Below, piece after piece: positions 1 to 64,000 of a stretch of 64,000 bases of DNA; the first letter of the stretch is position 1; each line of letters starts with the position of its first letter. The notes under the pieces were generated by a model. The model ran no database searches. It saw only the letters and a program-made list of their open reading frames with translations, and had not been told where the DNA came from. The stretch comes from Myxococcota bacterium (lineage in GTDB: Bacteria; Myxococcota_A; SURF-8; G963663525): the NCBI GenBank assembly GCA_963676915.2, contig CAXXVK010000027.1, positions 32,001 through 96,000 of the forward strand. The letters are read 5' to 3'. The position numbers and the translations under genes were made by a program.

Positions 1-213
1 CTGATGGAAAAACGGATCTTCCCCTGCCTCGACATCAACCGCTCGGCGACCCGCAAGGAAGAACTGCTCATGCCACCGGACGAACTTCACCGCATGTGGA
101 TTTTGCGCAAGCTGCTCCATCCGCTGAGTGTGATCGACGCCATGGAATTCCTGCTGGATAAAATCACCAAAACCAAGACCAACCAGGATTTCCTCGATTC
201 GATGAGCAACTAA
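1..213 (+). CDS. rho: Transcription termination factor Rho, C-terminal part (gene starts upstream of window)
   Basis: KRIFPCLDINRSATRKEELL...WILRKLL...AMEFLLDKITKTKTNQDFLDSM matches the conserved Rho C-terminus. Confidence 0.95.
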   Translation: MMEKRIFPCLDINRSATRKEELLMPPDELHRMWILRKLLHPLSVIDAMEFLLDKITKTKTNQDFLDSMSN

Positions 214-234
214 CTCCTCGAAATTCCACAAAAA

Positions 235-276
235 AACCAACAAAAAACCCGCCAAAAGGCGGGTTTTTTGTTGGTT
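235..276. terminator. Bidirectional intrinsic terminator after rho
   Basis: AACCAACAAAAAACCCGCC-AAAA-GGCGGGTTTTTTGTTGGTT perfect inverted repeat with A- and T-tracts, between convergent genes. Confidence 0.9.
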
Positions 277-313
277 GATGAATGGGGATTGCGGCTTCGT
301 TCGCCTGTTCTTG

Positions 314-523
314 TCAAACCAAAACGCAAGGAGCAGGAACCAATCCCAATGCCGTTGACTTAGAGCTTCTATGTGGGTGCCACGGTCTTCGAATCGAAGA
401 ATCGATGGCCGTGCAACCTATTGGAATCTCACGGCCATTGCCCTTCGGGCAAAGACCATGCCACCCACCTGAAACAGCTTTTTCATGGAAGTCAACTACA
501 GTGAGAATCAATCCTGCTCCATC
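314..523. repeat. Composite REP element: family-A inverted dimer (373-467) nested in a split family-B palindrome (GGAGCAGGA...TCCTGCTCC)
   Basis: 375-435 nearly identical to 53735-53795; 430-467 similar to 12329-12366; B arms at 330-338 and 512-520 match 53914-53936 and 3931-3967. Confidence 0.8.
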
Positions 524-549
524 TAACGGTCTGTTTTTAAAGGGAGGGG

Positions 550-2517
550 CTACTCGTTCCACTCATCGGGATCGAGCAGCACCAGTTCATCGTCGGAGTC
601 CCCATCCCCGGAGTATTTTTTCTTGAATACTTCTTTGAGCATGGATGCAAGATCGTCGATTTTGTAGGGTTTGAGCAAAATCTGGTCCGCTCCGGCTTTT
701 TTGATATCTCCCATCGGTGCGATATCGGCGAAACCCGTGGAAATCACTACCGGAAGATCCGCTGCCCGCTGCTTGATTTTTCGCAGCGCTTCCAATCCGT
801 CCATTTTGGGCATGATTACGTCCATGACCACGACATCGATGTCGGCACGGCGCTTTTCGACGGTCTGGACCGCCTCCAAGCCGTTGTGGGCGACAATGAC
901 CTGGTATCCCAGCGATTTCAGGATGCTTTCGCCCATGCTGATGATCAACTCTTCGTCGTCCACCAGCAATACGGTTTCGTTGCCACGCTCCAATGTGCCT
1001 TGGCTTTGGGACGGGCTTTTCGTCTCCTTGGGAGCGGAAACCGGCAGGTAGACCTCAAAGGTCGTACCACGTGGAATACCGGGAATGGCCTCGATATAAC
1101 CTTTGCGCTTTTTGACGATATTGCGAACGTAGTACAGACCGAAGCCGTGGCCTTTTTCGGCTCCCTTCGTCGATGACATCGGATCGAACAGCCGGGACAG
1201 CATTTTCGGTGCCACACCTTCGCCGTTGTCCTTGACCTGAATCATCATGTAATCACCCGGAGATACGGGGATTTTCAGGATTTCGCCACGATCGCCGATG
1301 TCGGCTTTTTCCAGCACCAGCTCGATCACCCCACCCTTGGGCAAGGCATCGCGGGCGTTGGACATCAGGTTCATGACAAGTTGCTTGAGTTCCGTGGAAT
1401 CGATTGCCAGCGGCAGGGAAGCTTTGGAAAATTTCTCGATGATGGTAATGGTCGGAGGGAACGTGTCGCGGCAGATTTCGACCACCGAACGCAGCACTTC
1501 GCCGGGATTGGTGACTTCCAGGTTCCCGTTTTCGTACATCGCCTGGCCACCGCGAGTGAATTCGATCAGGTTTTTGTTGAAATTGACCAGTTTATTCACG
1601 GCCTGGTCGATATGTTCCAGTCGTGGATACAAAGAATCGGAACTCGGCAACGTGGCCAGCAAACCGGAGACCTGACCGCTCAGCACCTGAAGAATGTTGT
1701 TGTTGGCGGTAGCGATTCCCGAGGTGATGTCGGCCAGCGACTTGGCCCGCTGATTTTCGAGCAACTCTTTTTCCATCCGACGAAAACGCATTTCAAGAGC
1801 GGATTCCTGACTGATATCCCGAACGATCAGGCAGATACCCAAAATGCTGCCGCTGTCGCTGAAGATAGGACAAATCGACATGTCCGCCGCGAAAAGATCG
1901 CCGTTGGCACGGACGTTCGAGGTCTTGCGATGGGAGGGTTTTCCGGAGGCGTACATTTTTTCCAGCCAGGAATGCAACTCCTCGACGCGCTCCTGCGGAA
2001 CGATCTGTTTGACCGGCTTGCCGATCGCTTTCGATTTCTCGATTCCGTAGATTTTCTCGGCGGCACGGTTCCAACTGCGAACGATGCCGACCACCGAAGT
2101 GGAAATCACGGCCTGATCCAAGTTTTCAAGCAAACTGTCGGCCAGATAGGCTTTACGCCGGTTCGACGTTTCTTCCTGCATACCAACCAATACGGCCAGC
2201 GCGTCGGTGCCTTCCTTCGCGGTAAGCCACGACGGTTCCAGCGTGACGGCAAGACGCTTGCCGTCACGGCTGAGGAATTCGAGATCGAGGGGATTTTGCA
2301 ACGCCTGGGCATTGCCCATCCAGGTATACAGGCGGCCTCGTTGATCCTCCGGGACGAAGTGGTAATCCGGCGTCAACCCTTCGAGCTGTTCGCGTTCCCA
2401 TCCCAGGAGTTGGCAAAACGAGGTGTTGACCCCCAGAATCACCCCACGTTGTCCGAAGAGAATCAGGCTCTCCTGAAACACATCCATGATGCCCTTGAAA
2501 TAAGGACCGTCTTCCAT
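550..2517 (-). CDS. PAS-PAS hybrid sensor kinase/receiver (CckA-like) lacking the H-box histidine
   Basis: Two PAS domains, N-box LVMNLMSNARDA, G1 DNGEG, G2 GHGFGL, receiver LLVDDE...VMDVIMP...KPY; H-box reads GIATANNNIL. Confidence 0.9.
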   Translation of the reverse strand: MEDGPYFKGIMDVFQESLILFGQRGVILGVNTSFCQLLGWEREQLEGLTPDYHFVPEDQRGRLYTWMGNAQALQNPLDLEFLSRDGKRLAVTLEPSWLTAKEGTDALAVLVGMQEETSNRRKAYLADSLLENLDQAVISTSVVGIVRSWNRAAEKIYGIEKSKAIGKPVKQIVPQERVEELHSWLEKMYASGKPSHRKTSNVRANGDLFAADMSICPIFSDSGSILGICLIVRDISQESALEMRFRRMEKELLENQRAKSLADITSGIATANNNILQVLSGQVSGLLATLPSSDSLYPRLEHIDQAVNKLVNFNKNLIEFTRGGQAMYENGNLEVTNPGEVLRSVVEICRDTFPPTITIIEKFSKASLPLAIDSTELKQLVMNLMSNARDALPKGGVIELVLEKADIGDRGEILKIPVSPGDYMMIQVKDNGEGVAPKMLSRLFDPMSSTKGAEKGHGFGLYYVRNIVKKRKGYIEAIPGIPRGTTFEVYLPVSAPKETKSPSQSQGTLERGNETVLLVDDEELIISMGESILKSLGYQVIVAHNGLEAVQTVEKRRADIDVVVMDVIMPKMDGLEALRKIKQRAADLPVVISTGFADIAPMGDIKKAGADQILLKPYKIDDLASMLKEVFKKKYSGDGDSDDELVLLDPDEWNE

Positions 2518-2788
2518 GTCTGCTCCTTGCTACAACCATGCGTCTTCCTTGAGAAGCCGCAACAAATCCTAGGATATTCTACCCTTCGAAAATGCGGATG
2601 AACAAGTTCTTTCCACAACGACCCGATTGTTTATGCGCTCCTGTATTCGATAAAAAATGTATAAACGGTGACGTTTTCGCCTCCATGCGGTGTTGATAGA
2701 GAATAGGATGACGTTCGGGAGCGGATGTGGTAGACTTTGCAAAAAGGCTCCTGAAAACTCTGTAACTCCATCGAATCAGGAGGAAATC

Positions 2789-3817
2789 ATGAACGAATTC
2801 ACACGGATTTTCGGACTGTTGGCTTTGGCCTTGTTGCTTGTCGGCTGTTTCGGCGAAGACGATTCCACTTCCGGCCAGACCGGGCAGGCCGAGGACGACG
2901 CCTTTCGCAATGCTCTTCCCAACAGTGAAACTCTCAAGCTTGAAGTTCCCGAGTCGGAAGGCTCGAAAAAAATCATGCTGCGTGCCGTCGCCGCTCCGGT
3001 CGGCGAAACATCCGCTTATTATCTGGAAACCGTCCAGACGACACGAGCCATCAACTTCAGCGTGACTTTGCTGCTTTCCTGGCTGGATATTCTGGTCCAG
3101 TATCCCCCGTCGGAGCGCCTGGACAATGCCCGGATCTGGGGTCCGTGGCAGCCTGACGATGCCCTGAGTCAGATCGAACAGCGGTTGGTGGTCACTGAGA
3201 ACACCGAATCGGGAACGTTTGAATATTCCATGGAAGCGCGCAAGCTCGACAACGAGGACGGCGAGTGGACGAAAATCTGGTACGGAAACGTCGAACCGGA
3301 CGCCACCCAGGCTCATCATGGCATCGGCGACCTGACGCTGGATTTCGATGCCGCCGCCGAAATCGATCCTGCTGTGGTGGAACAAGGTCGTTTGGTGCTC
3401 GATTACGATACGGTCAGCGACGGTCGGCGCATCGAGGTGGAATTCATCGATTTTGTCGGGGAGGACAGTGACGGCGAGGTCGGCAACGGAAGTTACAGCT
3501 ACCACAGCCACGCCGATGGAACGGGCCGCTATTCCTTCACCCTCGTTGGAGACATTCACGCGGACGATCCCGACAAAGACCTGCCGGAACTGGAAGACAT
3601 TCAGATCGTTGCGACCTGGCAGGCCGATGGCCGTGGTCGGGCAGATGCTTCGGTCACCGGTGGCGACCTGGAAGCCGAAAGCTTCAAAGTTGTTGAATGC
3701 TGGGATACCTCGTTCCAAACTTCCTATTACATCGAGAGTGCGGTGCTGGACGGCGAAGAGTATTTCGACGAAGACGGCGACGAGGAAAGCTGTCCCGAGG
3801 TCGTCCCGGAATCCTGA
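2789..3817 (+). CDS. Acidic lipoprotein of unknown function (myxobacterial type)
   Basis: RBS AGGAGG, signal peptide with lipobox LLVG-C, beta-rich acidic body, downstream terminator. Confidence 0.8.
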   Translation: MNEFTRIFGLLALALLLVGCFGEDDSTSGQTGQAEDDAFRNALPNSETLKLEVPESEGSKKIMLRAVAAPVGETSAYYLETVQTTRAINFSVTLLLSWLDILVQYPPSERLDNARIWGPWQPDDALSQIEQRLVVTENTESGTFEYSMEARKLDNEDGEWTKIWYGNVEPDATQAHHGIGDLTLDFDAAAEIDPAVVEQGRLVLDYDTVSDGRRIEVEFIDFVGEDSDGEVGNGSYSYHSHADGTGRYSFTLVGDIHADDPDKDLPELEDIQIVATWQADGRGRADASVTGGDLEAESFKVVECWDTSFQTSYYIESAVLDGEEYFDEDGDEESCPEVVPES

Positions 3818-3841
3818 AAATTTTCTCTCGGCCCAACCAAC

Positions 3842-3869
3842 AAAACCCCGTCGGAAACAACGGGGTTTT
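3842..3869. terminator. Intrinsic terminator
   Basis: AAAACCCCGT-N8-ACGGGGTTTT between convergent genes. Confidence 0.75.
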
Positions 3870-3930
3870 CTTGATTGGGAAATAAGCCGTCAGATAGAGA
3901 AAATTTCCATGGTTCAGGTCTATCGGATAA

Positions 3931-3967
3931 AGCTGAATTGTATCCTGCTCCCTGCGTTTTGCTTGGA
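3931..3967 (-). repeat. Degenerate family-B REP copy
   Basis: ATTGTATCCTGCTCCCTGCGTTTTGCTTGGA resembles the reverse complement of 314-345 and of 53914-53930. Confidence 0.65.
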
Positions 3968-4034
3968 AAAGAACCCTGTGGATAGGGAAGCAATTCCCGT
4001 TCATCGCAATGATTGGTTTGTACGGTAAAAACAG

Positions 4035-4529
4035 CTATTTGGAGGTCTCGATGGCGGCGTTGTCTTCCGAGATCGGGACGAATCCTTCACCCTCGTGACG
4101 TACGATGCGCGTGATTTGTGCTGCAAAGCGGGCCTTTGTCTTGTCGCGACGGTCGAACAGCATCGAAATTCCCAGGCCGACCAAAAATCCCGCCACACAG
4201 CCTAAAATCGCGCCGTCGTCCGTATCGAATCCCAGTGTGGAAAACAGCGCTTGCATAGAAAAGCCTCCCACCAGCAAACCGAAAAGCGGTACGAGGTAGA
4301 CGAAAAACGTCGCCTTGACCTTGGAGTTTTCGGGAAATGCGATTTCGACCTGATCGCCGACGGACGCCCCGATCGTGTTGGTCGCTCGGATGGCGTCGGG
4401 CGTATCGGTTCCCATGGCGAAACACGCGCCTTTTCCGGCGCATTTGTCACAGACACCTTTACGGGGAATCGATACCACCGCCGTATGTCCCTCCAGCGAT
4501 TGCACGATCCCGGCCCGGCATTCACTCAT
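4035..4529 (-). CDS. rseC: RseC/MucC family membrane protein (alternative start 4565)
   Basis: GIV...AVV...CDKCAGKGAC motif, NTIGASVGDQVEI, VYLVPL followed by two TM helices. Confidence 0.85.
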   Translation of the reverse strand: MSECRAGIVQSLEGHTAVVSIPRKGVCDKCAGKGACFAMGTDTPDAIRATNTIGASVGDQVEIAFPENSKVKATFFVYLVPLFGLLVGGFSMQALFSTLGFDTDDGAILGCVAGFLVGLGISMLFDRRDKTKARFAAQITRIVRHEGEGFVPISEDNAAIETSK

Positions 4530-4846
4530 TTCCTTCGGTGTTTCCACGATCGCTTTCGAGTCCACGGTCCGCTCCGAATCTGCCGAAATCCTTCATGGGA
4601 ATATAATAAACCCCAGTGGCATTCGGGCAAGCGAAAAGATGGTTTCGACCTGAGAAAAGGAAAAAGTCGAGCTTTTTAGGGGTTCAATGCAAGAAACTGG
4701 CAGGAGGACGAGGAAAAACTCTTGACAAAGTCACTACAGACTAAAGACTTATAGCGAACCCTCGTGAATGAGTTCGGTTTCGCGTGGGTTCGAACCTGAA
4801 GGAATATGGATACGCTTGCACTGCAAGCAGCTGCCGGGAGAACAAC

Positions 4847-6886
<2,040 letters not shown>

Positions 6887-6909
6887 TTTTTCTCGTTTTT
6901 ATTGTATTC

Positions 6910-6942
6910 AGGCGGGTTTGGCTTACGAACCCGCCTTTTTTT
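6910..6942 (+). terminator. Intrinsic terminator after nifS, overlapping the 3' end of the opposing gene
   Basis: AGGCGGGTT-N9-AACCCGCCT followed by a T-tract. Confidence 0.75.
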
Positions 6943-7252
6943 GTTTCAGGCGCTGGTTGATGATAGTCCGCAGCCGGGAACGCGCACGATTATGAGGGGC
7001 GTTGAAGGCGTATTCGGGCGAATCGAGATATTGCTGCTGGCTCGCACGGATATCCTGCGGGACAAACAGGTCGGCCACACCTTCGAACCTCGTTCCGCAC
7101 AGGGAACAGTAATTTTGGCCACGAACCAACTTTGCACCGCAGGATGGGCAGAAGTTGGTGATGATTGGAAGCCTCGTACCGCAAACGGAACAATATTCGG
7201 CCAGAGGATTCTGTGTCGGCGTGAAACAGCGCGTGCAAGCTCGCTTGATCAT
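6923..7252 (-). CDS. Small double zinc-ribbon protein
   Basis: Four CxxC pairs (CTRC, CSVC, CPSC, CSLC); GGAG 8 nt before ATG at 7252. Confidence 0.75.
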   Translation of the reverse strand: MIKRACTRCFTPTQNPLAEYCSVCGTRLPIITNFCPSCGAKLVRGQNYCSLCGTRFEGVADLFVPQDIRASQQQYLDSPEYAFNAPHNRARSRLRTIINQRLKQKKAGS

Positions 7253-7363
7253 CTCGAAACTCCACAAAAGGATTTTTAATATATTATATAAAATTGAGTT
7301 TAATTTGTCTATTTCTTGTTCGTTTTTTCGCAGGAACGAGTGAAACGGAGTGGGGAATTTTCA

Positions 7364-7428
7364 GTAGGTCGGGCAAATTTCTTGCCCGACAATGCCAAGG
7401 TGTCGGGCAAGAAATTTGCCTGACTTAC
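7364..7428. repeat. GTAG-type REP inverted dimer (family C)
   Basis: GTAGGTCGGGCAAATTTCTTGCCCGACA-N9-TGTCGGGCAAGAAATTTGCCTGACTTAC; second dimer at 26339-26421. Confidence 0.9.
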
Positions 7429-7467
7429 GGGATTATCCTGAAATTCGAAGAATTTTCGGTAGGCTAA

Positions 7468-7641
7468 CCCGGAATATTCATGAAGAATCTACTCCGACTT
7501 GAAAACTCTCGATCTTTCTCTCGTTTCCCGATTTTCATCCTCGACAGACTTTCCAGTATGCCTGCGGGTGAAAATTGCTCCAACTTCGCGAAAGTTCTTC
7601 GGTTTCCGGCGTCTCTCTACGATTTTCATGAATGTTCCGGG
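7468..7641. mobile_element. MITE copy 1 (174 bp), ends resemble IS1380-family TIRs
   Basis: TIRs CCCGGAATATTCATGAA / TTCATGAATGTTCCGGG; direct repeat CTAA at 7464-7467 and 7642-7645; homologous to the reverse complement of 37547-37721. Confidence 0.88.
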
Positions 7642-8163
7642 CTAAAAATCCGGTAGAAACTGGGGTTGCTGAGTATCGGGACGCAGTTTGCGGTCCAGTT
7701 GCCTGGCAAGAGCGTAGGCGGGAACGCCGACGATGAACGTTGCCAGCGTGCCAAGCAAAAGCTGAGAAAGATTCGGCCAGAACGTGACCAATGTGGACGA
7801 TTTGAAGACAAAGACGTAAAAATTGGCCAACTCCCGGCTCGGACCGCTGATCAGGGCAGCAAGAAACGCCAGATGCACCGGGTGTTTCAGCAACAATCGA
7901 AGGGAAAGAAACGATATCATCAGATACAAGGTCACGGCGACCAGAAACACCAGCGGCAAACTCGCTGCACTTTGCGCTGCCACGGCTACCGAACAGAAAA
8001 AGGTCGAGACCAACCCGAGAACGGGCCGACGCATCGTGCTGAAAAACACCACTCCCAAAGCCAGCAGGTCGGGGCGTGCTTCTCTAAGTCCTAGAAGATA
8101 CGAAACATTTCCCATGCTGAAGCAGAACAGACCGAAACCGGCGAGCAGCAGAACCCAACGCAT
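7642..8163 (-). CDS. mreD: Rod shape-determining protein MreD
   Basis: Hydrophobic 173-aa ORF with RPDLLAL motif, coupled to mreC by TGATG overlap. Confidence 0.8.
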   Translation of the reverse strand: MRWVLLLAGFGLFCFSMGNVSYLLGLREARPDLLALGVVFFSTMRRPVLGLVSTFFCSVAVAAQSAASLPLVFLVAVTLYLMISFLSLRLLLKHPVHLAFLAALISGPSRELANFYVFVFKSSTLVTFWPNLSQLLLGTLATFIVGVPAYALARQLDRKLRPDTQQPQFLPDF

Positions 8164-8984
8164 CACAGCCCTCCCGTGGGTTCCAGCACCAATACTTCTT
8201 CCAGCCGGGTGAAATCCACCACCGGGTCCAGCACAGCTTCGATGAAAATTCCTTCTCGTTGTTGAGAAAGTCTCGATACCCGACCCATCGGCAACCCGGC
8301 GGGAAAGCGGCTGTCCATGCCGGATGTCACCACGAGATCGCCTTCCTGCACCCCGGTCGTTCGCAGGCTGTAGACAATCTGGCACTCCAGTTTGTCTTTG
8401 CCCGGTAGCCCCTGCACCATTCCCTGTGCGCGAGTGCGCTCGATCAGAGAGTCAATCGCGCTGTTGGGGTCGGTCATCAACAAAACCTGGGCGGTGGAAC
8501 CGTACAGCTTCCAGATACGTCCCACGACGCCCTTGTCGTTGACCACCACCGCTTTGCTGCTGATGCCATCGCGGCGTCCGCGATCGATCGTGATGGAGCG
8601 GTAGTCTCCGAAAAGATCGACGGCAATGACGTTTGCGCCGATGGCATCGAGCTTGTGTTCTTTTTTGAAACGTAAAAGCCGTTTGAGACGGACGTTTTCC
8701 TTTTCAGACGCTCGAAGTCTCTGGAGTTCGAGTTCCAGACGGCGTTTTTCTCCTTCGGCTTCCAGCGCTCGTTCGGCGGCGTCCGTCAGGGCGACATAGC
8801 GTCGCCAGACCTGCCCTAAGCCATTGAAAACATAGGTGGTTCCCTTTTGAAGAGGAGAAAAGACAAACCGGGCCGCCGACTCGGCGGCGTTGGTTTCGTC
8901 GTCGTTTTTATCGTGACTGACAAGCGCCAAAACGGCCAGCATAATCACGACCAACAGCAAAAAGGGAATACGATACTTGAACAT
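8163..8984 (-). CDS. mreC: Rod shape-determining protein MreC
   Basis: TM helix, coiled coil ENVRLKRLL, TIDRG..DG, GVVGRI, GDLVVTSG...FPAGLPMG. Confidence 0.95.
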   Translation of the reverse strand: MFKYRIPFLLLVVIMLAVLALVSHDKNDDETNAAESAARFVFSPLQKGTTYVFNGLGQVWRRYVALTDAAERALEAEGEKRRLELELQRLRASEKENVRLKRLLRFKKEHKLDAIGANVIAVDLFGDYRSITIDRGRRDGISSKAVVVNDKGVVGRIWKLYGSTAQVLLMTDPNSAIDSLIERTRAQGMVQGLPGKDKLECQIVYSLRTTGVQEGDLVVTSGMDSRFPAGLPMGRVSRLSQQREGIFIEAVLDPVVDFTRLEEVLVLEPTGGL

Positions 8985-8991
8985 CCGCCGC

Positions 8992-10071
<1,080 letters not shown>

Positions 10072-10257
10072 TCAAAAAACCTCGAATCGAAGACTCTTTT
10101 TTGTCAAGTGCCCGATTTCAAACGGTTTCTTTCGTTGCCTTTGTAGGATGCACTCCTAAATGCCTCCACGCAATGCGTCTCGAAATTCCTGCCACTATAT
10201 TTCCTATTGATCGCCTTGACCACTAAAAAGATGGAAAATATCCAAAAAAAGGACACG

Positions 10258-10830
10258 TTACAAATCCGTAGAGAAAAGCTCCTTGTAGACCGACCCTCCA
10301 GGCTGCAGATAAGAACGGTACAGCACCACCCGTGCGGCCTCGCTCGTACCGAAAACGTGTGGGCGCAGCCCGTTCGTCGCCTCTGCAACAAGACCACGCC
10401 CTTTCTCGTAACGAACCCTTCCCAAGGTGATGTGGGGTTTCAAGGGACGGTCTTCCCAAGGCAATCCAATGGATTGAAAATGCTCTCCCAGGGATCGGTG
10501 CAAGGCGTGCAGTTCGGGAGCAAATGCCATTCCCGCCCAAAGCACTCGGGGACGTCCGAAGTTTGGAAAAGCTCCAAGACCTTGGATTTCCAAAGGAAAC
10601 CGACCCAAATCCGTCGTGGCTTTACGGGTTGCCTCGGTAATGGGATGCACCAACGAGGCGTCGATGTCACCGAAAAAGTTCAAGGTGACGTGCAGCCCTT
10701 CGGGACGTACCCAACCTACTTTCACACTCGGCGGAAGCAGGGTTTCGGCAAGGCGAGCCTGCATTTCCTGCATGTTTCGCTTGATCTCCTCGGACAGCGG
10801 AAGCGCGAGGAAACAGCGGATGTTTTCCAT
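10258..10830 (-). CDS. thpR: RNA 2',3'-cyclic phosphodiesterase (2H family)
   Basis: RCFLAL, LHVTLNFFG, PRVLWAG, PHITLGR, YRSYL; two HxT motifs. Confidence 0.93.
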   Translation of the reverse strand: MENIRCFLALPLSEEIKRNMQEMQARLAETLLPPSVKVGWVRPEGLHVTLNFFGDIDASLVHPITEATRKATTDLGRFPLEIQGLGAFPNFGRPRVLWAGMAFAPELHALHRSLGEHFQSIGLPWEDRPLKPHITLGRVRYEKGRGLVAEATNGLRPHVFGTSEAARVVLYRSYLQPGGSVYKELFSTDL

Positions 10831-11114
10831 TTTTCCACTCTTTCAAAGAATTCGCATTTATGGTCTTTGGTCCGAACGATTTCCATGAAAAAATCCCTCC
10901 GCACAAAGACCAACATACCCGAAAAATAGGTGGAAATACCATTTTTTCATCAACTCGGTCCATCCTCTTCCATGTCAGGCTCGTTCGAAATCTGGAATGA
11001 AAGTACCTTAACGATTTCGCGTTTTTCCTTCACAATATTTATAAATTTTGCTATTATATTAACTATAGTTTATTGAGAATACTTATGACCGCCTCCGTTT
11101 CGAAAGGAAATGGC

Positions 11115-12137
11115 ATGAGACGCGCTTGGACGATACGATGGTTTTCTCTGATGGTATTGGCGATCCTGATGCAGCTAACCGGCTGTTATTCCTCCGAAAT
11201 GCTGGAAGGGGACATCGACCTCTCCAACGGCGATCTCGACGCTGTGGAAGGGGAAATCGAGGGGATCGAAGCCGAAGAAACGGACCTCGATGAAGAGGCT
11301 TCCGAAAGCGTCGAGTCGGAAATCATCGCCGAAGAAGAACAGACGGATACGGTGGATGAACCCGCCGAGCAGGAGCCGGTTCAGGTGGAAGACGGCTGCG
11401 ATTCCGTACGTATTCTGCTCGACGGCTCCAATCAACCGGCCCCCGGAGAAGCCCTTCGTTTGCAAGCGTCGTTCGGTTCCTATGAGTTGCAAGCCACGAA
11501 CATCGACTGGTCTTTGGATGCCCTGCCGGACATGAGTCTGGCCCGCTTGGATACCACCGGCGGAACAGACGGTGAAGTCGAATTGATACCGGACTTTTTG
11601 GGGGACTACCGCGTGCGTCTGCAGATGAGCGACCAGACCGGACAGAAATACGGTCCCTGCATTCAGCCGGTGCATTGTCTGCTGGACGGACTGCTCGTTG
11701 TGGAATTGGCCTGGAACACCCCCAACGCCGAAGAAGGTGCGGACCTTGACCTGCACGTGATCAGCCAGACGGGAAAATGGGGTGCCCATCCCTTCGATTG
11801 CTTCTGGGACAACCCCCAGGCCGCCTGGGGTGATGCCTCCGACCAGGACGATGGCCGCTTGCTGTCCGATGCCCGTTACCCGGTTGGACCGGAGCATTTT
11901 CAGCTTCTCGAAAAACCTGGCGATGTCGATGAGTTGGAAGTGGGCGTACGAGTCAATACCAGCCGTGGTTCCGGAGCCAGCCCGGCTCGGGTCACCGTGT
12001 ACTACGAAGGAAAACTGTTGGAATCGTTCCGGCACGGCGGATTGGTCGACGGCGATTTCTGGTGGATCGCCCGTATCGATCTGAGAGACGGCGGGCTGGA
12101 AATCATCGACAAGGTATCCACCGGATATCCCGAATAA
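11115..12137 (+). CDS. Lipoprotein with acidic linker, PKD/Ig-like domain and YfaP/DUF2135-like domain
   Basis: Lipobox QLTG-C; WSL...PDFLGDYRVRL; VELAW...DLDLHV...GPEH. Confidence 0.75.
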   Translation: MRRAWTIRWFSLMVLAILMQLTGCYSSEMLEGDIDLSNGDLDAVEGEIEGIEAEETDLDEEASESVESEIIAEEEQTDTVDEPAEQEPVQVEDGCDSVRILLDGSNQPAPGEALRLQASFGSYELQATNIDWSLDALPDMSLARLDTTGGTDGEVELIPDFLGDYRVRLQMSDQTGQKYGPCIQPVHCLLDGLLVVELAWNTPNAEEGADLDLHVISQTGKWGAHPFDCFWDNPQAAWGDASDQDDGRLLSDARYPVGPEHFQLLEKPGDVDELEVGVRVNTSRGSGASPARVTVYYEGKLLESFRHGGLVDGDFWWIARIDLRDGGLEIIDKVSTGYPE

Positions 12138-12277
12138 TTTTCAATCGTTTTCGCTCGTTTGTATCCAGATTTCAGAGTTTGAAAACTTTTCACCGTCGGG
12201 TGAGTGCTGCCGTACTGAACCACACGTTTCTTCCTATCCCTAATTCTGCATGAATCGAACGGGGTAAATCTAAGAAT

Positions 12278-12366
12278 GGGTGCGCTATCGATCCGGAAAG
12301 GATCGATAGCCCGGATTTTTTGTGTTTTCACGGCCAGTCATCTCACGGTGAAAGACCGTGCCACCC
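12278..12366. repeat. Heterologous REP pair: GGGTG-led 11-bp hairpin plus an inverted family-A copy
   Basis: GCTATCGATCC-GGAAA-GGATCGATAGC (12284-12310); CACGGCCA...AAGACCGTGCCACCC (12329-12366). Confidence 0.7.
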
Positions 12367-12432
12367 CCCGAAAGCACTTGAATGGAACAAATCATTCAAG
12401 AATTGAATCACCTAAGCCCTCACAACCATCCC

Positions 12433-12461
12433 TTGACAGTCCATAGCGAGCCTTCTATAAC
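12433..12461 (+). promoter_or_regulatory. Sigma70 promoter
   Basis: TTGACA-N17-TATAAC, 42 bp before the ATG at 12504. Confidence 0.75.
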
Positions 12462-12503
12462 CTTGAAAGTACCATGGAATTTCAGACCTCAGGAGGTCCG
12501 CCA

Positions 12504-13781
12504 ATGACGGGAAAACGGCTGTTCGTGTTCATCATGCTGCTGGGACTGTTGGGAGCCTGTACGCCGACGGTCGATACCATCGATTCCCTGGCCGAACAGC
12601 AGGGCGGAGAAGCGAAAATAGCAAAAATCATTCAGGAAACGGGAAACCCGTTTGCCGTTCGCGTGCATGGTTCGGTCACGCTCGCTCGGCTTGGGGATCT
12701 CAACAACCTCGGTTTGAGCTACCGGGATCTTCCCGTCGGAGACCGTAGCAAACTCGCTGTAGAGTCGGCCAAGCAGATCGTGGAATTGCTCAAGCATCCC
12801 GATGCGGACGTGCAGGCCAACGCCAAGGACGCCTTGCACCTGCTGATCAAGTTCGGTGAAGGGCAGGTTCCGGCCAACGTGGGACAAGCGGTGGTCGACT
12901 GGTACGGCAAAGGATTTTCCCGAAAATACGGATCGGGAAAATATTCGGCTTTCAATGTACTTACCCGTATGGGAGATGCCGCCGTGCCGATGCTGATCGA
13001 TCAGCTTTCGACGCAGGACATGGCGATGAAGTCTTTGAAAATACTGCAACAATTCAATAAGGGAGCCACCAAGAAAAAAGTCTGCGACTACATCATTACC
13101 TGGTGGAACGAGCAATATCCCAACCCGCAGCGTTCGTTGATACAGACCCTGCATTTTTTCCGGGACTCGCGGGTTTATGAACTCGTTTTACCCTACTTGC
13201 TCGATAAAAATCGCTCGATTCAAACCCGTTACCTGATTCTCGAAGCTTTATCGCGTAACGCCGATCCTGAAAGCGTACCCACGGCTTTGACCATCGCTCT
13301 GGATCGCACCTATGATATCGAGTTGCGTGCCTGGGCGCTGGATATCCTCGGACAAGCCGCCGTGCCGGAACAAGCGCTCAAAGTGTTACCGCTTCTAAAG
13401 GAAGAGCGGGTGAAATGGGGTGCGTTCGGCGTGATTGCCCGCCGGGGAGGTTCCGACGGCGCGGCACGAGCCATTGCCGGATTGAATTACAACGTCAAAT
13501 TCGGAGCGGGTGATTTCAAAGAAGTTCGCATGCAACTGAAAGATCTTACCTTCGAAAGCGCCGAACCGTTGACCAAGATTCTCGATGCCGATACCGCTAC
13601 GCAAACCGCGTTGGCTCTGATCGGGTTGGGAGTTTGTTCCAACAAAGATCTCGCCGACCAGCACATCAAGCCTTTGTTCGACGTTTCCAAAACCGTTGCG
13701 GGATTCGATGCACGGGGTGGAGCGATCACCATCGGAGAATTGGCCAAGCAGGTCTACCAACAAATTACCAAACGTAAATAA
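12504..13781 (+). CDS. Alpha-helical (HEAT-repeat-like) lipoprotein
   Basis: RBS AGGAGG, lipobox LLGA-C, HEAT-like segments (DADVQANAKDAL, RMGDAAVPMLIDQL, ELRAWALDILG). Confidence 0.75.
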   Translation: MTGKRLFVFIMLLGLLGACTPTVDTIDSLAEQQGGEAKIAKIIQETGNPFAVRVHGSVTLARLGDLNNLGLSYRDLPVGDRSKLAVESAKQIVELLKHPDADVQANAKDALHLLIKFGEGQVPANVGQAVVDWYGKGFSRKYGSGKYSAFNVLTRMGDAAVPMLIDQLSTQDMAMKSLKILQQFNKGATKKKVCDYIITWWNEQYPNPQRSLIQTLHFFRDSRVYELVLPYLLDKNRSIQTRYLILEALSRNADPESVPTALTIALDRTYDIELRAWALDILGQAAVPEQALKVLPLLKEERVKWGAFGVIARRGGSDGAARAIAGLNYNVKFGAGDFKEVRMQLKDLTFESAEPLTKILDADTATQTALALIGLGVCSNKDLADQHIKPLFDVSKTVAGFDARGGAITIGELAKQVYQQITKRK

Positions 13782-13807
13782 CCGTTCGTGATCCTGGAGC
13801 AACCGGA

Positions 13808-14305
13808 ATGAATAAAATCGTTATCTTGTTGATAATTCAAGCTTTTCTCGTGATTTCCTGCGAGGATGTCTGCGAGCACGAAAGCGACTTGAAAAGCGCC
13901 TACAAAACCGTCACGACGTGTGCGGCAGGCGATTCCTGCAAAGCCTACGTTCGTGTGGGAGACGGCTGCAGCTACGATTTCACGCCCTGGGAAGCCTGTG
14001 GCGTGATTGCCATCAACGAGAACTACGACGTTTTTGCTGAAGCCCAAAAACTCGACAGCCTGCACCGGTTGGCCTGCGATGGTTGTTTCAGCAAGGTCGC
14101 CCAATGCGCGTCCTGTGTCGAACCGGTCGCCGTGCGGAGCACCTGCGACGCCACCACCGGACGATGTACCGTCGAACTCGCCGACGATTGCCGAGACGAT
14201 GCCGATTGCCCTTATGGACGGGTCTGTTGTCCCGAAACCGAGGTCTGCACCTTGCTGAAGGATTGTCCGTCTCGTGCCGAGGAAGACGACACGGAAGAAG
14301 AATAG
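13808..14305 (+). CDS. Small cysteine-rich lipoprotein
   Basis: Signal peptide LVIS-C; many Cys including CRDDADCPYGRVCC. Confidence 0.7.
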   Translation: MNKIVILLIIQAFLVISCEDVCEHESDLKSAYKTVTTCAAGDSCKAYVRVGDGCSYDFTPWEACGVIAINENYDVFAEAQKLDSLHRLACDGCFSKVAQCASCVEPVAVRSTCDATTGRCTVELADDCRDDADCPYGRVCCPETEVCTLLKDCPSRAEEDDTEEE

Positions 14306-14330
14306 CCGAACGGGTGGTGGTAGGAGAAAA

Positions 14331-15161
14331 CTACCAGCCGCCTCCCGCGCCACCGCCGCCGAATCCGCCACCACCTCCTCCACCGAAGGAACCGAATCCG
14401 CCGCCGCCGCCCCAGCCGCCGCGCCGCATTCCGCTGCCCAGCATCATGCCTGCGGCCATACCGGAACCACCGCGCCAGCGCCGCATTCCCATCATTCGAC
14501 GGGCACGGAAGATCCAGGACATCGGTCCCAGAATGAAAGCCAGCAGCACCAGAACCCAGTTGTAGCCTCCACGGCTTCTGCGGGCACCGCGAACCTTCGG
14601 CATCCCTTCAATGGCAACGTTATAATGCTTCGCCAGGCGATTCAGAACCGTAAGCGTTGCAACGGTGATTCCCTGGGAATATTTTCCCCGCTGAAACAGG
14701 GGAACGAGCGTTTCCCGGCCCACTTGTCCCAAGTAGCCGTCCGGCAAAACGCCTTCGAGTCCGTAACCCGTTTCGAAACGGTATTTTCGTTCTTTTTGCG
14801 CCACGAGAAACAAGAGGCCGTCGTCCTTGCCTTTTCGTCCCAGCTTCCAGCGTTCGGCCAATTCCAAAGCGAAGGTTTCTTTGGGAAGTCCGCCCATGTC
14901 GCCCACGGTGACGACGAGAAACTGCACGCCGGTTTTCTGTTCCAACTCCTGAAGAAAGCCGTTTAGGGATCGTTCTTCTCCAGGTTGGATCATATTCGCG
15001 CTATCGGTGACATAATGGGCCGGTTTGGCGGGAAACGACGCAACGGTTTCCGCCTGTACATTGGTTCCGACCATGCAAGAAATGAAAACAGCGAGAACGA
15101 AGGGAATCCACCCCGTCGAAACATGGAGCGTGGATCGTCTACAAAAATTCTTACAGCGCAT
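14331..15161 (-). CDS. TPM (DUF477) domain membrane protein with Gly-rich tail
   Basis: YVTDSANMI, TGVQFLVVTV, WKLGRKGKDDGLL, RFETGYGLEGVLPDG, GGGFGGGGAGGGW; ATG overlaps end of upstream gene. Confidence 0.92.
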   Translation of the reverse strand: MRCKNFCRRSTLHVSTGWIPFVLAVFISCMVGTNVQAETVASFPAKPAHYVTDSANMIQPGEERSLNGFLQELEQKTGVQFLVVTVGDMGGLPKETFALELAERWKLGRKGKDDGLLFLVAQKERKYRFETGYGLEGVLPDGYLGQVGRETLVPLFQRGKYSQGITVATLTVLNRLAKHYNVAIEGMPKVRGARRSRGGYNWVLVLLAFILGPMSWIFRARRMMGMRRWRGGSGMAAGMMLGSGMRRGGWGGGGGFGSFGGGGGGGFGGGGAGGGW

Positions 15162-15891
15162 CGACCGTCTCCACCAGTTTGTTGAGGATGTTTTCCCACT
15201 GGGTAAACAGTTCACGAACCGACTTTTTGTCGGGCGTTCGTCCGGCTTTGTGATCTTCCCAGACACCGACGAACGGTCCGGCGTCGATACCCAGCGAATC
15301 GTGCAATTCCTCGGCACAGCGGGTGTTTCCGAATTCCGTCTGTTTTCCGTGAAGATGCAAAACGGCCCGAATCGTCGTGAAAAAATCGGGAACCTTTTCG
15401 GACATCCACTCTGCCAACCAACCGGCATCCCCGGCGGAATACAAATATCCCTGACGCATGTGCAGGCGCAATTCCCGCAGGCTTCGTTCGGTTTCGAGCC
15501 GCAGGTGTTCGCGGTCGATCTCGATGTTTTGCAGCAGGTCATCTCCGGCAAGCAGCACATGATGACTTTTCAAAGCCAATAGTTCGATGGGAAACACGTC
15601 CGTTGCCCCTCCCAGATAATCGGGAGTCAGCAGCATCGGTGCGCGAATCCCAGAGCGCCCAAAAGATTTTCCCAAAGCCGCCAGATGGTCGAGCAGGTCG
15701 GTCATTACATTCTCGTATACCAGCAACAGGTGGATTTCAGGGTTCTTTTCGCTGAATTCCCCTCGGGCGGACGGCCCGACCAGGTACGTCGCCAGCGGTT
15801 GGGCATCGGAAAAGGCACTTACTTTGTCCAAAAACGGCCCGAGTCTCGTAGAAACAACCTCGGGAACGGATTCGAAAGAAAAAACGGTCAC
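15151..15891 (-). CDS. Nucleotidyltransferase-fold protein of lemA/TPM-type clusters, catalytic motif degenerate
   Basis: LVGPSARGEF...PEIHLLLV in place of LYGS..RGDF...SDINL; DVFPIELL...LAGDDLL...HLRLETE. Confidence 0.7.
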   Translation of the reverse strand: MTVFSFESVPEVVSTRLGPFLDKVSAFSDAQPLATYLVGPSARGEFSEKNPEIHLLLVYENVMTDLLDHLAALGKSFGRSGIRAPMLLTPDYLGGATDVFPIELLALKSHHVLLAGDDLLQNIEIDREHLRLETERSLRELRLHMRQGYLYSAGDAGWLAEWMSEKVPDFFTTIRAVLHLHGKQTEFGNTRCAEELHDSLGIDAGPFVGVWEDHKAGRTPDKKSVRELFTQWENILNKLVETVDAL

Positions 15892-16121
15892 GGCGGAACT
15901 CTCTTTCTCCGCTTGCTGCGGATCGTCGGTCGATGTTTCTCTCGGCTCACACTATACAAAAGTATTCACAAATTGACCAATTCATGTCACAACGGGACGA
16001 AAGATGTGGAAATCGCACGGATTCGCATCTCGCACGAGCTTGGGGTATAATCCGTTTTTTCAAAGCCTTTGCGTAGCGAAGGTTCGATGCCGAACCTTCG
16101 GTCGATCGGGAAACATTGACC

Positions 16122-17852
16122 ATGGGCACTCTTAAAAGCAAACAACAACAGATTCAGCGATTGACCACGCTGATTCTGTTCCGAATCATCACCGTAACCG
16201 CCATTCTAGCGACCTCGGCGATCATGAGTTTTCGCTCGGCGGACTGGTGGACCCCGACCCAGCAGATCATGTTGAGCAGCATCGGCCTGATGTACCTGAT
16301 TTCCATCCTGTATCTTCTGGCCGTCAAATATAACGAAAACTTCCTGTTGCAGTCGATCGCCCAGATTTTCGGGGATTTGTTGTTCTGGTCCTGCATGGTC
16401 TACATCACCGGGGGATTGTCGAGTCCGTTCACGTTTTTATACAACCTGACGATCATCCTTTCCTCGCTGGTTTTCAGGAAACGCGGCATTGTAGGAACAA
16501 CGATAACGTCCTGCCTGATGCTGCTGGGTCTGACCTGGATGGAAAGCAATAAGATTTTCTTCGAGACGCTGCAATTGCAAAGCGCAACCGAAAGTCTGTT
16601 CGAAATCGAGGTGATCTATCGGTTTTTCCTCAATGTCTGCATGTTCAGCCTCATTGCCGTTTTATCGTATTACATCGCCGGTCAGGTTCGCAGCAGCGAG
16701 GATTCTCTGGTTCAACAGCAACTCAATCTCGACGAGCAAAAGCGGCTCAATCGCTCGATCATTCAGGGAATGCGTTCGGGATTGCTGATGGCCGGTCTCG
16801 ACGGAAAAATTCACTTCATCAACCGGGCTTTGCGTAAAATGGTCGGCAAAGAGGACGAAGACCTTCCCAACGATTTGATCGGACTTTTCCCGGTTTTGCG
16901 CGAATGTTTCCGTCTGGAGCAATGGGGAAGACCCTGGGCGCGGAAATTCGAGGGGGAAGTCAAGGTCGGAAACGATCGTAGATGGCTGTTTTTCCACTTC
17001 GCCGACCTGCTCGACGCGTTCAGCGAAAAAGACGGGATTTTGCTGATCGTCGAAGACCGCACCGAAACGCAACGTCTGAAAGAACGAATTTTCCAGAACG
17101 AAAAACTGGCGGCTTTGGGTAAACTGGCGGCGGGTATAGCCCATGAAATCCGCAATCCGCTGGCCAGCATTTCGGGATCGTTGCAGATGTTGCGCATGGA
17201 GTACGATACGGAAGACGACAACTCGCGTCTGATGGAAATCTCCCTGCAGGAAACCGAACGTCTCAATCGGCTGATCAACGACTTTTTGAGCTTCGCCCGA
17301 CCGATGGACCCCACCTTCGAAACGGTGGATCTCAAAGACGTTTTCGAGGAATTGAAACCTCTGATCAAGAACCAGGACATGGAACGGGACATCGAGGTGA
17401 CCTGGAGTACTCCACCGGACGTTTCCACCCGAATCGAAGCCGACAACGGGCAGATCCGGCAGATGATGTGGAACGTGATTTCCAACGCCATTCATGCGCT
17501 CAAACGAGGTGCCGGAACCGAAGGTGAGGCGCCTCGGGTGGATGTGATGGCGATGGTGGACCCGGAATACGATATCATCGGCGGGCGGCTGTTGCTCGCC
17601 ATTCAGGACAACGGCTGCGGAATGAGTGCGGACGTGGTAGAGAAACTGTTCGATCCTTTCTTTACCACACGAGCCGAAGGATCGGGGTTGGGGATGTCGA
17701 TCGTTTTCCAGATTATCGAAGCCCATCACGGGACGATCGAAATCGACTCCGAACCCGGTCGGGGCACCACGATGCTGATTCGCCTTCCTCGAAGTCAGCA
17801 GGATAGCGATATGGCCAATTCCTCTACGCAGCGAATCAAGGTGGTTTCATGA
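16122..17852 (+). CDS. pilS: Sensor histidine kinase PilS-like
   Basis: Six-TM N-terminus with YITGGLSSPFTFLY, PAS, AHEIRNPL, WNVISNA, DNGCG, GSGLG; overlaps pilR. Confidence 0.85.
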   Translation: MGTLKSKQQQIQRLTTLILFRIITVTAILATSAIMSFRSADWWTPTQQIMLSSIGLMYLISILYLLAVKYNENFLLQSIAQIFGDLLFWSCMVYITGGLSSPFTFLYNLTIILSSLVFRKRGIVGTTITSCLMLLGLTWMESNKIFFETLQLQSATESLFEIEVIYRFFLNVCMFSLIAVLSYYIAGQVRSSEDSLVQQQLNLDEQKRLNRSIIQGMRSGLLMAGLDGKIHFINRALRKMVGKEDEDLPNDLIGLFPVLRECFRLEQWGRPWARKFEGEVKVGNDRRWLFFHFADLLDAFSEKDGILLIVEDRTETQRLKERIFQNEKLAALGKLAAGIAHEIRNPLASISGSLQMLRMEYDTEDDNSRLMEISLQETERLNRLINDFLSFARPMDPTFETVDLKDVFEELKPLIKNQDMERDIEVTWSTPPDVSTRIEADNGQIRQMMWNVISNAIHALKRGAGTEGEAPRVDVMAMVDPEYDIIGGRLLLAIQDNGCGMSADVVEKLFDPFFTTRAEGSGLGMSIVFQIIEAHHGTIEIDSEPGRGTTMLIRLPRSQQDSDMANSSTQRIKVVS

Positions 17853-19279
17853 AACGAGCACGCATACTGATCGTCGATGACGAACAGAGCATGAGAGATT
17901 TTCTGCGGATTTTTTTCGCCAAGCAGGGTTACGACGCCATCGTTGCAGAAAACGGCGTGGATGCGTTGGAAAAAATCAAGCAAGAGCATTTCGATCTGGT
18001 AATGAGCGATATTCGAATGCCCGAAATGGACGGCATGCGGCTGCTGAACGAAGTACGTAATTTTTCGGACAGCTTGCAGGTCATCATCATGACGGCGTAC
18101 GGCTCCACTTCAGACGCGATCAAGGCGATGAAATTCGGAGCCTACGATTACATCACCAAGCCATTCCAACTCGAAGAAGTTCGGGTAACCGTTGAAAAAG
18201 CCCTGGAAAAAACGGAATTACTCAAGGAAAACCGCAATTTAAAAGAAGAACTGGACGACCGCTTCCGGGTCAATCGCATCATCGGTAAATCGAAAGCGAT
18301 GGAGGACGTTTTTTCGATGATCCGCAAGGTTGCGGACACCAAAACGAACATCCTGATTTCCGGGGAAAGCGGAACGGGAAAAGAGTTGGCGGCGCGTGCG
18401 ATCCATGGGAATTCCAACCGCAAAGATCGTCCTTTCGTGTCGGTCAACTGCGGAGCGATTCCCGGAGAATTGATGGAAAGCGAGCTGTTCGGTCACAAAC
18501 AAGGATCGTTCACCGGGGCAATCAAAGACAAAGACGGCCTGTTCCTCGCCGCCGATGGAGGAACGATTTTCCTGGATGAAATCGGGGAGTTACCGCTGCA
18601 ACTGCAAGTCAAGCTGCTGCGTGCCTTGCAAGAGCGGAAAATCATGCCCGTGGGCGATACCAAGGAAAAAACCATCGACACCCGCGTTTTAGCGGCAACC
18701 AACCGGGATCTGAAAGAACAGGTGGCGAGAGGGCTGTTTCGCGAGGATCTGTACTACCGGCTGAACGTGATTCAGATTCACCTTCCCCCACTGACCGAGC
18801 GTCGCGACGACATCCCGCTGCTGGTGCGGCATTTCGTGACGAAATATTCTAAAGAAATGGGATTGGAGCCGTTGCGGGTTTCCGAAGCGGCGATGATGAT
18901 TTTAAGCGGCCACGATTATCCCGGAAACGTGCGGGAGCTGGCCAATATCGTCGAACGGGCCGTAACGTTGGAAACCACCGAAAGTATTCGTCCGGAATCT
19001 CTGCCGCCGTCGTTGCTCGAACGCTTCGACCTGGAGCAGCCCGAAGAACCTGTCGCCGTCGGTCGTCAGCCGATTATCCCCGAAATGGGTGTGACATTGG
19101 ATTCGGTGCTGGAGCAGATCGAGCGGGAATATCTCGTCGAAGCGCTTGAAAATGCCAAAGGCGTGAAGAAAACGGCGGCGGACCTGTTGGGGATCAGTTT
19201 CCGATCCTTGCGATATCGTTTAAAAAAACTCGATCTCGAATCCAACGGCTCGGCAACGGTCAACGGAAAACTCAAATAA
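17849..19279 (+). CDS. pilR: Sigma54-dependent response regulator PilR-like
   Basis: Receiver domain, GESGTGKE, ESELFGH.QGSFTGA, FLDEIGE, HTH AADLLGISFRSLRYRL. Confidence 0.88.
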   Translation: MKRARILIVDDEQSMRDFLRIFFAKQGYDAIVAENGVDALEKIKQEHFDLVMSDIRMPEMDGMRLLNEVRNFSDSLQVIIMTAYGSTSDAIKAMKFGAYDYITKPFQLEEVRVTVEKALEKTELLKENRNLKEELDDRFRVNRIIGKSKAMEDVFSMIRKVADTKTNILISGESGTGKELAARAIHGNSNRKDRPFVSVNCGAIPGELMESELFGHKQGSFTGAIKDKDGLFLAADGGTIFLDEIGELPLQLQVKLLRALQERKIMPVGDTKEKTIDTRVLAATNRDLKEQVARGLFREDLYYRLNVIQIHLPPLTERRDDIPLLVRHFVTKYSKEMGLEPLRVSEAAMMILSGHDYPGNVRELANIVERAVTLETTESIRPESLPPSLLERFDLEQPEEPVAVGRQPIIPEMGVTLDSVLEQIEREYLVEALENAKGVKKTAADLLGISFRSLRYRLKKLDLESNGSATVNGKLK

Positions 19280-19288
19280 GGAGCAGGC

Positions 19289-20161
19289 GTGAATTTCTTT
19301 GCCATCATGTCCGTGTTCGCCTTCTTTTTCGGATCGGCGGTCGGCAGTTTCCTCAACGTGGTGATTTACAGGCTTCCGCTGGGACGTTCCGTCGTTCGGC
19401 CTCGTTCGGCCTGTCCGGGTTGTAGCGCTCCGATTGCCTGGTACGACAACATTCCCATTTTCAGTTGGGTGATCCTGGGAGCCAAATGCCGACGTTGCAA
19501 GACACCGATATCGATCCAGTACCCGTTGATAGAATTGCTTTGCGGCACGTTGGCGCTGGCCTGTTTCATGCGCTATGGCGTCAGTATCGATACCGTCGCT
19601 TATTTCCTGTTTTGTGCCGGTCTGGTCGCAGCAACGTTTATCGATCTGCCGTACCAGATCATCCCCGACGAAATCTCCATCGGAGGTACGGTGTTGGGGC
19701 TGGCGGTCAGTCCGTTCACCAAAGAAGTCGGCGTGACCGATGCCTTTTTGGGGGCAGGAATCGGATTTTTCCTGATCGCCGGGATCATTCTGGCCTATTA
19801 CCTGATTCGCAAAACCGAAGGCATGGGCATGGGTGACGCCAAGCTGCTGGCGATGATCGGCGCATTCCTCGGTTGGCAATCGCTGCTTTTTATTCTCGTC
19901 GCTTCGTCGATCCAAGGACTGGTCGCCTCGCTGGTGTCGTTCAAACTGGGCTGGATGAAAAAAGCGCCGCCGTTGCCCGATCCTGCCGAGGTCGAGGCGG
20001 ATGGACCACTTGAAGCGGAAGACGAGCAGGAAGTGTCCTTGGGTCAGGCGGCGGTGCCCTTCGGTCCGTTTCTGGCGCTCGCCGCGCTGGAATGGCTGTT
20101 TTTCCGAGGAGATATCGCAAGCATGTACCTGGGATTGTTGACGGGCAACGGCCCGCTGTGA
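19289..20161 (+). CDS. pilD: Prepilin peptidase/N-methyltransferase
   Basis: GSFLNVVIYRLP, CPGC...CRRC, FIDL, GMGMGDAKL, VPFGPFLA. Confidence 0.95.
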   Translation: MNFFAIMSVFAFFFGSAVGSFLNVVIYRLPLGRSVVRPRSACPGCSAPIAWYDNIPIFSWVILGAKCRRCKTPISIQYPLIELLCGTLALACFMRYGVSIDTVAYFLFCAGLVAATFIDLPYQIIPDEISIGGTVLGLAVSPFTKEVGVTDAFLGAGIGFFLIAGIILAYYLIRKTEGMGMGDAKLLAMIGAFLGWQSLLFILVASSIQGLVASLVSFKLGWMKKAPPLPDPAEVEADGPLEAEDEQEVSLGQAAVPFGPFLALAALEWLFFRGDIASMYLGLLTGNGPL

Positions 20162-20261
20162 GACAATTCGAACGACGTGCCAAAATGTCCAATGTCGTGC
20201 GAAAATAGAATGAAAAGCTGCCGATTCCGCCGTTTACGGAATTCCGCAGCAAAACGCCTAC

Positions 20262-21923
20262 GTGGTGTATCGAAAGGATAAACGTCCGCTGAATCGTTTG
20301 TTCTCCAGCATCCAGCAGAGGTTGGGTCTCAACACCCTGCGCTTTCAACTCACCGTGAGTATCATGCTGGTGATGCTCGCCGCCGTGATGTTGATGGGTC
20401 TGGTTTTGTTGAACATAACCCGCAATATTTTCGTAGAAGAGAAAAGCGCCCAAACCTACGCTGTCGGCAGTGCCGTTCAGGAGGGGTTGCGCGAAATCAC
20501 CGAGAATAATCTGCACGCTTCGGCCAAACGAATGGGGCGCGAACTCTATCATCCCCAAACCTTTTATTCCATCACCTTTCTCGACCTCAATGACCGAGTG
20601 CTGTGGTCCAACCTGGAGATGTCTCAGTGGGGAATTTTCGTCAATACCCTTACGCATTATCGAAACCGTAGCCTGCGAAGAGTTCAGCAGGAGTTCGTCG
20701 AACATCCCCTGACCGGTGAAAGCCTGCTGGTGACGCATGTGCCCTGGATGTCCCACCGACGGATCGTCGGCTGGGTACAACTGACCTTCCCTCTGTTCAC
20801 CGAACGACAGCAGATGCTGTTTTCGGGGCGTCTCGTGCTGGTATACGCTATCGGTTTTTCGCTGCTATTGGCGTTTTTCGGAACGTTCGTGTTCAACCGG
20901 ATGGTGGTCTACCCGCTCGAAAAACTGACCCAGGCGACCCGAGATCTGGCGATGGGCCATAGCGTGGAACCGCTCGTTATGGATAGTTACAACGAGTTGG
21001 GTCGGCTGGCCGAGTCGTTCAACATCATGGCCGAGCAGTTGACGCAACGCGAGATGGAGTTGGACCGCCGTATCGAGGCCCAGGTGAAAATCAACGAAAC
21101 TCTGGAAGTCACCCGACAAGGGCTGATTCGCTCGGAAAAACTGGCTTCGGTCGGCAGTCTCGCGGCGGGTGTGGCCCACGAGGTGGGCAATCCTTTGCAG
21201 GCGATTTTAGGATACGTGGGAATTCTCAAAGACGGCGGAGTCGACGACGCCTTGCAACAGGACATTTTGCAGCGAATCGAAAATGACATCAGCCGCATTC
21301 ACGAAATCATCAGCGGACTGCTTTCCTATTCCCGTAGTGGCACGGGAAAGCCTTCGAGCGTGGATCTCAATGAAATCATTAAAGAAACTCTCGAAATGAT
21401 TCAGTTGCAGCAGCAGTTCAAGAATGTGGAATTCGACTACCAGTCGATTCTTCGTCCGGCGATGGTGCGGCTCGTACCGGGACAGTTGCAACAGGTGCTG
21501 GTGAATCTGTTTCTCAATGCTGCTCAAGCCATGGATAACGAAGGCCAGATCCAGATTTTCGTCGAGGGTGTGGATTACGATCCTCAACTGACGTTTCGGC
21601 AGCGAGGACAGCGATTCAAAGCCGGGCAACAGCTTGTCAGTTTGGCAGTCATGGACAACGGTCCCGGTATCTCGGAGGAAATTCAGGGAAGACTGTTCGA
21701 TCCGTTTTTCACGACGAAGGAAGTCGGACAAGGCACGGGACTAGGGTTGAGTGTCTGCGATTCGATCGTGGACTTTTTCGGGGGAAGTATCGACGTGCAG
21801 AGCCGTCCCGGAGAAGGGTCGACCTTCATCATCTTATTGCCATTGGATAACGAACTGGCTGCCGAACTGGACGAGTTGTCCGTGGAACTCGAGTCTGTGA
21901 CCCTGGAGCCTTCCGACGGGTGA
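20262..21923 (+). CDS. HAMP-domain sensor histidine kinase
   Basis: Two TM helices, HAMP (NELGRLAESFNIM), AHEVGNPL, LVNLFLNA, DNGPG, GTGLGL. Confidence 0.92.
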   Translation: MVYRKDKRPLNRLFSSIQQRLGLNTLRFQLTVSIMLVMLAAVMLMGLVLLNITRNIFVEEKSAQTYAVGSAVQEGLREITENNLHASAKRMGRELYHPQTFYSITFLDLNDRVLWSNLEMSQWGIFVNTLTHYRNRSLRRVQQEFVEHPLTGESLLVTHVPWMSHRRIVGWVQLTFPLFTERQQMLFSGRLVLVYAIGFSLLLAFFGTFVFNRMVVYPLEKLTQATRDLAMGHSVEPLVMDSYNELGRLAESFNIMAEQLTQREMELDRRIEAQVKINETLEVTRQGLIRSEKLASVGSLAAGVAHEVGNPLQAILGYVGILKDGGVDDALQQDILQRIENDISRIHEIISGLLSYSRSGTGKPSSVDLNEIIKETLEMIQLQQQFKNVEFDYQSILRPAMVRLVPGQLQQVLVNLFLNAAQAMDNEGQIQIFVEGVDYDPQLTFRQRGQRFKAGQQLVSLAVMDNGPGISEEIQGRLFDPFFTTKEVGQGTGLGLSVCDSIVDFFGGSIDVQSRPGEGSTFIILLPLDNELAAELDELSVELESVTLEPSDG

Positions 21924-21947
21924 GGAAGCCTAATAACCGACTATATC

Positions 21948-23360
21948 CTAAAATTGCGCGTAGACGAAAGGCTGGAATTCTTTCGGGAAAAAGACGATAA
22001 CCAGCCAGATCAACGCCAACAGCACGGCAGGGGTAAGGCGCGAATTCAGCGGCACGGTGACGATTCGGACTTTCAACACGACCAGCAGGTGGAACAATCC
22101 CGATGCCAGGAGAATAAATGCAACGAACGGATGGGTCCAACCCACGCCGGTTGTGTCGAACATGAACAGCTTGCCGATGATGAAAAAGGCCTGATCGATG
22201 CTCTCCGCCCGAAAAAATACCCAACACAGTGACACCGCCAGAAAAGTCCAGGTCCAGGCAACGAAGGTATAGGTCCGTGGAAAACGTTCGAGGGTTCGAC
22301 GGCGGAGCGATTGCTCTTTCCAGTGGTGGTTGCCGACCAGTAGCAGGCCATGAAGAAAACCCCACAACACGAAGGTCCAGGCCGCACCGTGCCACAGACC
22401 ACAAAGCGTCATCGCCACCAGCAGATTGACGTACTTTCGGCCTTTACCGTGCCGGTTTCCGCCCAGCGGGATGTAAAGATAGTCTCGAATCCACTCCGAC
22501 AAGGTGATATGCCAACGTCGCCAGAAGTCACTGAAATTTTTGGAAATATACGGAAAATCGAAATTCTTTTCGATCTGTAGCCCCATCATTTTACCCAGAC
22601 CGATGGCCATACTCGAATATCCTGCAAAATCGCAATAAATCTGGAGATCGTAGGCCAACACCGCCTGCCAGGTGGTGAAGGTATCGAAAACCTGATGGTT
22701 GGAATAAAAATAATTGACGAAATACGCCACCTTATCGGCAACGAACACTTTCATGAAAAGACCGACCACGAACAGTCGCAGACCTTGGTAGAGGTTATGG
22801 GCCGAGAGGTCGAGGTTGTCCAACTGGGGCAGAAATTTCCCGGCTCTCGAAATCGGTCCCGAGACGATGATCGGGAAAAACGTGCCGTACACCAGGAAAT
22901 CCAAGAGCCGTTCCCGTGAAGCGTCGGTCTGCGGACCTTTCCGATAGATATCTACGAGGTAACTGATGAAGCGAAAAGCATAAAAAGAAACTCCGATCGG
23001 CGCCAGTATGCGTAACGCACCGAAAGCCGGGTCGTCACCGGCAAAAAGCTCTCCAAGACTTTCGAGGAAAAAGTTGAAGTATTTGAAATAAAACAGGATT
23101 CCCGTATTGAACACGATGCCTGCAATCAGCAGTCCTTTTCGAGCGCGTGGCGTTTCGATCCGTCGAAGTCCCTGGCCCACTCCATAGGTTGCAAGGATAA
23201 TTCCGTAGAGCAGCCCCAGAAAACGAAGGTCGAAAAACGCGTAAAAATAGCTGCTTGCCAGTAGTAACACCACTTTTCGGAACGTGGCGTGTTTCACGAG
23301 ATAAAGGGGAAGAAGAATCCCGAGCAGCAGCAGATAAAATTCGATCTGGGTGAATGCCAT
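21948..23360 (-). CDS. MBOAT O-acyltransferase (AlgI/PatA-like)
   Basis: PIGVSFYAF, FFPIIVSGPISR, QIYCDFAGYS, DFWRRWHITLS, LYIPLGG, GLWHGA. Confidence 0.95.
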   Translation of the reverse strand: MAFTQIEFYLLLLGILLPLYLVKHATFRKVVLLLASSYFYAFFDLRFLGLLYGIILATYGVGQGLRRIETPRARKGLLIAGIVFNTGILFYFKYFNFFLESLGELFAGDDPAFGALRILAPIGVSFYAFRFISYLVDIYRKGPQTDASRERLLDFLVYGTFFPIIVSGPISRAGKFLPQLDNLDLSAHNLYQGLRLFVVGLFMKVFVADKVAYFVNYFYSNHQVFDTFTTWQAVLAYDLQIYCDFAGYSSMAIGLGKMMGLQIEKNFDFPYISKNFSDFWRRWHITLSEWIRDYLYIPLGGNRHGKGRKYVNLLVAMTLCGLWHGAAWTFVLWGFLHGLLLVGNHHWKEQSLRRRTLERFPRTYTFVAWTWTFLAVSLCWVFFRAESIDQAFFIIGKLFMFDTTGVGWTHPFVAFILLASGLFHLLVVLKVRIVTVPLNSRLTPAVLLALIWLVIVFFPKEFQPFVYAQF

Positions 23361-24471
23361 TTACAATATGCCTTCTCGAAGAGCGTGCTCGGTGATCGCT
23401 TCGGAAACGAGGTCATGTCCGAAACGATTGAAATGTCCTTCTCCGGGTTTGGAATTCGGAAACCCTCGGGGGAATTGTCCCGTTTTCTTGTAGAATTCCA
23501 GAAACCGACCGGAGAGATCCACAACCGAAATCCCAGCCTTGCGGGCCAGAGCGGCGAAGGCGGCAACCTCGTTGGCGTGAGGATCGGTTGTTACGATGGT
23601 TCCGTTTTCGATAAACGGAATCGTCGGACAAACCACGAAAACCAGTGGAAGCCGGGTTTGTTGCTTCAGTTTTTCGAATAAAAAGGTCCAGGCTTGTTTT
23701 TGAAAAGCCGGAGATGGTTTGTTTTCGTTGGAGATAATCGAAGAAGTGTGTTGAGGAAACGATGGGATCAATGTGAGATTTTTTATTGAACGCATCACCG
23801 AACGGGCAGGTTCCCACAGGAAATACAATCCCAAGGAATTGAGTCTTTTTTTGATTCCCTGGAATTTCGGAGGCGACTCGACGAAAGACAGCCGGAAAGG
23901 ATGGGAGGTAAAAACGCCTCGGATGGTGTCGTCCGCCTGATCGGGAAGCGTGTCACGAACGTCTGTGATGAGTATGTAATGAGCTTTGATGTTCCGAGCC
24001 AGTTTTTTCGTATTTCGGCAGGTCGAAATAGTAATCCGCCACGCTGTCGCCGCTCATGCCGACCGCAAACGCCATGGCTTTATCTCCCAACCCTCTCTCC
24101 ACGAGTCGTTGCGTAACCCGTTGCGGAATTTTCAAGGGGTCGTCTACCTGGTGGGCTTCCACGAAGGAATCTCCCCACACAACAAGCTTTTCCTGTTTGG
24201 TGTCGCGAATATCCTCGATGGCGTTGATACCGAATCGTCCTTTGTAGGTTGTGGCTACCCCTTCGCTACGGTGACGATAGATCAATCCGTGGGCATTTAC
24301 GAATTTATCCAGCGTTTTATCGAATTCGACATACAGCAGTGAGTTACAGAAGAGGTATCCGACAATCCAAATAAATGCGAACGAAACGACAAAAGCCGCG
24401 ATCCATCGCATTATAATGTGCAAGATCGTGCCGCTACCTTCGTGCATCGATTGTGTTTCATTCGACATCAA
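23361..24471 (-). CDS. SGNH-like O-acetyltransferase partner (AlgJ/PatB-like) with apparent +1 frameshift in A6 at 24003-24008
   Basis: N-terminal TM, VWGDSFVEA, C-terminal GHFNRFGH; removing one A joins ORF 23953-24471 to ORF 23361-23834 without stops. Confidence 0.75.
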
Positions 24472-24850
24472 AACCCCATCGTAACATTCGAATCCCGTTG
24501 GGTGTGAAGTGAGACAAGACTATGAAATTGTCGAAGAATGTCAAGAGCATTGATCTTATTGCAGAAAAAACGCACCCGCTCGGCAAAGGGAGTTATCGGA
24601 TGTCTACCTGCTTGACGGATCGGGCTATCGTAGTACACTGGGGTGAATACTTTCTGACCGGTCCGTGCAAAACGGTCCCGACAATCGTATGAAATTCGAA
24701 AAAAAAGCGTTGAAAATCGGCTTGCAAGTTCCTTAAAACGGGTTACGTTGGAAACGTGCATAGAACTAGAATGAAAAACAAACGGCGGGGAGGAAACGAA
24801 AAGAAGACATTTCTTTTCCAGTTTCGATCTACCGCCGGAAATGAAAAAGC

Positions 24851-26329
24851 ATGAAAACATATTTCGTAACGTTTCTTCTGTCGCTGGGGGCGTCGTTGAT
24901 TCTAACGTGGGTAGCACGGGAATTGGCGAAAAAATTCCGTATTGTAGACGACTCCTTCGGAAGAAAAATCCATAGCGGCTCCATTCCCCGTCTCGGGGGA
25001 CCGGCTATTGCCATCGCCGTTTTCATTCCTACTTATGCGCTTTTTCTTTGGGACAATACCATTGCCGATGCCTGGAGGCAGAGTTCCATGCAGGCTCTGG
25101 CGATTCTGCTGGGTGGACTGGCCAGCGTCGGACTGGGCTTGTGGGACGATATCGGCTTCGTCCGTGCTCGTGTCAAACTGGTGGTTCAGATCCTGATCGC
25201 CTCCATGGCGTATTTCATTGGAATCCGTATTGAAAACATAAACTTACCGTTTATCGGTTTGTTGGATATGGGGGATTTTTCCTATTTCGTCACGGTGATC
25301 TGGATCATCAGCTTCATGAACGCCATCAATCTGATCGACGGAATGGACGGCCTGTGCGGTGGGGTGGTGTTCATCGCTTCGTTAGCGGTATTTGTTATAG
25401 CGCTGGTTAACGGATCGCTTCTTGTGGCGCTGTTTGCCGCAGCCATTGCCGGGTCCGTTTTGGGATTTCTCGTCTACAATTTCAACCCGGCTTCGATTTT
25501 CATGGGAGATTCGGGAAGTTATTTTCTGGGCTTCATCCTATCGGTGATTTCGATCATGGGATGCCAGAAAACCGGCGTTGCCGTGGCGGTTCTGGCACCG
25601 ATGCTGGCCATCGGACTGCCGATTATGGACACCTTTCTCGCCATTATCCGACGAGCACGTCAAGGCTTGCCACTAAGCGCACCGGACCGTGGACATATCC
25701 ACCATCGTCTGCTCGATCGTGGTTATTCCGACCGCCGGACGGTTGTGATTCTGTACTCGTTCAGCTTTTTTCTCGCAATGGGCGGTGTACTGACGGTTCT
25801 TGGACGAAACTGGGAAACCGGTCTGGCGCTGTTGTCGGTCCTGATTATGGTCGTCCTGATCGTCCGCATCGCCGGGATCAATATGTTTAAAAAGGCAGAG
25901 GTCGGTACGGCCTTCGCTTCGTCGAAAGAAGAACAGATCCGCGTCGAACTCATCGATTTGTACGCCAGACTGTTCGCTACAACAGACCGTGATGAAATGT
26001 ACCGTACAATGGAAGATTTCGGTCTGAAAACCGAACTATTCTACATGAAGCTCGTTGAGTTGAACGACAACGAACCGGCGACCCTGTGGGAATGGTCCCA
26101 CCCGGACAAACCGGGAGCCAGTGAAAAACTGCCGAAATTGACAGCGGACTTCGACGTGCAACGCAATGGGGACGCTCCATTGACCTGGACGATTGTCTGG
26201 CATTCCGAGTCGGCCATCGTCTCGTCGATGATCAAGACCCTGTTTTCCATCACTGCCGACGTTCTGTCCCGCGCCTTTGAATCGTCACAGGTCGCCGAGG
26301 GAGAATCCTCCGAAACGGCTGACGCCTGA
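24851..26329 (+). CDS. wecA: Undecaprenyl-phosphate GlcNAc-1-P transferase (WecA/TagO) with soluble C-terminal extension
   Basis: RKIH..IPRLGG, GLWDD, NAINLIDGMDGL, YNFNPASIFMGDSGS, PDRGHIHHRL. Confidence 0.9.
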   Translation: MKTYFVTFLLSLGASLILTWVARELAKKFRIVDDSFGRKIHSGSIPRLGGPAIAIAVFIPTYALFLWDNTIADAWRQSSMQALAILLGGLASVGLGLWDDIGFVRARVKLVVQILIASMAYFIGIRIENINLPFIGLLDMGDFSYFVTVIWIISFMNAINLIDGMDGLCGGVVFIASLAVFVIALVNGSLLVALFAAAIAGSVLGFLVYNFNPASIFMGDSGSYFLGFILSVISIMGCQKTGVAVAVLAPMLAIGLPIMDTFLAIIRRARQGLPLSAPDRGHIHHRLLDRGYSDRRTVVILYSFSFFLAMGGVLTVLGRNWETGLALLSVLIMVVLIVRIAGINMFKKAEVGTAFASSKEEQIRVELIDLYARLFATTDRDEMYRTMEDFGLKTELFYMKLVELNDNEPATLWEWSHPDKPGASEKLPKLTADFDVQRNGDAPLTWTIVWHSESAIVSSMIKTLFSITADVLSRAFESSQVAEGESSETADA

Positions 26330-26338
26330 GAATCACAA

Positions 26339-26421
26339 GTAGGTCGGGCAAATTTCTTACCCGACACTTTGATTGTAAGCTGCAACTCTGAACTGTCGGG
26401 CAAGAAATTTGCCCGACCTAC
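26339..26421. repeat. GTAG-type REP inverted dimer (family C)
   Basis: GTAGGTCGGGCAAATTTCTTACCCGACA-N27-TGTCGGGCAAGAAATTTGCCCGACCTAC between convergent genes. Confidence 0.9.
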
Positions 26422-26452
26422 TCAATTTAAAAACTGAAATAATTACGACTCG

Positions 26453-28195
26453 TTAGCGAATCGTCAGCTCTCCGTGGGTGGTGAAGCCGTCCTTGTGGCT
26501 CTCGGTGTAGACCGAAAACGTCTGGAAGGCTAACAAGGTCGGTAGAATCTCCGTTTCCCAGAACTTGAACACCTGATGAACCTGCGTGTTGCTGCATTTC
26601 GCATCGGGGCGGAGATGCTCCATGGATTTCGCGGCTTTGGGGAGATCCATGGAAAGCTGCATGACGCGGTTTTTCTCCTTGAACCCCTTGATTTTCTTGC
26701 GGTTTTTCATAGCTGTTTGCAAAGCGTCGGTTCCGATGCCCAGGAAAAAGACTTTTCCTTCGTAGCCGTATTGCAACGGAAGTCCCTGAAGGACGATCTC
26801 GAACAGTTTGCCACCTTTTCCGATGGGTTTGCGGTTAAGCTTCTGCTTGTCGGCAATGGCGTTGATTTTCCCGATCAGGGATTTCGGGGCGATCCCTTTT
26901 CGGATACCCGTGGCTGCGACCAAGCGGAAATGTCGCAGCAGATCCAGGTCGTCGAGTCCTTGTCCCATGCAGGCCGCTTCATCCAGCGGCGCGATCTCGT
27001 AAAGATTGACCAGCAGTTCGCCATTGGAGAGTTCGAAAAGGTCTTTACGGATGTTCAACCCGGTTTCTTTTTCGAATTCGGCTTCTACCTTATCGAAACT
27101 GCGGCTCCAGGCGGGAACGTCTTTCGACAGTTTCTCCACCCATTCCTTCGCCATGGCGAGAAAGCGTATCGATCCCAACGTATCGGGATTGAGTTTTAAA
27201 TTTTTGAGACGCGACACACCCGCAATACCCATCTGGCGGCTTAATTTGCTGACTTCCTTTTTCGGTCCGGTTACGGCGTGTACGAAAGCCAGTTTTTTGT
27301 TGTTGAAGGTCAGGCTTGCAATCTGGCCATTGAAGATTTTGGCCCAGTCCACGAGGGAATCGAGGTCGGCGATCGCCTCTTTTTGTTCCGCCGTTTCCGC
27401 CGATTGCCCGGCTTGTTCCTGAAGTCGTGAGACATTGCTTTGAATGTCCTTGAGATAGGCTTGATAATCGCCCACCTGCACCAGCGAGGAATCGGGCTCG
27501 ATCCGGTCGAGAAGGGCCGGAAAATAGGAGGTTTTTTTGAGGCTCTGATCCGGTTTCAAGCTCAACGCCGCTTTGAAATGCCGCTCGGACCATTCCTGGC
27601 TTCCAGGGAAAAACATGAGGTAAATCTTATCGTTACGCTTTGCAAGCGACAAAACGATTTGGGATTCCGGCGTACAGGAAAGCCGGAATTGCGTCAGTTC
27701 TGCATCCCATTTCGTTTCCGTTTCACAAGGTTTGGCGTTGCCTACGTTCAAAGCCAGCGTTTCGAGACTTTTCCTGGCTTTTGCCATGTCCGAAGTCGAG
27801 GCGATGATCAACGGTGGCCCTTCCTGTCCCAGCCCGAAGGCAACGAATCCTTTCGATACATCCAACCCGGATTGGTTGAGTTCCTCGGGATGGAAAGGAT
27901 TGTATCCGAAGGTACCTTTGATCGTTTGTTCGAACTGCACCATGTCGAACTTGGAACTGTTCGACGCGAATTTGACCAGCAGTTCGTTCAGGCTGACCAG
28001 TGAACGGTCGAAACGGGCGACGAGAAAGGCGTATCCGGCCTCGTTGGGAACGTCGGAAGCTAATGCTTCATAGCGGGCGCGTTCGTCGGCAGACGGTCCC
28101 TTGGCTTCTGCCGAAAACGATGTCCAGAAGGTCAATAACACGAAAAGCGGAAGAAAAATCGCTAGTCTGCGCTCGATACTCGGTTTTCGATTCAT
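26453..28195 (-). CDS. Secreted protein of unknown function (DUF3352-like; alternative start 28213)
   Basis: Signal peptide ending AEA; long ORF; family call is by resemblance only. Confidence 0.65.
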   Translation of the reverse strand: MNRKPSIERRLAIFLPLFVLLTFWTSFSAEAKGPSADERARYEALASDVPNEAGYAFLVARFDRSLVSLNELLVKFASNSSKFDMVQFEQTIKGTFGYNPFHPEELNQSGLDVSKGFVAFGLGQEGPPLIIASTSDMAKARKSLETLALNVGNAKPCETETKWDAELTQFRLSCTPESQIVLSLAKRNDKIYLMFFPGSQEWSERHFKAALSLKPDQSLKKTSYFPALLDRIEPDSSLVQVGDYQAYLKDIQSNVSRLQEQAGQSAETAEQKEAIADLDSLVDWAKIFNGQIASLTFNNKKLAFVHAVTGPKKEVSKLSRQMGIAGVSRLKNLKLNPDTLGSIRFLAMAKEWVEKLSKDVPAWSRSFDKVEAEFEKETGLNIRKDLFELSNGELLVNLYEIAPLDEAACMGQGLDDLDLLRHFRLVAATGIRKGIAPKSLIGKINAIADKQKLNRKPIGKGGKLFEIVLQGLPLQYGYEGKVFFLGIGTDALQTAMKNRKKIKGFKEKNRVMQLSMDLPKAAKSMEHLRPDAKCSNTQVHQVFKFWETEILPTLLAFQTFSVYTESHKDGFTTHGELTIR

Positions 28196-28267
28196 TTCAC
28201 GTCTTGTCCTCAAAACCTTAAACCCGGAAAATTCATTAAAAAGTACGAGAATGACTAATGTTCCAGG

Positions 28268-29794
28268 CTAACGGCAGTTTTTCCATTGCGAACTGAAGGT
28301 TTCCATTACGGTTTTCGCCGCCCTGCCTTGCAAAGGGCGCGGACCGTTCGCCCCGATGGCCAACGGCAGAAAATCATAGGAGATTATTCCCCGACGATTG
28401 ATTTCCACGACAAACGCCAACCCGGATGCGTCGCTGTTGCGGTCGTCGATCCAGACGCCGGGCGAGAAAAGCGCCACGCCGTTCACCGATTCCCGCACCA
28501 TGCGCGGCTTTTTCCCTCCTTGTCCGATCACGAGGGATGCGCCTTCCATCAACGCGGCATCGACCAGTCTACGTTCGTCTTGGGTGGGGCAGGCTTTTGA
28601 AGGCGTACCCCGTTCGAGAAAGACAATGGTGACATCCACCTGCGGAGCCAATGTCCGCACATCTTCCCGAATCATGTCTTCCAGTTGGAAAAGAGGTGCG
28701 TCGATACCGGCGAAGCCGGGTTGGGTATTCGTCGCAAAAGAATCTATAGGTAAGGTTAAGGTTTTGTCAACAAAGAGATACCCCAAAAAACCTACGCGAA
28801 TCCCCTGAATCGTTATCACCTGCGGGCTTCGTGCCGCAGCCAGATTTTCACCCGCGCCAAGGGTTCGAATGTTGGCACGGTGCAGGCTGCGAAGGCTGTC
28901 CATCAACGGACCTTTTCCGCACTGTGCCAGTTCGGGAGAAAAGGGGCTTAAAAGGTCGATTCCGCTTCCTTCGAACACGCCTTCGGCCTCGTGGGGAAGG
29001 TAGTGGGACCAGGAGCGAGTGCAGGAGGAGTCGAGCGATGTAAACGGTGTTGCGAGACGTGCCGCGAGAAAATCGACATCTTTCAGCACACGCAACGAAC
29101 TTCCGAAGGGATTGTTTTCCTTAAGGTTTTTTAGATTTCTTCGACTGGGATCGAAAGCGAGCGTTCCCAAAAACGCCAGCTTGGCCGTGCTCCCGCCCGA
29201 GCGAATCGCTCGATCATTTTGCAGTTGGACGACCTTGTTGGTACGGCCTGACTCGATGCGGCGTCGCGTAAGAAACAGGGAGCGCACGACACGTCCCGAG
29301 GTGAAGCGATCTACGCGGGAACGGAGATCGACTTCCTCTTTGTCGGATTCGTATAAAAAATCCTGCATGCTGCGTTTGGTGAACGGTTTTGCTACGGGAA
29401 GTGCTTGTTGTTTGGCTCTCGCTTTTTTACCGAAGCAGCTTTCCAGTGTTTTACGTATTTCGGAGACCGTGCGTTTTTTCGGTCGGTGAAACTCGTATTC
29501 GACTTTGTACAGTTCGTCGCTTTTGAAAAACACCGCAAGGCGAGCCTCGCCGAAGGGTGTAGACACGTTTTTGTGAAATTTCAGGATACGCGTTCGTTCG
29601 AAGGCATCGAGACCGTCGCTGGTGCGAACCAGGCCGCGTTCGGTGCGGGAAAACTCCGAATACGAGACGCCATACGGCATATCTCCGCAAGGCTCCAAAG
29701 CCCAAACAGCCCCCGGAAGAAAGAAAAACAAACATATCGAAACGAAAAGGAAACTCTTGCTCAAAAACGCCCTCTTTGTTAGCTTGAAAATCAT
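28268..29794 (-). CDS. Exported CapA/PGA_cap-family metallophosphoesterase-fold protein with all metal ligands substituted
   Basis: GAGENLAAARSP, GIRVGFLGY, PGFAG, DVTIVF, GASLVIG scaffold retained; signal peptide ending VWA. Confidence 0.8.
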   Translation of the reverse strand: MIFKLTKRAFLSKSFLFVSICLFFFLPGAVWALEPCGDMPYGVSYSEFSRTERGLVRTSDGLDAFERTRILKFHKNVSTPFGEARLAVFFKSDELYKVEYEFHRPKKRTVSEIRKTLESCFGKKARAKQQALPVAKPFTKRSMQDFLYESDKEEVDLRSRVDRFTSGRVVRSLFLTRRRIESGRTNKVVQLQNDRAIRSGGSTAKLAFLGTLAFDPSRRNLKNLKENNPFGSSLRVLKDVDFLAARLATPFTSLDSSCTRSWSHYLPHEAEGVFEGSGIDLLSPFSPELAQCGKGPLMDSLRSLHRANIRTLGAGENLAAARSPQVITIQGIRVGFLGYLFVDKTLTLPIDSFATNTQPGFAGIDAPLFQLEDMIREDVRTLAPQVDVTIVFLERGTPSKACPTQDERRLVDAALMEGASLVIGQGGKKPRMVRESVNGVALFSPGVWIDDRNSDASGLAFVVEINRRGIISYDFLPLAIGANGPRPLQGRAAKTVMETFSSQWKNCR

Positions 29795-29839
29795 CGACCT
29801 CTTACCCTAACACAACTTGAAGGCCGAAGCGAAAACAGC

Positions 29840-31492
29840 GTGAAAAAACCTTACAATTATAACTTATACTCAATTTATTTCCTGCTGTTTTTTTTAGCGT
29901 TGCCGTGGAGTGCCGATGCCGAGACGGCGGTGGAGGACCAGCTACAGGCGTTGTACAGCAATCGTCTGAACCTGCTGCCGAACGGCGAACCGGAGATCGC
30001 GGTCGGTATCAGTTGGAGTCAGGATCGCATCACCCTGTTGTTTCACGGACCTTCCCGAATGCAGGGACTTCGTCCCGGAGAAGCCTTAACCCTCGAAAAA
30101 AACTCGATTCTCAACATCGATGTTGCCAGAAGCACCCCCGGTAAAATGAATGTCTGGCTGGTGGTCGATACACTCGCCCGCAAAGATCAGAGCCGGATCG
30201 AAGAAACTCGAAAGAAGTGGAAAAAACGTGGTGTCGAGCTGACGTTGAAGCGCATCGGCGCGATGTTCGCCATCCGAGGGCAGGTGATACGCAACCGCCA
30301 ATACCTGATGGTCGCGGGTCCGTACAAAACGCGACAAGATGCCGAGCAGGAGCAGCATTCCTGGTGGCGACGCTGGGGAGAAAAAGCCCACCTGCACGAA
30401 GAGTTGTTGGAGCGTCCCACAGGGAAATTGCTGGTACGAGACTCTGAGAACGCCCCTTTGCTCGCGACCGGAGCCTATTTGTCGTTTACTCCGAACGACA
30501 AACAAGGACGGATCAGCGCGGTAGACGTGGATTTCGACATCGGTTTCAAAAACAAGCGTGGTCGCCGGAACTATCGCGGAACGTTGTACGTTACGATCGG
30601 TTCCGACGGGAAACTGGTGCTCGGAAACGTATTGCCACTGGAAGACGTGGCGATGGGTACGGTTCCGGCCGAGATTTTTTCCACTGCTCCGAGGGAAGCA
30701 CTCAAGGCACAGGCGGTGGCGGCGCGGGGACAATTGCTGGTCAAACTCGGCCTGCGCCACCTGGCCGATCCTTTCCAGGTCTGTGCCAGCCAGCATTGTC
30801 AGGTTTACGCGGGAGCGCTGGCCGAGAAGGAAAGCACCTCGAAAGCGGTAAAGGAAACACGGGGAGAGTTTTTGTTCCTGGATCACGTTCCCGTGGATAC
30901 GGTGTATTCGGCCCATTCTGGGGGGCATACCGAAAACAACGAAATCGTCTGGAACCAGACGCCTTCGCTTGCCCTACGCGGCGTTCCCGATGGCGACCCA
31001 CCGCCGGGGAGACTCGATAACCCTTCGTATTTGAAGCGTTTTCTGGATTTTCCACCGAAAAGTTTTTCCGGTTCCGCCGGGTACAACACCAAGCGCTTGC
31101 GATGGACACGAACGGTAGAGGCCGGCGTCATCGACGAAAAAGCCGATAAGGATTACAATACCGGCAAGATCCTCGGGATCGAAGTGATGGGGCGCGGAGT
31201 TTCCGGGCGCATGACCGGCCTGAAGCTGCGGGGAGAGAAACGGGAAATCATCGTCTGGCGGGAATTACCCATTCGGCGGTTGTTTGGCAATCTGCCTTCG
31301 GCGCTGGCGATTATCGAGGAAGAACGCGACGACCGGGGCCGGATTCTTCGCTATCGCATTCAGGGCGCGGGGTTTGGGCACGGCGTCGGCATGTGCCAGA
31401 CCGGGGCGATCGGTCGGGCCAAAGCCGGACAGGATTACCGCCAGATACTTCGAGCCTACTACGGTGGAGCCGAGTTGAAAAAGCTATATTGA
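29840..31492 (+). CDS. SpoIID/LytB-domain protein with SPOR-like insert
   Basis: RNYRGTL, NVLPLE...VPAEI...EALKAQAVAAR, CQVYAG, GFGHGVGMCQTGA, QILRAYY. Confidence 0.92.
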   Translation: MKKPYNYNLYSIYFLLFFLALPWSADAETAVEDQLQALYSNRLNLLPNGEPEIAVGISWSQDRITLLFHGPSRMQGLRPGEALTLEKNSILNIDVARSTPGKMNVWLVVDTLARKDQSRIEETRKKWKKRGVELTLKRIGAMFAIRGQVIRNRQYLMVAGPYKTRQDAEQEQHSWWRRWGEKAHLHEELLERPTGKLLVRDSENAPLLATGAYLSFTPNDKQGRISAVDVDFDIGFKNKRGRRNYRGTLYVTIGSDGKLVLGNVLPLEDVAMGTVPAEIFSTAPREALKAQAVAARGQLLVKLGLRHLADPFQVCASQHCQVYAGALAEKESTSKAVKETRGEFLFLDHVPVDTVYSAHSGGHTENNEIVWNQTPSLALRGVPDGDPPPGRLDNPSYLKRFLDFPPKSFSGSAGYNTKRLRWTRTVEAGVIDEKADKDYNTGKILGIEVMGRGVSGRMTGLKLRGEKREIIVWRELPIRRLFGNLPSALAIIEEERDDRGRILRYRIQGAGFGHGVGMCQTGAIGRAKAGQDYRQILRAYYGGAELKKLY

Positions 31493-31806
31493 TTCCGGTT
31501 TTCGTACCAATCGGCAACGAATGGCTCGGGTAGATTCGAATTGGATCTGAAGACCTTCGCCTTCTCGCGAAAGCTGCCCTTCAATGTCCCACGTATGGGT
31601 TTGAATCCTACGCTTTTTCTCTGTCATGTACATCTAACTATGCCTAATCATTTATGATTTTATCATAACAAGTCGAATAAGGAGTCACCTGTTGATTGGC
31701 TCCTCATCTCCTCCGACCGGCGATTTCTGATCGTACCGAATTCAAGCGAAGGAAAGGGGACGGGAAAATATTCTCCTCTCTTGAAAAAGAAAAAATCGAT
31801 AACATA

Positions 31807-31823
31807 TTTGTAAAACTTACAAA
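31807..31823. promoter_or_regulatory. Candidate operator palindrome upstream of biotin carboxylase
   Basis: TTTGTAA-AAC-TTACAAA perfect 7-3-7 dyad. Confidence 0.4.
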
Positions 31824-31880
31824 AGAATAATCATTCCTTTGTAAATATTCTAAGAAAAAGATCACTGGGCCGGAGGACTC

Positions 31881-33419
31881 ATGTTTTCGAAAATATTGAT
31901 CGCCAACCGTGGAGAAATCGCCGTTCGGGTTATGCGTACGGCCAAAGAGATGGGCATCTCGACGGTTGCCGTCTACTCGGATGCGGACCGCAGGGCGTTG
32001 CATGTGCTGACAGCGGACGAAGCCGTGTACATCGGGCCATCGAATCCGCTGGAAAGCTATCTCGACGCAGATAAACTTATTGAGGCGGCGCGGGCGACGA
32101 GGGCCGAGGCGATTCACCCCGGTTACGGTTTCCTCAGTGAAAACGCGGCGTTCGCCGAAAAAGTCGCTGAAGCGGGGTTGACGTTCATCGGTCCCAAACC
32201 CGAAGTCATGTCGCGTTTGGGCGACAAAATCGAGGCTCGCAAGTTGGCTCAGGCCAGCGGAGTCCCCACCGTTCCCGGCAGGATCATTGCCGAAACCGAC
32301 GAAAAAGAACTCTTCGACTTCTGCGAAGAGGCGGGATACCCGGTGTTGATCAAAGCGGCTGCGGGGGGAGGCGGCAAAGGAATGCGCGTGGTGCGCCAGG
32401 CCGACGAGTTGTTGCAGGCGGCTCGGCAGGCGTCGAACGAAGCGGCGAGCGCATTCAGTAACGGCTCGATATTCCTTGAAAAATACCTCGAACGTCCCCG
32501 GCACATCGAAATTCAGGTACTGGCCGACCATCACGGCAACGCGGTGCATTTGTTCGAGCGGGAATGCTCGATCCAGCGACGGCATCAGAAAATCATTGAA
32601 GAAGCACCCTCGCCGGTGATGGATGAAGAGCTTCGAAACCGCATGGGACAGGCGGCCGTGAATCTCGTTCGCGAGTCCGGTTACGAAAATGCGGGAACGG
32701 TCGAGTTTTTGCTGGATGAAGATCGGAATTTCTACTTTCTCGAAGTCAATACCCGGCTCCAGGTGGAGCATCCGATCACCGAGGCGATCACCGGGCTGGA
32801 TCTGGTCAAACTCCAACTGGACATCGCCTCGGGGAAACCGCTGCCGTTCGAGCAAAAAGACATCACCTTGCGCGGGCACGCCATCGAATGCCGCATCTAC
32901 GCCGAAAACCCGGAAGAGAATTTCATGCCCGCACCGGGAAAAATTCTTTTTTCTCAAGACCCCGAAGGACCGGGCGTGCGTATGGATAGCGGAATCTACG
33001 CGGGTTTTACGGTTCCGGTCCAATATGATCCGATTTTAGCCAAGCTGGTTGCGTCGGCCCAGGATCGGGGGTCGGCAATCGACCGTATGCTTCGGGCATT
33101 GAGGGAAACGGTCGTATTGGGAGCGGGGACGGCCCTGGAATACATGGCCGACGTGCTCGATTGTCCGCCGTTTCGCAAGGGAGACACTCACACGAGTTTC
33201 CTGGAAGAGCATTTCGGCGACTGGCGAGCCTCCAGGGAGAACGACGATCTGGCGCTGATCGGTTTCGCCGCCAGGCGATTGCTGGAAGCGCGAGGCTTGC
33301 AGCCCTCCCACTCCGAGGGCAGGGATTCGGACGGTCCGGTATCCTGGGCTTCTCTGGACGCGATCGAACTGGCGGATCATGCCGGATATACGGGGGAAAT
33401 TCATGAACTTGAAAGTTAA
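31881..33419 (+). CDS. accC: Biotin carboxylase subunit (acetyl/propionyl/methylcrotonyl-CoA carboxylase type)
   Basis: KILIANRGEIA, HPGYGFLSEN, GGGGKGMR, RECSIQRRHQK, EVNTRLQVEH. Confidence 0.92.
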   Translation: MFSKILIANRGEIAVRVMRTAKEMGISTVAVYSDADRRALHVLTADEAVYIGPSNPLESYLDADKLIEAARATRAEAIHPGYGFLSENAAFAEKVAEAGLTFIGPKPEVMSRLGDKIEARKLAQASGVPTVPGRIIAETDEKELFDFCEEAGYPVLIKAAAGGGGKGMRVVRQADELLQAARQASNEAASAFSNGSIFLEKYLERPRHIEIQVLADHHGNAVHLFERECSIQRRHQKIIEEAPSPVMDEELRNRMGQAAVNLVRESGYENAGTVEFLLDEDRNFYFLEVNTRLQVEHPITEAITGLDLVKLQLDIASGKPLPFEQKDITLRGHAIECRIYAENPEENFMPAPGKILFSQDPEGPGVRMDSGIYAGFTVPVQYDPILAKLVASAQDRGSAIDRMLRALRETVVLGAGTALEYMADVLDCPPFRKGDTHTSFLEEHFGDWRASRENDDLALIGFAARRLLEARGLQPSHSEGRDSDGPVSWASLDAIELADHAGYTGEIHELES

Positions 33420-33942
33420 AATCGCCGAGAATGAAACGCGGATTCATACCGGAGATCTGGACGAGAGCCTGTCCACCTGGATGACCCTCGGAGACCGTCG
33501 CTATCATGTGAGAATCACTCCGATTTCCCACCACAGGATGAACCTCGAAATCGACGGCAGAAACTACGCCTTCAGTGTTGCCGCCACCCAGCGGGGAAGC
33601 TGGGTATGGGTCAACGGTCGAACGCGGCTGGTACTCCCGGCCGGTGATGTCGCCGCGATGGCCGAAAGTTCCGGGTCGGTCAAACGAGGACCGCAAGGGG
33701 TGTCGGCACCGACTCCGGCCACCGTCGTTCAGGTGTTGGTTTCCGAAGGCGACCGGGTTGAAAAAGGCCAGGAAGTGGCTGTCGTGTCCGCTATGAAAAT
33801 GGAATCAACGTTGACCGCCCCCGAGGATGGCGTGATTCGGGCCGTTCATTGTTCCGTGGGAGATGTGGTCAATGCCGGGGAACTGATGATCGAGATTGCC
33901 GAGGCGGAAAGTTCCGAAATCGATGGGACCGATCTCGTCTGA
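33403..33942 (+). CDS. Biotin carboxyl carrier protein with N-terminal BT-like domain
   Basis: VSAPTPATV...GDRVEKGQ...SAMKME biotinylation motif; own RBS GGGGGA. Confidence 0.88.
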   Translation: MNLKVKIAENETRIHTGDLDESLSTWMTLGDRRYHVRITPISHHRMNLEIDGRNYAFSVAATQRGSWVWVNGRTRLVLPAGDVAAMAESSGSVKRGPQGVSAPTPATVVQVLVSEGDRVEKGQEVAVVSAMKMESTLTAPEDGVIRAVHCSVGDVVNAGELMIEIAEAESSEIDGTDLV

Positions 33943-34022
33943 CGGGTCGTCTTATGCTCTGGGATTTTCAAACGATTCAAAACCAATAACGGTGAGATTT
34001 CAAATCGTTACCTGAAAGACGA

Positions 34023-34044
34023 TAGGGCGGGACTTCATCCCGCC
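34023..34044. repeat. Single REP-like palindrome
   Basis: TAG-GGCGGGA-CTTCA-TCCCGCC; only one copy seen in the window. Confidence 0.4.
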
Positions 34045-34132
34045 ATACAGGTTTTGGTTCAAGTTTCCAAGCGAAAACTCGAATTTCGCGAGCGATACGC
34101 GAATTCCCCGTATTTAAATTCACACCCGTACC

Positions 34133-34161
34133 TTGACTTCCCTCGACGGCTTTGCTACGTT
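34133..34161 (+). promoter_or_regulatory. Sigma70 promoter
   Basis: TTGACT-N17-TACGTT with extended -10 TG. Confidence 0.55.
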
Positions 34162-34184
34162 TCGCACAAAGACATGGTATCTGT

Positions 34185-34646
34185 ATGAGAATCGAGGGTT
34201 TTGTGAACCGAATCCTTACAGTTTGCGCCGTTTTACTACCACTGATGTTTTCCTTCGGTTGTGGAGCGGTCTATACCACGAAATCCATTTCGGCGGCGGA
34301 AGAAGAATTGAACATCGCCCGGCAGACCACGCCGTGGGAAGAGCCGGATACGGAGTATGCATACTGGTCCGCCGTGGAATACCTCCGGGAGGCCAAAATC
34401 CAGGAAGGGCATTCCGAATACCGGGCCGCTCAGTATTACGCCGAACGTTCCCGGAAATTTTCCTTGGCGGCGCAACGTCTCGAGCCGTACGATGAAGGCT
34501 TGCTCAACACCGAGGATGGTATCTCTAACGAGCCGGTCGAAGACGATCAACCGGAGAAAAAGCGGAAAAGCCGTAAAAAACGGCGAAAAAATAAGTCTCG
34601 TAAAGTCAAACGTAAAACGGTTCCCAACACTAACGACGACTGGTAG
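34185..34646 (+). CDS. DUF4398-like lipoprotein with basic C-terminal tail
   Basis: Lipobox SFG-C; YAYWSAVEYLREAK...YRAA helical domain; upstream of an OmpA gene. Confidence 0.75.
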   Translation: MRIEGFVNRILTVCAVLLPLMFSFGCGAVYTTKSISAAEEELNIARQTTPWEEPDTEYAYWSAVEYLREAKIQEGHSEYRAAQYYAERSRKFSLAAQRLEPYDEGLLNTEDGISNEPVEDDQPEKKRKSRKKRRKNKSRKVKRKTVPNTNDDW

Positions 34647-34703
34647 CCTGCGGGGGCTGTTGCGGTCGAACGGCGGTAAAAGCTCCATGGCTGACGGTGG
34701 AAT

Positions 34704-35813
<1,110 letters not shown>

Positions 35814-35842
35814 TCGCCTAAACGAAGTCCGAATGAACAATC

Positions 35843-35875
35843 AAGCGTCACCGAAATTTTCGGTGGCGCTTTTTT
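35843..35875 (+). terminator. Intrinsic terminator
   Basis: AAGCGTCACCGAA-AT-TTTCGGTGGCGCTT followed by a T-tract. Confidence 0.8.
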
Positions 35876-36235
35876 CATGTGTGTGCGGGTGGGTACGGAA
35901 AAGCTCTCCAATATGTAAAGATTTCAAGTAAAAGCCACATTGCCTGTGTGGGTCGCCTGACAAGCCCGACTTTTTTGTCATATCTCGTCCCGATTTTTCT
36001 TCTTTTTAAAACTTTGCACGATCCCTTGTCTTTGGGAAAAGCAAAGTTACTCCAATCTTTTTGAATGTTTTCCGTATTTTCAAGCGGGAGGCGTTGTAGG
36101 GTTTCTGAAAAAAATGGCTGTGTTTTTTTCATTCGTGACTTGACAGATGGTGGACTGATCTTACTTTGGATCGTTTTGAAAAAACGTAAATATTGTGAAT
36201 ATACTGCACATAACTGTTGGAAATCAGGAAAGTTC

Positions 36236-36265
36236 TTGACAAACACCTAATAAAACCTTTAAAAT
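36236..36265 (+). promoter_or_regulatory. Candidate sigma70 promoter for the long leader
   Basis: TTGACA-N18-TAAAAT. Confidence 0.55.
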
Positions 36266-36311
36266 TCCCCCGTTTAAAGGTAGCGGATTTCTAAATTGAA
36301 TATATTTTATT

Positions 36312-36585
36312 GGAGGGTGACAAGTCGGATAAGCCGACCTGAAAGGGTGGTGACATTCTTTCAACGGAGGCTCTTGGGAAAGAGCACGGCATGATTTCAA
36401 GGCTTTTTACCCTCCTGACACATTCGGCACGCTTTTTGCTGAATACTTAGCGCATCGCAAGACGGTCACGGGTGTGGACAATGTTTCTCGCAAATGTGAT
36501 CGTAGCGCCGAATGGACGCACTGATAACCGATTTGGACCGAATTCCCGTTGTGGGTAATGGTGTCCGGCCAAAGAAAGAGCCGGA
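36312..36585 (+). ncRNA. Candidate structured 5' leader RNA (unassigned)
   Basis: Nested stems 36312-36326/36401-36415, 36421-36428/36507-36514, 36462-36469/36496-36503; GNRA-capped hairpins. Confidence 0.5.
36424..36440 (+). promoter_or_regulatory. Sigma54 (-24/-12) promoter candidate
   Basis: TCGGCACGCTTTTTGCT versus consensus YTGGCACG-N4-TTGCW; exact GG-N10-GC spacing. Confidence 0.65.
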
Positions 36586-36616
36586 AAAATTTTTTCATAG
36601 TTCATAAGGAGGACTC

Positions 36617-37462
36617 ATGAACCGCAAAATGTTTGCCCTGATGATGGCCCTGATGCTCGTTTTCAGTCTCGCGTTTGTCGCCTGTGGCGATGATGACGAT
36701 GATGAAAACAACAACAACCCCGCCGAAGGTACCGAAGGCGGCGCCTGCAAGACGATGGAAACCCCCACGGCTTGTGACGACGACAATCCCTGTGACACTG
36801 GCTACACCTGCACCGAAGGTTTCTGTGTTGCCGACGTGACCGAGAAGCTGTTCGAAGCCGAAGAAGATGATGCCAACGCCGCTGGCGATGACTACAGCGC
36901 TTGCGTAGGCAAAGACATCAGCATGGGTCTGTGTAACCTCGGCCTGTTCTGCGACACCGACGTCATCTGCAAGCTGCCGGAAAACGTCACCGATTTCGAC
37001 ATGACCATCTGTGGCGACGACACCCCCGAGTGTGACGACGACAATCCCTGCGACGAAGGCTACAGCTGCGTCGAAGGCGCCTGCGTCGAAGACACCGTAG
37101 ATCCTTGCGATCCCAACCCCTGCGAGAACGATGGCGAAATCTGCACCGCCGATGAAACCGCCACTGACGGTTACACCTGCGCCTGCGATACCGACATGGA
37201 ACTGTACGAGCGCACCGACCTCGCCATGTGCGTCCCCGTGGATTACTGCGTGGATGGCCTCTTCAACACCGCTTGCAACGAAGCCAAAGAATTCGCCGTT
37301 GGCGCCGCCACCGGTGGAGACGACTGCGAAGCCGTGACCTGCACCGAAGACGCCGAATGCGCCTACCTGGCCGCTTGCGACGATCCCGACAACCTGCCGA
37401 CCATCACCACCTTCATCTGTGACGGTGGAAGCTGTGTCCGCGGCGAACCGGCTGCCGAGTAA
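36617..37462 (+). CDS. Very acidic Cys-rich lipoprotein (29 Cys) with internal repeat and EGF-like module
   Basis: RBS AGGAGG, lipobox FVA-C, two CDDDNPCD.GY.C.EG.CV repeats, DPCDPNPCENDGEIC...YTCAC. Confidence 0.85.
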   Translation: MNRKMFALMMALMLVFSLAFVACGDDDDDENNNNPAEGTEGGACKTMETPTACDDDNPCDTGYTCTEGFCVADVTEKLFEAEEDDANAAGDDYSACVGKDISMGLCNLGLFCDTDVICKLPENVTDFDMTICGDDTPECDDDNPCDEGYSCVEGACVEDTVDPCDPNPCENDGEICTADETATDGYTCACDTDMELYERTDLAMCVPVDYCVDGLFNTACNEAKEFAVGAATGGDDCEAVTCTEDAECAYLAACDDPDNLPTITTFICDGGSCVRGEPAAE

Positions 37463-37488
37463 TCGTCATCCGGCTTGAACCGGAATCT

Positions 37489-37521
37489 AAACGCCCTCCC
37501 GATCGGGAGGGCGTTTTTTTT
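37489..37521 (+). terminator. Strong intrinsic terminator
   Basis: AAACGCCCTCCC-GATC-GGGAGGGCGTTT followed by a T-tract. Confidence 0.92.
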
Positions 37522-37546
37522 ATGTCAAGTATCGATTTGAATTTAG

Positions 37547-37721
37547 CCTGCATACTTCATGAGGATCGTAGCGAGACGCCGAAAACCGAAGAACTTTCAT
37601 GAAGTTGGAGTGATTTTTTAACGGAAGCATACTTGACAGGTTGTTGAGTATAAAAAATCGGGAAACGAATGAAAGATCAAGAGTTTTCAAGTCGTAGGTG
37701 ATTCTTCATGAATTATGCGGG
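37547..37721. mobile_element. MITE copy 2 (175 bp), inverted relative to copy 1
   Basis: TIRs CCTGCATACTTCATGA / TCATGAATTATGCGGG; direct repeat TTAG at 37543-37546 and 37722-37725. Confidence 0.88.
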
Positions 37722-37837
37722 TTAGGGGAATCCTGGCAATTCGTCGGAAAAATCTCCGAGGTGCTCTAAAGGTTCATACCGACAAGTCGGAAAAAGCAAG
37801 AACTTCTTCAATCGCAAGATGTTATGGTGGACCTGTT

Positions 37838-38827
37838 TCAGGCCGGTTGTTTGAAATGCTTTTGCAGGGTGTGTTCCACCTGGCGGGTCAGGCGGTGGAG
37901 GATGTCTTCGTAGGAACCTTCGATACGGCAGCCTGCCGCATTATGATGTCCACCGCCTCCGAATTGACGGGCGATGTCGCAGACATTCACCGTTCCTTTG
38001 GATCTCATGCTGATTTTATACTTGCCGTCGTCGTCTTCGCTGATCAGGATGGACACCTCTACCCCTCGAATCGAGCGCGGATAGTTCACGAAGCGATCGA
38101 GCATGTATTCCTCGGCTCCATGGCGATCCATCATTTCACGGGTGACGGTCACCGACGCATACCGACCACAGTCGCTGATGTCCAGGGTCGTCATGGCATC
38201 GGCCAGCAGGCGCATCTGAATCGGTGAACGGCTTTCGAACAGGTTGTAGGCCACGTCCCACGGATTGACATCGTAGTCGAGCAGCCGCCCGGCGGTTTCC
38301 AGCGCCCGACGGTTGGTGTTCGAGTACCTGAACGAGCCGGTATCCGACATGATCGCCGCATACAAATTGAAAGCGATAGCATCGGTCAGCGGCAGGGACA
38401 ATTCATCGAGTAGATCCAACACCAATTCGGCGCAGGAGGCACAATTGGGGTCGAGATAGGCGAGATCGGTAAAAAGTTTTTGCTTGATGTGGTGGTCGAT
38501 CAGGATTGTGGTTCCGAATCGTTTTATATCCCCTTCGAAAAGCGGACCGAAGCGCGTGATACTGGGAGAGTCGCAAAAGATCGTGCAGTCGAACGTTTTG
38601 CGGGGATGCAGTCGATTGACCAGGGTTTCCGAGTCGTTGAGGAATGCCAGCGTGTGCGGCAATTCCGAAACATTGTAGCAGGTAGCGTCTTTTCCTGCCG
38701 TCTTGAGCGCCATGGTCAAGCTAAGCGTGGAACCCAGTGCGTCGCAATCGGGTTCGAGATGCCCCAGCACGAGGATCTTTCGGCTGGTACGAATTTTCTC
38801 GGCAATGGCTTGCAACGGATTTGTCAC
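37838..38827 (-). CDS. nrnA: DHH/DHHA1 phosphoesterase (NanoRNase/pAp phosphatase)
   Basis: GHLEPDCDALGS, LIDHH, SDTGSFRYSNT, KISMRS, GGGGHHNAAG; follows rbfA. Confidence 0.92.
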   Translation of the reverse strand: MTNPLQAIAEKIRTSRKILVLGHLEPDCDALGSTLSLTMALKTAGKDATCYNVSELPHTLAFLNDSETLVNRLHPRKTFDCTIFCDSPSITRFGPLFEGDIKRFGTTILIDHHIKQKLFTDLAYLDPNCASCAELVLDLLDELSLPLTDAIAFNLYAAIMSDTGSFRYSNTNRRALETAGRLLDYDVNPWDVAYNLFESRSPIQMRLLADAMTTLDISDCGRYASVTVTREMMDRHGAEEYMLDRFVNYPRSIRGVEVSILISEDDDGKYKISMRSKGTVNVCDIARQFGGGGHHNAAGCRIEGSYEDILHRLTRQVEHTLQKHFKQPA

Positions 38828-38830
38828 GGC

Positions 38831-39256
38831 TCAATCCTTGGGTTCTTCGTCGGACTCCTGACGTACCGAATCCAGCAAGTCCCCGATTTCACGACTCTTA
38901 TCGTCCAGGTCATCGTACACGAAATGAAGTTTGGGAACCTTGCGGATACGCAACTCGCGACCGATCCGGCCTTGGATAAATCCCCCGGCCTTGTCGAAGG
39001 CATCAAGGATTTCTTGAATGCGGGAAGGATCGCGTTCGGCGGGAAGAAAAAATACCCGAGCACTACCCAGGCTATCGTTGCAACGGACCTCGGTAATGGT
39101 CAGGGGACCGAAACGCGGATCGTGCAATTCTCCGCGCTGGAACATTTCGTACAGGATTCTGCGGATTTCCTGCCCCACCCGTGACGGGCGCTTGGGGCGT
39201 TGTCGGTTGAAACGTTGCGGCAATGAAGCCTCCTTCGTCGAGAACCGATTCCGCAA
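38831..39256 (-). CDS. rbfA: Ribosome-binding factor A
   Basis: RPSRVGQEIRR, DPR...TITEV...SARVF, LRIRKVPKLHFVYD. Confidence 0.92.
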   Translation of the reverse strand: MRNRFSTKEASLPQRFNRQRPKRPSRVGQEIRRILYEMFQRGELHDPRFGPLTITEVRCNDSLGSARVFFLPAERDPSRIQEILDAFDKAGGFIQGRIGRELRIRKVPKLHFVYDDLDDKSREIGDLLDSVRQESDEEPKD

Positions 39257-39272
39257 ACCACGCGTAAAGCCG

Positions 39273-42131
39273 TTACAGCGTGGCGGCGACCTCGACTTCC
39301 TGGTAGGCTTCGATCACGTCGCCGACCTTGATATCATTGTAATTTTCGATCCCGATACCGCATTCGAAGCCGGATACGACTTCCTTGGCATCCTCTTTGA
39401 ACCGGCGCAGGGACGAAATCTTGCCCGTGTAAATCACCACGGAGTCTCGCAGCAGCCGTACCTTGCAACCACGTTCGATTTTGCCGTCCACCACGTACGA
39501 ACCGGCAATCGTACCGATTTTCGGAATATGGAAGGTATCCCGGACTTCCACTCGTCCGAGCGACTCTTCCTTGATGATAGGAGCCAGCATACCCGTGATG
39601 GCGGCTTGAAGCTCCTCAATGGCTTCGTAAATGACCGAATACAGGCGGATATCCACTTTTTCGCGCTCGGCGAGCGTCGCAGCCTTGGTTTCGGGTCGGA
39701 TGTTGAATCCGATGATAATGGCGTTCGACGCCGAGGCCAACAGCACGTCGCTTTCGGTGATGCCACCGACGGCGGTGTGGATGATGTTGACGCGGATTTC
39801 TTCGTTGGACAGTTTGGCCAGCGCGTCGCGAACCGCTTCCACCGAACCTTGGACGTCGGCCTTGATGAGAATGGCCAGTTCCTTGGTCTCGCCTTCCTTG
39901 ATCTTGTCGAACAGATTGTCCAGCGTGACTTTGGAAGAGATGGCCAACTCTTCCTCGCGCTTCTTCAAGCGGCGGTTGTCGGCGATCAGGCGGGCTTTTT
40001 TGTCTTCCTTCAGAGTGATGAACTGCTGCCCGGCTTCGGGAACCTCGCTGAATCCGTGGACTTCCACCGGATCGGAGGGCGACGCCGATTTAATGCGCCG
40101 TCCGCGATCGTCGAGCATGGCCTTGATACGTCCGGCCTGAATGCCACAGACGAAGGGATCGCCGATGGACAACGAACCCTGTTGAACGAGCACGGTAGCC
40201 ACTGCGCCGTGTCCACGGTGCAGTTTGGATTCGATGACAACGCCTTCGGCCTGGGGACGTTTCGGGTTGGCTTTGAGTTCCAACAATTCGGCCTGCAAAG
40301 CCACCAGTTCCAGCAACTCTTCGATTCCAATGCCTTTTTTGGCCGAAATCTCGACCATCGGCGTTTCTCCGCCGAGGCTTTCGTCGATCAGTCCGTGTTG
40401 CATCAGATCGGTGCGCACGCGCTGGGGATCGGCGTTGTCTTTGTCGATTTTGTTGATAGCGACCACGATAGGCACTTCGGCGGCCTTCGAGTGGTTGATC
40501 GCCTCGATGGTCTGCGGCATCACGCCGTCGTCGGCGGCGACGATCAGAATGACGACATCGGTGACCTGCGCGCCACGCGCACGCAACGCGGTAAAGGCTT
40601 CGTGGCCCGGCGTGTCGATGAACGTCAGCGTTCCGTGCGAGGTCGGTACCTTGTACGCACCGATATGCTGCGTAATTCCGCCTGCTTCCTGATCGGCAAC
40701 GTGTGCGTTGCGGATGCGGTCGAGCAGCGAGGTTTTACCGTGGTCGACGTGTCCCATGACGGTCACGACCGGACGACGCTCTTCGAGGTTTTTGTCATCG
40801 TCTTTGATTTCCACTTCGAGGTAGGATTTTTCCTCGAAAGCGGTGGATTCGACTTCATACCCGAATTCCTGGGCCACCAAGGTGGCTACGTCTTGATCGA
40901 TAGCCTGGTTGATCGTCAACATCAGACCGAGGTTCATCAGTTTCGCCAATACTTCGTTGGCTTTGACACCCAACTGCTTGGCGAATTCGCTGATGACGAT
41001 GGATTCGGCACCCATTTTCACGATACGTTTCGCAGCCTTGGGAGTGGTGATTTCGGTTTTGGACGGCGCTTTCTGAGCCTGTTTGCGACCCCGCTTCTTG
41101 CCTGCGAGTCTGGCGCGGCGCTCCAGATAGGTGTCGTCGATAATCTGTCGGCGACGTCCGCCTTTGCGGCTGCCTCCACGGTCTCCACGGCGATCGGTAT
41201 CCTTGTTGTCGCGGCGACGTCCCCGGCTGTCTTCTTTGCCCGGTTGGGGCGGCATATCCAGCGGAGAATTGAAGTTCGCGGCAGGTCGTGCCGAAATGCC
41301 GCGTCCACCTGCCGGTCCTCGGGCTGGTCCTCGCCCTGGTCCTCGTCCAGGCCGTCGATCCTGAGGACGTGGATCGGGTGTGAGTTCCTCCAGGTCGATT
41401 TTCTTGACGATCGTAGCGATCTGCTTGGGAGGCTCGATGCGTTTGACGGTATTCGAACCATCGCTTGAAATTTCGACGCGCCGTTTTCTTCCCTTTTTTC
41501 TGGGCTTTTTCGTTTCTTTGGACTCTTTATCGTCCTCGGCCTTTTCATCCGATTTCGCCTCGGTGGCTTCATCGGTCGTTTCCACCGCGTTTTCCATCGG
41601 GGCTTTGTCCTCGGCGGGAGGTTCTTCGGCTTTTACGGCTTCTTCCGAAGGTTTATCCGCTTCGGCCTCCGGTTTCACGTCTTCGGCATGATCTTCCTCG
41701 GGTTTGGCTTCCACTTGAGGAGTCTCGACTTCGGCGGCGGGTTCTTTCGTTTCCGAAACTTCGGGAGTCGTTTCCGTTTCGGCGACGACGGGCTTGTCTT
41801 TTTGGGAAGCCTTCACCGGAGTTTCTTTTTCCTCTACAGGGGTTTCCTCTGCGTCGGTTTTTTCCGGCTCGGTTTTCTTCGGCGCTTCGACTTTGGCTTT
41901 GGCCGGAGCTTTCTTTGCTCGGCGGCGAATGATTTTTCGCCCCACGCGCTTTTCAACGACTTTTTCCGACTTGGATTTCTCCATACGGTTCCTCAGTCGG
42001 AGCACATCGTCATCGTCGATGCCCGTCATTTTGTTTTTCAGCTCGATTCCCGCGCTCTTGGCGAGGGTAATCAACTCTTCGAATTCAATGCCGAACTCGT
42101 TTGCCAGTTTGAATGCACGGATCTTAGCCAT
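39273..42131 (-). CDS. infB: Translation initiation factor IF-2
   Basis: MGHVDHGKTSLLD, EAGGITQHIG, DTPGHEAF, NKID, KADVQGS, SLRRFKED, FECGI. Confidence 0.99.
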   Translation of the reverse strand: MAKIRAFKLANEFGIEFEELITLAKSAGIELKNKMTGIDDDDVLRLRNRMEKSKSEKVVEKRVGRKIIRRRAKKAPAKAKVEAPKKTEPEKTDAEETPVEEKETPVKASQKDKPVVAETETTPEVSETKEPAAEVETPQVEAKPEEDHAEDVKPEAEADKPSEEAVKAEEPPAEDKAPMENAVETTDEATEAKSDEKAEDDKESKETKKPRKKGRKRRVEISSDGSNTVKRIEPPKQIATIVKKIDLEELTPDPRPQDRRPGRGPGRGPARGPAGGRGISARPAANFNSPLDMPPQPGKEDSRGRRRDNKDTDRRGDRGGSRKGGRRRQIIDDTYLERRARLAGKKRGRKQAQKAPSKTEITTPKAAKRIVKMGAESIVISEFAKQLGVKANEVLAKLMNLGLMLTINQAIDQDVATLVAQEFGYEVESTAFEEKSYLEVEIKDDDKNLEERRPVVTVMGHVDHGKTSLLDRIRNAHVADQEAGGITQHIGAYKVPTSHGTLTFIDTPGHEAFTALRARGAQVTDVVILIVAADDGVMPQTIEAINHSKAAEVPIVVAINKIDKDNADPQRVRTDLMQHGLIDESLGGETPMVEISAKKGIGIEELLELVALQAELLELKANPKRPQAEGVVIESKLHRGHGAVATVLVQQGSLSIGDPFVCGIQAGRIKAMLDDRGRRIKSASPSDPVEVHGFSEVPEAGQQFITLKEDKKARLIADNRRLKKREEELAISSKVTLDNLFDKIKEGETKELAILIKADVQGSVEAVRDALAKLSNEEIRVNIIHTAVGGITESDVLLASASNAIIIGFNIRPETKAATLAEREKVDIRLYSVIYEAIEELQAAITGMLAPIIKEESLGRVEVRDTFHIPKIGTIAGSYVVDGKIERGCKVRLLRDSVVIYTGKISSLRRFKEDAKEVVSGFECGIGIENYNDIKVGDVIEAYQEVEVAATL

Positions 42132-42169
42132 GTATGCTCCTCACAACTGGTCTTCTCATACGCCAGCCG

Positions 42170-42751
42170 TTAGTTTTCTTCGTTCCGAATTCGTTCGAAC
42201 CGTGAGCACTCCCAAAACAGTTTATCGGCAAGCGGACCTTCCGCCACCGCCAGAATCACTACTGAAGGACGCGCCAAGGAGCGTCCGATCGCTTCCGAGC
42301 TTGGACCCCGTACGAGCCTCGCATCACACGTTTCGGTCAAACGCTGGAAACGGGTGACCGTTCGCGGTGAGGCATCCTCGGAAAGAACCAGAAGCCCGGT
42401 CTTTCGCTCGTCGAGAAAAGCGCTTGCCTTGTCGCCCCCGGCGACCAATCGCCCGCTTTTCTTGGCGAGATAAATCAATTCCAACACGCGTTCCGTCGTT
42501 TTTTCGACCGCCAGTTTCCACCAGAAGTCGGCATCGAAACCGATACCCGGTGTTTTGAACGCCCGACGAAACAGCGCTTTTTTTTCCACGTTGTCAAAGC
42601 ATGCCCGCGATGGGTGCACATACGCACCACGTCCGGGCAGGCTCGCCGTGAAATCCAGTACCGCCCGGTTTTCGGGGTCCAGAACGAATCTGAACAACGA
42701 TTGCGCAGGCGCTTTTTCACGACAGGAGATGCAGGAGCGTTCCGGCTCCAT
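42170..42751 (-). CDS. YlxR (DUF448)-YlxQ (L7Ae) fusion protein
   Basis: PERSCISC...PGRGAYVH...C then LAKKSGRLVAG...LLVLSEDAS; between nusA and infB. Confidence 0.88.
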   Translation of the reverse strand: MEPERSCISCREKAPAQSLFRFVLDPENRAVLDFTASLPGRGAYVHPSRACFDNVEKKALFRRAFKTPGIGFDADFWWKLAVEKTTERVLELIYLAKKSGRLVAGGDKASAFLDERKTGLLVLSEDASPRTVTRFQRLTETCDARLVRGPSSEAIGRSLARPSVVILAVAEGPLADKLFWECSRFERIRNEEN

Positions 42752-42758
42752 GCTCTCG

Positions 42759-44495
42759 TTATTCCTCCGTTTTTTCATCCCCTTCGGCGTCCTCGTCCTT
42801 CTCCTCTCCGTCCGGGCTTTCCGAATCGGACAGGGGAGTACTCAAGTCGTTGAAGGCAGCATTGGCCGCCGCAAGGGCATCGCTTTCCGGTTTCGCTTCA
42901 CCATCGGGCGACGAAAGCTCGATGATGGTTTTCGCTTCATCCTCGGAAGATTCCGAAGCGGACGGTTTGACCCGCATTTTCGCCGAATGCAGAATTCCCC
43001 GCGCCCGGCGTGCACCGATTTCGAATTTTTCCGAAAAATCCTTGGGGTCCAACCCGGCTTCCACAATATCGGCCGCCGTGTAATAACCCGCTTCCTGGAG
43101 TCGATGCATCAGCTCTTCGTCCATGCTTTTCAGACGCATCAACTCGGGACGGTCGTCGCTCGAAGCCGCAGCGGGACGCGGTTTGTCCGCTTCCTTGGCA
43201 GGGGCTTCTGTTTTGGTTTCTTCTTTGGAAACGGGAGCTTTTTCGTTCTCTTCCTCCCGCTTTTCTTTCCATAACTGATCGGCCTGCTGGACCATGAGTT
43301 CCGCTTTTTCCTCGTCCAGTCCCGGAATGATCCGCAGGTCGTTGATGTCCGCCCGGCTGATGTCTTCGAGTGACAAAAATCCCAGTCGGGTGAGGGTTTC
43401 GGCCATATCCTCGTCCACGTTGTCCAGCAACTGGAAGAGGCCCCGAGCCTCTTCGGCCATTTTTTCGACCTTGGATTCGGATTGGATGTCGATACGCCAG
43501 CCCGTCAGTTGCGAAGCCAGCCGCACGTTTTGTCCGCGTTTGCCGATGGCGAGGCTCAACTGATCGTCGGGAACCGTGACTTCCATCAGCCGTTCGTCTT
43601 CATCGATGACAACCTGGCTGACCTGTGCCGGAGCCAGAGCGTTGCAAACGTAACGAACCGGATCTTGGCTGTAGGTGACGATATCGATCTTCTCGCCGCG
43701 CAACTCCTGAACGATGTTCTGAACGCGGGTACCTTTCATACCGACGCATGCGCCGATCGGGTCCACATCGGTATCGCGGCTGACGACGGCGATTTTCGAA
43801 CGGTTGCCGGGTTCGCGCGCCGCAGAGACGATCTGCACGATACCCTCAGCGATTTCAGGAACTTCCATTTCGAACAGTTTATGAATCAAACCCGTGTCGG
43901 TTCGTGACAAGACGATTTGCGGGCCTTTGGTCGATTTGTTGACATCGACGACGTAAGCAACGATTCGGTCGTGGGAACGATAGGTTTCGCGGGGAGATTG
44001 TTCTTTCGAAAGCAAAATGGCTTCGGTGCGTCCCAGATCAACGATGATGTTGCCGTGTTCCACCCGGCGAACGGTTCCGGCGATCAGGTCGTCTTTGCGA
44101 TCTTTGTACTCGTTGTAAATGTATTCCCGCTCGGCGGCACGAACACGCTGAATGATGACCTGCTTGGCTACCTGTGCGGCGATCCGGCCGAAATCGGTAT
44201 TTTCGATCTTCACGCCGATGCTGTCGCCTTCTTCCACGTCGGGATCGAGGGAGATGGCTTCGCCCAGGCTGATTTCCGTCGAAGGATCTTCGACTTCATC
44301 CACAACGGTTTTGAACTGGAACAGTTCCACTTCGCCGGTATCGTCGTTGTAATGAGCTTCGATGTCGTCTTCCGCCCCGTATTTCTTCTGGGCGGCCTTG
44401 AGCATGGCCTCTTCGAGTGTCTCGATGATGACTTCCCTCGAAATGCCTTTGTCCTTACCGACTTGATCGATCAGAAAATTTAAATTGGTCAACAT
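42759..44495 (-). CDS. nusA: Transcription elongation factor NusA with C-terminal HhH/acidic extensions
   Basis: FGRIAAQVAKQVI, EVPEI, AREPGNRSKIAV, GACVG, SLAIGKRGQNVRLA. Confidence 0.98.
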   Translation of the reverse strand: MLTNLNFLIDQVGKDKGISREVIIETLEEAMLKAAQKKYGAEDDIEAHYNDDTGEVELFQFKTVVDEVEDPSTEISLGEAISLDPDVEEGDSIGVKIENTDFGRIAAQVAKQVIIQRVRAAEREYIYNEYKDRKDDLIAGTVRRVEHGNIIVDLGRTEAILLSKEQSPRETYRSHDRIVAYVVDVNKSTKGPQIVLSRTDTGLIHKLFEMEVPEIAEGIVQIVSAAREPGNRSKIAVVSRDTDVDPIGACVGMKGTRVQNIVQELRGEKIDIVTYSQDPVRYVCNALAPAQVSQVVIDEDERLMEVTVPDDQLSLAIGKRGQNVRLASQLTGWRIDIQSESKVEKMAEEARGLFQLLDNVDEDMAETLTRLGFLSLEDISRADINDLRIIPGLDEEKAELMVQQADQLWKEKREEENEKAPVSKEETKTEAPAKEADKPRPAAASSDDRPELMRLKSMDEELMHRLQEAGYYTAADIVEAGLDPKDFSEKFEIGARRARGILHSAKMRVKPSASESSEDEAKTIIELSSPDGEAKPESDALAAANAAFNDLSTPLSDSESPDGEEKDEDAEGDEKTEE

Positions 44496-44558
44496 GCTTT
44501 ATTCTCCGCGAAGCCGATGGCCTGCCCGGCAAGCCGTTTATCGTCTCGTAGAACGGTT

Positions 44559-45083
44559 TCAGGCATCCGCTTTTTTCGAAGCGGAGCCATGACCGAAAAG
44601 TTCCTCTGTCGTAAACACCAGGTTCGCTCTTGCGATGCAATCCCACGGAATCCTTACTGTTTCATCCTCGCCGCAATCCATGACGAGGGTTCCCTTACCG
44701 TCATCGTTGGCATCGAGCAGCGTTCCTTTGAAATTGCGGCGTCCGTCAACGGGAACGTCGCATTTCAACGTGATGGTGCGCTGGACGGCTCGCTCGAAAT
44801 CTTTTTCCTTTACCAGCGGGCGGTCGATTCCGGGGGAGGAAACTTCCAGCCGATACGCACCTTTAACCGAATCTTCGACTTCTAGCAAGTTTCCCAGAAC
44901 GTGACTCAGGCGGGAGCACTCGTCCACGCCGATTCCACCCTCGGGACGATCCACGAAGATCCGTACCTGAGAAGCCTTTTTTCCTCGGACAAAATCCAGA
45001 TCCACCAGTTCGTAACCTTCAGCCTGCACCACCGGATCGAGTAGTTTCCATAGTTCGAGGACAAAGCCTTTTTTCTTCAACAT
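44559..45083 (-). CDS. rimP: Ribosome maturation factor RimP
   Basis: GYELVD, RIFVD..GGIGVDEC, YRLEVSSPGIDRPL, DGRRNFKG. Confidence 0.95.
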   Translation of the reverse strand: MLKKKGFVLELWKLLDPVVQAEGYELVDLDFVRGKKASQVRIFVDRPEGGIGVDECSRLSHVLGNLLEVEDSVKGAYRLEVSSPGIDRPLVKEKDFERAVQRTITLKCDVPVDGRRNFKGTLLDANDDGKGTLVMDCGEDETVRIPWDCIARANLVFTTEELFGHGSASKKADA

Positions 45084-45142
45084 CCGCAACGGAAACCGTC
45101 CTTCGTTTCGGGCTTGTATTCCCAGACTTTCTGAGTCTAAGC

Positions 45143-45169
45143 AAAAAAAAGTGGGCGAAACGCCCACTT
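45143..45169 (-). promoter_or_regulatory. rimP leader attenuator hairpin
   Basis: On minus strand AAGTGGGCG-TTT-CGCCCACTTTTTTTT just upstream of rimP, downstream of a TATAAT at 45202-45207. Confidence 0.8.
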
Positions 45170-45372
45170 CTTGAATAAGAAGCCCTTAAAAATGCATCGC
45201 CATTATATGGATGTAGTATGAAAAGGCAAGAAAATTAACGGTTTTTTCATAACAATTTCTAATTATCATTGGTCAATGCAACGTCCATCGCGCACCGAAA
45301 ATGAACGTATCGCATACTATCATTCAAAAAACGCACCAAACACCTTTATCGCGTTAGAAATTCCTCGCAATC

Positions 45373-45402
45373 TTGACGAGACGATATTCCTGGATTTATA
45401 GT
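45373..45402 (+). promoter_or_regulatory. Candidate sigma70 promoter of the FadL-like operon
   Basis: TTGACG-N18-TATAGT. Confidence 0.5.
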
Positions 45403-45467
45403 GCGCCCACCCGAATGAAACTTCGGGTATCGACCTGATGCAACTTTCGATCAAAGGAGTACAACCC

Positions 45468-47009
45468 GTGCGAAATCGAACAGTTTGGCGAGGCGCGTTG
45501 TGGATGATCTGGTTGGTGTTGTTGGTTCCCCTGAGCGCCCAGGCGGGAGCCTTTCGAACGTTGGGGTACGATACATCGACTCAGTCCACGGCCAACAGCA
45601 ACGTCAGTTACGGCGACAGCCTTGGCGTGCTGTATACCAACCCGGCTTTGTTGTCCCGCTTTCCGGCGAAGGCTTCCTTGGGGGTAACCTTCTGGAAACC
45701 CAACCTCAAGATCGACCTGTTCGATAAGCCCGCTTCGTCGAACGTGCCGTTATCCATCTACAACTCACGGATGGGTAACGATCCCGGACAACGGGATCTC
45801 GCCGTACCGACCATCGAGTTGTGGAAAAAGCGCAGCAATACCAAAGTGAACGATCCCTACGCTTACGTAAGTTTCGGAGCGTCGATGGAACTGTTCGAGG
45901 GGATGCGTTTCGCCAACCTGATGCTGATTCCCATCGACAGTCTGAACATCATTTCGATGAATACCTATTATTATAACGAGAACGAACAGCACTTCTCGAA
46001 CAGGCTGCACTTTCCGCTGTTCGGCGAATGGCCGAAGACCATAGACGGCCTGCTGGGTGTCTCCTACGCACCGAACGATTTGATTTCCTTTGGGATTTCG
46101 CTGAAAATCGGCATCGCCACCGTAGCCAAGATGGACATCTACATGCCGGACGCCTCGGTGCAGGATTATTCTTTGATGAACAACTCCACCGAAGCGTCAC
46201 TATCGTTGAAACCTCTGGTCGGCGTGCAGGTACAACCGGTGGACTGGATGGCCATCGGCGCGACCTGGCGGCATTGGTCGTACATGCAAGTGGACGGCGG
46301 CGGCAAAATGGGGCTGTGGCAGTTCCACGAAAGCAGCAACGATTACACGATTCCCAAGCGCGCCAATCAGAAACTGACCATCATCGTCGATTACGAACCG
46401 ATGGAATTTTCCGGCTCGTTCGGCATCAAGAAATCGGATTTCACAACCCAAGTCAACCTGACCTGGAATTTCTGGCATCTGTATATCGATCAACACAACG
46501 AAACGCCGCAGGAAGCCGCCCATTTTCCCCCGTCGGCCTATTACGAAGACCCGATGGAAGGTAAAACGGGACGTTTCAAGTTCAAAGATACGTTGTCGGT
46601 TCAGTGGAGCGGACAATATGCGTATCTCACAGGCGACAAACTGACCGCAGAAATCAAAACCGGCTTCGGCTATCATCCTTCGCCGGTTCCGGCCCAGGTG
46701 GGGCGCACCAATTACGCCGACTCCGATACCATGTGCCTCTCGCTGGGTCACAAGCTCGACTTCACCCTGTTCGATGACAAACAGTTCGGTTTCGATTACG
46801 GAATGCAGTTCTGGTACATGGTTCCCCGCACGGTCTACAAAAATCCCAGCTACGTAGTGGATGAATTCGCCGACGATACCACCACCATCGTCGGGGATCT
46901 GCCGATCTCGGAAGCGCAGGGACTCCAGACCAACAATCCAGGATTTCCGGGTTACAAAATGGGTGGCTGGATCGCTCTGGCCAGCGTCTCTTTCAGCTAC
47001 AAATTTTAA
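45468..47009 (+). CDS. FadL/OmpP1-like outer-membrane beta-barrel
   Basis: Signal peptide ending AQA; hatch motif LYTNPALL (NPA); YHPSPVPAQVGRTNYAD; C-terminal SFSYKF beta-signal. Confidence 0.8.
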   Translation: MRNRTVWRGALWMIWLVLLVPLSAQAGAFRTLGYDTSTQSTANSNVSYGDSLGVLYTNPALLSRFPAKASLGVTFWKPNLKIDLFDKPASSNVPLSIYNSRMGNDPGQRDLAVPTIELWKKRSNTKVNDPYAYVSFGASMELFEGMRFANLMLIPIDSLNIISMNTYYYNENEQHFSNRLHFPLFGEWPKTIDGLLGVSYAPNDLISFGISLKIGIATVAKMDIYMPDASVQDYSLMNNSTEASLSLKPLVGVQVQPVDWMAIGATWRHWSYMQVDGGGKMGLWQFHESSNDYTIPKRANQKLTIIVDYEPMEFSGSFGIKKSDFTTQVNLTWNFWHLYIDQHNETPQEAAHFPPSAYYEDPMEGKTGRFKFKDTLSVQWSGQYAYLTGDKLTAEIKTGFGYHPSPVPAQVGRTNYADSDTMCLSLGHKLDFTLFDDKQFGFDYGMQFWYMVPRTVYKNPSYVVDEFADDTTTIVGDLPISEAQGLQTNNPGFPGYKMGGWIALASVSFSYKF

Positions 47010-47036
47010 CGAACCATGCAAGCAGGAGAAAATCTT

Positions 47037-48614
47037 ATGAAAACGAATACTTGCGGCATGTCGATCGTTTTTCTTTTGATCGCTTTGAGTTTTGTATCGA
47101 CCGGTTGCGAAATCGAGGAAGGAATTCCTTTAAGCGAACAGGGAGATTCCGTTGGTGAGGTGCTGGGCTTTCAAAGCTGCGAAAAATCCTCGGACTGCGG
47201 CATCGGCAGTTATTGTCATCCCGACAACAACCTGTGCACGATGGAATGCACGGCCAACCGAGACTGCTATTTTTACGACGAAGACGCCCGAAAAGCCTGG
47301 CAGGATGCCCAGGCGGCGGGAATCGCGTTCGAAGACGCCGAATTGCCGGCCCTGAAATACAAATGCTCGGATTGCGGCGGTTGCATTCCTGTGGACCAGG
47401 AAGTGGATGAGCGTTGCCCGTCGAAGTCGGTATATCTGTGCGAAGAAGACGCCTACTGTCAGCAGGTGCTTGACAATGAGTGGATCTGCAACAGCGACGG
47501 ATACTGCACGCTGCCTTGCGAGAACGACGAGGATTGCGGCACCCTGGATCGTGGCCATATCTGCGGGGAAGACCCCGGCAACGATCGAAAAGCCTGCTAC
47601 AAATGGTGCTACGACCATTCTTCTTGTGCTTTTCATGGCTATGACTGGCGCTGCCAGCTTCCCGATGGTGTCGGACAAACCGAAAACTTCTTCTCTCGCG
47701 AGTCGGTCATCGGTCGCTGCACACATACCGATGACGGTGTGGACTGGGGCGAAAACCTCGATACCACGAAGGAAAACCACAAGATTGTCGGGGTTTACGG
47801 AGCGATCAACAACTCGACGTTTACCAACTGCGGCTTCCCGTTGGTCAACTGCCAGGACACCACCAACATTCACCATCTGCTGTTCCGTATCCGGCAGACG
47901 GAAGACGGTATCGAAATGGACGGCAAATATTGCTACCACGAAGCCAAGAATTTCCGGGCGGACAACACCAACGAAACCATGGATGTTCCCCGTACCGAGT
48001 TCGACGATCTCGCCTGGATGGAAGTTCCCGAAAAATATACGCTGGCGGTGGCCTACCACCACTGGAACGCCACCCCGGAATCGTTCGCCGTCGGCGATAC
48101 CTTCCGCACCGATCACTATCTCGAAATCCGTGGTGCCTTGCTGGACGATCCGGCCAACGATCCACTGCCTACTCGCGAATCCATGGACACGGCTTGGGAC
48201 CAGGACCGCGACGATCTTCCCGGCCTGACCACCGTCATGAACGGCATCCTGACCGGCGAAATCTACAACGTCAACCGGGCCGATCAGTTCGGGGATTTCG
48301 AAATCGCCCAGGTGGATGAAGACGGACGGGTGATGAAAATCAAGGGCTTGCTCACCACCGAGAACGAGTCGTTGATCCTCGGATCTTCCGATCCGACCTA
48401 CGATGTGGACATCGAACCCAACCTGTACGCCGACCCCAACCGCTCATTCATGCGTTTCATGCGATTGGACGACGACGCAACCTGCCTGGACGTGATCAAA
48501 ATGGGACGCAGTGAAGAGAATTGCGGCAGCGATTACAACCAGTTGCGCATCAGTGTCGACGACGATTCCACCTATCTGTGCCACACCCCGACGGTGGACG
48601 GACCGTCCGAATAG
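47037..48614 (+). CDS. Lipoprotein with Cys-rich N-terminal repeats and C-terminal beta domain
   Basis: Lipobox STG-C; repeated C-x4/5-C units; WDQDRDDLPG Ca-binding-like motif. Confidence 0.8.
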   Translation: MKTNTCGMSIVFLLIALSFVSTGCEIEEGIPLSEQGDSVGEVLGFQSCEKSSDCGIGSYCHPDNNLCTMECTANRDCYFYDEDARKAWQDAQAAGIAFEDAELPALKYKCSDCGGCIPVDQEVDERCPSKSVYLCEEDAYCQQVLDNEWICNSDGYCTLPCENDEDCGTLDRGHICGEDPGNDRKACYKWCYDHSSCAFHGYDWRCQLPDGVGQTENFFSRESVIGRCTHTDDGVDWGENLDTTKENHKIVGVYGAINNSTFTNCGFPLVNCQDTTNIHHLLFRIRQTEDGIEMDGKYCYHEAKNFRADNTNETMDVPRTEFDDLAWMEVPEKYTLAVAYHHWNATPESFAVGDTFRTDHYLEIRGALLDDPANDPLPTRESMDTAWDQDRDDLPGLTTVMNGILTGEIYNVNRADQFGDFEIAQVDEDGRVMKIKGLLTTENESLILGSSDPTYDVDIEPNLYADPNRSFMRFMRLDDDATCLDVIKMGRSEENCGSDYNQLRISVDDDSTYLCHTPTVDGPSE

Positions 48615-48626
48615 CGGAGATTTCGA

Positions 48627-51017
48627 ATGGATCTGCTGACGCAAATCAAGGGTCTTCACGCCGTGGGCTGGCGCAAAGTTGGCCAGGCTTTGATATTTGG
48701 AGTGAAAAAAGCTTTTTTAGACGCCAATACGTTGCGTACGCTGAACACGGCGACACATCGTTGGAGCGATCTCGGGGCTTTTCGACAGGTCGAAGAAATC
48801 CCTCGGGGATTCCGGCTGGATTTCGAAAACGCTTCGCTCGAAGCCGTGGTCTTGGGCACCGATCTGGTTCGTATGACCTGGACGCCCGGAGTTCTGCCGG
48901 TTCCCTACGCCCTTGCTCAAACGGAATGGCCTGAGGTCGAGTTCACGCGGGAATCCGACGAAACCGCCGAAATTCTCAGGACTTCCGAGCTTGTCGTGCG
49001 CATCGGGCGCGATGGCGCAATCGCTTATGAAACGCCGAACGGCACCGTGCTGCGTCGAGAATATCCGCCGCAACGTATTGGTGATGGCTGGCGGCATCGT
49101 GCGGAGTTGGCTGAAGAAGAGCACGTCTATGGACTGGGACAACGCAACCACGCTCTCAACCTGCGCGGCGGTCGCTATCTGATGTGGAACGAAGAGCCGA
49201 TGGGCGATTACGGCCCCGGTAAAGACCCGATCTACGTCTGCATTCCCACCTATCTCGGACTTCATAAGCAAGGGAATTACCTCGTCTTTTTCGAGAATTC
49301 GCACAAGGCGACCTTCGATTTCGAACGCGAAGCCACCGCAGAATTCACCGGGGGCGCTTTGCGCAGCTATTTCATTCCGGGACCGGTTCCGCGTGCCATG
49401 CAGCGTTACGGTGAGTTGACCGGCCTGGCTCCGCTGCCTCCGGCCTGGGCGCTGGGGTATCATCAGTGCCGCTGGAGCTACAAAACGGAAGACGAAGTCA
49501 ACGAACTGATGGAAGGTTTCGAAACCCATGACCTTCCGCTAAGCGTGATCCATCTGGATATCCACTACATGGACGGCTACCGCGTCTTCACCGTGGATAA
49601 CGCACGTTTTCCCGATTTGGCCCGTTTGAGTGCGACCTTGCACGAAAAAGGCGTCAAGCTGGTGACGATTCTCGACCCCGGTATCAAAAAAGATTCTTCC
49701 TACGACCTCTATCGGGAAGGTGTCGAGCAGAACCGTTTCTGTAAAATGCCGGATGGAGAAGTGATTCACGGACCGGTCTGGCCGGGATGGTGCGGATTCC
49801 CCGATTTCACGAATCAAGAGGTGCGACGCTGGTGGGGTGAACAGTATAAGAGCCTCGTGGACCAGGGTGTGGACGGCTTCTGGCACGACATGAACGAACC
49901 GGCCGTGTTCAGTGGAACCAATCGCCCGACCCTGCCGCTGGATACCCGTCACGACATGGAAGGGCGCGGCGGCGATCACCTGGAGGCGCACAACCTGTAC
50001 GGACTGCTCGAAAACCGTGCCGCCTTCGAAGCGCTCGAACGCTTGCATCCCGAAAGGCGTCCCTGGTTGCTGACCCGCTCCGGCTGGGCGGGAATCCAAC
50101 GCTATGCCTGGAACTGGACCGGCGATACGGGCTGCAACTGGTGGAGTTTGGGTCACAACCTTCGGTTGACGCTGATGCTCGGCCTTTCGGGTGTACCCTA
50201 CACCGGTTCGGACACGGGTGGTTTCAACGGCGATCCCTCGCCGGAACTGTTCGTTCGGTGGTTCGAGATGTCATCGCACATGCCGTTTTTCCGTACGCAT
50301 TCGGCCGTGTTCACCAAGCGCCGCGAACCGTGGAGCTTTGGCGAAGACGTTACCGCCATTACGAAAAAATACCTCGAAGAGCGCGTGCGCATGATGCCTT
50401 ATTGGTACACGCTGGCCTGGGAAGCGTCCCGAAAGGGCTGGCCGCTCGTACGTCCGTTATGGTGGAATCGCACCGAACACGAAGCCTTGTGGGATGTGGA
50501 TGACGAATATATGATCGGAGACGATCTTCTTGTTGCACCCGTTCTCGAAGAGGGAGCCGAGGGGCGAAAGGTGACCCTGCCCGAGGGCATCTGGATGTCT
50601 CTCGAAGACAACACCTGGCACCAAGGACCATGCCAATTGCGTGTTGCGGCCCAACTGGACCAACTGCCGCGTTTCGTGCGCGCCGGGGGAATACTGCCGT
50701 TGCACGAAGGTGAAAACCTTTGTCTCCACGCCTATTTACACCCGGATACGGCGGATTTTTCCTGTCAGGTTTACTCCGATGACGGCGACGGTAACGGACC
50801 GTCACGCCTCGACCGTTTCGAAGGGAAACGCACCGAAAACGGTTGGGAGATTCACCATGTCACCGAAGGCGATGCGCCGTTCCCATACCAAGACCTGGAA
50901 TGGGTGCTCCACGGATCTTCCGTAAAAACGATGACGGTGGACGAAACGGACATGGCGCAGGAAGACGGACGAGCCAACGTGGGTCTTTTCGAAACGCTCC
51001 GGTTGGAACTCGCGTAA
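48627..51017 (+). CDS. GH31 alpha-glucosidase (no signal peptide)
   Basis: WALGYHQCRWSY, LDIHYMDGY, nucleophile WHDMNEP, acid/base WTGD, GSDTGGF, FFRTHS. Confidence 0.95.
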   Translation: MDLLTQIKGLHAVGWRKVGQALIFGVKKAFLDANTLRTLNTATHRWSDLGAFRQVEEIPRGFRLDFENASLEAVVLGTDLVRMTWTPGVLPVPYALAQTEWPEVEFTRESDETAEILRTSELVVRIGRDGAIAYETPNGTVLRREYPPQRIGDGWRHRAELAEEEHVYGLGQRNHALNLRGGRYLMWNEEPMGDYGPGKDPIYVCIPTYLGLHKQGNYLVFFENSHKATFDFEREATAEFTGGALRSYFIPGPVPRAMQRYGELTGLAPLPPAWALGYHQCRWSYKTEDEVNELMEGFETHDLPLSVIHLDIHYMDGYRVFTVDNARFPDLARLSATLHEKGVKLVTILDPGIKKDSSYDLYREGVEQNRFCKMPDGEVIHGPVWPGWCGFPDFTNQEVRRWWGEQYKSLVDQGVDGFWHDMNEPAVFSGTNRPTLPLDTRHDMEGRGGDHLEAHNLYGLLENRAAFEALERLHPERRPWLLTRSGWAGIQRYAWNWTGDTGCNWWSLGHNLRLTLMLGLSGVPYTGSDTGGFNGDPSPELFVRWFEMSSHMPFFRTHSAVFTKRREPWSFGEDVTAITKKYLEERVRMMPYWYTLAWEASRKGWPLVRPLWWNRTEHEALWDVDDEYMIGDDLLVAPVLEEGAEGRKVTLPEGIWMSLEDNTWHQGPCQLRVAAQLDQLPRFVRAGGILPLHEGENLCLHAYLHPDTADFSCQVYSDDGDGNGPSRLDRFEGKRTENGWEIHHVTEGDAPFPYQDLEWVLHGSSVKTMTVDETDMAQEDGRANVGLFETLRLELA

Positions 51018-51044
51018 ACTGCCTTGTAAAAATCCCTTATGATT

Positions 51045-52130
51045 TCATGGAGATAAGGGCAGGCGCTCGTCGATCCATCCACCACCCAAGAGACGGTCTT
51101 TGTCGTAAAATACGGCGGCCTGGCCCGGAGTGACCGAACCAACCGGTGTGTCGAAGCGCACCTCTGCGTCTCCATCGGAACCGGGAATCACCCGACAAGG
51201 CACGGCTTTCTGACGGTAGCGAATTTGTACCATGCACGATAGCTCGCCGGATGGTGTTTCGGCCTGCCAGTTGACCTTGGACACCCGACAGCCTCCCGAC
51301 GCCAGCCGTGTGGGGTCGGTGGTGACCACCAGCCGGTTGTTCCTCGTATCGATGCATTCGATAAAGGCTCGTTGCCCCAATGCCACGCCATGTCCCCGGC
51401 GCTGTCCTACCGTATAATTATGAAGACCGCGATGCTCGCCGACGGGGGTTCCTCGGTCATCGACGATCGGCCCCGGCGGCATTTCCCCACCGAAACGTTG
51501 CCGCAAGGTTTCGGCGAACCCTTCCGTTCCCAACGCGAGACAGGTATCCTGGCTTTCTCGGGTTTCCGGGTCGGTCAACTCGGCGTTTCGCGCCCGTAAA
51601 CGAACCTCGTCTTTGGTGAAATCGCCGATGGGAAACAGCAGATCGTGCAAACGTTCGCTGGAGAGACGAAACAGAAAGTAGGTTTGATCTTTTTTCGGAT
51701 CGTTTCCTCGGTAAATGGCCGGTTTTCCTGAAAATTTTTCGATACGGCAATGATGCCCGCTGGCGATGCGGTCCGCACCCAGTTGCTTGGCATGTTCGAA
51801 CAGCAAGCCGAATTTGATGTACTCGTTGCAGACGGCGCAGGGGTTGGGAGTGCGTCCCCGAGCATACTCTTTCCATGCCGGGAGCAGAACCAGGCGGTCG
51901 AAGGCATCGCGGAGGTCGATCACCCGATGCTCGATCGACAAACGCCGGGCAACATACCGAGCCTGTCGGATCTCGTCGGGTTCGTCCGAATCATCCGTTC
52001 CCGTTTGCAAACGCAGAGTCAGGCCGAGAACGTCGTATCCTTTTTCCACAAGACAAGCCGCCGCCACGGCAGAGTCCACACCGCCGCTGAGTCCGATCGC
52101 CACCCGTTGTCCGTTGCCACCCATTACCAC
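51045..52130 (-). CDS. mnmA: tRNA U34 2-thiouridylase
   Basis: SGGVDS, GRTPNPCAVCN, KDQTYFL, ESQDTC, YTVGQRRG, VTPGQAAVFY. Confidence 0.96.
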   Translation of the reverse strand: MVMGGNGQRVAIGLSGGVDSAVAAACLVEKGYDVLGLTLRLQTGTDDSDEPDEIRQARYVARRLSIEHRVIDLRDAFDRLVLLPAWKEYARGRTPNPCAVCNEYIKFGLLFEHAKQLGADRIASGHHCRIEKFSGKPAIYRGNDPKKDQTYFLFRLSSERLHDLLFPIGDFTKDEVRLRARNAELTDPETRESQDTCLALGTEGFAETLRQRFGGEMPPGPIVDDRGTPVGEHRGLHNYTVGQRRGHGVALGQRAFIECIDTRNNRLVVTTDPTRLASGGCRVSKVNWQAETPSGELSCMVQIRYRQKAVPCRVIPGSDGDAEVRFDTPVGSVTPGQAAVFYDKDRLLGGGWIDERLPLSP

Positions 52131-52293
52131 TCCGAAAAAAGTCGAAATCCATCAAAAACCTATAAAAACACTCCATTTCGAACTAGAGTATAGCGGTGAG
52201 CGTGAATTTTTTTGTAGGAAAAATCGCAGGTACGATGAAAATCGACCCGTCGTCGTTTCCACTAGGGTATGGTTTGATCCCAGGTTTGATTGG

Positions 52294-53685
52294 ATGTCTT
52301 CTCTTCAAAAAAAACTCCGTCTGGAAGTAAAGCGCTGTGACTTGTGGAATAACAAGCACCGACTTCTGGTGGCTTTTTCCGGCGGGTTGGACTCCACCGT
52401 TTTGTTGCACCTGCTGGTTGACGATCCCGCTATCGGGGCGGATCGGGTCGTCGCGGCGCATTTCGATCACGGCCTGCGTCCCGAATCGGCGGATGAAGCA
52501 CGGCAAGCCCTCGATTTCGCACGACAACTTCACGTTAAAACCATTACGGAAACGGCACCGGCTTTCCATGCGGGAAATCTCGAAGCCTGGGCACGATCCG
52601 AACGGTATCGTTTTTTGGAACACGCTCGATTGGAAACGGCTTGCGACCGGATCGTTACGGCGCACCATGCCGACGATCAGGCCGAAACCTTGCTGCTTCG
52701 CTTGCTACGGGGCAGCGGTCCCGATGGCTGGCGGTCGATTCACATTCGGCGCGGTTTCGTTGTTCGACCTTTATTGAATGTTCCCCGACGCGAGCTGGAA
52801 GCCTATGCCGCCAAGCACCACCTGTCGTTCATCGAGGATGCCAGCAACCAGGATATTACCTTCGCACGTAATCGTCTGAGACACGAGATTCTGCCTCGTC
52901 TCGATGCGGTGCAATCCGGTGCCGTGCAACATCTCGCCGATGCCGCACGCCGGGCTAAGGAATTGAAAGAATGGTTGGACTTGGAGGTGGAGCAATACAT
53001 CGACAAGCGTGGAGATTTTTCGAAAGATTTCATAGACTTGTCCGGCTTCGATCTCTGGCCCGCCGCACTCCGACTGGCTTTTCTACGGCGAGCGCTCCCC
53101 CGTTATCGCTCGGAGATTTCCGAGAACCGTTGGCGGGATCTGGACCGCTGGCTTTGTCGTTCCTTTGATGGAACTCGCCGATTTCCCTGGGGAAACGGTG
53201 AATTGGAATTCCATGAACAGCGTCTGCGTTACCTTGCGAACCCAACCGATGCGCTGCCTCCCGATCCCGTTTGCATTCGATGGAATCTCCCGGAAGAGTC
53301 CGAAGGGGAATTTTCGTGGGGGGATGGCAGTTTTTCGTATAACGTCATGAAATTGCAGGATGTTCCAGAATTTTCCGCGCAACCCTGGAGGAAAAACGAC
53401 CTCTTCCGAGCCTGGTTCGATGCCGATGCTTTGCCGGAAACGCTGACGCTTCGCTCGCGAAACGACGGCGACCGTCTGACGCTTCCCCACCTGGGAACCC
53501 GCCGCGTGTCGGACGTTTTCATCGATGCACGGATTCCCCGAAACGACCGCAATCGCCAGCCCTTGCTTGTCGGAGACGATGTAGTATGGATTCCCGGCCT
53601 ACGGCGTAGCGCTCAGGCGTACATCGATAGCAAAACGCAACGGATTTTGTTTTGTGAATGGATGCCGGAGAAAATAGACCGGTAA
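52294..53685 (+). CDS. tilS: tRNA(Ile2) lysidine synthetase
   Basis: VAFSGGLDS, FDHGLR, TAHHADDQAET, VRPLL, EDASN...RNRLR, TilS_C domain. Confidence 0.96.
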   Translation: MSSLQKKLRLEVKRCDLWNNKHRLLVAFSGGLDSTVLLHLLVDDPAIGADRVVAAHFDHGLRPESADEARQALDFARQLHVKTITETAPAFHAGNLEAWARSERYRFLEHARLETACDRIVTAHHADDQAETLLLRLLRGSGPDGWRSIHIRRGFVVRPLLNVPRRELEAYAAKHHLSFIEDASNQDITFARNRLRHEILPRLDAVQSGAVQHLADAARRAKELKEWLDLEVEQYIDKRGDFSKDFIDLSGFDLWPAALRLAFLRRALPRYRSEISENRWRDLDRWLCRSFDGTRRFPWGNGELEFHEQRLRYLANPTDALPPDPVCIRWNLPEESEGEFSWGDGSFSYNVMKLQDVPEFSAQPWRKNDLFRAWFDADALPETLTLRSRNDGDRLTLPHLGTRRVSDVFIDARIPRNDRNRQPLLVGDDVVWIPGLRRSAQAYIDSKTQRILFCEWMPEKIDR

Positions 53686-53717
53686 CCTTCTGGAAAGATT
53701 GGGAAATTCTATTTCGT

Positions 53718-53947
53718 TTCCCGACGATGGAGGCGGGTGCCACGGTCTTCGATTCAAAGAATCGATGGCCGTGCAACCTATTAAAATCACACGGCTCAGA
53801 CGATGGAGCAGGATTGTATCCTGGTCCAATCGTTCATGATTTCAGCACCTTGTTCGGGAAATGGATAGACAATGTAGCCAGAGCTACATCTGAGTGATTC
53901 AAAACATGAGGAAGGAGCAGGATACAATCCTGCTCCATCGTCGGGAA
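53718..53947. repeat. Family-B REP inverted dimer with a nested family-A fragment
   Basis: TTCCCGACGATGGAG (53718-53732) / CTCCATCGTCGGGAA (53933-53947); B palindromes 53805-53827 and 53914-53936; A fragment 53735-53795 between GACGATGGAG direct repeats. Confidence 0.85.
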
Positions 53948-53978
53948 TATCAGGAAAAAGCATTACCCAACCCAGATC

Positions 53979-54575
53979 CTACAGCTTCCCACGTCCCTTG
54001 ATGGCCCGACCAATGGTCACCCGGTCGAGGTATTCGATGTCGGTGCCGATGGGCATTCCCGACGAAGGCCGCGTCAGTTTCACACCGGAGGGTTCGAGCA
54101 AACGCCGCAGATAAAGCGCGGTAGCTTCGCCGTCCACCGTGGGACTGGTGGCGATGATCACCTCCCGCACCTCTTCCTCGACGATGCGAGCCAGTAGAGG
54201 TTCCACGTTGAGATGCTCGGGACCGATGCCTTTGAGCGGCGAAACCAGCCCGCCCAAAATGTGGTAACGCCCCATGAATTCGCTGCTGGCCTCGATGGCC
54301 TGAAGGTCGGGCACACCTTGGACGACGCAGAGCAATCCGACATCCCGGCGGGAATCCGAGCAGATCCGGCAGGGATCGTCCGCCGTATAGTTGCCGCAGA
54401 TCGAGCAGGCGTGAATCTCCCGCGTGACCGTCTCCAGCGCCAGCAACAATCCCTGGGACTGCTCTTTGTGGTCGAGCAGGTGGTGGGCCAGCCGCAACGC
54501 CGTTTTATGGCCAATTGTAGGCAACCGCTTGAGTTCGGCCACCAACCGTTCGATGGGATCGCCGCTGCCGTTCAC
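53979..54575 (-). CDS. recR: Recombination mediator RecR
   Basis: LPTIGHKTALRLA, CSIC...CRIC, YHILGG, EVIIAT...GEATA. Confidence 0.96.
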   Translation of the reverse strand: MNGSGDPIERLVAELKRLPTIGHKTALRLAHHLLDHKEQSQGLLLALETVTREIHACSICGNYTADDPCRICSDSRRDVGLLCVVQGVPDLQAIEASSEFMGRYHILGGLVSPLKGIGPEHLNVEPLLARIVEEEVREVIIATSPTVDGEATALYLRRLLEPSGVKLTRPSSGMPIGTDIEYLDRVTIGRAIKGRGKL

Positions 54576-54622
54576 CTGCCGTCCCTCTTTATCCTGTTGA
54601 TTTTATACGGAAAAAAGGCTTG

Positions 54623-54937
54623 TCAGAACAATCCGGGAATCTTCATTCCACCGGTGATTTTCGACATTTCTTCCTCGACGTAGCGGTTGATGTTCTCGTT
54701 GGCTACGTTGACCGCCGCGACGATCAGATCCTGCAAGGTTTCGATATCCTCGGGATCGACCACTTCCTTGTCCACGACGATTTTCAGCAACTCGTGCTTG
54801 CCGTTGACCGTCGCCGTGACCATGCCGCCACCGGCCTGGCCTTCGGCGGACTGCTCGGCAAGTTTCGCCTGGGTCTGGGCCAAACGCTGTTGCATTTGCT
54901 GGGCTTGCTTCAAAAGCTGATTCATATTGCCTTTCAT
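54623..54937 (-). CDS. ybaB: Nucleoid-associated protein YbaB/EbfC
   Basis: LKQAQQMQ, AGGGMV, DPEDIETLQDLIVAAVN; between dnaX and recR. Confidence 0.96.
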   Translation of the reverse strand: MKGNMNQLLKQAQQMQQRLAQTQAKLAEQSAEGQAGGGMVTATVNGKHELLKIVVDKEVVDPEDIETLQDLIVAAVNVANENINRYVEEEMSKITGGMKIPGLF

Positions 54938-54964
54938 CGGATTCCTTCCTTACGATAGCGTGTT

Positions 54965-56746
54965 TCAGCCGGTCGCCTCGTCGCTGTCGAGATCGTCCTG
55001 GCTGTCGAAATCTTCTTCGGGGAGCAGCGGATTGAGCACTACCTCACCGCCGCCGAATTCCTCGCGGATGGCTTTTACCGTCGGGTGATCGAGGGCTTCC
55101 TGCATCAGATCGTTTCGGGTCTGTTCCAAGTGTTTCTGCTCGATGTCCTCGACACTACGACCCTGTTCGGCATTCTCGGTTCCGAGCACGCGAAGCTCGA
55201 TCGTTTCACGGAGAAGGTCCGAAAGGATTTTCTGGGTTTCCAGGCGTTGCGCCTCGGCGCCGAAACGCTTGCGAAGGCGGTCCGAGGGAGCCGCCAACAC
55301 CAACTCGTCTCCCACCCAGGAGAGAAACTTCATCGGCCACAGGGTCAGCCACAATTCCCGGTGACTTTCCTTGAGCGTCCCGACGAGTTCCCGCCAGCGT
55401 TTGAAATTGCCACCTTTGGAAACCGCTTGAGGTTTCGAGGCTTTTTCACGATAGCGGTCGAGCGAGACGGTGTTCGGTATCTCGGTGACGGGAGGAGTCA
55501 TCGCCGGACGAGGTTCCGGCGGGATGTTCTGCGGGGCGGCTTGTTGGCCACGCATTCCGCGAGGGCTTCCTCCACCTGTGGCTCGTGCCCGGTTTTCCGT
55601 GTCGATCCAACCCTTTACGCGGTCGATCAGGTCGTCCAGCGGTCGCATGGGAGTTACATGGACCATCTTTGCCAAAGCGGTTTCGAACATCAGCCGGTCG
55701 AACGCTCCGCGAGCGATGTGGTCGTACGAGGCGTAGAGAATGTCGAACCAGCGTAACCAGACATCCTGCGCCTGAAGGCTGTTCGCCTGTCGTTTGATTT
55801 CCGCCAGTTCGGCGTCGGGAAGATCGAGCAGTTTTCCAGGATCGCGATGGTTGAGCGCCACCACGCCGTTTCGGATATGTTCGAGCAATTCCCCGCAAAA
55901 CTGCTTCAATTCGACTCCGTGGCTGGCGAGATCGTCCACCAGCTCAAACAGTCCCGCACCGTCGCCTTCGATCAATTTGCGGGTCACTTCATAGATCCGC
56001 GTCCGGTCGGCGACACCAAGCACCGTCTGAACGTCTTCCTCGGTCAACTCGCCTTCGATGTAGGCCAACACGCGATCGAGCAAAGATTGCGCATCGCGCA
56101 TCGATCCCCGAGCATAGCGGGCTACGAGGCGGATGGCTCCCTCGGTGAAGGGTACTTCCTCGGCGGTGAGCATTTTGGACAGGTGTGCGGCGATGTCCCG
56201 AGCGGGGATCATTTTGAAATCGTAGCGTTGACACCGCGAAAGGATCGTCGGTAGGATCTTGTTCGCCTCGGTGGTGGCGAAAATGAATTTCACATGCTCG
56301 GGAGGTTCTTCCAACGTCTTCAACAGCGCGTTGAAAGCTTCCTTGGTGAGCATGTGCACTTCGTCGATGATGTAGATTCGGTAGCGCGAGCGTTGAGGTC
56401 GGTACATCACGCTCTGTTGCAAGTCGCGGATGTCGTCGATACCTCGGTTCGATGCGCCGTCGATCTCGGTGACATCCACGCTGTTTCCCTGGGTGATTTC
56501 CTTGCAGGAGGCGCATTCGTTGCAGGGAACCGCCACCGGTCCATCCTCGGAGAGACAGCACAACGATTTCGCCAGAATTCGGGCCGCCGTGGTTTTTCCC
56601 ACGCCCCGAGTTCCGGTGAACAGGAAGGCATGATGAAGCTTGCCTTTGCGGATGGCGTTGGTCAGCGTCCGGGTGACGTGTTCCTGACCGATGACATCTT
56701 CGAAGGTCTGGGGACGCCATTTTCTTGCAAGTACCAGATAAGACAT
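54965..56746 (-). CDS. dnaX: DNA polymerase III subunit gamma/tau
   Basis: MSYLVLARKWRPQ, GTRGVGKTT, EIDGASNRG, IIDEVHML, ILSRCQ, GSMRDA. Confidence 0.98.
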   Translation of the reverse strand: MSYLVLARKWRPQTFEDVIGQEHVTRTLTNAIRKGKLHHAFLFTGTRGVGKTTAARILAKSLCCLSEDGPVAVPCNECASCKEITQGNSVDVTEIDGASNRGIDDIRDLQQSVMYRPQRSRYRIYIIDEVHMLTKEAFNALLKTLEEPPEHVKFIFATTEANKILPTILSRCQRYDFKMIPARDIAAHLSKMLTAEEVPFTEGAIRLVARYARGSMRDAQSLLDRVLAYIEGELTEEDVQTVLGVADRTRIYEVTRKLIEGDGAGLFELVDDLASHGVELKQFCGELLEHIRNGVVALNHRDPGKLLDLPDAELAEIKRQANSLQAQDVWLRWFDILYASYDHIARGAFDRLMFETALAKMVHVTPMRPLDDLIDRVKGWIDTENRARATGGGSPRGMRGQQAAPQNIPPEPRPAMTPPVTEIPNTVSLDRYREKASKPQAVSKGGNFKRWRELVGTLKESHRELWLTLWPMKFLSWVGDELVLAAPSDRLRKRFGAEAQRLETQKILSDLLRETIELRVLGTENAEQGRSVEDIEQKHLEQTRNDLMQEALDHPTVKAIREEFGGGEVVLNPLLPEEDFDSQDDLDSDEATG

Positions 56747-56813
56747 AGTTTTTCGCCGTTCACAAACGGTGTTGACGAGATCGGGCCAAGGGTTTCCATC
56801 GAAACAATGGAAG

Positions 56814-56914
56814 GGTGACCGGGGATTTCGCAGCACACGCAGGAGATCGCTACCGCTGCTTCCTTTCGGACCTGACGGGGTTCACGGACCTGAGTCGCAC
56901 GAAGCCCGGCCACC
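56814..56914 (-). ncRNA. ffs: Signal recognition particle RNA (small, 4.5S type)
   Basis: Minus strand GAACCCCGTCAGGTCCGAAAGGAAGCAGCGGTA core; closing stem GGTGGCCGGG/CCCGGTCACC; upstream of dnaX. Confidence 0.95.
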
Positions 56915-56990
56915 ATACGACCTCCCCGCCATGGCGGGAGGGTGCTTTCGGAATTCACCACCTGCACTCATTGCAGACGATGCTCTTTGC

Positions 56991-57020
56991 AAACTACCCC
57001 TCCGGGAGGTCTTCTGTCAA
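56991..57020 (-). promoter_or_regulatory. Sigma70 promoter for ffs-dnaX
   Basis: Minus strand TTGACA-N18-TAGTTT. Confidence 0.55.
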
Positions 57021-57062
57021 GTTGCGATAAAGTCGGAATTGGCACCGAGAACGAACGAAAAA

Positions 57063-58319
57063 CTACCAGTGCAACACTCCGTATACGCCATCGTATCCCG
57101 GTTCCATTTTGTACCGACGGGTCTTGATGCGCTCGATGGCTTCGACCACTCTTTCGTCGATCACGCCTTTCAGCGTTTCGACGACATCCCCCGGCGACAT
57201 ACGCCAGAGTTCCGCTTCGTTTCCCATCGCATCGAGAATCGCATGGTAGATGGAAAGCACGCGTTTGCTCAACGGATTTTTCACGCCAAGCGCCAGAGCG
57301 ACGACCTCAACCAGCGGAACGGCATGAACAAACGGCGGATGCTTGTGCGTCGCCTCTCCGGGATGCCGGTTGCCTCCCTGAATTTTCGAAAGATCGTAGG
57401 CGCGTTGCGCCACACCGACGGTCAGTGCCTTGCCGCAGATCGGGCAGGTTTTCGGCGCTCGATCGACATCGTAACAACATGCATGTCCGTCATGTTTCAT
57501 CTTGTCGCCGCGATGACCGGTCCAGTAATATTTTCCTTCCATGGGATTCATCTCGACGGTGCGTTCCACCTTTCGTTGACGAATGGCCTGCACGATGCCT
57601 TCGAATCCGATCTGTTCGACCCGAAGTTCAGTGTATTCCCGTCCGAGCCGATCCGGTCGGGCGGAGTGACAATCCGAATTCGATAACAATGTGAAATGAT
57701 CCAGTTCCGGAATCAGGGACAATACTTCAGGATCGGCGGACAATCCTGTTTCCACGGCATGAATCAGAAGCAACACTTCGCCGAAAACATCCGCCAGGGA
57801 ATCGACCGGATTTTTCGAACCAAGGATGCCTTCCGGGGTCATGACATGCGCCGGGAATTGTTCGATCGTTTCATGAATGTTCGCGATATTTTCCACACGT
57901 TCGCGCAATTGTTCCACCGAATCGCATGTAATGAATGGTCTTCCCACCGTGTTTTTTACATTCCAGTGTTCCATATGTTTCATCAACTCGGCAACGGTTT
58001 CGAAGGAAGGAAACAAGATGACCTGATGAAACGATTTTCGTCCTCCACAAGGATGTGGATAGGTGAAAACGACTTCGGTTTGCAATACCAGTGAAATGTC
58101 GAAGCCGGGTAGCGTCCACAATCCGGGCTTCGAAGGTTCGAGATGACGTTGTAATAGAGAAAACCACTTGGGATGCAGAGCATCCCCGGTGCCGAAGACG
58201 TCGATTCCTTTGCGAGACATGGCAGGCAGCAACTCAGGAAGTTGCATTTGTCCGACGCCCCCAGAATATCCGGAATGAGAATGAAGATCGCATACGAGAA
58301 GAGAAGAATTCGGCATCAT
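57063..58319 (-). CDS. Endonuclease Q family (PHP domain) protein
   Basis: DLHSHSGYS, GTGDALHP, PAHVMTP, VETGLSADP, SNSDCHS, LGRE, GKYY, CPICGK..TVGV, PGYDGVYG. Confidence 0.9.
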   Translation of the reverse strand: MMPNSSLLVCDLHSHSGYSGGVGQMQLPELLPAMSRKGIDVFGTGDALHPKWFSLLQRHLEPSKPGLWTLPGFDISLVLQTEVVFTYPHPCGGRKSFHQVILFPSFETVAELMKHMEHWNVKNTVGRPFITCDSVEQLRERVENIANIHETIEQFPAHVMTPEGILGSKNPVDSLADVFGEVLLLIHAVETGLSADPEVLSLIPELDHFTLLSNSDCHSARPDRLGREYTELRVEQIGFEGIVQAIRQRKVERTVEMNPMEGKYYWTGHRGDKMKHDGHACCYDVDRAPKTCPICGKALTVGVAQRAYDLSKIQGGNRHPGEATHKHPPFVHAVPLVEVVALALGVKNPLSKRVLSIYHAILDAMGNEAELWRMSPGDVVETLKGVIDERVVEAIERIKTRRYKMEPGYDGVYGVLHW

Positions 58320-58510
58320 AATTCGCTGCTTTGTGTGATGTTGAACAAGAGGATACGTTTGTTTTCAATCGCAATTGATAACATAATATTTTCCTATCAC
58401 AGATCTTTTATTTTGTTGAAATTATTGCAAAATAGTTGACATCTTACGAATAGTCCATAAAGTGAATATTATATTTTGTTTCATTTCTATCATATTTCGG
58501 AGAAACATCC

Positions 58511-59236
58511 ATGCGCGCCTTCAAAGAACTATCATCTTTTCTCGAAAAACAGATCCTGGCCATTCAATCCCAATGGAATGAAGCATTGGGCGAGCAGTCG
58601 AGCGACCTCGAACAGCTCCAAGCTCGGTATCTCGAACTACTCGACCTTAAAACCGATCTCGATCAATTTCGTGAAAAACTGATGGCTATAGGCGAAACCG
58701 TAGAAACTCCTGTAGTGAAAAAAGCGAAACCGGCCAAGAAAACGGCGAGCAAAGCGAAAACGAAAAAAGCTCCTGCTGCCAAAAAATCGAAGAGCAAAGG
58801 GCCGAAACGCGCCAACGCCTACCCCAAAGGAACCGTTTTTCAGGCCAATTACAAAAAGACTCCGATCAATGTGATCGTCACGGCGGACAAAACCCTGGAC
58901 TACAAGGGAAAAACCTTCAAGTCCATGCGTGAACTTTCAATGTACCTCAACAACGGTGTACCGTCGTATCTCGCCAGTTTGAAAAACTGGAACATCCTCC
59001 CTCCGGGAAAAGCTCCGGCTATTGTGGAAACTCCGAAAAAAGCCAAAAAGGCAGCTCCGGCAAAAAAGAAAAAACAAGCGGTGAAAAAAGCGGCACCAAA
59101 AGCCAAAAAAGCTGAGAAAAAAGCCGCTCTTGCTACTCCCGTAAAAGACAAAGTCCCAGAAAAAAAAGTAAGTACACCCAACCCGCAAAAAGCTGACAAC
59201 AAAGCCACCGAAACAGGTCAAGAACCGAAAAAATAA
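58511..59236 (+). CDS. Basic DNA-binding-like protein: coiled coil + RAMA/DUF2924-like domain + H1-like K/A/P tails
   Basis: Heptad-rich N-terminus; PAKK/KKA repeats; YPKGTVF..YKK...VTADKTLDYKGKTFKSM...W. Confidence 0.7.
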   Translation: MRAFKELSSFLEKQILAIQSQWNEALGEQSSDLEQLQARYLELLDLKTDLDQFREKLMAIGETVETPVVKKAKPAKKTASKAKTKKAPAAKKSKSKGPKRANAYPKGTVFQANYKKTPINVIVTADKTLDYKGKTFKSMRELSMYLNNGVPSYLASLKNWNILPPGKAPAIVETPKKAKKAAPAKKKKQAVKKAAPKAKKAEKKAALATPVKDKVPEKKVSTPNPQKADNKATETGQEPKK

Positions 59237-59316
59237 CGATCCTTGCGGTTTTCCCTGGACGTTTCGAGGCGGATGCGTTGGTATTACGGTAGTTGAAAAC
59301 CACCTTCGGGATAGGA

Positions 59317-60033
59317 ATGATGAAAAACGCTCGTTTGCTTCGAAACGTTTCGGTTTGCTTCCTTTTTTTGGCGCTTTGTTTCGTTCTTGTGGGATATGTC
59401 GAAAGTCTGGAGGAACTGACCCAGCCGTTCTTCAAACACATGGAACGCTGGGAAGGCGTGCAGGTCACGATGGAACGCATCGACCCGTCGGCGGAGTCTT
59501 CCGCACCCCGGCAACACCTCCAGCTTTCGGTGTTTTTTCCCGGAAACGTTCGTCTCGAAACCCTGGGAGACGATGCGGCTGCCATTCGAACGTCCAAGGG
59601 GAAAACCAACGATGCATTTCGCGGCTTGCCGTCACATGTGAGAACGTTTCTCGATCTGTATCCTTCATTGACAAGTTATGATCGATTCGCTCGTGTGTTG
59701 AAAAAACACGGCATCGCCACAACACCCACTCGGTTGGATCGGATCGGCAAGCAGGTTTGTCTCGTGGCGGGGGCAACCGCCGATCAGCCCGGAAAACCTC
59801 AAGTCTGGCTGGACAAATGGCGAGCGGCTCCCGTGCGCGTGCTTGCCGAGGGAAACGACGAAAAAGCCCTACGTCTGGAATTGCACAATTGGACCAGCCC
59901 CGTCACTGACGACCGCTTCCCGCAAGTCATCGATTTCATATTGGATGAAAACGTGGTCGAACGTTGGGAGACGATTTCGGTAAAACGACTCGACAAACCG
60001 GGCAAACTTTTCAAACTGGAAGAAAAAAAATAA
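59317..60033 (+). CDS. Exported protein, possibly LolA-like fold
   Basis: N-terminal signal/TM; FPGNVRLET, QVWLDK...PVR, RFPQVI; fold call by resemblance. Confidence 0.55.
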   Translation: MMKNARLLRNVSVCFLFLALCFVLVGYVESLEELTQPFFKHMERWEGVQVTMERIDPSAESSAPRQHLQLSVFFPGNVRLETLGDDAAAIRTSKGKTNDAFRGLPSHVRTFLDLYPSLTSYDRFARVLKKHGIATTPTRLDRIGKQVCLVAGATADQPGKPQVWLDKWRAAPVRVLAEGNDEKALRLELHNWTSPVTDDRFPQVIDFILDENVVERWETISVKRLDKPGKLFKLEEKK

Positions 60034-60038
60034 TTTCC

Positions 60039-61001
60039 TTATTTTTCGGAAGTTTCCGCGCCTTCCGGGATCAATTCCTGATCTCGAATCATTTGCAGGT
60101 CGTCGTTCAGATGGCGTCCTCGGGTGGTTAGATAGTTGCCGATCATCATCCCGTTGGCGCCTGCCAGAAAGATCCAGGACTGCATCTCGCGCAAATTGAA
60201 CTCTCGCCCTCCCGCGATGCGAATTTCTTTGTCCGGCATCATCAACCGTGTCACGGCAATGGCTTTTAACGCTTCCGTCGGTGTGAGATCGTGCTTGCCT
60301 TCCAGTGGGGTGCCATCGATGGGAACAAGGAAGTTCAGCGGTACGCTATCCACATCGAGATCTCGAATGGTTTCCAGCAGTTCCACGCGCTGCTCGGCGT
60401 TCTCTCCAAGGCCGAAAATTCCTCCGCAGCAGATCGACAACCCGGCTTTTTTCGCAGTACGGACCGTTTCTACCGCTTGATCGTAGGGATGGGTGGTGCA
60501 GATATTCGGAAAATGGCTACGAGCCGTTTCCAGGTTGTGGTGAAATCGTTCCAGGCCGGAACGACGCAAGAAGATCAGTTCGTCTTCCTTGAGCATTCCA
60601 AGCGAGGCGCATGGCGTTACCGTACCTTCTTCCTTCATGCGGGAGATGGCACGAGCCAGCGTTTCCAGGTCGCGGCCCGGACGCACTGCTGTTCCCGAGG
60701 TAACCAGTCCCAGCCTTTCGGCTTTGTCGCGACTCGCATTTCGTGCCGCTTCGAGCATCGTGTCTTCGTCCACCAGCGGCCAACGTTCGATCGGAGCGCG
60801 ATTGCGGGACGACTGAGCACAGAACGCGCAGTCTTCGGCACAACCACCGCAACGGGCGTTTAGAATGGCGCACAATTGCACATGATGACCGAAATGTTTT
60901 TCACGCAACCGACCGGCGCGGGCCAGGAGGTCGTAGAAATCGCTTCCGGTAGCATGGATGCGTTCGAGGGCTTCCTCGGTGGAGATACCGTTTCGGCTCA
61001 T
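60039..61001 (-). CDS. bioB: Biotin synthase
   Basis: CAEDCAFCAQSS radical-SAM motif, CASLG, HHNLET, CCGGIFGLGE, SVPLNFL, RIAGGRE, GNYLTT. Confidence 0.97.
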   Translation of the reverse strand: MSRNGISTEEALERIHATGSDFYDLLARAGRLREKHFGHHVQLCAILNARCGGCAEDCAFCAQSSRNRAPIERWPLVDEDTMLEAARNASRDKAERLGLVTSGTAVRPGRDLETLARAISRMKEEGTVTPCASLGMLKEDELIFLRRSGLERFHHNLETARSHFPNICTTHPYDQAVETVRTAKKAGLSICCGGIFGLGENAEQRVELLETIRDLDVDSVPLNFLVPIDGTPLEGKHDLTPTEALKAIAVTRLMMPDKEIRIAGGREFNLREMQSWIFLAGANGMMIGNYLTTRGRHLNDDLQMIRDQELIPEGAETSEK

Positions 61002-61117
61002 GGATCGTCCTTTTCGTATCCTCGTTAACAAGGGGAAACAAACGGGAACCAGCCCTTTTATAGTCGAGCTTTTACGAAATGAAAAGGAAGGATCGCAGGC
61101 AACGTTCTCATCCTACG

Positions 61118-61156
61118 AAAAACGCCCCCGTGTTGTGCACACGAGGGCGAAAAAAA
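61118..61156. terminator. Intrinsic terminator after the beta-propeller gene
   Basis: Minus strand CGCCCTCGTGT-GCACA-ACACGGGGGCG followed by T5. Confidence 0.75.
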
Positions 61157-61174
61157 GCAGGTTGTGAGTTCGAG

Positions 61175-64000
61175 TTACAGGGCGATTTCGAGGATGCCAG
61201 CCCACCCGACCGAAATGTACAGCGTGTCACCCTGACGGACGCCGCCGTTGGCGAAGCTGTAGTATCCGCCGACACCGGTCAGCGGCTCGTCGATTTCCAC
61301 TGTCGATCCATCCGGGGAGATGTACATCAGGTGCATTCTCGTGGTGGATACACGGTTGCTTTCGTCAAGCGTCAGTCGCACGAGCATTCCGCCACCCTGG
61401 ACTTCGGTCACGTCGTGGCCACCGGGAGCGGTGATCGTGGCTTTCGCCTCGCCCGTTTCGGCGTCGATGACGGTAACGACTGCTTGCTGGTAGGGCACGA
61501 CCTCGGTTTCGTCCACCTCGTTGGGTTCCTCCTCGCAAGGATAGCCATAGGCCATGGTGGCGGTTCCATTTCGTGAATCCAGGTATTGCTGAGCCACCAG
61601 GAAGAGGGTTTTGTCCTGCACCACGAACGTCGTGTCGTTGGTGGCGTATTCCACGTTCTCGACCTCTGACGCCAGTCGTTTGAGATCGTCGGGATCTTCT
61701 TTGACATCCGTGCTTCCCTCTGAGGCTACGGGAACTTCCGCACCGTCTTTGATATCGGTGCTGTTGGAAGAGGTAGAATCCGGCTCGACGCTCGAAGAAT
61801 CGTCTTGATATAAAGCGACATCATCATCGTCGCAACCATAGTAGTAGTAGCCGCCCCAACTATTTTCCAATTCGAAGCTTTTTACGATCTCCGCACCCTC
61901 CGAACCCAGCGAAAGTACGTTGATCCAGTAGGTGTAGTACGAGCAGCCATCTTCGTCTTCTTCCCACTGGCGGTCACGGGTGTATAGAATGCGTCCGTCA
62001 TCGCTGACACCGACGATTTCACCCGGCACGTTGACGCTGCCCTGACGGACCGGCGCCCAGGGTTCCGACGCATCGAACATCACCGAGAAACAGGCCAGCA
62101 TCGGACGGCCGGAACCGTCGCGCCCGGCAGACTCACAGTGCGGGATGTAGATTTTATCGCCCCGGCTGACGAGTCGGGCCGGTTTGGGTAATCCGCTGTA
62201 ATAGTAGGAATCGTAGTACGGCATCATCTGCGCTCGTACACTCGGTTCCGCTGCCACATCAACCGCAGGAGTTTCGACATCATAGTAATAATACCCGCCG
62301 TAATAATCGAGGTATTCGCGGAACAGGCTGCGGAAACCATTGAATCGTCCGTTTTCCACGAGTTTCACATTGGACGGGTCGCTGGCATCGAGGAACTGAA
62401 GGTAGGCTTCGGCAGTCTGTTCGTCGTCGCTCCAGTCATAGGATACGCCCAAGTAGGCCAGTGCGCCGTTTTCGGTGACGCCCAGTCCGCTGCCCCACTG
62501 ATAATAGGCATCCGTGTCCTCTTCGCTGGGTAATTCCAGCCGGGTGACGCCCAGATGCTCGGGCGTGTCGCTTTCCAGGTCGAAGGCGTGAATCGCCATG
62601 GTACGTTCGCTCTGCCATTCGCCGGTCATGTTGTCCCAGGAGCCGTAACTCTCCGTAATCAGGTAGGAAGCATTCCCTCCCTGCAAGAGAGAAGCGCGGT
62701 CCGTAAAACCTTCGGCCTGGGCTTCGAGCATGTCGCTTTCGTAGGCCGGGCGGAAATCGCTGACGGTGAGATCGTAGGAACGAATCCGCAAGGTGTTGTC
62801 GTAGTACGCGCCACCCATGTCGCACAGTTTTTCGCCACATTGTTCCAAGTGACCGACATAATTGGCCGTTACGAGGCTGGAGGTTACTTGCGGGTTATCC
62901 GGGTCTTGATAGTCGATCAACTGAATTTCCATTTCGGACAGCGAAGCGATGGACTGGCCGATGTGGATGCCGCGACGGACCGCACTGCGGGAATCGACGT
63001 ATCCGCGCTTGCGCAGCCCGTAATCGTCGGATGCGGGGTCCAGGTCGAAGCTGATGAAGGTCAACCGATGAGCCATGTTGCGCCAGTTGGTGGAATAGGC
63101 TTCGCTGGGCATCAGAATCAACCCCAGGTCGGTGTACATCCGAAACGCTTTCCAGTCGTAAGTGGCTTCCGAGCTGGCGTATCCACCCTCATCGGCGATT
63201 TCGATGGTGTCGATTTCTGTCGGGTTGGTCGGATCGGCGATGGAATACATCGAGACTTTCGTTCCGCTTTGGCTTGAATCCTCGCCGGGAGCGATGATGT
63301 GATCGCCGACGATTTGCATGTAAGTGGAGTATCCAGGCACTTCGAGCTGTCCCAGTTCGGTGGGGTTGTCCGGGTCGGAGAGGTCCACGACGTGCAGCGG
63401 GTCAACCTGTTCGAAGGTCACCACATACCCTCGATTGCCTGTGTACTGGGCCGATTTGATTTCCTGGTTGTAAATCAGGGTTACTTCGCCACGCTTGACG
63501 ATGTTCATCGGGTCGGACACGTTGAACGTTTCCATCTTGGCCACCATTTCGCCTCCAATTCTGGCTGGCTACGGCGAACAGATCGCCGGTTTCGTGCATC
63601 CAGAAGCGGTCGGACACGATTCCCTTGAGCGTAAAAATCACCCTTCTTTTCGATTGCTCCCTGCGGGTCGCTGATATCGAGATAGGTGATTTTCGAACCC
63701 TGTCCCCCTTCGGACCACTGATCGCCCGTCTGAGCGACATACAGGGCGGAGGTGGAAACGTACACCGTCCAGCTCCAGCTATCGGAGGTGAATTCCTCGC
63801 TGTCCACGAGTTGAATGTTCGAAGGGTCGCCGACCTGAATCGAACTGATGAGTGTGCGGGAGGTGTAGGAATTGTTGTAGCAATAACTATTATAATAATT
63901 GTATCCGGTGGTAACCACGTAAATCACGTCGCCCACCTGGCGGCTATCGGAAACCTGACCGTCCAGATCGAAGGCGTTGAGCTGAATCGGCGAGGCGGGG
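61175..64000 (-). CDS. Beta-propeller domain protein (Beta_propel family); starts beyond window; two apparent frameshifts near 63635 and 63555
   Basis: SRQVGDVIYVVT, GIVSDRFWM, RGYVVTFEQVDPLHVVDLSDP..P..LGQLEVPGYSTY, SSEATYDWKAF spread over three frames. Confidence 0.85.

Follow-up and report, generated by a model that had tools for sequence, protein, structure and literature searches.

A long structured 5' untranslated region stabilises the mRNA of the abundant envelope protein OmpA in E. coli, and RNA thermometers and repressor hairpins pair the Shine-Dalgarno sequence and the start codon for translational control. At the level of transcription, the E. coli gene glnA has tandem sigma-70 and sigma-54 promoters, glnAp1 and glnAp2 (PMC3870243). 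Sigma-54 promoters carry GG and TGC at -24/-12, and their enhancers usually lie ~70–150 bp upstream (PMC3844500, which also lists comparable promoters).

The locus described here resembles each of these systems in some respects. It lies within a stretch of DNA of 64,000 nucleotides (hereafter the window), in an intergenic gap measuring 803 nt (35814–36616), in agreement with the ~800-bp intergenic region in which a preliminary description had flagged a large, multi-domain structured RNA at 36312–36600. The gap separates an OmpA/thrombospondin-repeat gene, whose intrinsic terminator marks the left boundary of the regulatory region, from a gene for a Cys-rich lipoprotein with its own terminator (Table 1). 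The top NCBIfam match of the upstream gene was the outer membrane exchange protein TraB, at 179.7 bits, far under the cut-off of 700. For the lipoprotein, the Pfam, NCBIfam and Atlas matches were all sub-threshold and give weak leads only as to its family. Contigs of the sequencing runs X2 and X3 fall on the lipoprotein coding region only, as does an assembled RNA-library contig (run X5), which covers 37060–37205.

Our preferred reading, to which we give a probability of roughly 0.48, just short of even odds, is that the gap is a composite control region of a monocistronic, genus-restricted lipoprotein gene with a conserved proximal leader of ~165 nt, and not one large riboswitch-like RNA. Comparison with one congener shows that two predicted sigma-70-like promoters and a sigma-54-type match are conserved and that domain 1, which lies between them, is not. 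It also shows four conserved features at the RNA level: hairpin B, whose structure is kept; a near-invariant block of 36 nt; a short hairpin that varies in its loop and precedes an A5U6 tract; and an invariant hairpin that pairs half of the Shine-Dalgarno sequence and the AUG (SD/AUG hairpin). Under this reading, the sigma-70 promoters would provide constitutive transcription of the lipoprotein gene and an enhancer-dependent sigma-54 promoter would add transcription on signal, starting near 36452, with the proximal leader common to all transcripts. Hairpin B might then shield the 5' end of the short transcript and the SD/AUG hairpin might restrict translation initiation, the invariant 36-nt block being where a trans-acting factor, either a small RNA or a protein such as CsrA, would dock and tune translation or decay; this factor is purely hypothetical. 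Domain 1, carried by the long transcripts of this lineage only, would be either an accessory stabilising structure or functionless.

As for glnA (PMC3870243), an upstream sigma-70 and a downstream sigma-54 promoter are predicted for one gene, the conserved DNA at the upstream promoter could double as activator sites, and the intervening DNA varies. The locus differs from glnA in its larger spacing, ~190 and 250 bp separating the sigma-70 -35 hexamers from the -24 element downstream of them, and in the long (~165 nt) and conserved leader behind the predicted sigma-54 site. Features in common with ompA are a monocistronic envelope protein gene behind promoters predicted to be strong, a Shine-Dalgarno sequence that is likewise strong, and stable hairpins in a long leader, one of them near a predicted 5' end. 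However, the two are unrelated in sequence, a stabilising role is here only conjectural, and the most stable element, domain 1, is not conserved. If true, our reading would make the locus a compact case of control in layers, in which a gene for a secreted lipoprotein combines a conserved leader with two promoters of constitutive type and a third, sigma-54 one that depends on an enhancer, all in a little-studied lineage that encodes many enhancer-binding proteins.

Table 1 Features of the intergenic gap and its flanks, with identity to the congener in successive segments.
Feature	Position	Strand	Details or basis
OmpA/thrombospondin-repeat (TSP3) gene	34704–35813	+	upstream neighbour
Intrinsic terminator of the OmpA/TSP3 gene	35843–35871	+	13-pair stem, then T run
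Promoter P2, sigma-70-like (predicted), TTGAAA-18-TATACT	36176–36205	+	10/12 matches
34-nt block	36210–36243	+	one substitution relative to congener; spans P1 -35 and 26 nt upstream
Promoter P1, sigma-70-like (predicted), TTGACA-18-TAAAAT	36236–36265	+	11/12 matches
22-nt AT-rich block	36287–36308	+	identical in congener; alignment
Domain 1	36312–36415	+	very stable multi-stem fold in this genome only; folding against shuffles
Domain 1 closing arms	36312–36326 / 36401–36415		repeat search: 13-nt arms, 85% complementary
Domain 1 inner helix GCCG/CGGC	36333–36 / 36387–90		
Domain 1 hairpin GCTCTT-GGGA-AAGAGC	36370–85		
Domain 2, three-way junction	36421–36514	+	closing helix, short CGCT/AGCG helix, hairpin B
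Domain 2 closing helix	36421–28 / 36507–14		
Sigma-54 (RpoN) type promoter match	36425–36440	+	GG 36426–27, TGC 36438–40, exact spacing
Domain 2 helix ACGGTCAC / GTGATCGT	36461–68 / 36496–36503		
Hairpin B	36462–36503	+	structure kept despite ~40% divergence
Domain 3 helix GGACGC/GTGTCC	36514–19 / 36561–66		
36-nt block	36536–36571	+	one substitution (36550, hairpin loop); alignment with congener
Short hairpin, then A5, T6	36564–36595	+	5–6 pairs, 10-nt loop; sequence
Domain 3 helix CCGGC/GCCGG	36565–69 / 36580–84		
SD/AUG hairpin	36595–36620	+	pairs 3' half of Shine-Dalgarno and AUG (36617–19); consensus fold
Shine-Dalgarno AAGGAGGA	36606–36613	+	
Cys-rich lipoprotein gene, 281 aa	36617–37462	+	ORF, downstream of gap
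Intrinsic terminator closing the monocistronic unit	37489–37516	+	12-pair stem, then T run; kept in congener
Identity to congener	35970–35999		90%
Identity to congener	36210–36239		97%
Identity to congener	36270–36329		70–77%
Identity to congener, domain 1 core	36330–36419		27–40%
Identity to congener	36420–36539		57–67%
Identity to congener	36540–36569		97%
Identity to congener	36600–36689		90–97%

BLAST found the leader in 2 of 41 genomes, the window's own and that of the congener (G001), where the match had 78% identity and covered 36424–36620 only. The leader is single-copy in its own genome, with a next-best match of 25 nt (E 0.23); a REP/MITE-like repeat was discarded, as the leader has no second genomic copy and the repeat families seen in the genome are unrelated to it. 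Among the 401 genomes of the phylum searched, only the congener has a full-length ortholog of the lipoprotein (71% identity), the other 25 genomes with a match showing partial ones of at most 36.8 bits. A protein-guided metagenome scan yielded 32 loci, none of them orthologous, and a domain-3 core pattern had two chance matches in the species collection, inside ORFs of unrelated taxa and with no flank similarity. A covariance model of domain 2 run over 61 genomes retrieved its two training sequences only, one copy per genome. With a single copy in 2 of 61 genomes, a recurrent new motif class is not demonstrated, nor is a new RNA class established by a single-copy element from one genus in the searched set with two full sequences. 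All leader comparisons involve these two sequences plus two 151-nt contigs from run X4, so that covariation in the leader is that between just two genomes.

The flanking genes differ from those of the congener by synonymous changes in 40 of 171 and 86 of 248 identical-residue codons (23–35%), and intergenic background identity is 27–50%. No upstream ORF or leader peptide in the gap is conserved between the two species, supporting the view that the region is non-coding; the sole start common to both reads MNIF, after which the sequences diverge, and a leader peptide was rejected. RNA-level constraint on the first 25 lipoprotein codons was rejected too, since synonymous changes there (3 of 19 codons) did not differ from those elsewhere (40 of 171). 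Farther upstream, a block at 35958–35990 is 90% identical in the congener amid otherwise unalignable intergenic DNA. With its TGACAA ... TTGTCA dyad, this block, which lies ~270 bp before the sigma-70-like promoters, may be a site for a regulator.

The TTGACA-N18-TAAAAT promoter reported upstream of the putative RNA is present (P1), and the congener has a promoter-like TTGACA-18-TAGAAT at the orthologous place, with 11 of 12 hexamer positions kept. The P2 hexamers are identical in both species (12/12), with 8 of 18 identical positions in the spacer; at both sites the spacers diverge while the hexamers stay. Starts from the sigma-70-like promoters would fall near 36212 and 36272, and the long leader would measure ~345 nt. 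Around them, the 34-nt block is a candidate operator or enhancer site, and the 22-nt AT-rich block, which sits 118–139 bp upstream of the sigma-54 -24 element, could be either the 5' part of a P1 transcript or a DNA-bending/activator site.

Every helix listed in the preliminary description could be located in the sequence at 36312–36600. The region 36280–36620 folds at -111.7 kcal/mol on the plus strand (z -3.23, 1 of 100 shuffles as good), against z -1.59 on the minus strand. Domain 1 carries this folding signal: 36305–36420 reached -45.9 kcal/mol (z -4.43, 0 of 200 shuffles as good) and, in a second run, z -4.59 on the plus strand against -3.02 on the minus strand. Taken without it, domains 2–3 (36416–36620) did not stand out significantly from shuffles (z -1.24; 22 of 200 did as well). 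When 116-nt segments of the 64-kb window are compared by GC-adjusted energy, 26 of 6390 equal or surpass domain 1, and the more extreme of them come mostly from a small number of loci, among them copies of palindromic repeats and hairpins resembling terminators. The ACCT-GAAA-GGGT hairpin of domain 1 exists in the sequence, but the minimum-energy fold prefers a longer, 12-pair alternative.

The orthologous stretch of the congener folds at -24.2 kcal/mol (z +1.57, 196 of 200 shuffles at least as good), its analogue of the closing helix has a probability of 0.002 and costs 5 kcal/mol to force, and the whole leader there has a z of -0.22. Runs X3 and X4 contain a relative at ~93% identity. One X4 contig, 93% identical, covers 36314–36462 with 10 differences; among the five listed, three fall in domain 1, two of which turn pairs into G-U (36363 A>G and 36415 C>T), the third (36365) being unpaired. 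These changes weakly hint at constraint on domain 1 within the window's own lineage, where it may matter because it is a strong fold outlier (z -4.4) and the two paired-site changes keep pairing. Domain 1 is therefore a real fold here, but not a conserved part of the leader. We also considered CCCTCC at 36410–15 as an anti-Shine-Dalgarno sequence and rejected it: its partner helix is not kept in the congener (probability 0.002), and it lies ~190 nt from the Shine-Dalgarno sequence, unlike CT-rich insulators, which are described within 25 bp (bioRxiv 10.1101/086108).

The preliminary description had united these helices into one three-domain cis-regulatory RNA, transcribed from the P1 promoter, that would sense a ligand or factor and switch the helices of domain 3. 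All the helices exist, the plus strand folds better than both shuffles and the minus strand, and the sigma-70-like promoter is conserved in the congener, as is the topology of domain 2, with some pairs changed on both sides; the X4 variant, moreover, retains domain 1 pairs. We nonetheless regard such an RNA as improbable. Domain 1 is missing as structure, and nearly as sequence, from the congener, and the upper part of hairpin A in domain 2 is paired differently in the two species. The helices supposed to compete in domain 3 share 2–3 nt only and form together in minimum-energy folds, and the CCGGC/GCCGG hairpin is not a canonical terminator. A generic riboswitch has an aptamer conserved, with covariation, across many taxa or loci, whereas this leader is single-copy and occurs in 2 of 61 genomes. 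No Rfam 15 family reached its gathering score in 35800–36700; with E values up to 10, the best match (20.6 bits) fell on the upstream terminator, and the congener likewise gave no family match. The covariance-model search thus agrees with the earlier statement that the leader matches none of the known riboswitches considered (c-di-GMP, cobalamin, lysine, glmS, ydaO, Moco). No known RNA family fits, and a gene-specific structured leader in a composite promoter region is a known arrangement.

For the conserved core of domain 2, a sigma-54 promoter would be at least as good an explanation as RNA structure. Sigma-54 promoters start transcription ~12 nt downstream of their GC and depend on an activator bound upstream. 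The best-conserved block of the domain (36424–36443) contains a match to 11 of 12 specified positions of the sigma-54 consensus, with a predicted start near 36452. It is the sole match with at most one mismatch in the 64-kb window, where 0.63 are expected per 128 kb (both strands) and ~0.004 for the gap on this strand; window-wide, at least one match appears in 49 of 100 shuffles, so that a single match is in itself unsurprising. The congener has its match at the orthologous place (L002:1502–1517, with 0.02 expected), the sole change being in the N4 spacer. Against this promoter, the T usual at -26 (TGGCA) is a C in the window and the congener alike. The genome encodes rpoN (218.7 bits) and has 26 Sigma54_activat matches, 22 of which, at 134 bits or more, represent strong enhancer-binding proteins. 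Genome-wide, 15 of the 34 sigma-54 matches with at most one mismatch fall in the 9.6% of the genome free of ORFs; four of these 15 are repeat copies and two are paralogous, and without the four repeat copies 11 of 30 are in ORF-free DNA (p 6e-5). Also against it, no enhancer-binding protein gene adjoins the locus, the nearest being ~18 kb away. That gene occupies 17849–19279 on the plus strand (domain match 18278–18781, 246.9 bits), and a histidine kinase gene lies ~1 kb downstream of it, at 20262–21923.

The same sigma-54-like block attracted sub-threshold matches to the Rfam narK RNA (RF03032) in both species, at 36426–36458 (14.9 bits) and at L002 1503–1566 (15.9 bits), against a gathering score of 43.2. 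The likeness stops there: the window alignment matches unpaired consensus positions only, skipping 38 between them, and the matching letters are those that fit the sigma-54 consensus. The 5' consensus of the narK RNA family itself resembles a -24/-12 promoter.

Given a start near 36452, the predicted transcript would lack domain 1, the 5' strand of the domain 2 closing helix and hairpin A. This putative start falls practically at the position (~36451) that the preliminary description had itself set against its large RNA, which as drawn would thus not be made from it. It need not be the only start, as two sigma-70-like sites are conserved. The locus illustrates how a stretch that folds strongly can pass for a riboswitch, domain 1 being specific to its lineage and the adjacent conserved core being better read as a promoter.

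Independent minimum-energy folds of domain 2 in the window and the congener have the same three-way junction topology. When only the positions differing between the two species were shuffled, domain 2 beat 999 of 1000 shuffles in the congener (1/1000 as good, z -3.55) and 980 of 1000 in the window (20/1000 as good, z -2.31). Such shuffles matched or exceeded the observed length of the closing helix in 17 of 1000 cases for the congener and in 127 of 1000 for the window. When the two sequences were aligned to a model based on the window only, 96.1% of 51 cells paired and 4 of 27 pairs changed on both sides; as this two-sequence alignment leans towards structure, its covariation, reached in 26 of 500 shuffles, has to be read in that light. 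With sequence-only MAFFT alignments, in which the domain 2 piece was poorly aligned, the structure-conservation index was significant for no domain (20 to 178 of 200 column shuffles as good). In the upper part of hairpin A the two species adopt different pairing registers, and CGCT/AGCG alone is common to both and invariant. The TC-GCAA-GA element noted in domain 2 is present but has two pairs only. For hairpin B, which would occupy positions +11 to +52 of the predicted sigma-54 transcript, variable-position shuffles were as good in 75 of 2000 cases in the window and in 25 of 2000 in the congener. The RNA-level signal claimed for the leader thus holds for hairpin B and, weakly, for the domain 2 closing helix, but not for domain 3, which shows sequence conservation only (z -0.93 and +0.27 beyond it).

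The latter result would be expected if the conserved islands acted exclusively as DNA, that is, as promoter, operator and enhancer sites, all the folds including hairpin B being incidental and without any post-transcriptional role. The coincidence of conserved blocks with the three promoter-like sites and the lack of significant structure in domains 2–3 also agree with this possibility, which we consider doubtful all the same. The 36-nt block and the ribosome-binding region, both downstream of every predicted start, are 97% identical, the pairing of hairpin B has been kept through ~40% divergence, and the strand asymmetry of folding favours RNA.

The composite reading that we prefer attributes these conserved sequences to a proximal leader of ~165 nt, with four elements downstream of all predicted starts. 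As a whole it is not significantly structured (z -1.14 and -1.67). Its 36-nt block contains a hairpin (36542–36559) and the 3' strand of GGACGC/GTGTCC. That strand overlaps CCGGC by 2 nt, or by 3 if the U-A pair 36564/36585 is counted, and the two helices form together in the minimum-energy folds of both species. The short hairpin that follows has a conserved stem and a variable loop in the congener. With five A between its stem and the T run, and missing as it is from the output of the intrinsic terminator scan, it does not qualify as a canonical terminator.

These properties make it very improbable that the hairpin at 36564–36585 and its T run form a conditional terminator with the leader deciding on read-through. 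Such attenuation would fit the conserved stem, the variable loop, a T6 tract that precedes the Shine-Dalgarno sequence by ~20 nt and the partial overlap with GTGTCC, one strand of the alternative helix. However, that overlap amounts to just 2–3 nt, the stem has 5–6 pairs only below a loop of 10 nt, five A come before the T run, and the terminator scan did not report the hairpin. Hardly credible at all is a small RNA of ~320 nt with a gene of its own that would stop short of the ribosome-binding site, the lipoprotein gene being expressed independently of it. The conserved promoter and the hairpin with its T run ahead of the ribosome-binding site could be taken for its two ends, but as a terminator this hairpin is weak, the middle part of such an RNA lacks conservation, and the stretch from 36597 to the Shine-Dalgarno sequence at 36606 is too short for another promoter.

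Returning to the composite control region, its last element is the SD/AUG hairpin, predicted in both species at -6.8 kcal/mol. Since its sequence is identical in the congener, there is no covariation to test, and with 19 of 200 shuffled columns as good it is not better than shuffles; in the full leader, the AUG has a pairing probability of 0.95–0.99. Like the hairpins known for translational control, it pairs the AUG and the 3' half of the Shine-Dalgarno sequence; it differs from RNA thermometers in lacking ROSE or fourU features and an Rfam match. Leaders controlled by CsrA carry at least two conserved GGA motifs in loops, one of them at the Shine-Dalgarno sequence. Here a GGA lies in the loop of the SD/AUG hairpin, the other GGA motifs of the leader being partly not conserved, and the genome encodes CsrA (80.2 bits). 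Hfq docking on the A-rich loop was rejected, as Hfq was not found in this genome, which is 90.8% complete. The second X4 contig matches 36534–36613 with one difference and then runs into sequence like window 36172–36200, so that at the joint after 36613 the start codon is replaced by sequence resembling the region upstream of P2. A relative might thus carry a tandem copy here or have the region arranged differently. A tandem duplication of the leader, prompted by this joint, was rejected because neither the window nor the congener has significant internal similarity.

A more elaborate scenario, which we think has a small chance of being right, is that promoter choice sets the leader fold, yielding two mRNA isoforms translated or degraded differently, with the invariant block and hairpin B as a genus-specific regulatory element. 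In long sigma-70 transcripts, the DNA of the sigma-54 promoter would double as the 5' strand of both hairpin A and the closing helix, and domain 1 would adjoin the three-way junction. In short sigma-54 transcripts that 5' strand would be missing, leaving 36507–36514 free to refold with the 36-nt block. The element might serve a hitherto undescribed kind of ligand or protein.

Elsewhere in the window, the most stable folds belong to a family of long, perfectly palindromic intergenic repeats at ~7364–7429 and 26338–26422 (-83.6 and -74.2 kcal/mol), for which two query stretches of 181–201 nt gave 130 and 88 genome-wide BLAST matches. A second repeat family, of ~97 nt, is present at 375–468 on the minus strand, as a partial copy at 53735–53775 and on other contigs of G000; one copy folds very stably (-58.8 kcal/mol), and most of the 24 BLAST matches listed have 85–95% identity over at least 93 nt. 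Some of its copies mimic the sigma-54 consensus, and it has no Rfam match at gathering score in the window. Strong folds with terminator-like G+C hairpins between A and T runs also occur at 235–276 and at ~3805–3920 on the minus strand, the latter stretch being single-copy in the genome. Finally, a full-length bacterial small SRP RNA is encoded at 56814–56911 on the minus strand (68.2 bits).
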